Below, piece by piece: positions 1 through 32,000 of a stretch of 32,000 bases of DNA. The DNA is taken from the NCBI GenBank assembly GCA_038889235.1, contig JAWAHN010000001.1, positions 1,078,803 to 1,110,802 on the forward strand, given 5' to 3'. The notes below the pieces were generated by a model. That model was not told the DNA's origin. It searched no databases and saw only the letters and a list, made by a program, of their open reading frames with translations. Position 1 is the stretch's first letter. Each line of letters opens with the position of its first letter. This stretch comes from Candidatus Jordarchaeales archaeon. Its GTDB lineage: Archaea; Asgardarchaeota; Jordiarchaeia; Jordiarchaeales; Freyrarchaeaceae. Both the position numbers and the translations under genes were made by a program.

Positions 1-238
1 AAAGTCGACGCAAAACGGCGTTTTTCATGTATCCCTCATTGTCAAAGACAATCTCTCACTTCCGAATCCCTTCGCTTCCTCCACAAACCATTACAAGAAG
101 GAACAACGCTCTAACCTACACTACCTAATCCAGCTTCACAGAGACTTTTCGCTCCCGCAACTTTTATGTGTACCCCTTGGGACATTTTGCCTAGCTTTAA
201 TATAGTTTTTTTTTGACGAAATGTGGGGGTAATTTGTA

Positions 239-1459
239 ATGAAATGGTGTTTTTCTGTGATAGGCGGCGTTCCTGTAGGTGATGGTTATCCTGTTAGAAT
301 AATGGCCATTCTTAACGTGAGTTCCGAGTCTTTCTATAAGGGATCGATTTTTACTGACGAAAAAGAAATCGAATCCTATGCGTTAAAAGTGGAAGACGCA
401 GGTGCGTCATTCATCGATGTAGGAGGGGTTTCGTCAGCCCCACCGGAGATTTACGGGCCGAGGCCTCCAGTGTCTGAAGCCGAAGAGTTGGAGCGTGTCA
501 TGCGCGCTATTAGAACGCTTAAAGATGTTACGAGTTTGCCAATCTCCGTGGATACCAGGAGGGCGTCTGTCGCTGAGGCTGCATTAAAAGAAGGCGCGGA
601 GATAATTAACGATATCAGTGGATTTAAGGAAGACAATAGGATGGCCCATGTCGTAGCCGATTTCGACGCCTCATGTGTCCTCATGGCTACAATAAATAAG
701 CCGGGAGATGCCAAAAGCATACCCGAGGTAAGGCGCGCGCTCAAAGAAAGCATAAACTTGGCTTTGGACGCCGGGGTATCTGCGGAAAAAATTCTCATAG
801 ACCCGGGTATTGGTTTCGGCAAGCCTTACGAGTGCGACTTAGAACTACTGAGAGGTCTTCGCAGGTTAAGAGTCCTTCGCAAACCAGTGTTAATCGGTGT
901 TTCGAGGAAAAATTTCGTGGGGCGCGTCCTTGGACTGCCAAAACCAGAAGATAGGCTTGTCGGAACGGTGGCCGCTACAGCGGTTGCCGTCTACAATGGT
1001 GCCGACGTCGTGCGAGCTCATGATGTTGTTGAAGCTAAGCAAGCCGCTCTCGTAGCGCAAGCTATTCTAGGCGAGCGAAACTGTGTCGTAGAGCGGGGGG
1101 ACTATTTCGCTATAGACTTGAGCCAAATCATCGAAGACAAAAGCGACGTTGAAGAATTAATGGAGCACGCTGACGTGAGCGAGATGGGTTCCAAACTGAT
1201 GTCTGAAAAAGGAGTTCACCACGTCATTTTTTTAGGAAACATTTCCACATCCGCGGCGCTGGCATTGAAACAACACTTACTCTCGGTCGGTGGTGAAGCG
1301 GCAACTCCTCGTGGAGCAATAGACTTCGAAATTAAAAGGTGTAACTTGCTGATAATGGCAACCCTTAAACAGTTGAAATCCATTATCCCGAAGTTACAGA
1401 TGAACTCCTTTGACCTTCCTACGATAGCGGACCTCCTACTAGAGTTCCTGGAAAAGTGA
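239..1459 (+). CDS. folP: Dihydropteroate synthase (FolP TIM barrel) with an extra C-terminal domain
   Basis: IMAILNVSSESFY, IDVGGVSS, ISVDT, INDISG, ILIDPGIGFGK, LIGVSRKNF and VRAHDV are FolP motifs. About 120 extra C-terminal residues (AALALKQHLLSVGGEAA). Confidence 0.9.
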   Translation: MKWCFSVIGGVPVGDGYPVRIMAILNVSSESFYKGSIFTDEKEIESYALKVEDAGASFIDVGGVSSAPPEIYGPRPPVSEAEELERVMRAIRTLKDVTSLPISVDTRRASVAEAALKEGAEIINDISGFKEDNRMAHVVADFDASCVLMATINKPGDAKSIPEVRRALKESINLALDAGVSAEKILIDPGIGFGKPYECDLELLRGLRRLRVLRKPVLIGVSRKNFVGRVLGLPKPEDRLVGTVAATAVAVYNGADVVRAHDVVEAKQAALVAQAILGERNCVVERGDYFAIDLSQIIEDKSDVEELMEHADVSEMGSKLMSEKGVHHVIFLGNISTSAALALKQHLLSVGGEAATPRGAIDFEIKRCNLLIMATLKQLKSIIPKLQMNSFDLPTIADLLLEFLEK

Positions 1460-1460
1460 C

Positions 1461-4400
1461 TTGCCGGCGTGGTGGTATTCGATGGGTGACGGGGGTGAAT
1501 GGCTTAACAACTACTTCTCATCATTGGAGACAGCTTTCAATATGCTTTACGAGATCGCGAGTAGAGCCAAGGCTAAGGGCTTAGATCCCTCACTTGAACC
1601 AGAAGTCAAGCCGGCCAAAGATATAGCTGCAAGAGTCGAGGGCATGACAGGTCTCGAAGGTATAGGGGACAAAATAAGGGAGCTGCTTGAGGAGGCTTCA
1701 AGAGAGGAGGTCGCTTTCAAGATCGCTGAAGAAGTTGTCTATGGTAGCTTCTGCCAGTTTGTATCGGAAGAAGAGGCCGCCGACAAAGCGCTTAGAGCAG
1801 CACTAGCCATACTAACCGAAAGCGTCACAGCAGCCCCAATAGAGGGCATTGCTGGAGTTAAAATTAAAAGCAATCCAGACGGAACGAGCTACCTTGCAGT
1901 CTACTATGCTGGCCCCATAAGATCCGCTGGTGGGACAGAGCAAGCCGTATCGGTCCTAATAGCCGACTTTATAAGGCGACTCCTTCGCCTTGACAGATAC
2001 AAGCCGTCTGAGGAAGAAGTTGAAAGATACGTTGAAGAAATAGATCTTTACGAGCGTTACGTCGCTCACCTCCAATACCCTTCAACCCCTCAGGAAGTAC
2101 GGTTTGCGGTCAGAAACATTCCAATAGAAATTACTGGAGAACCCACGGATCCATTTGAGGTTTCAGGCCACAGGAACTTAGCCCGCGTCGAGACCAATCA
2201 GCTCAGAGGGGGCGCATTATTAGTACTCAACGACGGTATATTGGGAAAAGCCAAAAAGCTGAAAAAGTTTGTCGAGCGCCTCGGCTTAACAGGGTGGGAG
2301 TGGCTATCCGAGCTTGAGAAATTAAAGGAAGGAGAGGATAAAGCGAAAGAGGAAAAAAAGGAAGAGAAGGGCGTCGCTCCAAACGAGAAATACCTCTCCG
2401 ATGTCGTAGCAGGCCGCCCTATTTTAGCCATGCCGTCTACTGCCGGCGCATTTAGGTTGAGGTACGGCCGCTCCCGAAACACTGGACTGGCTGCCGTGGG
2501 AATACACCCAGCCACCATGATACTCCTCGACGGGTTCCTAGCTCCAGGAACGCATATAAGAACAGAGAGGCCCGGAAAAGGTGCCGTCGTAATGCCCGTA
2601 GACAGCATAGAGGGGCCCGTAGTTAGGTTAAGGGACGGTAGCGTGGTGAGAGTCGAGACAGTCCAGGAAGCTATTGAACTAGTGAACGCCAACAAGGTCG
2701 AGAAAATACTGTTCCTCGGCGACATCCTAGTTGGTTTCGGCGAATTTCTCGAAAACAACCACGTTCTCCTTCCGTCTGGTATATGTGAGGAGTGGTGGGT
2801 TCAAGAGGTACGTTTAAAGGTAGACCAGCTTGGTGGACTAGAAAATGCAAGCCGCATATTGGAGTTGAGTGAAGAACGACTGAACTCGTTACTCGAAAAA
2901 CCCTTCGAAGTTAAACCCACAGCGCAGGAAGCCGTGAATATAAGTAAAAAGCTGAAAGTCCCCTTACACCCGAAGTACACTTACAACTGGCAAGACGTAA
3001 ACATTCAATCCATCCTAGAACTTAAGGAATTCGTGGAACGTTTTAAAATGGGCTCCATAGTAAGGGCCCCCCTCTCTCAACGTATAAAACAACTTTTAGA
3101 AACTTTGGGAGTCCCGCACAAAGTCGAAGGTGGCGAATTAGTTCTAGGAGAAGAAGAAACCTTCATACTCTCAACGTGCCTAGCAGCGGGGCGAGTCATA
3201 GGGCACAACAGTCTTCTACTTTACTCCTCTAACACACCGAACGATTTCCTTTCAGTTCTCGCAGGATTCCCCATCAAGCCAAAATCGACTGTCTATGTAG
3301 GCGCGAGAATGGGCAGACCAGAGAAGGCTGACGTGAGAACTCTGAGTCCACCCGTCCACGTCCTTTTCCCTGTCGGGCTCCAGGGAGGGCGTGAGAGGGA
3401 TATCGTAAAGGCAGCAGCGAGTGGGACAGTTAAAGTGGAGATTGCAAGAAGGCGCTGCCCTGAATGCGGCGACTACACATTCAACGTTTACTGCAGAAAC
3501 TGCAACTGTAGAACAGTCCAAATAATGAGCTGCCCCAAGTGCGGCTTCCCAACGAGTAACAGTAAATGTCCAAGCTGCGGAACCGAGGCAAAACCCTACT
3601 CCAAAACAACAATAGACCTGAAAAGGGAGCTTGAAGCCGCTATGAAAAACCTAGGCATGAGCTCGCCGCCAAAAAGCCTTAAAGGTGTCATAGGGCTATC
3701 TAGCGCTACAAAGCTTCCCGAACCCTTGGAAAAGGGCCTGCTGCGTGCTAAGTACGGATTATACGTTTACAAGGATGGGACGGTTAGATTCGACGCCACG
3801 GACGCACCCTTAACACACTTTACTCCTAGGGAAGTGTCGGTCCCCGTTGAAAAACTAAAACAGTTAGGATACACTCACGACTACAAGGGTGCCCCCCTAA
3901 CGAGGGACGACCAAATACTGGAGCTAAAACCGCAGGACATAGTTATACCCTTCAACTGCGCAAGCTACTTCGTTAAGGTTGCCAAGTTCATCGATGAGCT
4001 TCTCACCAAGTTCTACGGGCTGCAACCCTATTATAACGTAGAAAAAGAAGAAGACTTAGTCGGTCACTTAGTCATAGGCCTAGCTCCACACACATCAGCG
4101 GGAATCCTGGGGAGAATAATTGGTTTCACGAGAGCCAGCGTTTGCTTCGCCCATCCTTACTGGCACGCCGCTAAAAGAAGAAATTGCGACGGGGACGAAG
4201 ACGCCATAATGCTAGCCCTAGACGTGCTCCTCAACTTTTCAAAAGCATACATCCCCGACAAGAGAGGTGGAATGATGGACATCCCCCTCATAGTCACCGT
4301 GTTCCTAAACCCCTCTGAGGTGGATAGTGAAGCGCATAACCTAGACACAGGCTTCATTTACCCACTCGAGTTCTATCATGCGACATACTCCTTTCCTAGC

Positions 4401-4937
4401 CCGGACGAGCAAGCGAAGAAGCTTGACATAGTTGCGCACAGGTTGGGAACACCGAGACAATACTACGGTTTCGGCTTCACGCACCCTACAACTAACATAA
4501 CCGAGGGACCTGAAACAACTTCTTACAAGAAGTTGAACAAGATGAGCGAAAAAATTGAAGCTCAGCTTTCCCTTGCATCCAGAATAAGAGCGGTAACAGA
4601 ACACGACGTGGCAGAGAAAATACTGCAAAAACATTTGCTAAGAGACATAGTTGGAAACCTCAAAGCATTTTCCACACAAAGTGTAAGATGCATAAACTGT
4701 AACGAAAAGTATAGGAGGCCGCCCCTGAAAGGGGTGTGCCTGATGTGTGGTGGAAAACTTGTTCTCACCGTTCACCAAGCAACCATAGAGAAATACCTTC
4801 CATACGCAGTTGACCTAATCAAACGCTATAACCTCAGACCTTACATAGCCCAAAGAGTAAAACTTGTGCAAGACACCATAAGTCTCCTTTTCCGGAAGAG
4901 CGGAAAGCAAAAACAATTAACCCTCATAGACATTTAA
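1461..4937 (+). CDS. polC: DNA polymerase D large subunit (DP2), no intein
   Basis: YYAGPIRSAGGT, RLRYGRSRNTG, RMGRPEKA, HAAKRRNCDGDED, Zn-finger clusters and a C-terminal PIP-like QKQLTLIDI. The true start may be ATG 1482. Confidence 0.97.
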   Translation: MPAWWYSMGDGGEWLNNYFSSLETAFNMLYEIASRAKAKGLDPSLEPEVKPAKDIAARVEGMTGLEGIGDKIRELLEEASREEVAFKIAEEVVYGSFCQFVSEEEAADKALRAALAILTESVTAAPIEGIAGVKIKSNPDGTSYLAVYYAGPIRSAGGTEQAVSVLIADFIRRLLRLDRYKPSEEEVERYVEEIDLYERYVAHLQYPSTPQEVRFAVRNIPIEITGEPTDPFEVSGHRNLARVETNQLRGGALLVLNDGILGKAKKLKKFVERLGLTGWEWLSELEKLKEGEDKAKEEKKEEKGVAPNEKYLSDVVAGRPILAMPSTAGAFRLRYGRSRNTGLAAVGIHPATMILLDGFLAPGTHIRTERPGKGAVVMPVDSIEGPVVRLRDGSVVRVETVQEAIELVNANKVEKILFLGDILVGFGEFLENNHVLLPSGICEEWWVQEVRLKVDQLGGLENASRILELSEERLNSLLEKPFEVKPTAQEAVNISKKLKVPLHPKYTYNWQDVNIQSILELKEFVERFKMGSIVRAPLSQRIKQLLETLGVPHKVEGGELVLGEEETFILSTCLAAGRVIGHNSLLLYSSNTPNDFLSVLAGFPIKPKSTVYVGARMGRPEKADVRTLSPPVHVLFPVGLQGGRERDIVKAAASGTVKVEIARRRCPECGDYTFNVYCRNCNCRTVQIMSCPKCGFPTSNSKCPSCGTEAKPYSKTTIDLKRELEAAMKNLGMSSPPKSLKGVIGLSSATKLPEPLEKGLLRAKYGLYVYKDGTVRFDATDAPLTHFTPREVSVPVEKLKQLGYTHDYKGAPLTRDDQILELKPQDIVIPFNCASYFVKVAKFIDELLTKFYGLQPYYNVEKEEDLVGHLVIGLAPHTSAGILGRIIGFTRASVCFAHPYWHAAKRRNCDGDEDAIMLALDVLLNFSKAYIPDKRGGMMDIPLIVTVFLNPSEVDSEAHNLDTGFIYPLEFYHATYSFPSPDEQAKKLDIVAHRLGTPRQYYGFGFTHPTTNITEGPETTSYKKLNKMSEKIEAQLSLASRIRAVTEHDVAEKILQKHLLRDIVGNLKAFSTQSVRCINCNEKYRRPPLKGVCLMCGGKLVLTVHQATIEKYLPYAVDLIKRYNLRPYIAQRVKLVQDTISLLFRKSGKQKQLTLIDI

Positions 4938-4957
4938 CTTATATTTGGTGAAAAACG

Positions 4958-5266
4958 GTGCGGATAGCTAGGTGGAGAAAGATTCCGCACATCCCGCAAG
5001 CGGTTCTTAAATTGAAGAGAAACGTACAGCAAGGAGTGTCGACGAGAAGCAAGATAATACAAGCTCTTAAGGCGGGGCCTAAAACTGCTAGAGAAATAGC
5101 AGACGAATTAGGCATGAATTACAGCACTGTTTTAAGACACCTTAAGTTAATGGAAAAGGAAAAAATAGTCTTTTGCGAGCGTGGGGTTGGTTTTCGCTGG
5201 AAGCTGACAGGGCTAGGGCAACAACCTCTCCAGCAACACCAAGACAGCAGCGAAAAAACATTGTAA
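4958..5266 (+). CDS. Small winged-helix (ArsR-like) DNA-binding protein
   Basis: TRSKIIQALKAGPKTAREIADELGMNYSTVLRHLKLM is an HTH pattern. Confidence 0.75.
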   Translation: MRIARWRKIPHIPQAVLKLKRNVQQGVSTRSKIIQALKAGPKTAREIADELGMNYSTVLRHLKLMEKEKIVFCERGVGFRWKLTGLGQQPLQQHQDSSEKTL

Positions 5267-5278
5267 GTGGCTGTTGAA

Positions 5279-5385
5279 TGGTGGGCGGGCCAGGATTCGA
5301 ACCTGGGACCTCCGCCGTGTGAGGGCGGCTTCTCGCCCCTAAGTGAACCTTTCAGAGGGCGTCATAACCGCTAGACTACCCGCCC
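5279..5385 (-). tRNA. tRNA-Val(CAC) with a 31-nt non-canonical intron (best fit 25/26, 5330-5360); CCA encoded
   Basis: Minus strand: acceptor GGGCGGG/CCCGCCC-ACCA, anticodon arm CCGCC-CTCACAC-GGCGG, T arm CCAGG-TTCGAAT-CCTGG. Removing 31 nt gives a 76-nt tRNA. Confidence 0.93.
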
Positions 5386-5648
5386 AGCTGTTGCACAAGA
5401 GAGTAAAGGGGTGTGGCGTTTTTTAAGCATTACGTTACTTGTTGATCGGGAAACCATTCTGTATGTCCCAATTTCCTCTCTAGAAGCTTGAGCCCATCTT
5501 GCCTTTAAGAGGCTAAGCTTTCTTTGAGAAAGATGCGGAATTTTTGCTTCCGAGTTTTCGGTAGGGGCTGAACGCGTAAAACTTAAGAAATCAGAAGGTT
5601 AGTTAGCTTACACGTTTCACCACCCCTTCTTTCAAAAGGGGGACAAGT

Positions 5649-6827
5649 TTGACGTCGGCCAAAAGCGCTAAGTCCATCGGATATTACGGAATACTGTTCT
5701 TCGGCCTCATGAGCCTACTAGCAGACATCGTCTACGAAGGTGGGCGGAGCATAATACCGGAGCTTTTAAGAACGCTAGGTGCCTCCGCAGTCGTTGTTGG
5801 AGCCATAACAGGTCTAGGGGAGCTCATAGGATATGTTTTCCGCCTCCCAAGCGGGCTTCTAGCGGATCGAAGTGGCAAGTACTGGCCTTTCCTCGCCTTA
5901 GGATATGGCTGCATATTCTTCATACCTGCATTGTCTCTCACCGATAAATGGGAGCTGGTAGCACTTTTCATCCTCATGGAACGTTTTGGGAAGGCGGTGA
6001 GAACACCGTCAAGAGACGCCACTATATCGTTCATCGCTAGGGACATTGGCACCGGAAAAGCCTTTGGAATCCATGAAGTACTGGACCAGATAGGCGCGCT
6101 TATAGGACCAGTGCTCGTCTCGGTGGCTGTTGCATTATCGATGAACAACATCCGTTTATCACTTTCAACACTAGTGGTACCCGCCCTGGCGACAATGCTA
6201 GTGATATGCGTTGCTTACTTCAAACTTCGCAACACTATAGGCCTCCGTCCCCGCTACGAGGCTGCCCCTCAATTGCTGAAAACACTGGACAAGCGTTTCT
6301 GGATGTACAACCTGATAGCCGCGCTTAGCGTAGTTGGCTTCCTTCACTACTCTCTCATAGCTTACCGCGCTGGTGGGGTCATCGAGCCTTGGCTCATCCC
6401 CCTACTCTATGCGGCAGCTATGGGCGTTGACGCGTTGGCGGCTGGAGTTTTGGGGTTTGCATACGACCGCTTTAAGCTGAAGATTTTCTGGCTGATAATA
6501 CCTCTATCCGCTCTGCCAGCCGTTCTTTCTGTTAAAGGCAACGCCCTTCTCTTATCTCTTGCAATATTGATGTATGGTGTAGGAATAGGAGCTCAAGAAT
6601 CGATCTACAGATCTGTAATAGCCGACCTGTCACCCTTGGAGGCACGCGCAACGGCGTACGGTGTTTTCAACATGATCTATGGTTTTGCATGGCTGGCGGG
6701 CGGCTTCATTATGGGTTTAATGTACGACTTAAGCGCCGCTGTTGGACCACTGCTCGTCGCCATCTTCAGCGTCACCTGCCAACTAACTGCTGCCCTCGCC
6801 TTTTTCTTCCTGCTTAAGAAGTCCTAA
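5649..6827 (+). CDS. MFS transporter
   Basis: About 12 hydrophobic segments, GLLADRSG motif A, ERFGKAVRTPSRDA and a second-half GFAYDRF repeat. Confidence 0.9.
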   Translation: MTSAKSAKSIGYYGILFFGLMSLLADIVYEGGRSIIPELLRTLGASAVVVGAITGLGELIGYVFRLPSGLLADRSGKYWPFLALGYGCIFFIPALSLTDKWELVALFILMERFGKAVRTPSRDATISFIARDIGTGKAFGIHEVLDQIGALIGPVLVSVAVALSMNNIRLSLSTLVVPALATMLVICVAYFKLRNTIGLRPRYEAAPQLLKTLDKRFWMYNLIAALSVVGFLHYSLIAYRAGGVIEPWLIPLLYAAAMGVDALAAGVLGFAYDRFKLKIFWLIIPLSALPAVLSVKGNALLLSLAILMYGVGIGAQESIYRSVIADLSPLEARATAYGVFNMIYGFAWLAGGFIMGLMYDLSAAVGPLLVAIFSVTCQLTAALAFFFLLKKS

Positions 6828-7879
6828 AATGCCTTCTGGTCGAGCTTTTCAGGGAGATACTTGTCCGTCACGTAGCTTAGCCCGTGTACGCTCAAAGCCT
6901 GTTGCTCCGTTTTCTTCCCTTCTTCCTCAAACTTCTTAAGTTGCTTCCTCCAGAAAGGCGACTGGTACCTTGGATCGGCCATAAGCTCACCCAGCCTCTT
7001 CCAGTCCTTTTCGTTAAACTTTTCGTACGGAAGCCTGTACTCTTCTATATCTGTTGGAAGAACTCCTATCCACTCAGCGTCCGGTATGACTATGTTGTCG
7101 ACGTGGGCAGCGTTAGCTGAACCACTTATTATCACCATTGCTATGTGTGCCCCCCAAGGGTCGCCATCAGTAAACACGTAAACCGGTAAACCCAGTTCCC
7201 TTCTTATCCTATAGGCTAGGTGCCTCGCCAGCCTTGGTGCTTGCCCAGCTGTGTGAATCAGTAACGCCTTAAACTTCTTGTGGGCTTTCTCCTCTATTAG
7301 TCGCGTGAACATTCCTCCACTTTCAACCATAATTACCTTTTCAGCCCCACAGTCGCAGAACTCAGCTTCGGCTAGCGCTGGACCTATAGCTACTCCATCA
7401 GGGCTTGCCGTCAAGTTAAGCTTTGTTTTTTCGTATCCGGGAATGTTGTATCTTATTGTGAGGTCCCCGTATATTGTCGCCCTCTCTTCAGGAAAAATTC
7501 TCAGTTGCTCCCTTGAAACTCCAAGGAGAGCTTCTAGGTCTGCCACTATGCTGTCCGACTCTTGCTGATCTCTAAACTTCAACCCGTAAGACTCAGCCAT
7601 GTAGTACAAGTCTCTTAGCGTGGTACTCTTTCCCTCCTCTATGAGTCGCTTTGCAATCCAGGCGATCCAAAGGGTTTGCGTAAATACACGGAGGTGTTTC
7701 ATATTCGACACAGTCCTCCTCGCTTTAGCTTCGCCGAGAACAAACTTTCTCTCCTTCTCATCGTAAACTATGTTTGAGGACGCCCTGCTAGGTATATCTA
7801 AGAACGGCATCTCTCCACGTTCAAGCTGGGCACAGATACCCTCCCCTAGGGCTGCTAACTTAAGCAAGACGTTATTCAA
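6824..7879 (-). CDS. top6A: DNA topoisomerase VI subunit A
   Basis: TTLRDLYY catalytic Tyr, ESGGMF and FTDGDPWG TOPRIM motifs, adjacent to top6B. Start reassigned to TTG 7879 after a GGAGGGG RBS, overlapping the top6B stop. Confidence 0.95.
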   Translation of the reverse strand: MNNVLLKLAALGEGICAQLERGEMPFLDIPSRASSNIVYDEKERKFVLGEAKARRTVSNMKHLRVFTQTLWIAWIAKRLIEEGKSTTLRDLYYMAESYGLKFRDQQESDSIVADLEALLGVSREQLRIFPEERATIYGDLTIRYNIPGYEKTKLNLTASPDGVAIGPALAEAEFCDCGAEKVIMVESGGMFTRLIEEKAHKKFKALLIHTAGQAPRLARHLAYRIRRELGLPVYVFTDGDPWGAHIAMVIISGSANAAHVDNIVIPDAEWIGVLPTDIEEYRLPYEKFNEKDWKRLGELMADPRYQSPFWRKQLKKFEEEGKKTEQQALSVHGLSYVTDKYLPEKLDQKAF

Positions 7880-9368
7880 ACCGTCCCCTCCCCGAGATTT
7901 TTTCGATAATCGGGGTGATGTCCGGCTCCTTCTGTCTACCCGCGAGCTCAGCGGCAAATCTAGCAATCTTAGGGAGATACTTGTTGTACACGTTAACCCT
8001 CTGGTTCATCTTTTCATGGCAAGCCCTCCCTGTCAGATATGCCTTCAACCGTCTACAGCACTCTTTTAAGGCCAACTCGATTTCCCTCTCAATTTCTGGA
8101 ACATCGGCAATGCATTCTTTCCCCGCGGTCTTGAATGGAACCTTCGTCGAGCATACGTGAGTGAAGACCGCTAGGGGCTGCGCTCGGTCGAATAGATAGT
8201 TACCCCAGTTAAATCTTTTAACAACGTCCATGGAAACGTCGCTGTGAGCGTCATAAAGGAGTGGTATCTTGTTCGCAAATCTGAAAAGGGCAACCTCCCC
8301 ATCAATTCCCTTACACCCGTACGCCACGGCGACCTCCACTATAAACGGGTGTCCAGAGTACGCGGATGGCGGCCTCTGACACACTGCGACGAACTCAGGG
8401 TTGAAGACTTTCACGATAGCTTTCTTCAAGGATTCCTCGCCTATAGGCGAAAGACACCTGGCGTCTGGAGGGGGAAAATCGTATTTCTTCATAGCCTCCC
8501 ATAGCTCTACTATGTCGCTGTTCGTGAGCGACGAAACAGGTTGATGTGGACTAAACCCAGCGAACTCTAGGAACTTTTTAGCAGTAGCCTGGCCGACCCT
8601 CTGGAAGTTTGCAACCATGAACGCGAGGAGGTTTTTTCCCTCACTTTTCCTAAGAAGCCTTCTCAGCATTTCTATATCTACTCCGTGAGGGTGAGGTAGC
8701 ACCTCTACAGGTGGGCTAGACATCTTGTCCTCGCTTCTCCCGAACACGTAGACGTTTCCCGTGGGGTCGGTGAACTCTATTTCAGCGTACGGAGAAGATA
8801 TACTCGTCAGCTTGAAATACTCAAGAATCTTTTTCTCAGCCCTAGAGTAGTCACCCTCAAAGCACAACTCCACAACTGTCCCATGCCATCCTTCCTTGTT
8901 CGAGAAGCGCTTTCGCCCCTCCACTATAGGCGTATTTCTTTCAATATCTATCCTGAGCTTCACTTCGAATATGTCTCCCCCGTCACTCACGAGTATCTTT
9001 GCAGGCTCACCCGTTGTGACTTGGCTGTAAAGTAGCGCCATGGAAATTCCTAAGCCAAAAACCCCCCTACTTTGCTTAATCCCAAACTTAGAACCATAAA
9101 GAAACTTTCCAAAAGCGTATGAGACTTCTTCTGGTGGGACCCCCAATCCGTTGTCTTCAACCCTCAAATGGTATGCTTTCCCCTCAAAGTTGCTAATAGC
9201 AACCTTAATGTTTGGAAGAATTCCAGCCTCCTCGCATGCATCCAAACTGTTCTCCACAGCTTCACGAACGATCATGTAAGTTGCACGTGAGGGGTTAGAG
9301 AAGCCTGCAAGCTCCCTGTGTTTATAGAAAAAGTCTGAGACACTGATTTCCCCAAACACCGGTTTCAT
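7872..9368 (-). CDS. top6B: DNA topoisomerase VI subunit B
   Basis: GHKL motifs EAVENSLDA, VEDNGLG, SRGVFGLGIS and HGT; RFANKIPL and VPFKTAGKE transducer motifs. Confidence 0.96.
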   Translation of the reverse strand: MKPVFGEISVSDFFYKHRELAGFSNPSRATYMIVREAVENSLDACEEAGILPNIKVAISNFEGKAYHLRVEDNGLGVPPEEVSYAFGKFLYGSKFGIKQSRGVFGLGISMALLYSQVTTGEPAKILVSDGGDIFEVKLRIDIERNTPIVEGRKRFSNKEGWHGTVVELCFEGDYSRAEKKILEYFKLTSISSPYAEIEFTDPTGNVYVFGRSEDKMSSPPVEVLPHPHGVDIEMLRRLLRKSEGKNLLAFMVANFQRVGQATAKKFLEFAGFSPHQPVSSLTNSDIVELWEAMKKYDFPPPDARCLSPIGEESLKKAIVKVFNPEFVAVCQRPPSAYSGHPFIVEVAVAYGCKGIDGEVALFRFANKIPLLYDAHSDVSMDVVKRFNWGNYLFDRAQPLAVFTHVCSTKVPFKTAGKECIADVPEIEREIELALKECCRRLKAYLTGRACHEKMNQRVNVYNKYLPKIARFAAELAGRQKEPDITPIIEKISGRGRFE

Positions 9369-9470
9369 GTTTTAATCTTCGCTGTAAAGGCTTTTCTACG
9401 ATGGTAATACAAACATAAATACCAAAGTAATACGCCGCACCGCTGGGGTATTAGAGCAACCGAGCTCCGT

Positions 9471-9487
9471 AAGAAAACGTTTTAATA
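9471..9487 (+). promoter_or_regulatory. BRE/TATA promoter of tRNA-Ala
   Basis: AAGAAAACG-TTTTAATA about 30 nt upstream of the tRNA. Confidence 0.6.
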
Positions 9488-9518
9488 GGGGCGTTTTCTC
9501 GAGTGTTTAGTAGGAAGT

Positions 9519-9611
9519 GGGCCCCTAGCTCAGCCTGGTAGAGCTTAGAGCGCTAAAAGCACCCGGTTTGCACCCGGGAGGCCGCGGGTTCAAATCCCGC
9601 GGGGTCCACCA
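9519..9611 (+). tRNA. tRNA-Ala(TGC) with a 16-nt intron at 22/23 (9542-9557); CCA encoded
   Basis: Acceptor GGGCCCC/GGGGTCC with the G3:U70 Ala identity pair, anticodon arm CCCGG-TTTGCAC-CCGGG, T arm GCGGG-TTCAAAT-CCCGC. The intron interrupts the D stem. Confidence 0.94.
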
Positions 9612-10456
9612 CCTTCTTTTACACCAATAAACCTCCATAACGGGGTAAACCATTTTAGGAAGAAGTGTTTTGCGTAAACTTCCACCAGTCCTGGAAAGTA
9701 CTTAGCTAGGATCCTTCTCACCTTGGAGGAAAGTTTTCTGCCCTGCGGCTCGTAGAACGCTTTAAGCTTCATGCTTAACTCAACGGAGTAGAGTTTTATT
9801 CCAAGCTTCCTGAAGCGCTCCACGAGCCCGGTGAACGTCGGCTGGTAGGGGACGTTGTCGTGCACCGCTCTTCTAGCCGCTCTAACGTACGCGTCAGCCA
9901 GCTTCTTTGGCATGAGTGATTGAAGGGGGAGGCCGTAGTGTCCGTCTCTGGCGACAATTAAGGGTGCAATCCTATTAGGGCAAGTTACGTAAAGGATCCC
10001 GCCGCGTTTAAGGGTTCTACTTATTTCTTCAGAGCATTTCCCAGCCTCCTTCACGTGTTCTATCACGTCATTGCATATTACTAGGTCGAACACTTCGTCT
10101 CTAAAGGGCATACTAGTCCCACTTGCCAGTATGGTGTCCACCTCTACACCGTTATCCTTCGCCCAGGAACGCGCAATTCTGGGATAGTGTTTCTCCACGT
10201 CTAAGCCGACCACCCTAGCGCCCTTAAGGGAGAACGCTATCGAAATACCTCCTGAGCCGAGGCCCAAATCGAGTGCCAGCCTACCCTTAACGCGAATGCC
10301 TGCATAGCTAAGCAGCCCTATTATCTCGTTCCCCCTCTCCACTCCCCTGAAAGTATATTCGGTGTACGGCCGGTAGAGGAAGTGCTCCTTAGGGAGGAAG
10401 GGCGTCACAAATTCTTCCCATAATTTCATGGTTTCCTCGCTAACTTTGATCTTCAT
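9590..10456 (-). CDS. Class I SAM-dependent methyltransferase
   Basis: LDLGLGSGG motif I, VVGLDV, FDLVICNDVIEHV and LKRGG. Start reassigned to ATG 10456. Confidence 0.85.
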   Translation of the reverse strand: MKIKVSEETMKLWEEFVTPFLPKEHFLYRPYTEYTFRGVERGNEIIGLLSYAGIRVKGRLALDLGLGSGGISIAFSLKGARVVGLDVEKHYPRIARSWAKDNGVEVDTILASGTSMPFRDEVFDLVICNDVIEHVKEAGKCSEEISRTLKRGGILYVTCPNRIAPLIVARDGHYGLPLQSLMPKKLADAYVRAARRAVHDNVPYQPTFTGLVERFRKLGIKLYSVELSMKLKAFYEPQGRKLSSKVRRILAKYFPGLVEVYAKHFFLKWFTPLWRFIGVKEGGGPRGI

Positions 10457-10508
10457 AGCGACCCCCTTTAAGAAGCGTGCTCCTTCAACAATAAAAAATC
10501 TCCGTCCA

Positions 10509-11543
10509 CTAAGCGCTACCTCGAGTGCTACCGCGTGCAACTGGATTCCTGAGCGCCATCCACAGCTCCTCTATAATCTCTTCTCCGACATCAACGCTTC
10601 CCCCCTCCCTGATAATCACCCTACCCCTCTCGGTAACTTCCCCTATTACACTCCATCGGACACCCAGCCCATCGAGCACCTTAGCCGCCTTCTCAACATC
10701 CTCCCTTGCAACCGTTGCCAATAAGACCCCGCTTGAGATAAGCCTGAGAGGGTTAACCGAAAGCACCTCACATATCCTTCTTGTCTCGTCAGCAACAGGG
10801 ATCTTCCTTTCGTCAACCCGGAACCCTGATCTCGAAGCAATTGAAAGCTCGATTAAGCCTCCTATAACTCCCCCTTCTGTCGGGTCATGCATGGCTGTCA
10901 CATTACACCCCTTGCAGAGGGCGAGGGCCTCACGTACCACGCTCAATTCCTTTGAAAACACCTTAGCCCTCTCAAGTAAATCCACACCCAGAACCTCGCG
11001 TAGCTCATCATACCTTTCCCGCGCAAGGATGGAAGCCCCCTCAAGCCCTGCATGCTTGGTAACGATGATCACGTCACCAGGCTTAGCGCCACCCGTAGTC
11101 ACAACTTTACCCCTTTCAGCCTCACCAACCATCGTACCGCAGACTATCGGTTGCTCCAGGTAAGGGGTAACCTCAGTGTGTCCGCCAACTATAGAGACCC
11201 CAAGTTCCCTAGCCGCAACATCAGCCCCTTGCATAATCTCCTCAAGCAGCTCCTCATCAGCCCCCCTTGGGAGAAGTACGGTTAAAGTTAGAAAGAGCGG
11301 CGTAGCCCCCCTGACGGCGATGTCGTTAGCGTTAACATGAACAGCGTACCATCCGACATCCATACTGGCCCCCGTTATAGGGTCAGAAGATATAACCATA
11401 ACTCTGTCGCCCGCATCAATAACGGCCGCATCCTCTCCAACAGCGGGTCCAAGAACCACACGCTTGCTCTCAGCTCCACGATACCTGAAAACAACTCTCT
11501 CCAAGACATCAATTGGAACCTTACCGATGGGAAGAACATTCAA
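10509..11543 (-). CDS. AIR synthase-related (PurM/HypE/ThiL superfamily) protein
   Basis: GEDAAV, SSDPITGA, VNANDIAVRGA, GGHTE and MHDPTEGG motifs. Confidence 0.85.
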   Translation of the reverse strand: MNVLPIGKVPIDVLERVVFRYRGAESKRVVLGPAVGEDAAVIDAGDRVMVISSDPITGASMDVGWYAVHVNANDIAVRGATPLFLTLTVLLPRGADEELLEEIMQGADVAARELGVSIVGGHTEVTPYLEQPIVCGTMVGEAERGKVVTTGGAKPGDVIIVTKHAGLEGASILARERYDELREVLGVDLLERAKVFSKELSVVREALALCKGCNVTAMHDPTEGGVIGGLIELSIASRSGFRVDERKIPVADETRRICEVLSVNPLRLISSGVLLATVAREDVEKAAKVLDGLGVRWSVIGEVTERGRVIIREGGSVDVGEEIIEELWMALRNPVARGSTRGSA

Positions 11544-11580
11544 CCCTAAAACCCTCCGGCTGCAAAAATAGTCTCGTATC

Positions 11581-11594
11581 GAAAGCTTTTAAAA
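11581..11594 (+). promoter_or_regulatory. BRE/TATA promoter of tRNA-Gly
   Basis: GAAAGC-TTTTAAAA ending 26 nt upstream of the tRNA. Confidence 0.65.
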
Positions 11595-11619
11595 CTAAAC
11601 ATATAAACTTAAATACTGA

Positions 11620-11733
11620 GCGACCGTGGTCTAGCCAACTCTGGCTCTAGAATGGTCTAGGACCCAGGCCCCCCAAGCCTGTGACCCGGGAGGCACATGA
11701 AGCCCGGGAATTCAAATCCCGGCGGTCGCACCA
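11620..11733 (+). tRNA. tRNA-Gly(CCC) with two non-canonical introns (17/17a, 11637-11652; 53/54, 11691-11710); C at position 33; CCA encoded
   Basis: Acceptor GCGACCG/CGGTCGC-ACCA and anticodon arm CAGGC-CCCCCAA-GCCTG. Removing 16+20 nt gives a 78-nt cloverleaf, and both junctions fold as BHB-type motifs. Confidence 0.92.
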
Positions 11734-11897
11734 CAAATTTTTCCCAACAATTTTTTCTCCACTGAATCCCTGTTTTTGCCATTTAGAGAAATCCTTATAT
11801 TGTTAGATGTCTTTTAGTTCTCGGCACAAGTGTTTTCTTGAAAATTGAAGTGTAGTTAAGTAAACTTCACTGATAATTTGGTGTGATGGTGATTTGA

Positions 11898-12899
11898 TTG
11901 GATGCTGTCTGTGTGAGGACGCCTGCCCGCCTCCATTTTACCTTAATAGATTTGAACGGTTCTCTTGGTAGAGTGGATGGTGGGATAGGCGTTGCAATAG
12001 ATAGACCTAACGTTGTTTTGAGGGCAACTTTGTCTGATAGTTTTGAAGTGTACGGGCAGAAAAGGGATCTAGTTGAAGAGATACTCTGGAGAGTAGCTAG
12101 GACCTTTAACATTAACCCGAGGGTTAAAGTGGAGGTCTTAAAGATCATCCCGGAACATGTTGGTTTGGGCTCTAAAACTCAGCTTTCGCTCGCAGTTGCT
12201 AAAGCTTTTTCCTTGCTTTTCAACTTGGACTGCAACGTGCGGCGTTTGGCTATGATAACTGGAAGGGGTGGAACGTCAGGTATAGGTGTTGCGGCCTTCG
12301 AAAAGGGGGGCTTTATCCTAGACGGGGGGCATAGCTTCGGGAAGGGGAAGCAGAAAGAGAAGTTTCTCCCCTCATCAGCATCCACTGCCCCGCCGGCACC
12401 AGTGCTGGTGAGGTACGACATGCCAGAGGACTGGCTTTTCGTGGTGGCAATTCCAGCAGTGGAGAAGGGGGCGCACGGCACTAAGGAAGTGAGTATTTTC
12501 GAGAAGTTTTGCCCCATTCCGAGGGACGAAGTGGAAGCTATTTGCCGCCTCGTTTTAATGAAAATACTCCCTGCGGTAGTTGAAAGAGACTTGTCGTCTT
12601 TCGGCGAGGGGTTGACTGAGGTCCAAAAGCTTGGTTTCAAAAAACTTGAAATCTCACTTCAACACCCGATAGTAAGAGAGCTCATTCAGGCGATGTTGAA
12701 ATGGGGGGCTGCCGGAGCAGGAATGAGCTCATTTGGCCCCGCAGTTTTCGGTGTTGTCGAGGGAAAAAGAGCTGCAGAGTCCCTACTTTCGGAGGTTGAA
12801 AAATACCTGGCGCCTATAGGCGGAGAGTGCTTCATAGCTAAGGTTAATAATACTGGAGCCCAAGTTTCCAGAGAGGCGGTTATAGCTGTTCAAAGTTGA
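11898..12899 (+). CDS. mptG: beta-ribofuranosylaminobenzene 5'-phosphate (RFAP) synthase, GHMP superfamily
   Basis: TPARLHFTLIDLNG, HVGLGSKTQLSLA, RGGTSGIG, GGFILDGGH and GMSSFGP motifs. Confidence 0.88.
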   Translation: MDAVCVRTPARLHFTLIDLNGSLGRVDGGIGVAIDRPNVVLRATLSDSFEVYGQKRDLVEEILWRVARTFNINPRVKVEVLKIIPEHVGLGSKTQLSLAVAKAFSLLFNLDCNVRRLAMITGRGGTSGIGVAAFEKGGFILDGGHSFGKGKQKEKFLPSSASTAPPAPVLVRYDMPEDWLFVVAIPAVEKGAHGTKEVSIFEKFCPIPRDEVEAICRLVLMKILPAVVERDLSSFGEGLTEVQKLGFKKLEISLQHPIVRELIQAMLKWGAAGAGMSSFGPAVFGVVEGKRAAESLLSEVEKYLAPIGGECFIAKVNNTGAQVSREAVIAVQS

Positions 12900-12930
12900 A
12901 GTCTTCCATTGCCTTCCCGGGGGAAAGCTG

Positions 12931-14010
12931 TTGGTTCGCGTGTGTGGCATAGATCCGGGTACTGGTTCGTGGGATATCGTCGGCCTAGATGATGAAGACT
13001 TGGTTCTGGACACTTCAATACCTACCAGAGAGGTTTTGGAGAACCCTTCCCGCATTGTGAAGATTGTCAAGTCAATGGGCTCATTGGATTTGCTCGTAGC
13101 CCCGAGCGGCTACGGTCTGCCACTCGTAAAGCTCAGTGAGCTAAACGAAAAACACTTTTTTCTCCTAACGCTGAAAAAGGAGAGGGAGACACAAGTCGTA
13201 GGGTTGGAGCAGGTTTTGCGTCTTCTAATAAATGAAGGCTTTGAAGGCTACGTTATACCTGGAGTTAAACATCTCCCGTCCATCCCACCCCACAGGAAAG
13301 TTAACAAGATAGATATGGGGACATCCGACAAGCTTTGCAGCGTAGCTCTAGCCCTCTGGGAGTCCGCTAACGACAACAATGCAGACTATAGTGACATCTC
13401 GTTTATCCTGGTGGAAATGGGGGGAGGGTTTACCTCAGTAATAGGGGTAGAACGGGGAAAAATAGTGGACGCCATAGGAGGAGCTGAAGGGTGTATGGGC
13501 TTCATGGCGTGTGGCTGCATGGACGCAGAAGTAGCATACTTGCTGGGCGGCTTTGAAAAAAAGCTGATCTATACCGGTGGGGCAGTCTACATAGCTGGAT
13601 ACGAAGGAATCACCCCTGAAGAGTTTGCCCTCATGGCGGACAGGGATGAACGCTTCAAGCTCGCTTGGGACGCCCTTATCGAGGGAACGGTGAAAGACGT
13701 GATGTCTGTGAGCGCCTCATTAGAGCACTTCGACACAATACTTCTTTCAGGACGCCTCTCAAGGGTCGAAAAGATCAGAAACGAGTTGGAAAAGCGTCTC
13801 TCACGTTTCGCTCCAACGCGGAGAGTTAGGGGCTTCGCTAGAATAGCCAAGGAAGCAGCCCAGGGCGCCGCGCTCATAGCTAACGGGTTAGCGGGAGGAA
13901 GCTGCGAGCCCCTTGTTGAGAGCCTAGGAATAAGAAAGGCTAGTGGTTCCGTGTTGGACTACGTTTACTTTGACAAGATACGCGAGCTGAGGAGGAAGCT
14001 TGGTGCTTAG
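12931..14010 (+). CDS. DUF1464/COG2441 family protein (ASKHA/butyrate-kinase-like fold)
   Basis: GIDPGTGSWD phosphate-1 motif, APSGYGLP, KIDMGTSDK and EMGGGFTS. Confidence 0.8.
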   Translation: MVRVCGIDPGTGSWDIVGLDDEDLVLDTSIPTREVLENPSRIVKIVKSMGSLDLLVAPSGYGLPLVKLSELNEKHFFLLTLKKERETQVVGLEQVLRLLINEGFEGYVIPGVKHLPSIPPHRKVNKIDMGTSDKLCSVALALWESANDNNADYSDISFILVEMGGGFTSVIGVERGKIVDAIGGAEGCMGFMACGCMDAEVAYLLGGFEKKLIYTGGAVYIAGYEGITPEEFALMADRDERFKLAWDALIEGTVKDVMSVSASLEHFDTILLSGRLSRVEKIRNELEKRLSRFAPTRRVRGFARIAKEAAQGAALIANGLAGGSCEPLVESLGIRKASGSVLDYVYFDKIRELRRKLGA

Positions 14011-14734
14011 GCTCGCCTGGGGGATTACGGGAGCAGGTCACTTCATGGTGGAAACTTTCGAAGTCTTCCTCCAGTTGAAGAAAAGCTACAACGTCGCAGT
14101 TACCACCTTCCTATCTAAAGCCGGGGAAGAAGTAGCAAGGATGTATGGCGTCTTCGAGAAGCTAAAGGAGATTTCCCCTGGAGGGTATTACCAGGAGGTT
14201 GTACTGGAAAGGGAGGAAGGGGCAAGCTTCCCCAAGGCTGGGAGATTCGCCTCCGGCAAGTACAGTGCCTTCATAGTCTCCCCGGCGACGTCCAACACTG
14301 TTGCTAAAATGGCGCTCGGCATCTGCGACACCTTGATCACGACAGCCTTCGCTCAGGCCCTGAAAAACAAAGTGCCAGTTTACATAGTCCCGACAGATTA
14401 CAAAGAGGGCGAAGTCGAGACCACCCTACCAGTAATAGTTGACAGGGATAAGTGCGTTGGTTGCAGCTTCTGCCCTCCAGAAGAGTGTTGCCCTAAAAGC
14501 GCCCTCGTAAGGGTTGAAGGAAAACCCAGCGTGAACTTGTTAAAATGCGTCGGCTGCCTGGCATGCGTTAAAGCTTGCCTTTACGAGGCTGTGGTCTTCG
14601 GTAGGAGAGTGAAAACGTTCGTTCGAAGCGTAGACGTGGAAAACGTCAAGAGGTTGTCAGCAATAGGCGGAGTTCATGTTTTAAGTGATCCCAAGGAAAT
14701 AATCCCCCGCCTAAGGAGGGACCTCCAGCTTTGA
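14000..14734 (+). CDS. dmrX: Dihydromethanopterin reductase-like iron-sulfur flavoprotein (DmrX/AfpA family)
   Basis: AWGITGAGH and SPATSNTVAK flavoprotein motifs, with an inserted ferredoxin domain (CVGCSFCPPEECCP, CVGCLACVKAC). Confidence 0.82.
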   Translation: MVLRLAWGITGAGHFMVETFEVFLQLKKSYNVAVTTFLSKAGEEVARMYGVFEKLKEISPGGYYQEVVLEREEGASFPKAGRFASGKYSAFIVSPATSNTVAKMALGICDTLITTAFAQALKNKVPVYIVPTDYKEGEVETTLPVIVDRDKCVGCSFCPPEECCPKSALVRVEGKPSVNLLKCVGCLACVKACLYEAVVFGRRVKTFVRSVDVENVKRLSAIGGVHVLSDPKEIIPRLRRDLQL

Positions 14735-16266
14735 GAGTGCTGCTTGTTACAGGCCGTCTCGCCGAAAAGCTAGTTAAGAAATACTGTGAAGGCCTCGGCC
14801 TCGAGGTTGATGTCGCAACAATGCCCGTATCTGTTGCCGCTTTGATCACCCCCCAGATGCTCATAGAGCACCTCAAAGATAAGGTCTCAAAGGAGAAATA
14901 CGACGCCATAATAGTTCCGGGACTTATGCGGGGCAGCGTTAGGGTAGTTGAAGCCGCGCTCGGAATCCCTGTTTTTAAGGGAACAAAGTATGCGTGCGAC
15001 ATACCGTTAATTTTCAAGAACTTCGACCTCCTATCGAAGGAAGAAGCGCTAGACACGGTAATTTCTAGGCTCAGAAGCGACGCATGGAACAGGTTGGAAT
15101 CTCTCACGGGCTCAGGCTTCACCATTGGAAGGGAAGGTGTTAAACCCGTCTACGTTGGTGTAGATGGACCGGTAAGGGTGCTCGCAGAGGTCGTTGACGC
15201 CCCAGCGCTCCCCCGCAACAAAGTGTTGTCGAGAGCAGAGTACTTTTTGAGGTCTGGAGCTGACATGATAGACATAGGAGGAGTGGTGGGAGAGGAGCAC
15301 CCCAGCATAATATCTGAGTTGGTGCACTGTGTAAGGGAAAAATTTAAGGTCCCTGTAAGTGTGGACAGCCTAAACCCTGCCGAAATAGAAGCCGCCGTGG
15401 CTGCTGGCGCCGACATGGTTCTCAGCTTAGACTACGGAAACTTCCACGAGGTCAAGCTTCCACCCGACGTAGCAGTAACCGTTCTACCAACTAACGAGAA
15501 GAAAGGGGAGATCCCGAGGGATCCAGCCGAGAGAGCGCGGAAAACGCTTGAAATAGTTGAGAAAGCCAAGAAAGCTGGACTAGTCAAAGTAGTAGCTGAC
15601 CCGCTGCTTGAGCCACCCATAACCCCCGGTCTCGTCAATTCCCTTAAATCCTACATCTTTTTCAGGGAAGCTGACACGGTTACACCTCTCCTCTTTGGAG
15701 TTGGAAATGTGACCGAGTTCATTGACGTCGACAGCATAGGGGTAAACGCTCTCCTAACCATGCTGGCACAGGAGCTGGGCGCCGCTATACTCCTAACAAC
15801 TGAGCACAGCATTAAGTGCCGTGGAAGTGTGAGGGAGCTTGACGCCGCAAGGAAAATGGCATACCTAGCGAAGTCCTTGTCTACTCCGCCAAAAGACCTT
15901 GGTATAGCGTTCTTCGCCGCAAAGAGTAAAAAGGAGTACTTTGTACCTCCAAACGTGGATGGATTGAAAGCAGTGGCTGAGGCGAGAAACGACAGCTACT
16001 CCCCCGACCCCCTCGGCTACTTCACAATATGGGTTGACCACGAAAAAGGCAAGATATTCGTGCTGTACAAAGGCGTCAAGGGGGAAAAGCTTTTCGTTGG
16101 GGAGAGCTCCGAGTACATAGGCAAAGCCATTCTTTCAGAAGGAGTAATAAGCTCGCTGGAGCACGCCGTATACCTCGGCAGGGAGCTTGGAAAGGCAGAA
16201 GCCTGCCTGAAGCTCGGTAAAAGCTACGTTCAAGATCTCGACGTTTTCGGTGATAAAAATGAGTAA
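14731..16266 (+). CDS. Dihydropteroate synthase-like protein (MJ0107 type) with C-terminal DUF4346
   Basis: MRVLLVTGRLA start, pterin-binding barrel (GADMIDIG, SVDS, VADPLLEP) and a C-terminal DPLGYF...HAVYLGRELGKAE domain. Confidence 0.88.
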   Translation: MRVLLVTGRLAEKLVKKYCEGLGLEVDVATMPVSVAALITPQMLIEHLKDKVSKEKYDAIIVPGLMRGSVRVVEAALGIPVFKGTKYACDIPLIFKNFDLLSKEEALDTVISRLRSDAWNRLESLTGSGFTIGREGVKPVYVGVDGPVRVLAEVVDAPALPRNKVLSRAEYFLRSGADMIDIGGVVGEEHPSIISELVHCVREKFKVPVSVDSLNPAEIEAAVAAGADMVLSLDYGNFHEVKLPPDVAVTVLPTNEKKGEIPRDPAERARKTLEIVEKAKKAGLVKVVADPLLEPPITPGLVNSLKSYIFFREADTVTPLLFGVGNVTEFIDVDSIGVNALLTMLAQELGAAILLTTEHSIKCRGSVRELDAARKMAYLAKSLSTPPKDLGIAFFAAKSKKEYFVPPNVDGLKAVAEARNDSYSPDPLGYFTIWVDHEKGKIFVLYKGVKGEKLFVGESSEYIGKAILSEGVISSLEHAVYLGRELGKAEACLKLGKSYVQDLDVFGDKNE

Positions 16267-17212
16267 CCTACCGGACGTTCAAAGCGAGAAACCCAAAATA
16301 CTCCTCTCACTAGACGAGGTAGGAGTAACGGGTCTCGTGAAAAGGGTTCGGATAGTTAAAGGGGGAAGCGAGATATTTTTAACGCCAAAAATTTCTGCAT
16401 TCATAAATCTCCCCGCATGGCAGAGAGGGGTGCATCTTTCAAGAAGTAGTGAAACAATTGAAAGTGTGGTTGAGGACATAGCTTACTCCCCAGTTAGAAG
16501 CTTCGAGGAGCTTTGTAGAAAGATGCTAACGGTCCTCTTGGAAAAACATGACTACGCTGACAGGGCGAGAGTGCTCTTGGAAGGACTTGTAGTTCTCGAC
16601 GTGAGGGCTGGCGAGAGTGAAGTTAAGCGTCAAAAAGCTTACAACGTACGTGTCGAAGGCGTAGCCTCGCGGAGCAGGGAGGGAATCGAAACCAGGGTTT
16701 TCCTAGGAGTGGAGGTTGAGGGGATAATTGCTTGCCCTTGCGCTCAGGAACTTATAAGAAACTACGCGGAAAGCATGATTAAAAGCAGGGCTGAAGAGCT
16801 CTCACTAGACGAACCTGTGATACACAAGATCCTAGATTTGGTTCCCCTCGCATCTCACAGTCAGCGCTGTAAAGGTGCGCTTATAGTGGAGGTGAAAGAC
16901 AACAGCGTAGACCTCTTCGAGCTAATTAGAGTGGTCGAGGACTCGATGAGCGGCACGATATATGACGTCTTAAAGAGGCCAGACGAAGCTAGCCTCGTAA
17001 GGCTCGTTCACTTAAACCCGCTTTTCGTCGAGGATGTCGCGAGACTAATAATACTAAACGCCCTGACAAGGCTTAAACAGCTCTCCGACGACGACGTTTT
17101 AGAGGTCAGAGTTGAAAGCATGGAGTCCGTACACCCTCATAACGCTGTGGCATTCAGGAGAGCCAAAGTCGGGGAACTTAAGAAGGAGCTGCAGGCTGGT
17201 TGTGTAGATTGA
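16259..17212 (+). CDS. mptA: GTP cyclohydrolase IV (MptA/FolE2 family)
   Basis: LPDVQ, RGVHLSR, ACPC, SHSQR, LKRPDE, NPLFVED and ESVHPHNA motifs. The start is probably ATG 16259 after GGTGA. Confidence 0.92.
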   Translation: MSNLPDVQSEKPKILLSLDEVGVTGLVKRVRIVKGGSEIFLTPKISAFINLPAWQRGVHLSRSSETIESVVEDIAYSPVRSFEELCRKMLTVLLEKHDYADRARVLLEGLVVLDVRAGESEVKRQKAYNVRVEGVASRSREGIETRVFLGVEVEGIIACPCAQELIRNYAESMIKSRAEELSLDEPVIHKILDLVPLASHSQRCKGALIVEVKDNSVDLFELIRVVEDSMSGTIYDVLKRPDEASLVRLVHLNPLFVEDVARLIILNALTRLKQLSDDDVLEVRVESMESVHPHNAVAFRRAKVGELKKELQAGCVD

Positions 17213-18216
17213 TCGTAGAAGGCTTCTTTGTTGAAGACGTCAATGGGTTTATATTCGACGTTAAAGGTTTGCTTCATCCACCGGATAGGATTATAGCTTA
17301 CTTGCGTTATTTCCCCGACTTGGAAGGGGATCGGGAGAGAAGGGGAGTAAAGTACCGCAAAGTTTACTCCCTCGCAGAAAGGGACGCTATACTCAAGGCT
17401 AGAAAGCCTAACTACTTATACTTCGACCCGGTCTTCGGCATGTTCCTGGAAGGCGTTCCAAGAAATGAGATAGCTAGAATTTACGACCCCCGCGAAAAAC
17501 TCCACCACCTTTTGAGGAGTGAGCGAAACAGCTTGGAGGAAGCCGCAGTCTTCCTCGCGCTCGAGGTAGTTAAGACAGCCAAAATATCTCTCAGCTCTCT
17601 TGGCGTATCTGGCTCAATCCTCGTAGATCTAGCGGGGGAGGGTTCTGACGTCGACATAGTGGTTTTCGGTGAGAAGAACTCTCGGAAGGCTTACGAGGCT
17701 TTAGGTGACCTCATGGCCGAAGGAAAACTAGTGAAAGCTTACGATGAAAATGGTTTGAAGAAGCTCTACGACTTCCGATTCAAGGACACCGTTATGAGCT
17801 ACGAGGACTTCGTGTGGAGTGAGCGGAGGAAACACATGTCCGGGACTGTTATGGGCTACGATTTCTTTGTTCGCTTCGTGAAGTTCCCCGAAGAGTACGG
17901 AGAGCGTTACGGCGAGAGGAGGTATAAGCCCTTAGGCAGCGCGCTTGTTAGAGGGGTGGTAGTCGACGACTCGGACGCTATTTTCACCCCGTGTCGCTAC
18001 GTGTTGGGTGACGTAGAAGTCCTGGACGGCGTAAAGAAACCCGTAGTTGAAATATTCTCGTTAAGGGGCCGCTTCAGCGACCAAGCAAGGGAAGGAGAAG
18101 AAGTTTTAGCTAGGGGGAAAGTTGAAGCCGTCTCATATGAGGGCGGCGAGTATTTTAGGCTTGTCATAGGAGGGGAAAGAGGCGACTTCCTAATAGTAAG
18201 AAGGGAGGCGACTTGA
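17200..18216 (+). CDS. Predicted nucleotidyltransferase (COG1665-like), paralog 1
   Basis: VKGLLHPPDRIIAYLRY N-terminus, GVSGS...SDVD Pol-beta motif and a C-terminal GRFSDQAREGE. Confidence 0.8.
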   Translation: MCRLIVEGFFVEDVNGFIFDVKGLLHPPDRIIAYLRYFPDLEGDRERRGVKYRKVYSLAERDAILKARKPNYLYFDPVFGMFLEGVPRNEIARIYDPREKLHHLLRSERNSLEEAAVFLALEVVKTAKISLSSLGVSGSILVDLAGEGSDVDIVVFGEKNSRKAYEALGDLMAEGKLVKAYDENGLKKLYDFRFKDTVMSYEDFVWSERRKHMSGTVMGYDFFVRFVKFPEEYGERYGERRYKPLGSALVRGVVVDDSDAIFTPCRYVLGDVEVLDGVKKPVVEIFSLRGRFSDQAREGEEVLARGKVEAVSYEGGEYFRLVIGGERGDFLIVRREAT

Positions 18217-18220
18217 ACAC

Positions 18221-19246
18221 ATGCGGACTGAAAAAGACAGAGACTTTATAAGGACTAGCGAGAAGTTCTTCTTCTGCGTAGTGGGTTACGAGCACCCACC
18301 AGACAGGGTGCTAGCATATCTCAAGTATATCCCAAGCCCTTTTGGGAAATGGGGGGGCACCACCCGCTTCCACAGGGTTCTCGCAAGGTATGATGCAGCC
18401 TCTGTTTCAGACACGTTTTCAATACTGGAGAAATATCCCAAGTACCTTTTCCACTCCGAAGTGTACGGCATCACGTTCTCGGCGGTTCCTAGAAGCGAGA
18501 TAGTGGAGGAGTATTACCCTGAAGTCAAAGTTGCAAGCTTGATGAACCAGAGCGAGCTTGACCCTCTTCAGTCGAAGGCCATCTCCTTGATAAAGTTGTT
18601 ATCCGAGGAAAGTGGGGTCCCTGTGGAAAAGTTCGGGATCACAGGATCCATACTAATAGATATCCATAACCCTTCGTTCTCAGACATAGATCTAACAGTT
18701 TACGGCAGAGGAAACTCCCTTGCCGTGAAGGAAACCCTTCTAGATTTGAGAGGTAGCGCGATCGTCCCGTTCTCTGGCAGCACAGCTGAGGAGTGGGTTC
18801 GAAAGAAAGAGGGCGTCTTCCAGCTTTCAAAGGCGCAGGCCCGTAAGATATTGGAGCGAAAGTGGAACATAGGTTTCTATGAAGGCACAAGGTTCTCTAT
18901 ACACCCAGTTAAAGACGACGCGGAAATATGCGAAGTCTACGGCGGGAAGTTTTACAAGAGCCTCGGCTTCTGCACTATTGAAGCCACTGTTTCATCATGC
19001 CGCGACGCACTATTTCTCCCATGCCGCTATGAGGTGGAAGATGTTGCCTTCCTGGAGGGAAAACGCGTTGAGAACGTTAGAGAGGTAGTCTCCTATGAGG
19101 GACTTTTCTGCGACATAGCAGGTGAGGGCGAAAGGATAAGGGTGCGCGGCAAACTGGAAAGGGTGGAAGGAGAAAGGGAAGAGTACTATAGGGTGCTAGT
19201 CGGCTCGCAGGAAGCTAAGGCCGGAGACTTCATACACCTCATATAA
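18221..19246 (+). CDS. Predicted nucleotidyltransferase (COG1665-like), paralog 2
   Basis: VVGYEHPPDRVLAYLKY, GITGS...SDID motif and a C-terminal EGLFCDIAGEGE. Confidence 0.8.
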   Translation: MRTEKDRDFIRTSEKFFFCVVGYEHPPDRVLAYLKYIPSPFGKWGGTTRFHRVLARYDAASVSDTFSILEKYPKYLFHSEVYGITFSAVPRSEIVEEYYPEVKVASLMNQSELDPLQSKAISLIKLLSEESGVPVEKFGITGSILIDIHNPSFSDIDLTVYGRGNSLAVKETLLDLRGSAIVPFSGSTAEEWVRKKEGVFQLSKAQARKILERKWNIGFYEGTRFSIHPVKDDAEICEVYGGKFYKSLGFCTIEATVSSCRDALFLPCRYEVEDVAFLEGKRVENVREVVSYEGLFCDIAGEGERIRVRGKLERVEGEREEYYRVLVGSQEAKAGDFIHLI

Positions 19247-19248
19247 AC

Positions 19249-19566
19249 CTACTTTTTCACGACGCCGAGTAGCTTTCGGCCTTCCTCGACAAACGTCTCC
19301 CAGATCCTTTGAGCTTCTTCCGGGTTTTTCGAGGATGTGACCTCTGAAAGCAATTTTAGGAAGGCGCCTATCAACGGGTGCTTTATCAGGCGAAGCTCCT
19401 CAGTCATCACGTTAACATAGCTTACTAGAGCTGAGTCAACCTTGGTCAGCATGCCTGTTACGTCTTTCAAAACTAGTCCGCCATCCTCCATCTTGATATA
19501 AACTACGTCTTCCGCAACTTCCTTCTCGCTGTACCCCTCTTCAACCCTAACCTTAAATTCACACAA
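19249..19566 (-). CDS. CooT-like small protein with a helical C-terminal extension
   Basis: N-terminal MCE, EDVVYI...LKDVTG and a terminal HP resemble CooT nickel-binding proteins. Confidence 0.6.
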   Translation of the reverse strand: MCEFKVRVEEGYSEKEVAEDVVYIKMEDGGLVLKDVTGMLTKVDSALVSYVNVMTEELRLIKHPLIGAFLKLLSEVTSSKNPEEAQRIWETFVEEGRKLLGVVKK

Positions 19567-19680
19567 TCATAAACACCTCCACCAGTTAGGTTTTTGGGAG
19601 CTTGTTAAAAAAGTTTTTAACTTGAACATCCAACCCCATAATAGGACTCCCCTTCTCGTTACAAGTGGATAAGAGGGGGT

Positions 19681-20352
19681 TTGTTGTCTACTAAAGAAAG
19701 CTACCCGTGCACCTTCCACCCTGACTATATGGCGGTCGGGCGCTGCTTCAAGTGTAAACGTCCTTTCTGCAAAGTGTGCCTTGAGCACACCGAGAAGTAC
19801 CCGAGGGAGATTTGCATTGAATGTCTCACGCACAAAGACCTAGCTAGGCGCGGAGACTTGAGACGCATACTCCCACTCTACATAGCAGGACTTTTTGCAG
19901 GCATTGCAATAATAGTTAATGGCCTTCAAAGTCAATACCCGCCAATCCTTCAAATGCTGCTTATGCCCGAGCTATCCCCCATCATCCTCTCCCTATGGTA
20001 TGCCGTAGGGAGAACACCAACAGAGATCGTTTACTTCGCCATCGTGGCAATGAGTAGCTTTGCAGCTTTTACAGCTATTGAATTCAAAAACACGCGCAAC
20101 TTCAGGCGGAAAATGCTGGAACACGGCTTCTGCCCAAGCTGTGGTAAAGTGCTGTTCGGAAACACCGTGTGTCCCAATTGTGGCCAGAAGCTACATGAAA
20201 AACCCCCAGACTACCCAGATATCGAATGGTTAAGAGATTACTTGAGAATGGCGAAGCGAAAAGCGGTGAGCCCCGAGCTTCTTAAAGAGAAGGAAAGAGA
20301 GTTGAGGTCAAAGTATAGAAAGAAGAAGGCAGCAAAAAAGCCCCCCTCATAG
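19681..20352 (+). CDS. Membrane protein with a B-box-like Zn finger, two TM segments and a C-terminal zinc ribbon
   Basis: C-x2-H-x7-C-x2-C-x4-C-x2-C...C-x2-C, two hydrophobic stretches, then CPSCG...CPNCG. Confidence 0.7.
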   Translation: MLSTKESYPCTFHPDYMAVGRCFKCKRPFCKVCLEHTEKYPREICIECLTHKDLARRGDLRRILPLYIAGLFAGIAIIVNGLQSQYPPILQMLLMPELSPIILSLWYAVGRTPTEIVYFAIVAMSSFAAFTAIEFKNTRNFRRKMLEHGFCPSCGKVLFGNTVCPNCGQKLHEKPPDYPDIEWLRDYLRMAKRKAVSPELLKEKERELRSKYRKKKAAKKPPS

Positions 20353-21459
20353 CAAGTTGGCGTCGGGGTTCATTAGAACCTCTGGAGGAGACTTGAAAAA
20401 CGCTAGGCTCGCCACGGCACCCACTATGCCCCTCCTGCCTGTAACCTCGTAAACGCTAACCCCCACCTTCCTGGCGACGTCTTCTGCCTCTTTCACAGCG
20501 ACCTCCTTCTGCCTCACTCTCCTAGCGAAGTATTTCAGCTCGTCGGGAACCGTGAGTCCTCTTAGGACAGCAATTGCCGTGTTGTCAGAGTACGTCTCCT
20601 TTTCCACTACGCTTACAATCCTGTTAATTAGGGTTCCAACGCTGTCTGGGGGCACGGCGACCTCTATAAAGCTCGCCGAGTTTCCCGCGGTCTTAAACCT
20701 CACTTTCGGGTTCAGTACGACGACCTTATGACTTATACCTTCAGCCAATCCCTCAACGCTTTTCAGCAGTGATAGCGCCAGAGCCCAGGTGGCCCCAGAT
20801 TCAGAGTTATCGGTGTCATCTATTCCTATGGTTAGATGTTCAAGGCAATCCGTGACTATGACCCCCCTAACGTATCCCTCCATGGGCTCCACTTTCAGTT
20901 CTCTAACACCTCTGGCATACATCATGGTCTTAGTTAGTGCGTGGGCTGGCCCTCCAACGGCCCTAACGGTCTGAAAAACTCTCCCCTCCCGCACTTCAAC
21001 TTTCTCTACGGCCATAGAAACCCCCGGAGTAACATTTCTCTGCTCTCCCAGAACTGCGAGCTCCCTCAGAAACGTGCCCTCGCACCTCGCCTCCAGTATA
21101 GCTCCACCGGCCTTAGAATGCTTGAAAGCACAAAATGCAACCGCCCCCTCACTGCTACACTCGTGGTATATCTCGACCAAGCTGTTGTTGAAGTCAACGC
21201 TGGTGAATATCCTCTTACACACCTGGTAAGGGAATATCTCCTTCTCGGCGTAAGCATACCTCGCTGGTTTACGTCCAACGCTCCTCTCTACAACTGTAAC
21301 TATTCCCTCGTCCACGAGCCGCCGTATCCAGTCCTGCACTGTGCTTCTAGGCAGCCCGGTCTCTTCAACCACATCCTGCACCGTGAAGCTACCCTTTCTC
21401 AGAGTTAAGTTCTTAACAAGTCTCAGGCAGAGCACCCGTTTCCTCAGGACCTTTGACAC
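20347..21459 (-). CDS. HTH-fused TiaS-N/methanogenesis marker 11-like protein
   Basis: N-terminal HTH (TVQDVVEETGLPRSTVQDWIRRL), IGIDDTD..GATW motif and a GRRGIVGAVA tail. Confidence 0.72.
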   Translation of the reverse strand: MSKVLRKRVLCLRLVKNLTLRKGSFTVQDVVEETGLPRSTVQDWIRRLVDEGIVTVVERSVGRKPARYAYAEKEIFPYQVCKRIFTSVDFNNSLVEIYHECSSEGAVAFCAFKHSKAGGAILEARCEGTFLRELAVLGEQRNVTPGVSMAVEKVEVREGRVFQTVRAVGGPAHALTKTMMYARGVRELKVEPMEGYVRGVIVTDCLEHLTIGIDDTDNSESGATWALALSLLKSVEGLAEGISHKVVVLNPKVRFKTAGNSASFIEVAVPPDSVGTLINRIVSVVEKETYSDNTAIAVLRGLTVPDELKYFARRVRQKEVAVKEAEDVARKVGVSVYEVTGRRGIVGAVASLAFFKSPPEVLMNPDANLL

Positions 21460-21480
21460 CCTGCACTCCCACCTGAGCTC

Positions 21481-22509
21481 CTATTTTGCTCCGACAAGTG
21501 AGAAGACACTCTTCCAGTCTATTTTCCTCTCTCTCTTACACTCCGAATTTAGCGGGCATGAGGGACACACGGTGAAGAAAATGTTTTCTTCGCCCTTCCT
21601 TCTAAGAGCGCAAATATACTTTTCCTTAACTAGCTGGTTAAGCCTGTCTTTAAGCACGTCAGGCCCCCACTTAACGTGGAAACTTATTTCTTCAAACGTC
21701 TGCGGCTTCTTAATGATATACAAATACTCAAGAAGTATGGCGTTCTCTTCACCATAAAACTTTTTGAGCACGTCGAAGACAGTGTAAAACTTCTCTTCTG
21801 GAGCTTCTTCGGCTTTGATGGCTTTTTCCTCCATCTCCCTCTTCATTCGTTCGAGCATCGCCTGAACTTGGGCCGAAACTTCGCTCACCCGTTCTAAGGC
21901 TTTCTTCACGCTTTCCATTTCCCTCTTCTTTTCCTCTCTCTCCTTCAGAACAGCACTCGCTTTTTCCTCAATTTCTACTTCCTCCCTGAAAAGTTGCTCC
22001 AACTCGTCCAAGGCTTTCTCGTCACTTCTTACCTTTTCAGCAACCCTAACCTCCTCATCATACCTAGCTTCGAGCAAGCCCCTCAATTTCCTTAATTGGT
22101 CGTTTTTCGCAGTCAACTCCTCCTCTAGGTCTGAAACGCGTCTCCTAAGCTCCTGAGTCGCCTTACCCAGCACGCCACTATAGTACCTTGCCAGGGTCGT
22201 TTGTGCATCTCCCTCCCCCACCTGTAAGGCTACAACCCCTTCCTCGACGATCAAGTCTCTGAACACTTTTTCTTCAACCTCGCTTTCGACAACAATGCCG
22301 AAAACAAGCACGTTTTCACCTTTACCAACCGATCCAAAAAGAACACGCTCTCCGCCAATGTCAACACCCTCAACCCTTCCCATCCTAAAGTTGTAGCCCG
22401 AGAAGAATGCCGCAAGCTCCTCCTCTGAGAGCTTAGAATCGTGAAGGATAGCCTCCTCCAGAGAAAAGGTACCAGCGGAGTACCGCATTGAGAACACACC
22501 CAAGGGCAC
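21481..22509 (-). CDS. Hypothetical protein: longin-like N-domain, long coiled coil, wHTH and Cys cluster
   Basis: GTG start after GGAGG, E/K-rich heptads in the middle third, TFEEISFHVKWGPDVLKDRLNQLV helix-turn-helix and CPSCPLNSEC. Confidence 0.7.
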   Translation of the reverse strand: MPLGVFSMRYSAGTFSLEEAILHDSKLSEEELAAFFSGYNFRMGRVEGVDIGGERVLFGSVGKGENVLVFGIVVESEVEEKVFRDLIVEEGVVALQVGEGDAQTTLARYYSGVLGKATQELRRRVSDLEEELTAKNDQLRKLRGLLEARYDEEVRVAEKVRSDEKALDELEQLFREEVEIEEKASAVLKEREEKKREMESVKKALERVSEVSAQVQAMLERMKREMEEKAIKAEEAPEEKFYTVFDVLKKFYGEENAILLEYLYIIKKPQTFEEISFHVKWGPDVLKDRLNQLVKEKYICALRRKGEENIFFTVCPSCPLNSECKRERKIDWKSVFSLVGAK

Positions 22510-22609
22510 GTCTCCGCCCCTCCTACAAGTCAAATTATGAAACCTGTGTCGGAAAAGCTTTTCTTTAAAACTCAGCCCCGTTTCATCCTACAATACTTGA
22601 AGGTGTTGG

Positions 22610-23557
22610 CTAGTAGCGTAGCCCCTCGAGCAGGTACACGAATATCGATGCAGCTGTCAAATCCGCGGTGGCTCCTGGGTTTAGCCTGCCACCGCTGCTA
22701 TGCAACTCTTCATCAAGCATCCAACACAGCCTTCTCCCTTCAGGCGTGGATATTCCTCCCGCTTCCAGCACCTCCTTCGCCCTAACGCTAACATACTCTG
22801 CAGCTTTCGCCCCTGCCTTTCTGATTATAAGGGTATCAGGTTTCTCTGAAAGTATCCTCAGAAAAGTGTTCACTGTGGCGATGTTCACATCTCTTTCCTC
22901 CTCGAGGTATTTCTTGAAGCTTGGATATCCCAAGTCGAACACCGTACTCATGCCATTAACCCACTCAGCACTTATGGCGTCCCACCCCGCGCTTATGGCG
23001 AAAATGTCCTTCAGTGAGACTCCTTCTGAAACAATCTTCTCCCTAAAAGCTGGGTCGTTAACGTCGAACTTCTCCACCTCACCCAGCCCACCAGGCTTTA
23101 CTATACGTATTGCTTCGTAAACGTTCACCGCATCCTCCACGGTTGACCCATCGATAACCTTCACGACATTTTTTCTAAGGAGCGTTGAGGAAACCCCACC
23201 TGACAAAGCGAAGCACATTCCTGCAGCGGCAGAGAGGGGAGCGAATAAGAGTATTTCACCCAGGTTAGTGTTACCCCCCTTATGCCATCTAGAAGCGCAC
23301 TTAACCGCTTCGAGTACATAGTAACCCAAACTTATCTCCTTGACATCTATCTCTCCCCTTCCCGCCTTTCTCCCTCTCTCGGCAAGTCTCCCCATTGAAG
23401 GCCCTACCGCTACAGCGCCTGCTAAGAAGTGCTCGAACCGTGTATCGTGCGCGTCACGCAAGCGATGCACGTTACCAGGCTTCGGGTAGCCGCTCACTTC
23501 AAGTAGCATTGCCAGCGTCGCACATTTGGCAACGTATTCCTCAATGCTTTCCTCCAT
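22610..23557 (-). CDS. citG: Triphosphoribosyl-dephospho-CoA synthase (CitG) family protein
   Basis: LEVSGYPKPGNVHR, NTNLGEILL, PDTLIIRKAG and NPGATADL motifs. Confidence 0.87.
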   Translation of the reverse strand: MEESIEEYVAKCATLAMLLEVSGYPKPGNVHRLRDAHDTRFEHFLAGAVAVGPSMGRLAERGRKAGRGEIDVKEISLGYYVLEAVKCASRWHKGGNTNLGEILLFAPLSAAAGMCFALSGGVSSTLLRKNVVKVIDGSTVEDAVNVYEAIRIVKPGGLGEVEKFDVNDPAFREKIVSEGVSLKDIFAISAGWDAISAEWVNGMSTVFDLGYPSFKKYLEEERDVNIATVNTFLRILSEKPDTLIIRKAGAKAAEYVSVRAKEVLEAGGISTPEGRRLCWMLDEELHSSGGRLNPGATADLTAASIFVYLLEGLRY

Positions 23558-23973
23558 AGCTCCACCAGGAACTAAACTGGAATCGAGTGAAAATAAAATC
23601 TTTCGCGCCTATTACCAACAACGTGTTACGCGAAAACGAGGCGCCCAACTACCCGGGTCCACGTTGGTCGTCTGGGTCGAAATGTCACACTACTTGCCAG
23701 CTTCCATGAGAGAGTAATGAAAATGGCTGTTTTAGCTTACGAGTAATGTTATAGTGGAACAATGAGGCGTTGTCTCTAATAGGTTGAGTGACATGTGAAG
23801 TGTAATCGCCGCCTCTTAATGCAGACATTTTCGATTTATGTTAGCATGTGTTTTTTATTCGAAATGTATGGCGGATATGGTTACTCTCGTTTTTTATGTA
23901 AAAAGTTCTTATTTTATTTAATTTTCATTTATACATAACTTGCGTAGAAACGCGTCTGCAGGGTGGTTGGAGT

Positions 23974-24222
23974 ATGGCTCTACTAACTCTTGAAGAAAAA
24001 GGTGGGGTGCACGGTCTCCCCCCCTCAGCCGTAGAGGTGTTGAGCATTTTGAGGAGAGAGGGCCCACTGACTCCCAAAGACCTTTTTGGCAAGACGAGCC
24101 TTGCCCCAAGGACTGTGAGGTACGCTTTAAAGGTTTTACTCGACTCCAAGCTCGTTAAAAAGGTTCCAAACCTACACGACCTCCGCCAAAATCTCTACGT
24201 CGCGCTGGACCGACACCCCTAA
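23974..24222 (+). CDS. Small winged-helix transcription regulator (MarR/TrmB-like)
   Basis: LPPSA...GPLTPKDL...LAPRTVRYAL...DLRQNLY matches a conserved small archaeal wHTH pattern. Confidence 0.78.
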   Translation: MALLTLEEKGGVHGLPPSAVEVLSILRREGPLTPKDLFGKTSLAPRTVRYALKVLLDSKLVKKVPNLHDLRQNLYVALDRHP

Positions 24223-24340
24223 AATGCGAGCTCCAAGTTGTAGCCCGCAGAACACCTCCAGAACACTTCAGTATAACTCACCTGTATAAAGGGGAGGGGC
24301 TTAAAAATGGCTGTGAAACAGTACCTCAGAGGGACAGAGG

Positions 24341-24937
24341 TTGAAGTTCGTGGCGTCACTGGAAGGCGTTCACGGTTGTGGAAAGACCACGGTTTTCAGA
24401 CGCTTGCAGGAAATGAAGGCTGAATGGTTTTTCCTTCCAGAATTCATAGACCCACCTAGGTACCCCTTTGGCTCAAAGGACAAACAAATTGCGTTCAGAG
24501 CAGAGTTGTGGGTCCTTCAACAAATGTTGAAAAGGAGGACACTACTGGAACAAATTAACAGCGGAGTGGTTGTTTGCGACAGGAGCCCCATCTGTGTTGT
24601 GGCCTACGCGTACGCCCTCTGCTCCGACGAAGACTACCAGCTTATAAAGGACATCTACAGATCCGTGAACTGGGGGGAAGACGTAATATTCTACTTCGAG
24701 GAGACTGTTGAAAGCGTGCTTCCGAAAATAAGGATGAGAAAAGATAGGCCAAAAGAGTGGAACGAAGACGACACAGAATACATCGCAAAAATAATCGAGG
24801 GCTACGAAGAAGCCCTTAAACTGGCCAGCTGCCCCGTGCTGCGCATAAAGAACAGTGACGTGGAGAAAATCTCCTCCAAAATAGCAGTGGAAATCGAGAA
24901 AGCCTGCAGCTTCCTAAACACTTACAATTACCTCTAA
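24341..24937 (+). CDS. P-loop nucleoside/nucleotide kinase (thymidylate/deoxynucleoside kinase-like)
   Basis: LEGVHGCGKTT Walker A, VVCDRSPI, and a lid with RMRKDRPKE. Confidence 0.78.
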   Translation: MKFVASLEGVHGCGKTTVFRRLQEMKAEWFFLPEFIDPPRYPFGSKDKQIAFRAELWVLQQMLKRRTLLEQINSGVVVCDRSPICVVAYAYALCSDEDYQLIKDIYRSVNWGEDVIFYFEETVESVLPKIRMRKDRPKEWNEDDTEYIAKIIEGYEEALKLASCPVLRIKNSDVEKISSKIAVEIEKACSFLNTYNYL

Positions 24938-24995
24938 AAATCCCCCCTGAAGGAGATCATACCTTTCATTTTTATAAATAATTATTGTTGTCCCA

Positions 24996-25412
24996 CTAAC
25001 TTGCGGGTTTAAATGTTAAAATGGTTTTTCCGTTTTTCTCTAAGAATTCTGCTTCGACGTCCATACCTATCTGTATTTTTTCTGGTTTCTTTAAGTCGAA
25101 ACCTACTAGGCGTGCTGTTATCCTAGCCCCCTTCTCCAGTTCAACCACCCCGAAGGCGTACGGTTTTTCTCTTCCGTGTCCCTCAGCGATGAGCGGGGTT
25201 GGAGGAACGTGGACGATGGAGAACGTTACCAGTTTTCCTTTTCCCTTGAGCTCAATCCATTCTAAATCTGAGCTGCGGCAGTTCTTGCAGATGGGTCGCG
25301 GCGGTAAATTAATCACGCCACACTTTTTGCACTTTGCAGCCATGATCTTCCTTTTGTTTAGGAATTCCCTAAACTTGCTTACAGTAAACTCCATTGTGCT
25401 CAAAGCGCTCAC
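24996..25412 (-). CDS. DUF35 Zn-ribbon/OB-fold protein, partner of the thiolase
   Basis: CKKCG...PPRPICKNC, G.LVTFSIVH, PYAFGVVELEKG and IGMDVE. Confidence 0.9.
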   Translation of the reverse strand: MSALSTMEFTVSKFREFLNKRKIMAAKCKKCGVINLPPRPICKNCRSSDLEWIELKGKGKLVTFSIVHVPPTPLIAEGHGREKPYAFGVVELEKGARITARLVGFDLKKPEKIQIGMDVEAEFLEKNGKTILTFKPAS

Positions 25413-26662
25413 CTCCTAAAAATGTGCACAGTGCAGCTTGCACCTGAACCGCCGACGTTGTGGGTTAACCCGACCTCAACGCCGGGAACCTGTCTTGCAC
25501 CCGCTTCTCCCCTAAGCTGATGCCATATCTCAACTACTTGCGCCACTCCGGTAGCTCCAACGGGGTGTCCCTTCGCCTTCAATCCCCCTGATGTATTAAT
25601 CGGTTTCTCTCCATTTCTCCTAGTTAGCCCTTCCTCAACTGCTTTTCCTCCTTCTCCTGGTTTGAAGAAACCTAAATCTTCTGTTGCAACTATCTCAGCT
25701 ATTGTAAAGCAGTCGTGTACCTCGGCTATCTCTATGTCCTTCGGCCTTAATCCTGCCATTTTGTAAGCTTTTTCGGCTGCAACCCTAGCCGCTCTTAGCG
25801 AAGTGATTTCTTCTCTATCGTGAAGGGCGAGCGAGTCGCTTCCTTGCCCAGTCCCGACCACGTGTATTGGTGTATCTGTAAACTTTCTTGCCACCTCCTC
25901 CGCTGCTAGTATTACGACTGCGGCTCCGTCGGTGATGGGACTGCAGTCGAAGAGTCTGAGGGGCCATGCTATAACTGGGTTTGCATCTGGATCACTTAGA
26001 AAGTCCATTTCATCCTTCCAGCTTGGAGCAGGGAGCCCCTTAGCTTTTGCCCGCTCAGCTCTAGCTTTCATTATGTCCCTTATTGTTGACTGGAATTGCG
26101 CCTTAGGATTCAGGGCCCCATTCTCGTGGTTTTTGATTCCAACCATTCTCAGTTGCTCAATTGTCGTTCCATATTTCCTCATGTGCGCGTTCGCTATTTC
26201 AGCATACAAACCTGGAAAAGTGGCTCCTGCGGAAAACTCATACACTGAATCAGCGGCTGAGGCTAACACGTCTGTTACCCTCGATGTTTCGAGGTTGGTC
26301 ATCTTTTCAACTCCCGCAACGCAGACTACGTCGTGCGCCCCGGAAGCCACTGCCAGTATTCCGAGCCTCAGGGCGGCACCACCGCTAGCGCAAGCATTCT
26401 CTACTCTCATAGCCGGGCCGGGAGTAATGCCGACTAGGTCAGCCATTAGGGGGCCGGTGTGCACCTGCCCTTCAAATATGTCGTTTGAAAAATTCCCCAG
26501 GAATAGCGCCTCTATCTCGCGTGTTTCTATCCCCTTATCCACGCTCTTGACCGCCTCGACGAAAGCCTCCACGAAAAGCTCCCTAGTTGTCTTGTCGGGA
26601 AAAGCTCCGAACTTACTCATTCCGGCACCAATTACTGCCACACCTCGCGCCAACTTCCCCAA
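25409..26662 (-). CDS. Archaeal thiolase (acetyl-CoA acyltransferase, SCP2-type)
   Basis: ENACASG catalytic Cys, CSPITDGAAV, EVHDCF and SGGLKAKGHPVGATG. Start reassigned to TTG 26662 after GGAGGTG. Confidence 0.92.
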   Translation of the reverse strand: MGKLARGVAVIGAGMSKFGAFPDKTTRELFVEAFVEAVKSVDKGIETREIEALFLGNFSNDIFEGQVHTGPLMADLVGITPGPAMRVENACASGGAALRLGILAVASGAHDVVCVAGVEKMTNLETSRVTDVLASAADSVYEFSAGATFPGLYAEIANAHMRKYGTTIEQLRMVGIKNHENGALNPKAQFQSTIRDIMKARAERAKAKGLPAPSWKDEMDFLSDPDANPVIAWPLRLFDCSPITDGAAVVILAAEEVARKFTDTPIHVVGTGQGSDSLALHDREEITSLRAARVAAEKAYKMAGLRPKDIEIAEVHDCFTIAEIVATEDLGFFKPGEGGKAVEEGLTRRNGEKPINTSGGLKAKGHPVGATGVAQVVEIWHQLRGEAGARQVPGVEVGLTHNVGGSGASCTVHIFRR

Positions 26663-26840
26663 TGGGGGAACACCTCCCCGCAAACGCCTACCATGGCTTT
26701 TTTTATTAACGACGCTTGCTCAAGTTACCGTTTATCTTTACAGCAGCCGAATACGAGCCGTTTGAACACTCAACCCCCTTCTATATAAATTTTCTAGCCA
26801 GCAATAGTTTGCTTGAACCTCAAGGGGGTAACAGTCAAAA

Positions 26841-26857
26841 GGGAAAAGCTTTATATT
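26841..26857 (+). promoter_or_regulatory. BRE/TATA promoter of the permuted 5S rRNA precursor
   Basis: GGGAAAAGC-TTTATATT ending 24 nt before the 5' arm at 26881. Confidence 0.75.
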
Positions 26858-26880
26858 CGCTTTTTTGGTTGATAATTCCT

Positions 26881-27038
26881 GCTGGGCGCCACGGCGTGAA
26901 AGTCAAGCCCGCATGCGATTCGGCGAGTACTGCTGTGCGGGAGCCAGCGGGAAAGCCGAATGCTGGCGCTACGGCGCCGGCCATAGCATGCGGGGATATA
27001 CCCGTTCCCATTCCGAACACGGATCCGTGGCGTCCAGC
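26881..27038 (+). rRNA. rrf: Circularly permuted 5S rRNA gene: 5' arm 26881-26900, 5S 3' half 26901-26969, UACG linker 26970-26973, 5S 5' half 26974-27023, 3' arm 27024-27038
   Basis: GCCATAGC...ACCCGTTCCCATTCCGAACACGGA (5' half) lies downstream of AGTCAAGCCC...GAGTACTG...GGGAAAGCCGAA (3' half). Helices I-V can all be formed. Confidence 0.95.
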
Positions 27039-27043
27039 ATGTG

Positions 27044-27059
27044 CTTTTCTTCTTGTTTT
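27044..27059 (+). terminator. Oligo-T terminator after the 5S precursor
   Basis: CTTTTCTTCTTGTTTT immediately after the 3' arm. Confidence 0.6.
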
Positions 27060-27126
27060 CCAAGGTAACTTTAATACAGGGTACCTATCCTTCTTTTTCT
27101 GTGAAGTGTTCGTTGGGGTTGTATAT

Positions 27127-28008
27127 ATGACAAAGCCCAGGCTTTACATAGATGAGAGCAGTCCTCCTATATCCGATAACCTCTACGAAAAGATAGCCGC
27201 GCACAGGAAGCTTTACAGGAAGCTTGTTTTCTCCGGCAAGGCTGTTAAGCGTCTTAGGGGGATTTTGCCCTCTTCAGAATTGGTGAGGATGCTCAGGGGG
27301 GGCGGGGGGAAGCTTAGGCGCTTCGATATAATGATCGAGTTGTATTGTGACGTTGAGACTGAAAGTAGAGTTAAGTCTCTGTACGACGAAGTGTGTAGCA
27401 CGTACCCGCCTCAAAAGTCGTCTATTAGTCTTGCGTCAGAAGGCGAGGAGCCTGCCCCCCTGAGGCTCGGGTTGAGCTGGGAAGACGTCTCGTTCGATGC
27501 TTGGGCACTTATAGAGCGTTTTTACAGCGTCATAGAGGAACCATTCTACGTTAACTTCGAATTCGAAGACGACGAGAAGGTGGTGTCCGCCGTAAATCTC
27601 TCAGTTCCCTTCGATGAGGAAAGGAGGCAGTTCTACCTCGTGGAGCTTGTCACCCCGTTCAGGGTGAAGTATCCTAGTGGGGAAGAAAGGTTACTGGGCA
27701 AGCTTTCGTCGCTTGTGGAGGAGGTAACGAGCAACCCAAATGTGACCCCCGAGCTTTTTGTGATCGGTCGAGGCGGCATGTGGAAGCCGCTGATAACCGT
27801 CGGCTGGTCTTTTAACGATGGCCGCTTACTCGTGAAGGTTCCAGAGTGGAATGGTAAGGGTGGAATAGAGTTCATCTTGGACCCCATTAACGGCAAGGTT
27901 CAACTGATCAAGGGAGATCTTAAGGTTGAAAAGGACGGTAAGCTGGGGAACGTGTCGCTCGATGCCGTTCAGTTTTTCGAGCTGGGGGGAGATGAGCTCT
28001 CAAGTTAG
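27127..28008 (+). CDS. Hypothetical protein (293 aa)
   Basis: ATG 27127 (MTKPRLYIDE) opens a long ORF with protein-like composition. The upstream part of the ORF-track call overlaps the 5S gene and is not considered coding. Confidence 0.7.
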   Translation: MTKPRLYIDESSPPISDNLYEKIAAHRKLYRKLVFSGKAVKRLRGILPSSELVRMLRGGGGKLRRFDIMIELYCDVETESRVKSLYDEVCSTYPPQKSSISLASEGEEPAPLRLGLSWEDVSFDAWALIERFYSVIEEPFYVNFEFEDDEKVVSAVNLSVPFDEERRQFYLVELVTPFRVKYPSGEERLLGKLSSLVEEVTSNPNVTPELFVIGRGGMWKPLITVGWSFNDGRLLVKVPEWNGKGGIEFILDPINGKVQLIKGDLKVEKDGKLGNVSLDAVQFFELGGDELSS

Positions 28009-28475
28009 TCTCGCTCAAACCAAGGCGTCTCGAGGTTCTCGTCGACGTCAACGCTCACCCACTCCCTTCCACTCCTGGGGTCTTGCTCGTGCAGGACTCT
28101 CACAAAGCTGATTGACTCGCATGCAAAGCAGTAGGCCTCCACGACGGTTCCCTCCAAAACGTGGAACCAGACCTCTCCGCCATCGATTATGCGCCCCCTC
28201 AACACCTCGCACTCGATGACCTCTCCATTTCTGCCCACGTGCTCCATGATGGTGTTCCTAACTATTTCGCGCGCTTCAAGGTAAATCCTCCCCGCATAGT
28301 TGTTGCTCTTAGGAAAAATGTTCGTGGAGAGCGTTGTATATCCTCCCTTGGAGGCAACGGTAAACCTAGCGGCCTCGTAGTATTCTCCTTCAACTCCAAA
28401 CTTTCCACTCAAAGCTAGGCGTATTCCCTCGCTCATCGAGGCGTGTCTCTCACCAACAGAGGGTAAGGCGGCCAC
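28005..28475 (-). CDS. Hypothetical protein with one CxxC motif
   Basis: The ORF fills the gap between convergent genes and contains YCFACES. The start is uncertain. Confidence 0.6.
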   Translation of the reverse strand: MAALPSVGERHASMSEGIRLALSGKFGVEGEYYEAARFTVASKGGYTTLSTNIFPKSNNYAGRIYLEAREIVRNTIMEHVGRNGEVIECEVLRGRIIDGGEVWFHVLEGTVVEAYCFACESISFVRVLHEQDPRSGREWVSVDVDENLETPWFERD

Positions 28476-28587
28476 CCCCCTGAGACTAAACCGTAAGATT
28501 AAATTTAGACGGCGAGATACTTGTTTGCAAAATTCAGGCTTTAACTGTTACCGGCGCAAGTCGAAACACCCGTCTCGGTGATGAGCT

Positions 28588-30408
28588 TTGTCGCTTAGAC
28601 TGGAAAACATCGCCCGCCTTTACAACAAGCTCTTTACCCTCCCCTCCTCCCCTCTGCTACTATCGCTAGACATACTGGTCCACGCGGCCCTAGGAGCGCT
28701 CTTCTTCTTACTAATGGTTCCTCTCCACGGGTTAACAGTGGTCATGGACGGTGTGGCGTGGGGGCTTACATCGCTACTGCCCGCCTCAGCCGCTTCATGC
28801 CTGCTTTCATACATCGTAATTGGGAGGGAAGGGGTGAAGACGCTAAACTTAAGGCGTCTTACTGGGCTTGCAATGTTCTCCACGTTCTTTTGGGGTGTTC
28901 CCGCCGTTCTCGGTGTAGCGCTACGTAGCTGGGTGCCGGCAGCAGCCAGCTTAGGGTTGGCGTTCGGTGTAGCCTTAATGTCTTTCGCCAGAATGCTTAC
29001 AATCGAAGGTGTCCTCCCCCTAAGCTTTGCGAGGTCGTTTGCAGCGTCCTTAACACACCCCCTCCTCCTCATCGCTTTCCTCTTTTTCTCGAAGCTTGTC
29101 CCTTTGTCCATTTCTCTCGCCGGTAAACTTGTGGTCGTATGCGTGACCTTCACGCTCCTAGCACACTTCTACTTACTACTCATAGATGAAGCCGTCAGGC
29201 AGGAGTTGGGCATAGGAGGGTTACGCCTACTCCGCGGCTTCATGGCTGAATGGCTTTCGGATAACCCCCAACTACTAGAGGAGGCACTTGCCGAGATAGG
29301 CTCCGTGGAGGAACATAAGGTATTAGTGTTAAGCTTCACGCATCGTGATGACGTCGCCGCATCTTTAATTGTGCCAATGGTCCACCCGGGTCCCTTCAGA
29401 AAGGTTGGGGGGGCTACACTACCCTACATGGTCTCCAAATTGTTTGAGGAGCGGGTAGGCGGCGTAGCAGGCGTGGCTCACGGAGCTTCTACACATGCTC
29501 AGAACCCTGTTTCAAGGAGCGAGTCTGTTAAGCTGGCTGAGGAGGTCATTAGAGAAACCCTCTCCGGCAACTTTAAACTTGGTGTTCCGGTGAGCCCGCT
29601 GGTTCAAGCAAGCCGGGGGGGTGTGAGGGTAGGCTGTCAGCTTTTCGGTGAGCTGGCCTTGTTCACGGTAAGCCTTAAACCATGCGGCTACGACGACGTG
29701 CACCCGAGTGTGCTCGCGGAGCTATCGAGGGAGCTAGCGGGTGAGTGGGGTGGGGAATTTTTCTTGGTAGACGCTCACAGTGCCAGCCCGGGTCTCCTAG
29801 AACTAGACCCTCTAACTCCCGAGTCAGAGTTGACTAGGGAAATAATTGACGCAGCAAGGGAGGCGCTGAGGGAAGCTAAGAGACTTGCACTTCACAGTAA
29901 AGTTAGAGTTGGAGGAGGGCGGGCGAGCGTTGGAAACTTTGGGGTGAAAGAGGGGGTTGCGAGCGGCGGCGTCTTTTCACTCATAGTAGAGGTTGGCGGC
30001 AGCTTTGCCTGCTACGTGATCGTCGACGGGAACAACATGGTTCCCGGCCTTAGGGAAGAGGTGGAGCGGAGGGTGAAGGGTCTAGGAATCCAAGCGGTTG
30101 AAGTGATGACTAGCGATAGCCACGAGGCTAACGCGGTCTCCCTCAGCGAGCGCGGCTCTAACCCCATAGGACTCTCAGTCCCCTGGGACGCCGTGTTCGA
30201 AGCCGTACTCGAGTCCGTTGAAGCTGCAAAGCACCAGTTGAAGGAGGCCGAGCCTAAATACTTCATAAAGGAGGTTGCGTTGAAAGTGATTGGGGAGAGC
30301 TCCATGGAAAAGCTTTCACGATCAATCAGAAATGCGGCTCTCCTGGCGAGAAGAGCCATTATAATTCCGATTTTGTCGCTACTGGGGGTTTTTCTGCTCG
30401 CCTTCTAG
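28588..30408 (+). CDS. DUF2070 (COG3356) family membrane protein
   Basis: About 6 N-terminal TM segments, then VHPGPFRKVGG, HGASTH, VDAHS, DGNNM and TSDSH motifs. Confidence 0.85.
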   Translation: MSLRLENIARLYNKLFTLPSSPLLLSLDILVHAALGALFFLLMVPLHGLTVVMDGVAWGLTSLLPASAASCLLSYIVIGREGVKTLNLRRLTGLAMFSTFFWGVPAVLGVALRSWVPAAASLGLAFGVALMSFARMLTIEGVLPLSFARSFAASLTHPLLLIAFLFFSKLVPLSISLAGKLVVVCVTFTLLAHFYLLLIDEAVRQELGIGGLRLLRGFMAEWLSDNPQLLEEALAEIGSVEEHKVLVLSFTHRDDVAASLIVPMVHPGPFRKVGGATLPYMVSKLFEERVGGVAGVAHGASTHAQNPVSRSESVKLAEEVIRETLSGNFKLGVPVSPLVQASRGGVRVGCQLFGELALFTVSLKPCGYDDVHPSVLAELSRELAGEWGGEFFLVDAHSASPGLLELDPLTPESELTREIIDAAREALREAKRLALHSKVRVGGGRASVGNFGVKEGVASGGVFSLIVEVGGSFACYVIVDGNNMVPGLREEVERRVKGLGIQAVEVMTSDSHEANAVSLSERGSNPIGLSVPWDAVFEAVLESVEAAKHQLKEAEPKYFIKEVALKVIGESSMEKLSRSIRNAALLARRAIIIPILSLLGVFLLAF

Positions 30409-30529
30409 GCTTCCGTAGTGCTGAGACTTAACGTGCTTTTCATTAGTAAAATTTTTAACTACTAATTGTTAGTCATTTAGCAACCAAAGCTTTTAACATT
30501 AGCAAGATGCAGAAAGGAGGAGCGCTTCT

Positions 30530-31093
30530 TTGAAGGATTTGTTGGAGGTCCGGTTCCACGGTAGAGGCGGACAAGGCGTCGTCACAGCCAGCCGCCTGCT
30601 AGCAGAAGCTGCCCTGTTTGAAGGTAAGTTCGTGCAGGGTTTCCCGTTGTTCGGCCCAGAAAGAGAAGGTGCTCCTGTGAAGGCTTTCACGAGGATAAGT
30701 AGCAGTCCCATTCGCGTGAGGACGCAGATATACACTCCGGACGTGGTTGTAGTGCTAGATCCAACGCTGGTCAAAGTTGAGAAGGTAACGGATGGCTTAA
30801 AGGATGGGGGCTGGCTTATAGTCAACACCGCCAAAAGTCCGATGGACGTTAAAAGCGAAGTGGGGGTTAGGGTTAAGGTTGCAACGGTTAACGCGACGAA
30901 AATAGCGTTGGAGGTTTTTGGCGCTCCGAGGGTTAACGCGCCTATACTCGGATCCTTAGTGAGAGCAGTTCAGTTAGTAAGTCTTGACTCTCTTTTGAAG
31001 GCCACGCGCTCCTCTTTTAGTGGGAGAGTGGCTGAGAGCAATGTTAGAGCTATTGAGCGCGCTTACAACGAAACAATGTTAGAGGAGGATTGA
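30530..31093 (+). CDS. porG: Pyruvate/2-ketoisovalerate:ferredoxin oxidoreductase gamma subunit
   Basis: EVRFHGRGGQGVVT, FGPEREGAPV and PDVVVVLDPTL. Confidence 0.93.
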   Translation: MKDLLEVRFHGRGGQGVVTASRLLAEAALFEGKFVQGFPLFGPEREGAPVKAFTRISSSPIRVRTQIYTPDVVVVLDPTLVKVEKVTDGLKDGGWLIVNTAKSPMDVKSEVGVRVKVATVNATKIALEVFGAPRVNAPILGSLVRAVQLVSLDSLLKATRSSFSGRVAESNVRAIERAYNETMLEED

Positions 31094-31096
31094 AGT

Positions 31097-31384
31097 GTGA
31101 AGACGTGGGAAGATGTGCCCTTCGCCGGGTACATTTTTGAGCCCGGTAACACTGAAGGATACAAGACTGGCGACTGGAGATCGAGACAGAAACCCGTCAT
31201 AAACAAGGAGAAGTGCACTTTTTGCCTCTTGTGCTGGATATACTGTCCCGATGGCGCCATAATAAGGAAAGAGGGCGAGGTTGAAGTTGACTACTACCAC
31301 TGTAAGGGTTGCGGCATCTGCGCTTATGAGTGCCCCTCTGGTGCCATGAAAATGAAAAGCGAGTTTGAGGCAGATGAAGTATGA
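31097..31384 (+). CDS. porD: Pyruvate:ferredoxin oxidoreductase delta subunit (2x[4Fe-4S])
   Basis: KTGDWR, CTFCLLCWIYCPD and CKGCGICAYECP. Confidence 0.93.
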   Translation: MKTWEDVPFAGYIFEPGNTEGYKTGDWRSRQKPVINKEKCTFCLLCWIYCPDGAIIRKEGEVEVDYYHCKGCGICAYECPSGAMKMKSEFEADEV

Positions 31385-32000
31385 TGGCAAAAACTATTGT
31401 CGCCCTTAACGGTAACGAGGCTGCCGCTTACGCTGTCAAGCAGTGCAAGCCGGACGTCATAGCAGCCTACCCTATAACCCCCCAAACAGTGATAGTTGAA
31501 AGGCTAAGCGAGTACGTTGCGAACGGCGAGCTGGACGCCGAGTTCCTATCCGCCGAATCAGAACACTCCGCCATGAGCGCGTGCATAGGAGCGTCAGCCA
31601 TGGGGGCTAGAGTATACACTGCCACAGCCTCTCAAGGCCTAGCCCTAATGTACGAAATGTTGTTCGTAGCGTCCTCGTTCAGGCTGCCGATAGTTATGAG
31701 CGTCGCCAATAGAGCCCTGAACTCCCCCCTGAACATATGGAACGACATGAGCGACACCATGGGAGCTAGGGACTGCGGCTGGATACAGCTCTACAATGAA
31801 AACGCCCAAGAGGTCTACGACTTCACCATAATGGCATTCAAGATAGCTGAAGACCACAAGGTTCTTCTGCCGGTCATGGTGTGCCACGACGGCTTCGTCG
31901 TAAGCCACTCGACCGAGGGCGTCGAAGTTCTGAGCGACAGCGACGTAGACTCGTTCCTGCCGCCGAGAACCCCCCTCTACACGCTGGACGTTAACAAGCC
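31381..32000 (+). CDS. porA: Pyruvate:ferredoxin oxidoreductase alpha subunit (5' part, truncated by the window end)
   Basis: Manual translation from ATG 31381: MMAKTIVALNGNEAAAYAVKQCKPDVIAAYPITPQT...ESEHSAMS...TATASQGL. Not in the ORF track because no stop falls in the window. Confidence 0.92.
   Translation, partial: MMAKTIVALNGNEAAAYAVKQCKPDVIAAYPITPQTVIVERLSEYVANGELDAEFLSAESEHSAMSACIGASAMGARVYTATASQGLALMYEMLFVASSFRLPIVMSVANRALNSPLNIWNDMSDTMGARDCGWIQLYNENAQEVYDFTIMAFKIAEDHKVLLPVMVCHDGFVVSHSTEGVEVLSDSDVDSFLPPRTPLYTLDVNK

What the first reader, a model, noticed from the sequence alone, without database searches (positions are those of the whole stretch)
26881..27038. Circularly permuted 5S rRNA gene (3' half encoded before 5' half)
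Seen: 26901-26969 is the 3' half of an archaeal 5S rRNA (AGUCAAGCCCGC, helix V UUCGGC/GCCGAA, loop E GAGUA/GAAA, helix IV with a GGGA tetraloop). Positions 26974-27023 are the 5' half (GCGCCGGCCAUAGC...ACCCGUUCCCAUUCCGAACACGGA). Joining 27023 to 26901 gives CCGAACACGGA|AGUCAAGCCC, the conserved 5S sequence, with no base missing or duplicated. The break falls in the conserved AA bulge of helix III (about A52/A53, E. coli numbering). The unit has its own TATA box and T-rich terminator. Known: permuted genes are described for tRNAs (Thermofilum, some algae) and the Thermoproteus SRP RNA. I do not know of a permuted 5S rRNA gene. A linear covariance model could miss it or call it a fragment, which might explain 'missing' 5S genes in related genomes.
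Basis: partly seen in the sequence, partly recalled or inferred. Interest (0 to 1): 0.97.

Follow-up and report, generated by a model that had tools for sequence, protein, structure and literature searches.

The report
Back-to-front 5S rRNA gene, rejoined as ring
This hot-spring Asgard archaeon (Jordarchaeia) encodes its only 5S ribosomal RNA with the back part in front; public RNA data show the transcript cut out and rejoined at the predicted spot, most likely as a closed 123-base ring, and the same layout across Asgard archaea explains why their 5S genes look missing.

Summary
Window 26901-26969 is the 3' part of a 5S rRNA, 26970-26973 is a UACG tetraloop that caps helix I, and 26974-27023 is the 5' part. 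Leader (26880-26898) and trailer (27018-27039) pair into a canonical bulge-helix-bulge (BHB) motif. Its two cut sites fall at 26900|26901 and 27023|27024, which is what rebuilds CACGGA|AGUCAAGCC.

Rfam sees only two sub-threshold pieces, and this 95%-complete genome has no other 5S. The rejoined sequence matches a profile of canonical Asgard 5S end to end (64 bits, against 33 + 17 in swapped order).

New here is RNA evidence. One metatranscriptome holds a 153-nt contig, identical to the window, that closes on itself at 27023>26901 and lacks the flanks. A second study's raw reads, from a sister species, show the same joint. All nine of its reads cross the UACG cap.

The layout is found in 88 of 151 Asgard genomes sampled and in 70 of 71 pattern matches across a collection of about 185,000 species genomes. 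I found no paper that describes it. The scan has noted it before on other Asgard DNA.

The cut-and-join step is shown. That the ring itself sits in the ribosome is inferred (about 0.7).

The parts
26842..26857 (+). Archaeal promoter: purine-rich BRE-like GGAAAAGC (26842-26849) plus TATA box TTTATATT (26850-26857). It lies about 23 nt upstream of the first base of the leader helix.
   Evidence: for the sequence. AAAGCTTTATATT is identical in all four genus members, and TTTATATT sits at a similar distance in family- and order-level relatives. The transcription start near 26880 is inferred from the usual archaeal TATA-to-start spacing.
26880..26894 (+). Leader strand of the outer helix of the processing stem (UGCUGGGCGCCACGG).
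   Evidence: 15 contiguous pairs with 27025-27039; relatives keep the helix with quite different sequences, which is compensatory change.
26895..26898 (+). 5' strand of the central 4-bp helix of the BHB motif (CGUG).
   Evidence: the BHB conformer is only 2.1 kcal/mol above the minimum free energy.
26899..26901 (+). 5' three-base bulge AAA. The predicted cut lies between 26900 and 26901, so A26901 is the first kept base.
   Evidence: The rule that the cut falls after the second base of each 3-nt bulge is from my own knowledge of the archaeal splicing endonuclease. The position agrees with the RNA joint.
26901..26969 (+). 5S rRNA 3' part: 3' strand of helix II, helix V, loop E, helix IV with GGGA loop, and 3' strand of helix I.
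26970..26973 (+). UACG tetraloop joining the native 3' and 5' ends and capping helix I (8 bp, 26962-26969 with 26974-26981).
   Evidence: for the fold; 41 of 57 distinct caps in Asgard loci are YNCG tetraloops; every RNA read laid in X15, and the X7 contig, run through it.
26974..27023 (+). 5S rRNA 5' part: 5' strand of helix I, loop A, 5' strand of helix II, helix III and loop C.
27018..27021 (+). 3' strand of the central BHB helix (CACG). The same bases form part of helix III in the finished RNA.
   Evidence: The Rfam alignment shows ACGG paired within helix III.
27022..27024 (+). 3' three-base bulge GAU. The predicted cut lies between 27023 and 27024, so A27023 is the last kept base.
   Evidence: joint 27022>26900 with one ambiguous base, which equals 27023|26901.
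27025..27039 (+). Trailer strand of the outer helix (CCGUGGCGUCCAGCA).
   Evidence: the precursor fold has a z-score of -6.0.
27045..27059 (+). T-rich tract TTTTCTTCTTGTTTT, the probable archaeal transcription terminator.
   Evidence: T-rich tracts follow the trailer in relatives. Its function is inferred.

Best explanation
This is the organism's single, functional 5S rRNA gene, written in circularly permuted order. Its own promoter gives a transcript of about 170 nt (inferred). Leader and trailer pair into a bulge-helix-bulge motif. The tRNA-splicing endonuclease cuts after the second base of each bulge (26900|26901 and 27023|27024), and the RtcB ligase joins A27023 to A26901. That join rebuilds the conserved loop B/helix III sequence and closes a 123-nt ring in which helix I is capped by a UACG tetraloop.

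Shown here: the permuted order, the BHB geometry, the enzymes in the genome, an RNA with exactly this joint that lacks the flanks, and purifying selection on all five helices.

Inferred: which enzymes act, and that the closed ring, rather than a re-opened linear form, is the 5S in the ribosome.

My odds are about 0.95 that the gene is real and its RNA is cut and joined at these sites. They are about 0.7 that the ring is the mature ribosomal form.
For: (1) Order and identity. All five 5S helices come out of a consensus fold of 20 permuted genes from 13 families: 94.4% of cells are paired against 32-45% when partners are slid, 27 of 33 pairs show changes on both sides, and 0 of 500 shuffles reach the observed values.

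(2) It is the only 5S. RF00001 finds nothing else in the 2.14-Mb, 95%-complete genome, and the permuted model R1 finds one copy at 148.8 bits.

(3) BHB motif. A 15-bp outer helix, a 4-bp central helix and two 3-nt bulges are in register with the 5S junction. The conformer lies 2.1 kcal/mol above the minimum free energy. In relatives the outer helix has unrelated sequences but stays paired: the median is 11 bp in 72 distinct loci against 5 bp with shuffled trailers. Where the BHB is shifted by one base (G029, G039, G012, G004, G033), the predicted break shifts from A|A to A|G and the product is still the canonical GGAAG.

(4) Enzymes. The genome has two splicing-endonuclease paralogues and one RtcB.

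(5) RNA. Run X7 has one contig of 153 nt at depth 10, with 0 mismatches, laid as 26914-27022 followed by 26900-43. That is 123 + 30 bases, the form a closed 123-nt cycle would take in a 31-mer graph, assuming Logan's word length is 31, which I did not check. Depth is zero in both flanks. X7 holds 0.86 of the sampled words of the mature part but only 0.43 of the words when flanks are included. Run X15, from another study, gave 9 reads from the sister species. None lies in the flanks, all point to a + strand RNA, all cross the UACG cap, and 2 (with 2 different starts) show the same joint.

(6) The cap is a stable YNCG tetraloop in 41 of 57 distinct Asgard versions. That fits a retained structural element rather than a spacer to be discarded.

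(7) E. coli ribosomes work with a 5S whose native ends are closed by a tetra-loop (Huang et al. 2020, PMC7283268).
Against: - No direct test of circularity was possible (RNase R, northern blot, ribosome-bound RNA). A cyclic contig could also arise from a mixture of two linear forms, one holding the joint and one holding the cap.
- Read numbers are small: 9 and 2 reads, from 3-5% samples of the runs. The X15 joint has only 24 bases on its shorter side, and those reads come from a sister species.
- The inner side of the BHB is weak, with a G.A mismatch followed by 2 bp, so the motif is relaxed on that side.
- Which enzymes cut and join was not tested.
- An Infernal score for the rejoined sequence could not be obtained.
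Confidence: 0.7

Rival explanations
1. The ring is only an intermediate. After BHB cutting and ligation it is re-opened in or near the UACG cap, giving a linear 5S with ordinary helix I ends. This is how permuted tRNA genes are expressed.
For: Permuted tRNAs of Cyanidioschyzon follow this route (Soma et al. 2007, as cited in PMC4267664). Circular 16S/23S intermediates are commonly thought to be re-linearised (PMC12918454). Contigs cannot tell a ring from a mixture of forms.
Against: All 9 X15 reads cross the cap, and no pile-up of molecule ends is reported there. The X7 contig holds cap and joint in one closed cycle. The cap is a conserved, stable YNCG tetraloop or an extended hairpin, not a variable spacer. 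No RNase P/Z-like signal is apparent. A capped helix I works in E. coli.
Confidence: 0.17
2. The working molecule is the permuted linear RNA, unligated or nicked at the loop B site, as in brown-algal mitochondrial 5S. On this view the joined molecules are a minor by-product, like the sporadic circular 5S isoforms of Sulfolobus and Halobacterium.
For: Brown-algal mitochondrial 5S stays permuted in the final product (PMC4267664). Circular 5S isoforms with variable ends, possibly degradation products, occur in archaea with normal genes (PMC12558985).
Against: - The joint is precise and sits at the BHB cut sites, not at variable positions.
- It is the only form assembled in X7, at depth 10, with no linear end there.
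- The BHB is conserved with compensatory changes across more than 20 families.
- A one-base shift of the BHB is matched by a one-base shift of the break so that the product stays canonical. That makes sense only if ligation matters.
Confidence: 0.06
3. The locus is a rearranged pseudogene or an assembly artefact, and the real 5S gene lies in unassembled sequence.
For: The genome is a MAG in 8 contigs, 95% complete. rRNA genes are often missing from MAGs.
Against: - DNA runs from three studies hold the locus, two of them with all sampled words.
- The same layout occurs in six single-contig relatives (G006, G011, G021, G031, G034, G076) and in 88 of 151 Asgard genomes.
- All helices show strong covariation.
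- The promoter is conserved.
- The RNA is expressed and processed.
Confidence: 0.01

Closest known systems
Permuted SRP RNA gene of Thermoproteus tenax (Plagens et al. 2015, eLife, PMC4731332)
   Same: An essential non-tRNA structural RNA gene is circularly permuted. The new ends lie in a functionally important conserved region. [quoted passage not shown] RNA-seq shows the termini ligated, and the product is a stable, functional circular RNA.
   Different: The RNA here is a ribosomal RNA (5S) rather than SRP RNA. It occurs across most of a phylum, Asgard archaea, rather than in a few Thermoproteus species. The native ends are capped by a conserved tetraloop. No biochemical test has been done here.
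Circularly permuted tRNA genes (Cyanidioschyzon merolae; Soma et al. 2007, cited in PMC4267664; also Thermofilum, from my own knowledge)
   Same: The 3' part is encoded before the 5' part. Leader and trailer form a BHB-type motif. Expression passes through a circular RNA made by the splicing machinery.
   Different: In tRNAs the ring is re-opened at the linker to give normal ends. Here the linker is a conserved tetraloop that all observed reads retain.
Permuted mitochondrial 5S rRNA of brown algae and other stramenopiles (Valach et al. 2014, PMC4267664)
   Same: A 5S rRNA whose helix I is a closed hairpin and whose gene escapes the standard covariance model.
   Different: In the algae the RNA stays permuted, with open ends at the junction of the alpha and gamma domains and no ligation. 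Here the break is in loop B/helix III and is resealed at a BHB. The host is an archaeon, not an organelle.
Circular pre-16S/pre-23S rRNAs and circular or permuted 23S rRNA of archaea (PMC7758197, PMC12918454)
   Same: A BHB in a processing stem is cut by EndA and the excised rRNA is circularised. For 23S the circle may persist in ribosomes.
   Different: Those genes are colinear with the RNA and circularisation is not needed to restore a conserved sequence. PMC12918454 states that 5S rRNAs are not known to take this route.
Engineered cp5S rRNA in E. coli (Huang et al. 2020, PMC7283268)
   Same: The native 5S ends are closed by a tetra-loop, and ribosomes carrying it are active.
   Different: It is an artificial construct, opened at loop C or D and fused into 23S rRNA. 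It is neither a free ring nor natural.

Membership tests
5S rRNA (Rfam RF00001) | Covariance-model score at or above the gathering score (38 bits) | tested here: not met
   In genomic order the window gives only 21.5 and 19.3 bits. This is the expected failure of a linear model on a permuted gene. The rejoined sequence could not be given to Infernal with these tools.
5S rRNA (Rfam RF00001) | Full-length sequence likeness to canonical 5S once the parts are put in order | tested here: met
   A profile HMM of 8 canonical Asgard 5S genes matches the rejoined 119-mer over HMM 5-115 at 64.2 bits (E 1.4e-21). Genomic order gives split hits in swapped order.
5S rRNA (Rfam RF00001) | Three-way junction with helices I-V, supported by covariation | tested here: met
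   33 pairs in 5 helices, 94.4% of cells paired, 27 pairs with changes on both sides, 0 of 500 shuffles as high.
5S rRNA (Rfam RF00001) | It is the 5S of the ribosome (sole copy; present in 50S subunits) | tested here: inconclusive
   It is the sole 5S-like locus in the genome and it is expressed. Presence in ribosomes cannot be tested here.
BHB-processed permuted RNA genes (permuted tRNA, Thermoproteus SRP RNA) | The 3' part is encoded upstream of the 5' part, with the native ends linked | tested here: met
BHB-processed permuted RNA genes (permuted tRNA, Thermoproteus SRP RNA) | Leader and trailer form helix, 3-nt bulge, 4-bp helix, 3-nt bulge, with cut sites that restore the native sequence | tested here: met
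   The outer helix is 15 bp, the central helix is CGUG/CACG, and the bulges are AA|A and GA|U. The inner helix is weak (a mismatch plus 2 bp), so the motif is relaxed on the inner side.
BHB-processed permuted RNA genes (permuted tRNA, Thermoproteus SRP RNA) | The host encodes a splicing endonuclease and an RtcB-type ligase | tested here: met
   PF01974 gives two loci (111 and 77 bits) and PF01139 gives one locus (600 bits).
BHB-processed permuted RNA genes (permuted tRNA, Thermoproteus SRP RNA) | RNA molecules carry the predicted junction and lack leader and trailer | tested here: met
   the cyclic X7 contig and 2 X15 reads carry the joint, and depth in the flanks is zero. Searches give the word shares.
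BHB-processed permuted RNA genes (permuted tRNA, Thermoproteus SRP RNA) | Cleavage of the precursor by the endonuclease in vitro or in vivo | not testable with these tools
   This needs recombinant EndA and precursor RNA.
Permuted organellar 5S rRNA (brown-algal mitochondrial type) | The final RNA remains permuted, with open ends and no religation | tested here: not met
   Junction-spanning RNA is present in two studies. The break site also differs: loop B/helix III here, the alpha/gamma junction there.

The most novel reading that the evidence does not exclude
The covalently closed 123-nt ring, not a linear molecule, is the 5S rRNA that sits in the large ribosomal subunit of this archaeon and of most Asgard archaea. 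These ribosomes would then carry an rRNA with no ends. They would depend on the tRNA-splicing endonuclease and ligase for an essential ribosomal component, in the lineage closest to eukaryotes.
Probability: 0.6. Interest if true: 0.92.

Novelty: new variant of a known kind. Interest (0 to 1): 0.88.

Why it matters
5S rRNA is a universal ribosomal RNA, and its gene is usually considered trivial to find.

- A permuted 5S gene that must be cut and religated, and probably ends up as a ring, makes ribosome production depend on the tRNA-splicing machinery.
- It adds a third class of RNA, after tRNA and SRP RNA, to BHB-dependent gene permutation.
- It is not a curiosity of one species. It occurs in most sampled families of Asgard archaea, the closest known relatives of eukaryotes.
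- It explains a practical problem. 5S genes 'could not be predicted' in closed Asgard genomes (PMC8813620), so completeness standards for MAGs that ask for 5S fail for this phylum. A permuted covariance model fixes that: model R1 scores 57-149 bits on these genes.
- It gives a directly testable prediction for the cultured Asgard strains and for any Asgard ribosome structure: helix I closed by a tetraloop and no free 5S ends.

Tried and rejected
- Infernal RF00001 on the rejoined sequence. I used a profile HMM instead.
- First attempts at look-up of sequencing runs failed because the machine was busy and were repeated.
- Run X14 (RNA raw reads, about a 3% sample) laid no read. That is no test.
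- X11 gave only 2 partial reads, at about 26990-27023, with no joint.
- The flanks inside the laid stretch served as the silent control.
- My first control for the outer helix, pairing leaders and trailers of different loci, was spoiled by close relatives that share flanks. I replaced it with shuffled trailers. Those still reach 8 bp or more in 8% of trials, because that search is not tied to the junction register.
- The MAFFT alignment of the flanks (A1) does not line up the outer helix, because the BHB shifts by one base between lineages. The outer helix was therefore analysed anchored on the cut sites in a script and is not part of model R1.
- Pseudogene and assembly artefact: rejected (see rival explanations).
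- One of the 71 pattern matches (L071, Terriglobia) is a chance match without 5S features.
- Eight literature searches found no description of a permuted or BHB-processed 5S gene in archaea. The library lacks most subscription journals, so this does not prove that none exists.

Full report
**What is in the sequence**

One search shows, on the + strand:
- a TATA box TTTATATT (26850-26857);
- a leader, UGCUGGGCGCCACGG-CGUG-AA (26880-26900);
- the 3' part of a 5S rRNA (26901-26969);
- UACG (26970-26973);
- the 5' part of the 5S rRNA (26974-27023);
- a trailer, U-CCGUGGCGUCCAGCA (27024-27039);
- a T-rich tract (27045-27059).

The unit lies between a minus-strand ORF that ends at 26683 and a plus-strand gene that probably starts at ATG 27127.

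Rfam at its curated thresholds reports no 5S in the window. With loose thresholds it reports two pieces in the wrong order, 21.5 and 19.3 bits against a cut-off of 38. These two pieces are also the only RF00001 matches in the whole 2.14-Mb, 95%-complete genome.

**Is it a 5S?**

Joining 26974-27023 to 26901-26969 gives a 119-mer that folds into the canonical three-way junction at -59.4 kcal/mol. A profile HMM built from eight canonical 5S genes of other Asgard genomes matches it in one piece (HMM 5-115, 64.2 bits, E 1.4e-21). In genomic order the same profile gives HMM 46-117 first (32.9 bits) and HMM 4-49 second (16.7 bits).

The reciprocal test also holds. A profile of permuted units hits canonical genes as two pieces in swapped order.

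A consensus fold of 20 permuted genes from 13 families recovers helices I-V. On that structure:
- 94.4% of cells are standard pairs, against 32-45% when the partners are slid by one to three columns;
- 27 of 33 pairs show changes on both sides;
- none of 500 shuffles reaches the observed values.

Within the genus there is one visible compensatory change in helix II, G26911A with C26991U. These genes are under selection as 5S rRNAs.

**The processing signal**

They form:
- a 15-bp outer helix (26880-26894 with 27025-27039);
- directly next to it, a 4-bp helix (CGUG 26895-26898 with CACG 27018-27021);
- two 3-nt bulges on opposite strands, AAA (26899-26901) and GAU (27022-27024).

This is the bulge-helix-bulge (BHB) motif of the archaeal splicing endonuclease. 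From my own knowledge of that enzyme, it cuts after the second base of each bulge. That gives 26900|26901 and 27023|27024, exactly the ends needed to rebuild ...CACGGA|AGUCAAGCC....

The BHB conformer costs only 2.1 kcal/mol more than the minimum free energy of the precursor. The precursor folds far better than shuffles (z = -6.0). The inner side of the motif is weak, with a G.A mismatch followed by two pairs, so it is a relaxed BHB on that side.

The genome encodes two endonuclease paralogues and one RtcB ligase. That these enzymes act here is inferred.

**Comparative support for the signal**

In 72 distinct permuted loci the outer helix has a median of 11 contiguous pairs, against 5 when the trailers are shuffled. 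Its sequence differs completely between lineages, for example:
- GGUAGUAUCG/CGAUACUACC in Odinarchaeia;
- AAACUCGCAUCGGGA/UCUCGAUGCGAGUUU in G039.

The most telling point concerns several lineages where the BHB sits one base further along (G029, G039, G012, G004, G033). There the break moves from A|A to A|G, and the ligated product is again the canonical GGAAG. That is hard to explain unless cutting and ligation at the BHB make the functional molecule.

Six DNA runs from three hot-spring studies hold the locus, two of them with all sampled words.

One metatranscriptome, X7 (study P4), holds 0.86 of the words of 26901-27023 but only 0.43 of the words of 26860-27060. Laid on 26840-27080, X7 gives a single contig:
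- it is 153 nt long, at depth 10, with no mismatch;
- it runs 26914-27022 and then 26900-26943, a joint that 'goes back 123' with one ambiguous base, which equals 27023|26901;
- depth is zero in both flanks.

153 = 123 + 30 is the length a closed 123-nt cycle would take in a 31-mer graph. This rests on my recollection of how Logan contigs are built and was not checked. The silent flanks argue against DNA carry-over.

In a second study (P1), raw reads of run X15 gave 9 reads from a sample of about 5% of the run:
- they carry four fixed differences that match the sister species G003;
- none lies in the flanks;
- all have the first mate on the minus strand, which means a + strand RNA if the library is of the usual stranded type;
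- all cross the UACG cap;
- two, with different starts, show the same joint (24 bases on the shorter side, so weaker evidence on its own).

So an RNA that is cut out and joined at the predicted place exists. Its cap is present in every molecule seen.

**Ring or re-opened?**

The data favour a ring that persists.
- Cap and joint lie in one closed contig.
- No read ends pile up at the cap.
- The cap is a YNCG tetraloop in 41 of 57 distinct versions (UUCG 19, UACG 7, UGCG 6 or more, CUCG 5) or an extended hairpin. That is what one expects of a retained structural element.
- E. coli ribosomes tolerate a 5S whose native ends are closed by a tetra-loop (PMC7283268).

Against this, read numbers are small, contigs cannot separate a ring from a mixture of forms, and nothing here shows which form is in ribosomes. 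I put the ring as the mature form at about 0.7 and a tRNA-like re-opening at about 0.17.

**Distribution**

Earlier notes of this scan call this genome Asgard, Jordarchaeia. The named records agree: the genus-level relatives are 'Candidatus Jordarchaeum sp.' and 'Jordarchaeia/Jordarchaeales archaeon' MAGs.

A covariance model of the permuted form (R1) finds full-length matches of 57-149 bits in 88 of 151 Asgard genomes sampled, in 20 of 27 families. These include six single-contig genomes (G006, G011, G021, G031, G034, G076).

Families f7 (0 of 26 with R1), f12, f16 and f10 instead have a canonical 5S (50-85 bits with RF00001) and give at most weak R1 matches.

A DNA pattern that requires loop E before loop A before loop C was scanned over a collection of one genome for each of about 185,000 species. 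It gave 71 places. By record title they cover:
- Jordarchaeia, Freyarchaeota, Atabeyarchaeia, Odinarchaeia, Heimdallarchaeota and Hodarchaeota;
- Helarchaeota, Hermodarchaeota, Baldrarchaeota, Njordarchaeota, Thorarchaeota and Promethearchaeota;
- unnamed archaea.

The exceptions are three records:
- one chance match, in a Terriglobia record;
- a true permuted 5S on a contig binned as a bacterium, which is probably mis-binned;
- a record labelled Thermoproteota that is identical to the Jordarchaeia-family relative G004.

I found no sign of this layout outside Asgard. The pattern was derived from Asgard sequences, though, so this is a weak negative.

**Literature**

Eight full-text searches found no report of a permuted or BHB-processed 5S rRNA gene in archaea.
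- A 2026 paper on circular archaeal rRNAs states that circularisation concerns 16S and 23S 'but not 5S rRNAs' (PMC12918454).
- Wu et al. 2022 wrote that 5S genes 'could not be predicted' in their Heimdallarchaeum genomes (PMC8813620). My pattern finds two permuted copies in each of those two closed genomes.
- Known relatives of the phenomenon are the permuted, circularised SRP RNA of Thermoproteus (PMC4731332), permuted tRNA genes, the unligated permuted mitochondrial 5S of brown algae (PMC4267664), and sporadic circular isoforms of normal 5S (PMC12558985).

This scan has already noted the same layout on other Asgard genomes. Those notes are unchecked AI notes. I re-derived the claims here and added the RNA evidence.

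**Verdict**

The gene is a BHB-dependent, circularly permuted 5S rRNA gene whose transcript is cut and rejoined at the predicted bases. It is a new variant of a known kind of system, of high interest. The remaining open point is whether the ring itself is the ribosomal 5S.

Noticed in passing
window 5282-5385 (-): A tRNA gene with encoded CCA and an insert of about 26 nt after the D arm, which looks like an intron at a non-canonical position. Rfam aligns it only by skipping the D arm, and ARAGORN misses it.
   Followed up: partly
window 9519-9611 (+): A tRNA-Leu(TAA) gene of 93 nt. Rfam matches only model positions 9-63, so it probably carries one or more introns.
   Followed up: no
window 27065-27077 and 26716-28008: GGTAACTTTAATA downstream of the 5S unit is conserved in all four genus members. 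It is probably the promoter of the next gene (ATG 27127). A reading frame stays open from 26716 right through the 5S unit, so gene callers could extend or invent a protein over it.
   Followed up: partly
L021, L025 (Atabeyarchaeia-type); L014, L031 and many Heimdall-type loci among L036-L105: The BHB next to the outer helix is followed by an extra 25-30 nt before the 5S 3' part begins. In the Atabey type there is a second copy of CGUGAGAG. This suggests a nested second processing element or intron inside the permuted 5S.
   Followed up: partly
family f9 genomes, e.g. G017:C88:195-360, G037:C142:8295-8459: Permuted 5S matches are about 165 nt long instead of about 137, so they carry an insert of about 30 nt. 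These genomes gave no RF00001 match at all, even at E<=10.
   Followed up: no
L041 (DATKTP010000169.1) and L096 (JAPDJY010000015.1): A 10.5-kb contig in a MAG labelled 'Candidatus Deferrimicrobium' (a bacterium) carries an Asgard-type permuted 5S and is probably mis-binned. A MAG labelled Thermoproteota carries a unit identical to that of the Jordarchaeia-family relative G004.
   Followed up: partly
G034 and G076 (two R1 matches each); CP084166.1 (L057, L086) and CP084167.1 (L066, L077): The closed Heimdallarchaeum genomes carry two permuted 5S copies each, whereas this genome has one.
   Followed up: no

Follow-up and report, generated by a model that had tools for sequence, protein, structure and literature searches.

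How can a 5S rRNA be made from a gene whose two parts stand in swapped order? The question is raised by positions 26901-27023 of a 32,000-nt stretch of DNA (hereafter the window, in whose positions all coordinates are given), which comprises positions 1,078,803 to 1,110,802 of contig JAWAHN010000001.1 of a Candidatus Jordarchaeales archaeon.

A permuted 5S rRNA gene and its surroundings

The 123 nt between 26901 and 27023 are those of a circularly permuted 5S rRNA, in the order 3' part, helix I cap and 5' part, all on the plus strand. The 3' part (26901-26969) comprises the loop B side, the 3' strand of helix II, helices IV/V with loop E and the 3' strand of helix I, as placed by the Rfam model (positions ~50-120), by nhmmer (model positions 52-121) and by the consensus fold. 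It is followed by a UACG tetraloop (26970-26973), recognized from the sequence and the folds, which caps helix I by joining what are ordinarily the free 3' and 5' ends of 5S rRNA, and then by the 5' part (26974-27023), which comprises the 5' strand of helix I, loop A, the 5' strand of helix II, helix III and loop C (nhmmer model positions 5-52; Rfam model positions 27-51 at 27000-27024). Helix I of the ring is 8 bp long and closed by the UACG loop (GGCGC-UACG-GCGCC).

The Rfam model RF00001 has no match at its gathering score (38 bits) in the window or in the genome. Run permissively on the genomic order, it finds two sub-threshold pieces of 21.5 and 19.3 bits (cut-off 38) in swapped order, with the 3' two-thirds of the model at ~26899-26971 and model positions 27-51 at 27000-27024; the gene is missed in the genomic sequence because it is permuted. 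A hidden Markov model (HMM) of canonical 5S rRNA was built from 43 distinct archaeal genes, 8 of them from Asgard relatives and the others collinear genes from metagenome contigs. Against the genomic order this model also aligns in two pieces (nhmmer), positions 52-121 at 26900-26969 with 32.7 bits and positions 5-52 at 26975-27023 with 39.4 bits. With the joined ring, entered as two consecutive copies, as the target, the result is a single gapless match of 88.8 bits, which extends from model position 6 to 121 across the junction CACGGA^AGUCAAG. Linking 27023 to 26901 restores a gapless canonical 5S rRNA, including the conserved CGGAAGU where helix III meets loop B, and the predicted ring junction reads CACGGA^AGUCAAGCC, i.e., ...CCGAACACGGA^AGUCAAGCCCGC... 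When folded as a circle, the ring adopts the three-way, three-helix shape of 5S rRNA, in agreement with the consensus fold. This is the sole 5S-like locus, in single copy, of a genome that is 95% complete in 8 contigs. Because the gene order is permuted, a normal 5S rRNA would be obtainable from it only by excision and ligation.

Upstream of the gene lies an archaeal promoter (26841-26857, plus strand) with a purine-rich BRE-like element at 26841-26849 and the TATA box TTTATATT at 26850-26857, the latter ~27 nt upstream of the base of the stem that encloses the gene; the relatives carry a AAAGCTTTATATT or AAATATTTATATT box at the same distance. The spacing between TATA box and start is roughly constant in archaea, from which transcription would begin near 26880. 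Past the stem, a T-rich stretch at 27045-27059 (plus strand), with TTTT at 27045-27048 and 27056-27059, is likely to be an archaeal terminator, and T-runs are found 3' of the stem in the relatives as well. The locus is flanked by a thiolase gene on the minus strand and by an open reading frame (ORF) that starts at 27127, and no 16S or 23S rRNA gene is found next to it within the annotated part of the window.

The downstream neighbor (27127-28008, plus strand) is a 293-aa ORF with no Pfam match, and no contigs that encode it, as strain variants would, were found on record; farther downstream, 28588-30408 (plus strand) encodes a DUF2070 membrane protein (369 bits). A 430-aa open frame at 26716-28008 (plus strand) extends across the 5S locus from end to end and on into the downstream gene, whose ATG is at 27127; the upstream portion of this frame is spurious. 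Of the six reading frames of the ring (123 nt), four are uninterrupted by a stop codon over the full circle. Such open frames, through the locus and around the ring, are a hazard for gene callers.

The processing stem and its conservation

The gene is enclosed by an outer processing stem whose 5' arm ("5' exon") is at 26881-26894 and whose 3' arm ("3' exon") is at 27025-27038 (both plus strand). Its 14 bp with one G-U pair, as described in the first-pass annotation, can be read directly from the sequence, from G26881-C27038 to G26894-C27025 with the G.U pair at 26886/27033, and U26880-A27039 adds a fifteenth pair. Inside the stem, CGUG at 26895-26898, which lies outside the 5S rRNA, pairs with CACG at 27018-27021, which in the mature fold overlaps the 3' strand of helix III; together they form the central 4-bp helix of a BHB-like motif. 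Between the central and outer helices, GAU at 27022-27024 forms a true bulge, with a predicted cut (GA|U) after 27023, and AAA at 26899-26901 occupies the symmetric position on the opposite strand, with a predicted cut (AA|A) after 26900. Every one of these elements is present as first claimed, and the motif contains the 3-nt bulge beside the central helix of which the definition in PMC4731332 asks for at least one (two for the strict motif). The inner helix h' is absent, as had also been noted: G26902 and A27017 are mismatched, and just U-A and C-G pairs are possible beyond them. The missing helix makes the motif a relaxed one (BHL) that falls short of the strict hBHBh' form, and it would leave the 5' cut site in an open loop.

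Cuts after the second base of each 3-nt element would release 26901-27023, exactly the 123 nt bounded by the junction to which 5S homology points, so the agreement reported in the first-pass annotation holds. The same product would result if both cuts were shifted by one base in the 5' direction; homology thus fixes the product, not the phosphodiester bonds that are cut. Ligation of the flanks would yield, as first read from the sequence, a 14-bp hairpin with the 7-nt loop CGUGAAU. In an unbiased scan, which considers any pair of cut sites with 4/4 central pairs and takes the longest outer stem, exactly the predicted site is picked, with 15 outer pairs against 6 for the runner-up. None of 300 dinucleotide shuffles reaches 15 outer pairs (maximum 11, mean 5.2).

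A DNA search of 40 relatives returned equally permuted (collinear) matches in several families, and the unbiased scan was repeated on 31 related loci from 15 Asgard families. One geometry is found throughout: the outer stem has 8-16 uninterrupted pairs, each strand carries a 3-nt element, and the central helix has 4/4 pairs in 23 of the 31 loci and 3/4 pairs in the other 8. The 5' element is AAA, AGA or AAG at every locus; the 3' bulge is GAU, GAA, AAA or AAU. Two registers occur. Register 1, which is used in the window, has CGUG/CACG as its central helix; its cut elements are AA|A, replaced by AG|A in two loci, and GA|N. In register 2, CUGG, CCGA, CCGG or CAGA pairs with NCGG on the 5S side (CCUG in a locus of family f5), and the cut elements are AA|G and, opposite it, AA|A, for which one locus has AA|U. 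The outside strand changes from CGUG to one of these four when the register or the 5S-side strand is a different one, and each register rebuilds the conserved CGGAAGY. Since both do so, the strand outside the 5S rRNA follows the strand inside it.

The outer stem also covaries. The anchored tables choose the best-pairing site at each locus and so favor pairing, a bias from which the agreement with the 5S junction and the count in the fixed columns of alignment A3 (15 sequences) are free; in A3, 9 of the 10 pairs tested show changes on both sides. Paired cells amount to 93% in this alignment and drop to 24-54% if the partner is displaced by 1-3 columns; in 500 shuffles the covariation score of the real alignment is never attained. 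Within the genus, arms that are otherwise identical differ by two double compensatory changes (G-C to A-U and C-G to U-A). Covariation of the arms across relatives, which the first-pass annotation had named as a check on its model, is thereby borne out, with arms, central helix and 3-nt elements kept through compensatory changes; conservation of arms and bulges in 31 loci is also the opposite of what had been named as evidence against it. A chance stem was rejected as an explanation on the basis of the shuffle controls, the conservation and the covariation. Another reading is an ordinary processing or stability stem that is served by other nucleases and resembles a BHB incidentally, which would suit both the absence of h' and the finding, described below, that the BHB helix is not part of the minimum-energy fold. 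We nevertheless consider such a stem very unlikely: the 4-nt strand outside the gene tracks the 5S-side strand and the register over 31 loci with at least 3/4 pairs in each, the 3-nt spacing is invariant, and the permuted order would yield no canonical 5S rRNA without ligation at exactly these sites.

In the Rfam alignment and in the consensus fold, the 3' strand of helix III consists of ACG at 27019-27021 followed by G27022. Because CACG shares bases with that helix, the BHB helix and helix III are mutually exclusive, and the refolding conflict anticipated in the first-pass annotation is real, with the BHB conformer ~2 kcal/mol above the minimum (ViennaRNA; 2.1 kcal/mol at 37 C and 1.6 kcal/mol at 70 C). 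Its pair probabilities are 0.04-0.10, i.e., those of a minority conformer, and the RNAalifold consensus also favors helix III over the BHB helix. Judged from these models, it is plausible that the enzyme captures an accessible minority BHB conformer and that refolding occurs after ligation.

Splicing enzymes and the predicted ring

Two EndA paralogs, of 196 and 195 aa, are encoded in the genome. The 196-aa protein has the Tyr/His/Lys triad and is closest to the enzymes of Aeropyrum, Pyrobaculum and Sulfolobus (3p1z_B, 3ajv_B, 2zyz_B and 2cv8), and the 195-aa protein keeps Tyr and Lys and has Ala where the EndA of M. jannaschii has His (EHS vs. VAK). Typing of the EndA subunits, also proposed with the original model, thus gives the catalytic-plus-structural pattern of the heterotetrameric family, from which we infer that the two proteins assemble into an enzyme of the heterotetramer type. 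It is this family that has the most relaxed recognition of BHB motifs (Plagens et al., 2015; PMC4731332). RtcB is encoded as well (600 bits).

Two tRNA genes of the window contain inserts at non-canonical positions, which fit an EndA of broad specificity. The tRNA at 5282-5385 (minus strand) reads CUCACAC in its anticodon loop (Val, CAC), and its CCA end is encoded. An insert of ~30 nt separates its D-arm from its anticodon stem, which is not a canonical place for an intron; the Rfam model can be aligned only if the D-arm is skipped, and ARAGORN misses the gene. At 9519-9611 (plus strand), ARAGORN calls a tRNA-Leu(UAA); with G3.U70 in its acceptor stem and the anticodon loop UUUGCAC, the gene looks like a tRNA-Ala(UGC) whose D-arm and anticodon stem are set apart by an insert of ~16 nt.

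We propose that a transcript of ~170 nt, which has a TATA box of its own upstream and would run from near 26880 to the T-runs past 27045, folds its arms and CGUG/CACG into a relaxed BHB (BHL) motif and that a splicing endonuclease of the heterotetramer type would cut it after 26900 and 27023. RtcB would then join the 2',3'-cyclic phosphate of A27023 to the 5'-OH of A26901, and the product would be a covalently closed 5S rRNA of 123 nt with a UACG-capped helix I and a junction that rebuilds CGGAAGU. After ligation, CACG would quit the external CGUG and complete helix III. The flanks may also be ligated, giving the 14-bp hairpin as a by-product with the junction CACGGCGUGAA^UCCGUGG, and the ring would most likely be the form that is incorporated in the 50S subunit. 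Taken as a whole, this pathway of relaxed-BHB cleavage, RtcB ligation and use of a closed 123-nt 5S ring in the 50S subunit is in our judgment quite probable, and the interpretation given in the first-pass annotation is to that extent supported.

Cleavage, ligation, circularity and the ribosomal use of the ring are what we infer here, and from sequence alone a ring, a nicked molecule and a ring re-opened later look alike. The ring might be an intermediate only, to be re-opened in or near the helix I cap into an ordinary linear 5S rRNA, just as the circular pre-16S and pre-23S rRNAs of archaea are generally thought to be re-linearized before assembly (PMC12918454), and the cap does sit at the position of the normal 5S ends. 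This course seems unlikely to us, for the cap is a stable UNCG-type tetraloop whose counterparts in the relatives vary freely in sequence and length, from 4-nt loops to extended hairpins, and show no further processing motif that is conserved; nor can another BHB be seen; circular 23S rRNA has been reported within mature archaeal ribosomes (PMC12918454); and engineered ribosomes function with a helix I that is closed by a tetraloop (PMC7283268). A BHB that is cut and left unligated would instead give a linear permuted (nicked) 5S rRNA as the working molecule, as has been proposed for some organelle genomes (PMC4267664), with helices I and II possibly keeping both parts together. We regard that outcome as distinctly unlikely, since RtcB, which the genome encodes, naturally takes the ends left by EndA as its substrates, and since excised BHB introns and the permuted SRP RNA become circular (PMC4731332). 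A nick would moreover leave helix III and loop C held by a single strand, which is unfavorable in a hot-spring organism, and the exact restoration of CGGAAGU in two cut registers suggests selection on the joined sequence. We therefore favor the ring as the end product, because of its RtcB-compatible ends, the nature of its cap and the two ribosomal precedents just cited.

Searches for traces of the ring were also made. A lineage-specific pattern, with the cap side and the ligated junction on one contig, has no match among metagenome contigs, in which the RNA of this lineage may be absent. With a broader cap-side and junction pattern, 45 metagenome contigs were retrieved, all of them DNA contigs with ordinary collinear 5S genes of other archaea. 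Ring-contig peptides in two of the four open frames gave no candidates in a protein collection that may lack RNA-derived data from this lineage. A loose pattern scan of genome contigs was discarded: the matches listed were almost all from high-GC bacteria and apparently due to chance, and a Thermofilum match lay in unrelated sequence.

Distribution in the phylum and comparison with known systems

The genome encodes a eukaryote-like actin (464 bits) and two Snf7/ESCRT-III genes, which fits its Asgard assignment. RF00001 exceeds its threshold in just 8 of 41 genomes, and many of the others show an adjacent weak pair of matches. The permuted gene and its arms were captured together in a covariance model (R1), which is ready for use in annotating permuted 5S genes and was searched over 151 genomes of the phylum. 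Strong matches (E <= ~1e-6, nearly all full-length) were obtained in 89 of them, from 20 of 27 families and including single-contig genomes without an over-threshold canonical 5S. The 14 weak matches are in families f12 and f16, and in the two genomes compared (G020 and G028) they fall on the ordinary collinear 5S genes; the 26 genomes of family f7 have no R1 match, and its sampled members carry canonical 5S. The permuted form is thus the majority state in this sample, and the canonical lineages are patchy; canonical 5S in f7, f10, f12 and f16 makes the distribution of the permuted form over the phylum patchy as well. Collinear 5S genes above the Rfam threshold occur in f7, f12 and f16 (at least two genomes each) and in one genome of f10, where no strong permuted match is found (e.g., L189-L196).

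This distribution bears on a further explanation, namely that the locus is a decayed or rearranged 5S pseudogene and that the working 5S gene lies in the unassembled 5% of the genome, for which a 95% complete assembly in 8 contigs leaves room. Such a pseudogene is hardly credible, given that the locus has its own conserved promoter and T-run, that the permuted order is kept with high scores in the genomes just described, single-contig ones included, and that covariation is seen in all helices: the RNAalifold consensus of 15 permuted genes contains helices I, II, III and IV/V, with compensatory changes in 36 of 50 pairs. Conservation, covariation and the shuffle controls led us to reject it. 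Returning to the ring, and somewhat more cautiously than for the window itself, we consider it likely that this lineage and most of the sampled Asgard families have a closed-ring 5S rRNA in the ribosome, whose biogenesis would obligatorily need the tRNA-splicing endonuclease and RtcB and in which the switch between CGUG and helix III would couple ligation to folding.

Some loci depart from the 123-nt form. In two single-contig genomes of family f13 (L198 of G021 and L203 of G031), the predicted ring is 152-153 nt long, with ~30 extra bases right after the junction that end in a second CGUGAGAGUUAAG-like stretch; a duplicated cut site or an intron nested in the ring could account for them. A third f13 genome (G041) has the plain 123-nt form. 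The loci of family f5 have predicted rings of ~151 nt and a central helix of 3/4 pairs. Two matches to the permuted-5S model each are found in G034, G076, G013 and G086 (f5), and four in G110 (f25), three of the latter at contig ends.

Circular intermediates from permuted genes have precedents. The permuted tRNA genes of Cyanidioschyzon merolae, a eukaryotic host, also pass through a circular intermediate formed at a BHB-like motif, and this circle is then re-opened to give the mature ends. No permuted or circular archaeal 5S rRNA was found in a full-text search of the literature, nor was a description of closed-ring maturation of any cellular 5S rRNA, and the only permuted 5S rRNA in the literature searched is organellar (Valach et al., 2014, NAR; PMC4267664). 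As in the window, the native ends of the organellar molecule are closed and the new ends lie elsewhere, but no BHB or EndA/RtcB pathway is invoked for it and its product is presumed to be linear. An engineered permuted 5S rRNA of E. coli (PMC7283268) also has its native ends joined by a tetraloop and keeps ribosome function; unlike the predicted ring, it is artificial and fused into 23S rRNA, has its new ends in loop C or D and never exists as a free ring.

Among archaeal rRNAs, BHB-flanked circular pre-16S and pre-23S intermediates are known, as are circular or permuted 23S rRNAs in ribosomes (PMC12918454; PMC7758197; bioRxiv 10.64898/2026.03.23.713588). They share with the permuted 5S a processing stem with a BHB, cleavage by EndA and circularization of an rRNA, which for the 5S is predicted. 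Their genes are collinear, and circularization is not needed for the order of the sequence, whereas the 5S gene is permuted and its ligation would be obligatory. The 5S rRNA, unlike 16S and 23S rRNAs, has been described as not processed via circularization (PMC12918454). The 5S genes of closed Heimdallarchaeum genomes "could not be predicted" (PMC8813620), and a permuted order would explain such unpredicted 5S genes in closed Asgard genomes.

The closest precedent is the permuted SRP RNA of Thermoproteus tenax and T. uzoniensis, in which a BHB is cut by the heterotetrameric EndA and the RNA is circularized (Plagens et al., 2015, eLife; PMC4731332). Both are structured non-coding RNAs with swapped halves, capped native ends and a leader/trailer BHB at the new termini; in both, the host has an EndA of the heterotetramer type and RtcB as the presumed ligase, circularization restores or would restore the fold, and the gene was missed by standard annotation. 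The differences lie in the molecule, a 5S rRNA here, in its spread, which here takes in most of the families sampled in a phylum and for the SRP RNA a few species, and in the evidence, in that cleavage and circularity of the SRP RNA are experimental and the permuted 5S is known from its sequence. 5S rRNA is a universal component of the ribosome that is described as linear, and an obligatorily spliced and probably circular 5S would be a new form of rRNA, in the archaeal group that is closest to eukaryotes. If the proposed pathway is true, ribosome assembly in these archaea is tied to the splicing machinery, and BHB-dependent circularization of a permuted RNA gene, as in Thermoproteus, would extend to a universal rRNA across much of a phylum.

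What the first reader, a model, noticed from the sequence alone, without database searches (positions are those of the whole stretch)
26962..26981. Natural 5' and 3' ends fused by a C(UACG)G tetraloop: the mature 5S may be a permanent circle
Seen: helix I (GCUGGCGC 26962-26969 / GCGCCGGC 26974-26981, 8 bp) is closed by UACG with a C-G closing pair. Known: cUNCGg is an exceptionally stable tetraloop. No BHB motif or spacer is visible here that would reopen the ends. Inference: the ribosomal 5S is covalently closed with no free ends, possibly for thermostability or exonuclease resistance, analogous to circular SRP RNA in Thermoproteus.
Basis: partly seen in the sequence, partly recalled or inferred. 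Interest (0 to 1): 0.82.

Follow-up and report, generated by a model that had tools for sequence, protein, structure and literature searches.

The report
Tetraloop-capped permuted 5S rRNA, probably circular
This Asgard archaeon's only 5S ribosomal RNA gene is written back-to-front, its normal ends sealed by a very stable four-base loop and its new ends flanked by a tRNA-intron-type cut-and-join signal, so the ribosome probably carries a ring-shaped 5S RNA, though no RNA data could be examined.

Summary
GCUGGCGC (26962-26969) pairs with GCGCCGGC (26974-26981) around UACG, closed by C26969-G26974. The hairpin folds at -16.6 kcal/mol (z -4.2).

It is helix I of a circularly permuted 5S gene, the only 5S in a 95%-complete Asgard genome of the Jordarchaeia order. 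The new ends lie in a canonical bulge-helix-bulge (BHB) motif. Cutting and joining gives a 123-nt ring whose junction (CGGA|AGUC) restores the 5S consensus. RtcB and two EndA paralogues are encoded.

In 47 permuted 5S genes from 20 Asgard families, helix I is always a closed hairpin with a 3-5-nt loop. The loop is UNCG in 26 of 47. None has a spacer or a second BHB at the cap. About 83 of 151 Asgard genomes carry the permuted gene and 48 a canonical one.

So there is no visible way to reopen the natural ends, and a permanent circle is the best reading (about 0.55). The thermostability rationale is weak, because low-GC lineages share the layout.

I found no publication describing it. This scan has noted permuted Asgard 5S genes before, in about 60 other genomes.

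The parts
26843..26856 (+). Putative archaeal promoter: purine-rich BRE-like GAAAAGC (26843-26849) and TATA box TTTATAT (26850-26856), about 25-30 nt upstream of the processing stem
   Evidence: Read directly. The same TTTATAT box lies at the same distance upstream of permuted 5S genes in most relatives and upstream of canonical Asgard 5S genes. Promoter activity is inferred.
26880..26894 (+). 5' strand of the outer (leader-trailer) helix of the BHB; pairs with 27025-27039 (15 bp)
   Evidence: In alignment A1, 10 of the 13 modelled pairs show compensatory changes.
26895..26898 (+). 5' strand (CGUG) of the 4-bp central BHB helix; pairs with CACG 27018-27021
   Evidence: Read directly. 95.3% of cells are paired in A1. 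The script applying the BHB rule finds 4/4 pairs.
26899..26901 (+). 5' three-base bulge AAA; predicted cleavage between A26900 and A26901
   Evidence: BHB geometry. The cleavage position follows the established rule that the cut falls between the 2nd and 3rd bulge base (own knowledge). Not tested biochemically.
26901..27023 (+). Predicted excised and ligated 123-nt 5S rRNA (a circle once A27023 is joined to A26901)
   Evidence: The junction CACGGA|AGUCAAGC reproduces the Rfam 5S consensus CggAAguUAAGc. The circular MFE is the 5S three-way junction. CM R1 scores it at 181.5 bits.
26901..26961 (+). 3' part of the 5S: helix III outer 3' strand (26902-03), helix II 3' strand (26908-16), helix V (26918-24/26955-61), loop E (26925-29/26951-54), helix IV with GGGA loop (26930-50)
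   Evidence: Partial RF00001 alignment at 21.5 bits; folds; covariation in helices II, IV and V.
26962..26969 (+). Helix I, 3' strand of the canonical 5S (GCUGGCGC)
26970..26973 (+). UACG tetraloop capping helix I where a canonical 5S has its free 3' and 5' ends
   Evidence: The cap is UNCG in 26 of 47 Asgard permuted 5S genes.
26974..26981 (+). Helix I, 5' strand of the canonical 5S (GCGCCGGC)
26982..27023 (+). 5' part of the 5S: loop A (CAUA), helix II 5' strand (26986-94), loop B, helix III and loop C (26998-27022), last base A27023
   Evidence: RF00001 partial hit on model positions 27-51, 19.3 bits; covariation.
27022..27024 (+). 3' three-base bulge GAU; predicted cleavage between A27023 and U27024
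   Evidence: BHB geometry. Inferred cleavage.
27025..27039 (+). 3' strand of the outer BHB helix
27045..27063 (+). T-rich stretch (CTTTTCTTCTTGTTTTC), the likely archaeal terminator of the short precursor
   Evidence: Read directly. T-runs follow the gene in most relatives. Inferred.

Best explanation
The hairpin at 26962-26981 is helix I of the genome's only 5S rRNA. The gene is circularly permuted, so the natural 3' and 5' ends are joined in the DNA by a C(UACG)G tetraloop.

A short precursor (about 26880-27050) is made from its own TATA promoter. Its leader and trailer form a canonical bulge-helix-bulge motif. The splicing endonuclease cuts after A26900 and after A27023, and RtcB joins A27023 to A26901. 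This rebuilds the conserved two-adenine bulge of helix III and yields a 123-nt covalently closed ring.

The cap is a minimal, very stable loop with no spacer, bulge or second BHB. The ring has no spare bases beyond a normal 5S plus four. Nothing visible can reopen it, so the ring itself is most likely the 5S in the 50S subunit.

Shown: the permuted order, the capped helix I, BHB geometry with covariation, an exact consensus-restoring junction, and the enzymes encoded. Inferred: cleavage, ligation, persistence of the circle, and incorporation into ribosomes.
For: 1. The hairpin is exact and stable: -16.6 kcal/mol, z -4.2.

2. No canonical 5S exists in the own genome (95% complete). Only this locus scores, sub-threshold, with RF00001. 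CM R1 finds it once.

3. The precursor structure is 90.7% paired, 27-28 pairs show compensatory changes, and 0 of 500 shuffles reach it. The outer helix covaries at 10 of 13 pairs and helix I at 4 of 8.

4. The BHB is strict: 15-bp outer helix, 3-nt bulge, 4-bp CGUG/CACG helix, 3-nt bulge. About 35 of 47 relatives also give a strict BHB. The cut is either GGA|AGUY or GGAA|GYU, and in almost all of these the joined product restores the consensus two-A bulge (CNGRAAGYYAAR); two f14 genes read GAU|AGUU instead.

5. RtcB (599.9 bits) and two EndA catalytic-domain genes are encoded.

6. The cap is a closed hairpin of 7-13 bp with a 3-5-nt loop in 47 of 47 genes from 20 families. It is UNCG in 26 and YNCG in 32. 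By chance UNCG would be about 1.6% of tetraloops. No spacer occurs anywhere.

7. Several families lengthen helix I by 3-5 bp under the cap. This fits a solvent-exposed closed stem rather than defined termini.

8. E. coli ribosomes work with a 5S whose native ends are joined by a tetraloop, and those ends lie far from 23S rRNA (PMC7283268).

9. Precedents exist. Thermoproteus makes a mature circular SRP RNA from a permuted, BHB-flanked gene (PMC4731332). Circular 23S rRNA is reported within archaeal ribosomes (PMC12918454).
Against: A nick at the two-A bulge of helix III could be tolerated structurally, because both new ends are held by helix III pairs. Ligation is therefore not strictly required by the fold.

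Circular pre-16S and pre-23S RNAs and permuted pre-tRNA circles are normally re-opened, so circles in archaea are often intermediates. Unknown nucleases exist, for example the one that excises H98 from Pyrococcus 23S (PMC7758197).

The ideal C-G closing pair is not conserved, and some families use triloops or non-UNCG loops. Selection may act on hairpin closure or precursor folding rather than on a permanent ring.

A later check recorded by this scan on another genome priced 'the closed ring is the ribosome's 5S' at 35/100.
Confidence: 0.55

Rival explanations
1. Cut but not joined. The endonuclease removes leader and trailer, but the ends are not ligated (or only partly). The ribosomal 5S is then a linear, permuted molecule with the capped helix I and with termini (5'-OH, 2',3'-cyclic phosphate) at the two-A bulge of helix III.
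For: After cleavage both new ends are held in place by helix III pairs (26902-03 with 26998-99; 27019-22 with 27002-05). The linear 123-mer folds into the same three-way junction (-61.9 kcal/mol). Linear permuted 5S rRNAs exist in brown-algal mitochondria (PMC4267664). Engineered cp5S with new ends in loops C or D works in E. coli.
Against: RtcB is encoded. By established knowledge, archaeal BHB products, including excised introns and pre-rRNAs, are ligated and found as circles (PMC3326292; PMC4731332). The cleavage register differs between lineages (GGA|A versus GGAA|G), yet in nearly every lineage the sum gives the consensus with no extra dangling base. That fits selection on a joined product, though it is only weakly discriminating.
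Confidence: 0.2
2. The circle is only an intermediate. After ligation an unidentified nuclease opens or trims the helix I cap, or another site, to give a conventional linear 5S, as RNase P and tRNase Z do for permuted tRNAs or as H98 excision does for Pyrococcus 23S.
For: Circular intermediates that are re-linearised are the rule for archaeal 16S rRNA and permuted tRNAs. Some families carry a longer helix I extension that could in principle be removed.
Against: The ring has no spare sequence: 123 nt is a normal 5S plus 4. The cap is a 3-5-nt loop in 47 of 47 genes, with no spacer, bulge or BHB. It is enriched for UNCG, a compact loop that is a poor nuclease substrate (own knowledge). 5S has no known need for free ends.
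Confidence: 0.13
3. There is no splicing-type processing. The leader-trailer helix is a conventional processing or assembly stem that is trimmed by other nucleases or retained, and the resemblance to a BHB is coincidental.
For: Leader-trailer helices flank rRNAs in all prokaryotic phyla (PMC11404451). The inner helix h' of the BHB is weak here (G.A, U-A, C-G).
Against: The 3-4-3 geometry is kept while the outer-helix sequence turns over completely. The central helix must borrow the 3' strand of helix III, so the 5S fold cannot form until leader and trailer are removed. Canonical Asgard 5S genes have no such stem.
Confidence: 0.07
4. It is a chance hairpin, or a decayed or rearranged 5S pseudogene without function.
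For: RF00001 does not reach its gathering score.
Against: It is the only 5S candidate in the genome. It is conserved full-length with covariation in about 83 of 151 Asgard genomes, and these are complementary to the 48 with a canonical gene. It has its own conserved TATA box.
Confidence: 0.02

Closest known systems
Permuted, circular SRP RNA of Thermoproteus tenax / T. uzoniensis (Plagens et al. 2015, PMC4731332)
   Same: An essential structured ncRNA gene with swapped halves. The new ends lie in a BHB cut by the tRNA splicing endonuclease, and ligation restores a functionally important element. The mature RNA is a circle. The host genome is rich in fragmented or intron-bearing tRNA genes.
   Different: The molecule differs (SRP RNA, not a ribosomal RNA). 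That case is confined to a few species of one genus, whereas this one spans about 20 families of a phylum. There the circle was shown by RNA-seq, Northern blots and binding assays. Here nothing is shown at the RNA level.
Circularly permuted tRNA genes (Cyanidioschyzon merolae, Soma et al. 2007; archaeal Thermofilum, from own knowledge)
   Same: The 3' half is encoded before the 5' half, the ends carry a BHB, and processing goes through a circular RNA.
   Different: The tRNA circle is an intermediate. An intervening sequence joins the natural ends and is removed by RNase P and tRNase Z to free the acceptor end. Here the natural ends are joined by a 4-nt UNCG loop with no spacer.
Circular 23S rRNA in archaeal ribosomes and permuted 23S of Pyrococcus/Thermococcus (PMC12918454; PMC7758197; bioRxiv 10.64898/2026.03.23.713588)
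   Same: BHB-dependent circularisation of a large-subunit rRNA, which then stays joined at the natural ends inside ribosomes.
   Different: Those genes are colinear, not permuted. PMC12918454 names 16S and 23S, but not 5S, as the rRNAs whose processing goes through a circle. In Thermococcales the circle is re-opened by excision of H98.
Engineered cp5S rRNA in E. coli (Huang et al. 2020, PMC7283268)
   Same: The native 5S ends are connected by a tetraloop and the molecule is opened elsewhere. The resulting ribosomes are active.
   Different: It is artificial, inserted into 23S rRNA, and opened at loop C or D rather than at the helix III bulge. It is not a free circle.
Permuted mitochondrial 5S rRNA of brown algae (Valach et al. 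2014, PMC4267664)
   Same: Helix I is replaced by or closed as a hairpin, and the termini are moved.
   Different: It is organellar. The product is linear with ends at the alpha/gamma junction, and there is no BHB or ligation.
Minor circular 5S species in Sulfolobus and Halobacterium (Danan et al. 2012, PMC3326292)
   Same: A 5S-sized (123-nt) circle with the native ends joined, enriched by RNase R.
   Different: It comes from a canonical gene and is low in abundance. It was not validated by RT-PCR and was interpreted as a possible intermediate or degradation step.

Membership tests
5S rRNA (Rfam RF00001) | Scores at or above the gathering threshold (38 bits) as a colinear sequence | tested here: not met
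   Two partial hits, 21.5 and 19.3 bits. None elsewhere in the genome. This is expected for a permuted gene.
5S rRNA (Rfam RF00001) | Three-way junction with helices I-V, loop A, loop C (CCCAUUCCGAAC), loop E and the two-A bulge, once the order is restored | tested here: met
   All helices are present and covary. The circular MFE is the 5S fold. The rotated sequence aligns to canonical Asgard 5S across the junction, positions 27-115. Loop C and the AAGUCAAGC block match the Rfam consensus.
cUNCGg extra-stable tetraloop | Loop sequence UNCG with a C-G closing pair | tested here: met
   C26969(UACG)G26974; -16.6 kcal/mol. The exceptional stability of UACG/UUCG loops is established knowledge and was not measured here.
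cUNCGg extra-stable tetraloop | Conserved in relatives | tested here: inconclusive
   UNCG in 26 of 47 and YNCG in 32 of 47, covering 11-12 of 20 families. The closing pair varies (C-G, G-C, A-U, U-G) and other families use triloops, GUAA and others. Closure by a hairpin is universal; the UNCG motif is only predominant.
Archaeal bulge-helix-bulge (hBHBh') splicing motif | Two 3-nt bulges on opposite strands separated by a 4-bp helix | tested here: met
   Bulges at 26899-26901 and 27022-27024, with central CGUG/CACG. Conserved in about 35 of 47 relatives under a strict rule.
Archaeal bulge-helix-bulge (hBHBh') splicing motif | Flanking helices on both sides | tested here: inconclusive
   The outer helix is 15 bp and covaries. 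The inner helix is weak (G.A, U-A, C-G by direct reading), a relaxed form of the kind accepted by heteromeric endonucleases (own knowledge).
Archaeal bulge-helix-bulge (hBHBh') splicing motif | Cleaved by the splicing endonuclease, with ends joined by RtcB | not testable with these tools
   The enzymes are encoded. No biochemical or RNA data.
Permuted ncRNA genes matured to a permanent circle (Thermoproteus SRP RNA type) | Permuted gene order with a BHB at the new ends, and a junction that restores a conserved element | tested here: met
Permuted ncRNA genes matured to a permanent circle (Thermoproteus SRP RNA type) | Junction-spanning reads and a circular mature species | not testable with these tools
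Junction patterns were absent from metagenome contigs, which are presumably DNA assemblies.
Permuted genes with a transient circle (permuted tRNA type) | An intervening sequence or processing signal between the natural 3' and 5' ends that allows re-opening | tested here: not met
   Only a 4-nt loop on a perfect 8-bp stem here. Loops of 3-5 nt in 47 of 47 relatives.

The most novel reading that the evidence does not exclude
Most Asgard archaea, the closest archaeal relatives of eukaryotes, build their ribosomes with a covalently closed, end-less 5S rRNA. It is made from a permuted gene by the tRNA-splicing machinery. It would be the first obligately circular 5S rRNA and the first permuted 5S gene in any cellular (non-organellar) genome. 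This would also explain why standard annotation finds no 5S gene in these genomes.
Probability: 0.5. Interest if true: 0.9.

Novelty: new variant of a known kind. Interest (0 to 1): 0.8.

Why it matters
5S rRNA is universal and has been regarded as a free linear molecule in every cell. PMC12918454 names 16S and 23S, but not 5S, as the archaeal rRNAs processed through a circle.

A permuted, BHB-flanked, tetraloop-capped 5S in about 55% of the sampled Asgard genomes would have three consequences:
- It would extend the tRNA-splicing machinery to making an essential rRNA.
- It would give a natural counterpart to engineered cp5S ribosomes.
- It would explain 'missing' 5S genes in Asgard genomes, since RF00001 fails on them, and provide a covariance model to annotate them.

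It also makes the question directly testable of whether free 5S ends matter for assembly or turnover. Several Asgard lineages are now cultured, so RNase R treatment, Northern blots and cryo-EM are feasible.

Tried and rejected
The decisive check could not be run.

2. Ligated-junction search in public contigs. Two metagenome-contig scans found nothing. One used a pattern requiring the cap followed by the joined junction, specific for this genus. The other was degenerate for UNCG-capped Asgard 5S. This is uninformative because the collection is presumably DNA assemblies.

3. The genome contigs pattern scan for permuted order was too loose. Nearly all of its 120 hits were chance matches in bacteria. 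Its only use was to name two relatives by exact coordinates. JAHAWU010000050.1, Ca. Jordarchaeia archaeon QZM_A3, is G008. JBHLKN010000001.1, Ca. Hodarchaeota archaeon DZ1B.339, is G012.

4. Tandem-duplication intermediate. G110 showed overlapping R1 and RF00001 hits, but inspection showed ordinary permuted genes at contig ends, and the 38.4-bit RF00001 hit is spurious.

5. RNase W / FAU-1 phyletic pattern as a proxy for 5S end processing. Dropped after reading that its in vivo role is in 16S maturation (PMC11602121).

6. A pre-existing BHB stem around canonical Asgard 5S genes, as a possible evolutionary route. Not seen: these genes are TATA, gene, T-run units.

7. Weak R1 hits of about 30 bits in families f12 and f16 were rejected as permuted genes, because they overlap canonical 5S loci.

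8. Literature. Six searches found no description of a permuted or obligately circular archaeal 5S gene. The library lacks most subscription journals, so absence is not proof.

Full report
OBSERVATION. GCUGGCGC (26962-26969) pairs with GCGCCGGC (26974-26981). There are seven Watson-Crick pairs and one wobble (U26964.G26979). The loop is UACG (26970-26973), closed by C26969-G26974. On its own the 20-mer folds at -16.6 kcal/mol and takes 97% of the ensemble. Dinucleotide shuffles average -7.5, z = -4.2, and 0 of 200 fold as well. The same hairpin appears in the MFE of the 181-nt region (z -5.85) and in the circular fold of the predicted product.

WHAT THE LOCUS IS. Rfam finds no 5S above threshold in the window. 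Two partial RF00001 hits lie here. One (21.5 bits) covers the AAGUCAAGC, helix II 3' strand, helix V, loop E and helix IV part at 26900-26961. The other (19.3 bits) covers helix III and loop C at 27000-27024. The 3' part of a 5S is therefore encoded before the 5' part.
- The whole assembly (G000: 2.14 Mb, 8 contigs, 95% complete) has no other RF00001 candidate.
- The locus lies in a 443-bp intergenic gap between a minus-strand ORF ending at 26683 and a gene whose plausible start is the ATG at 27127.
- A TTTATAT box at 26850-26856 and a T-rich run after 27045 bracket it.

THE NEW ENDS. By direct reading:
- 26880-26894 pairs with 27025-27039 (15 bp).
- CGUG (26895-98) then pairs with CACG (27018-21).
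- The three-base bulges are AAA (26899-26901) and GAU (27022-24).

This is a canonical bulge-helix-bulge (BHB) motif. By the established rule the cut falls between the second and third bulge base (own knowledge). That releases 26901-27023, which is 123 nt. Joining A27023 to A26901 gives CACGGA|AGUCAAGC, which is the 5S consensus CggAAguUAAGc. The genome encodes RtcB (599.9 bits). It also encodes two splicing-endonuclease catalytic-domain proteins of 205 and 195 aa.

COMPARATIVE EVIDENCE.
- Who the relatives are. BLAST against 40 relatives found colinear matches spanning the cap in five families. Exact coordinate identity with named GenBank contigs shows that one same-order relative is Ca. Jordarchaeia archaeon QZM_A3. 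A same-phylum relative is a Ca. Hodarchaeota archaeon. The phylum is therefore Asgardarchaeota.
- Covariation. On an 11-sequence alignment (A1) the hand-drawn precursor structure is 90.7% paired. It has 27-28 pairs with compensatory changes, and 0 of 500 shuffles or slid controls come close. The outer helix covaries at 10 of 13 pairs, helix I at 4 of 8, helix II at 5 of 9 and helix IV at 5 of 8.
- Phylum scan. A covariance model of this alignment (R1) was run on 151 Asgard genomes. It gave matches of at least 44 bits, nearly all full-length, in about 83 of them, from 19-20 families. RF00001 exceeded its cut-off in 49, chiefly families f7 (26/26) and f12 (17/19). The two sets are complementary. 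The roughly 30-bit R1 hits in f12 and f16 overlap canonical genes, and one RF00001 hit (G110) is a spurious overlap with a permuted gene.
- Canonical genes. Canonical Asgard 5S genes are plain TATA, gene, T-run units without a processing stem.

In 47 permuted genes aligned to R1 (A2), helix I is always a closed hairpin of 7-13 bp with a 3-5-nt loop.
- The loop is UUCG in 17, UACG in 5, UGCG in 4, CUCG in 4 and CACG in 2.
- That makes UNCG 26 of 47 and YNCG 32 of 47, in 11-12 of 20 families.
- The rest are triloops, GUAA, GUUA and similar.
- Families f8, f17, f18, f19 and f22 extend helix I by 3-5 bp beneath the loop.
- No gene has an unpaired spacer, a bulge pair or a second BHB at the cap.
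- The closing pair is not fixed (C-G, G-C, A-U or U-G).

THE JUNCTION IN RELATIVES. A script applying the strict BHB rule finds the motif in about 35 of 47 sequences. The misses are truncated hits or relaxed motifs. Two registers occur: GGA|AGUY (central helix CGUG/CACG) and GGAA|GYU (central CCGG/ACGG and the like). In almost all of them the joined product restores the same consensus with the two-A bulge. Two f14 genes give GAU|AGUU instead.

MECHANISM AND ODDS.
- Permuted gene with capped helix I: about 0.97.
- Endonuclease cleavage at the BHB: about 0.9. The central helix sequesters the 3' strand of helix III, so the 5S fold cannot form until leader and trailer go.
- Ligation: about 0.75-0.8. 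RtcB is present. Archaeal BHB products are found as circles (PMC3326292; PMC4731332).
- Persistence of the ring as the ribosomal 5S: 0.55 overall.

For persistence:
- The ring has no spare sequence.
- The cap is a compact loop enriched for UNCG.
- Helix I length drifts freely.
- E. coli ribosomes tolerate a tetraloop-joined helix I whose tip is far from 23S (PMC7283268).
- A circular SRP RNA and circular 23S rRNA are precedents.

Against persistence:
- No RNA data are available.
- A nick at a bulge is structurally tolerable.
- Circles are commonly intermediates in archaeal rRNA and permuted-tRNA maturation.
- A later check in this scan priced the same bold claim at 35/100 on another genome.

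Permuted genes also occur where the 5S has 38-43% GC. Here the 5S has 63% GC against 50% for the window. Exonuclease resistance, or simply neutral fixation of a rearrangement that the splicing machinery rescues, remain possible.

KNOWN OR NEW. Six full-text searches found no description of a permuted or obligately circular 5S gene in archaea. PMC12918454 (2026) names 16S and 23S, but not 5S, as the archaeal rRNAs whose processing goes through circularisation. The nearest precedents are listed under Closest known systems. The mechanism (BHB cleavage plus RtcB ligation on a permuted gene) is known, but the substrate and its phylum-wide spread appear new. I therefore class it as a new variant of a known kind. 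This scan has already noted permuted Asgard 5S genes about 69 times in about 60 other genomes. None of the notes I saw carried RNA evidence.

Two junction scans of metagenome contigs were empty and uninformative. Related genomes are not independent, so the counts describe spread and are not statistics.

Noticed in passing
window 5282-5338 (-) and 9519-9611 (+): Both tRNA hits are atypical. The cmscan match at 5282-5338 lacks the 15 model positions of the D arm. tRNA-Leu(TAA) is called as 93 nt, while cmscan aligns only model positions 9-63.
   Followed up: no
L187:31-210 and L185:24-198 (family f9 genomes G037, G017): These permuted 5S genes carry an extra insertion of about 30-35 nt inside loop C / helix III, giving a predicted product of about 150 nt. 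It may be an intron or an expansion segment. An earlier scan note (e1-3769462) calls a Loki-type 5S 'intron-bearing'.
   Followed up: partly
151 Asgard genomes: Permuted and canonical 5S genes are complementary across families. Permuted: f1-f6, f8, f9, f13-f15, f17-f22, f25, f27. Canonical: f7 26/26, f12 17/19, f16, f10, f23, f26. No sampled genome convincingly has both. RF00001-based annotation misses the permuted ones.
   Followed up: partly
G110 contigs C77, C90, C106, C132 (L180, L205-L207); G034 and G076 (closed chromosomes): G110 has at least four identical permuted 5S copies, each at a contig end, so they act as repeat-induced assembly breaks. Two closed genomes of family f5 each carry two permuted copies at distant sites.
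   Followed up: partly
window 26716-28008 (+): The mechanical 430-aa ORF runs straight through the 5S gene from a TTG start. The in-frame ATG at 27127, just after the T-rich terminator, is the plausible real start. Gene callers could mis-extend this protein over the rRNA.
   Followed up: no
L193-L204 (canonical Asgard 5S loci): Canonical Asgard 5S genes have a TTTATAT box about 25 nt upstream of the mature 5' end and a T-run directly after the 3' end. They seem to need almost no processing, in contrast to the BHB-dependent permuted genes.
   Followed up: partly
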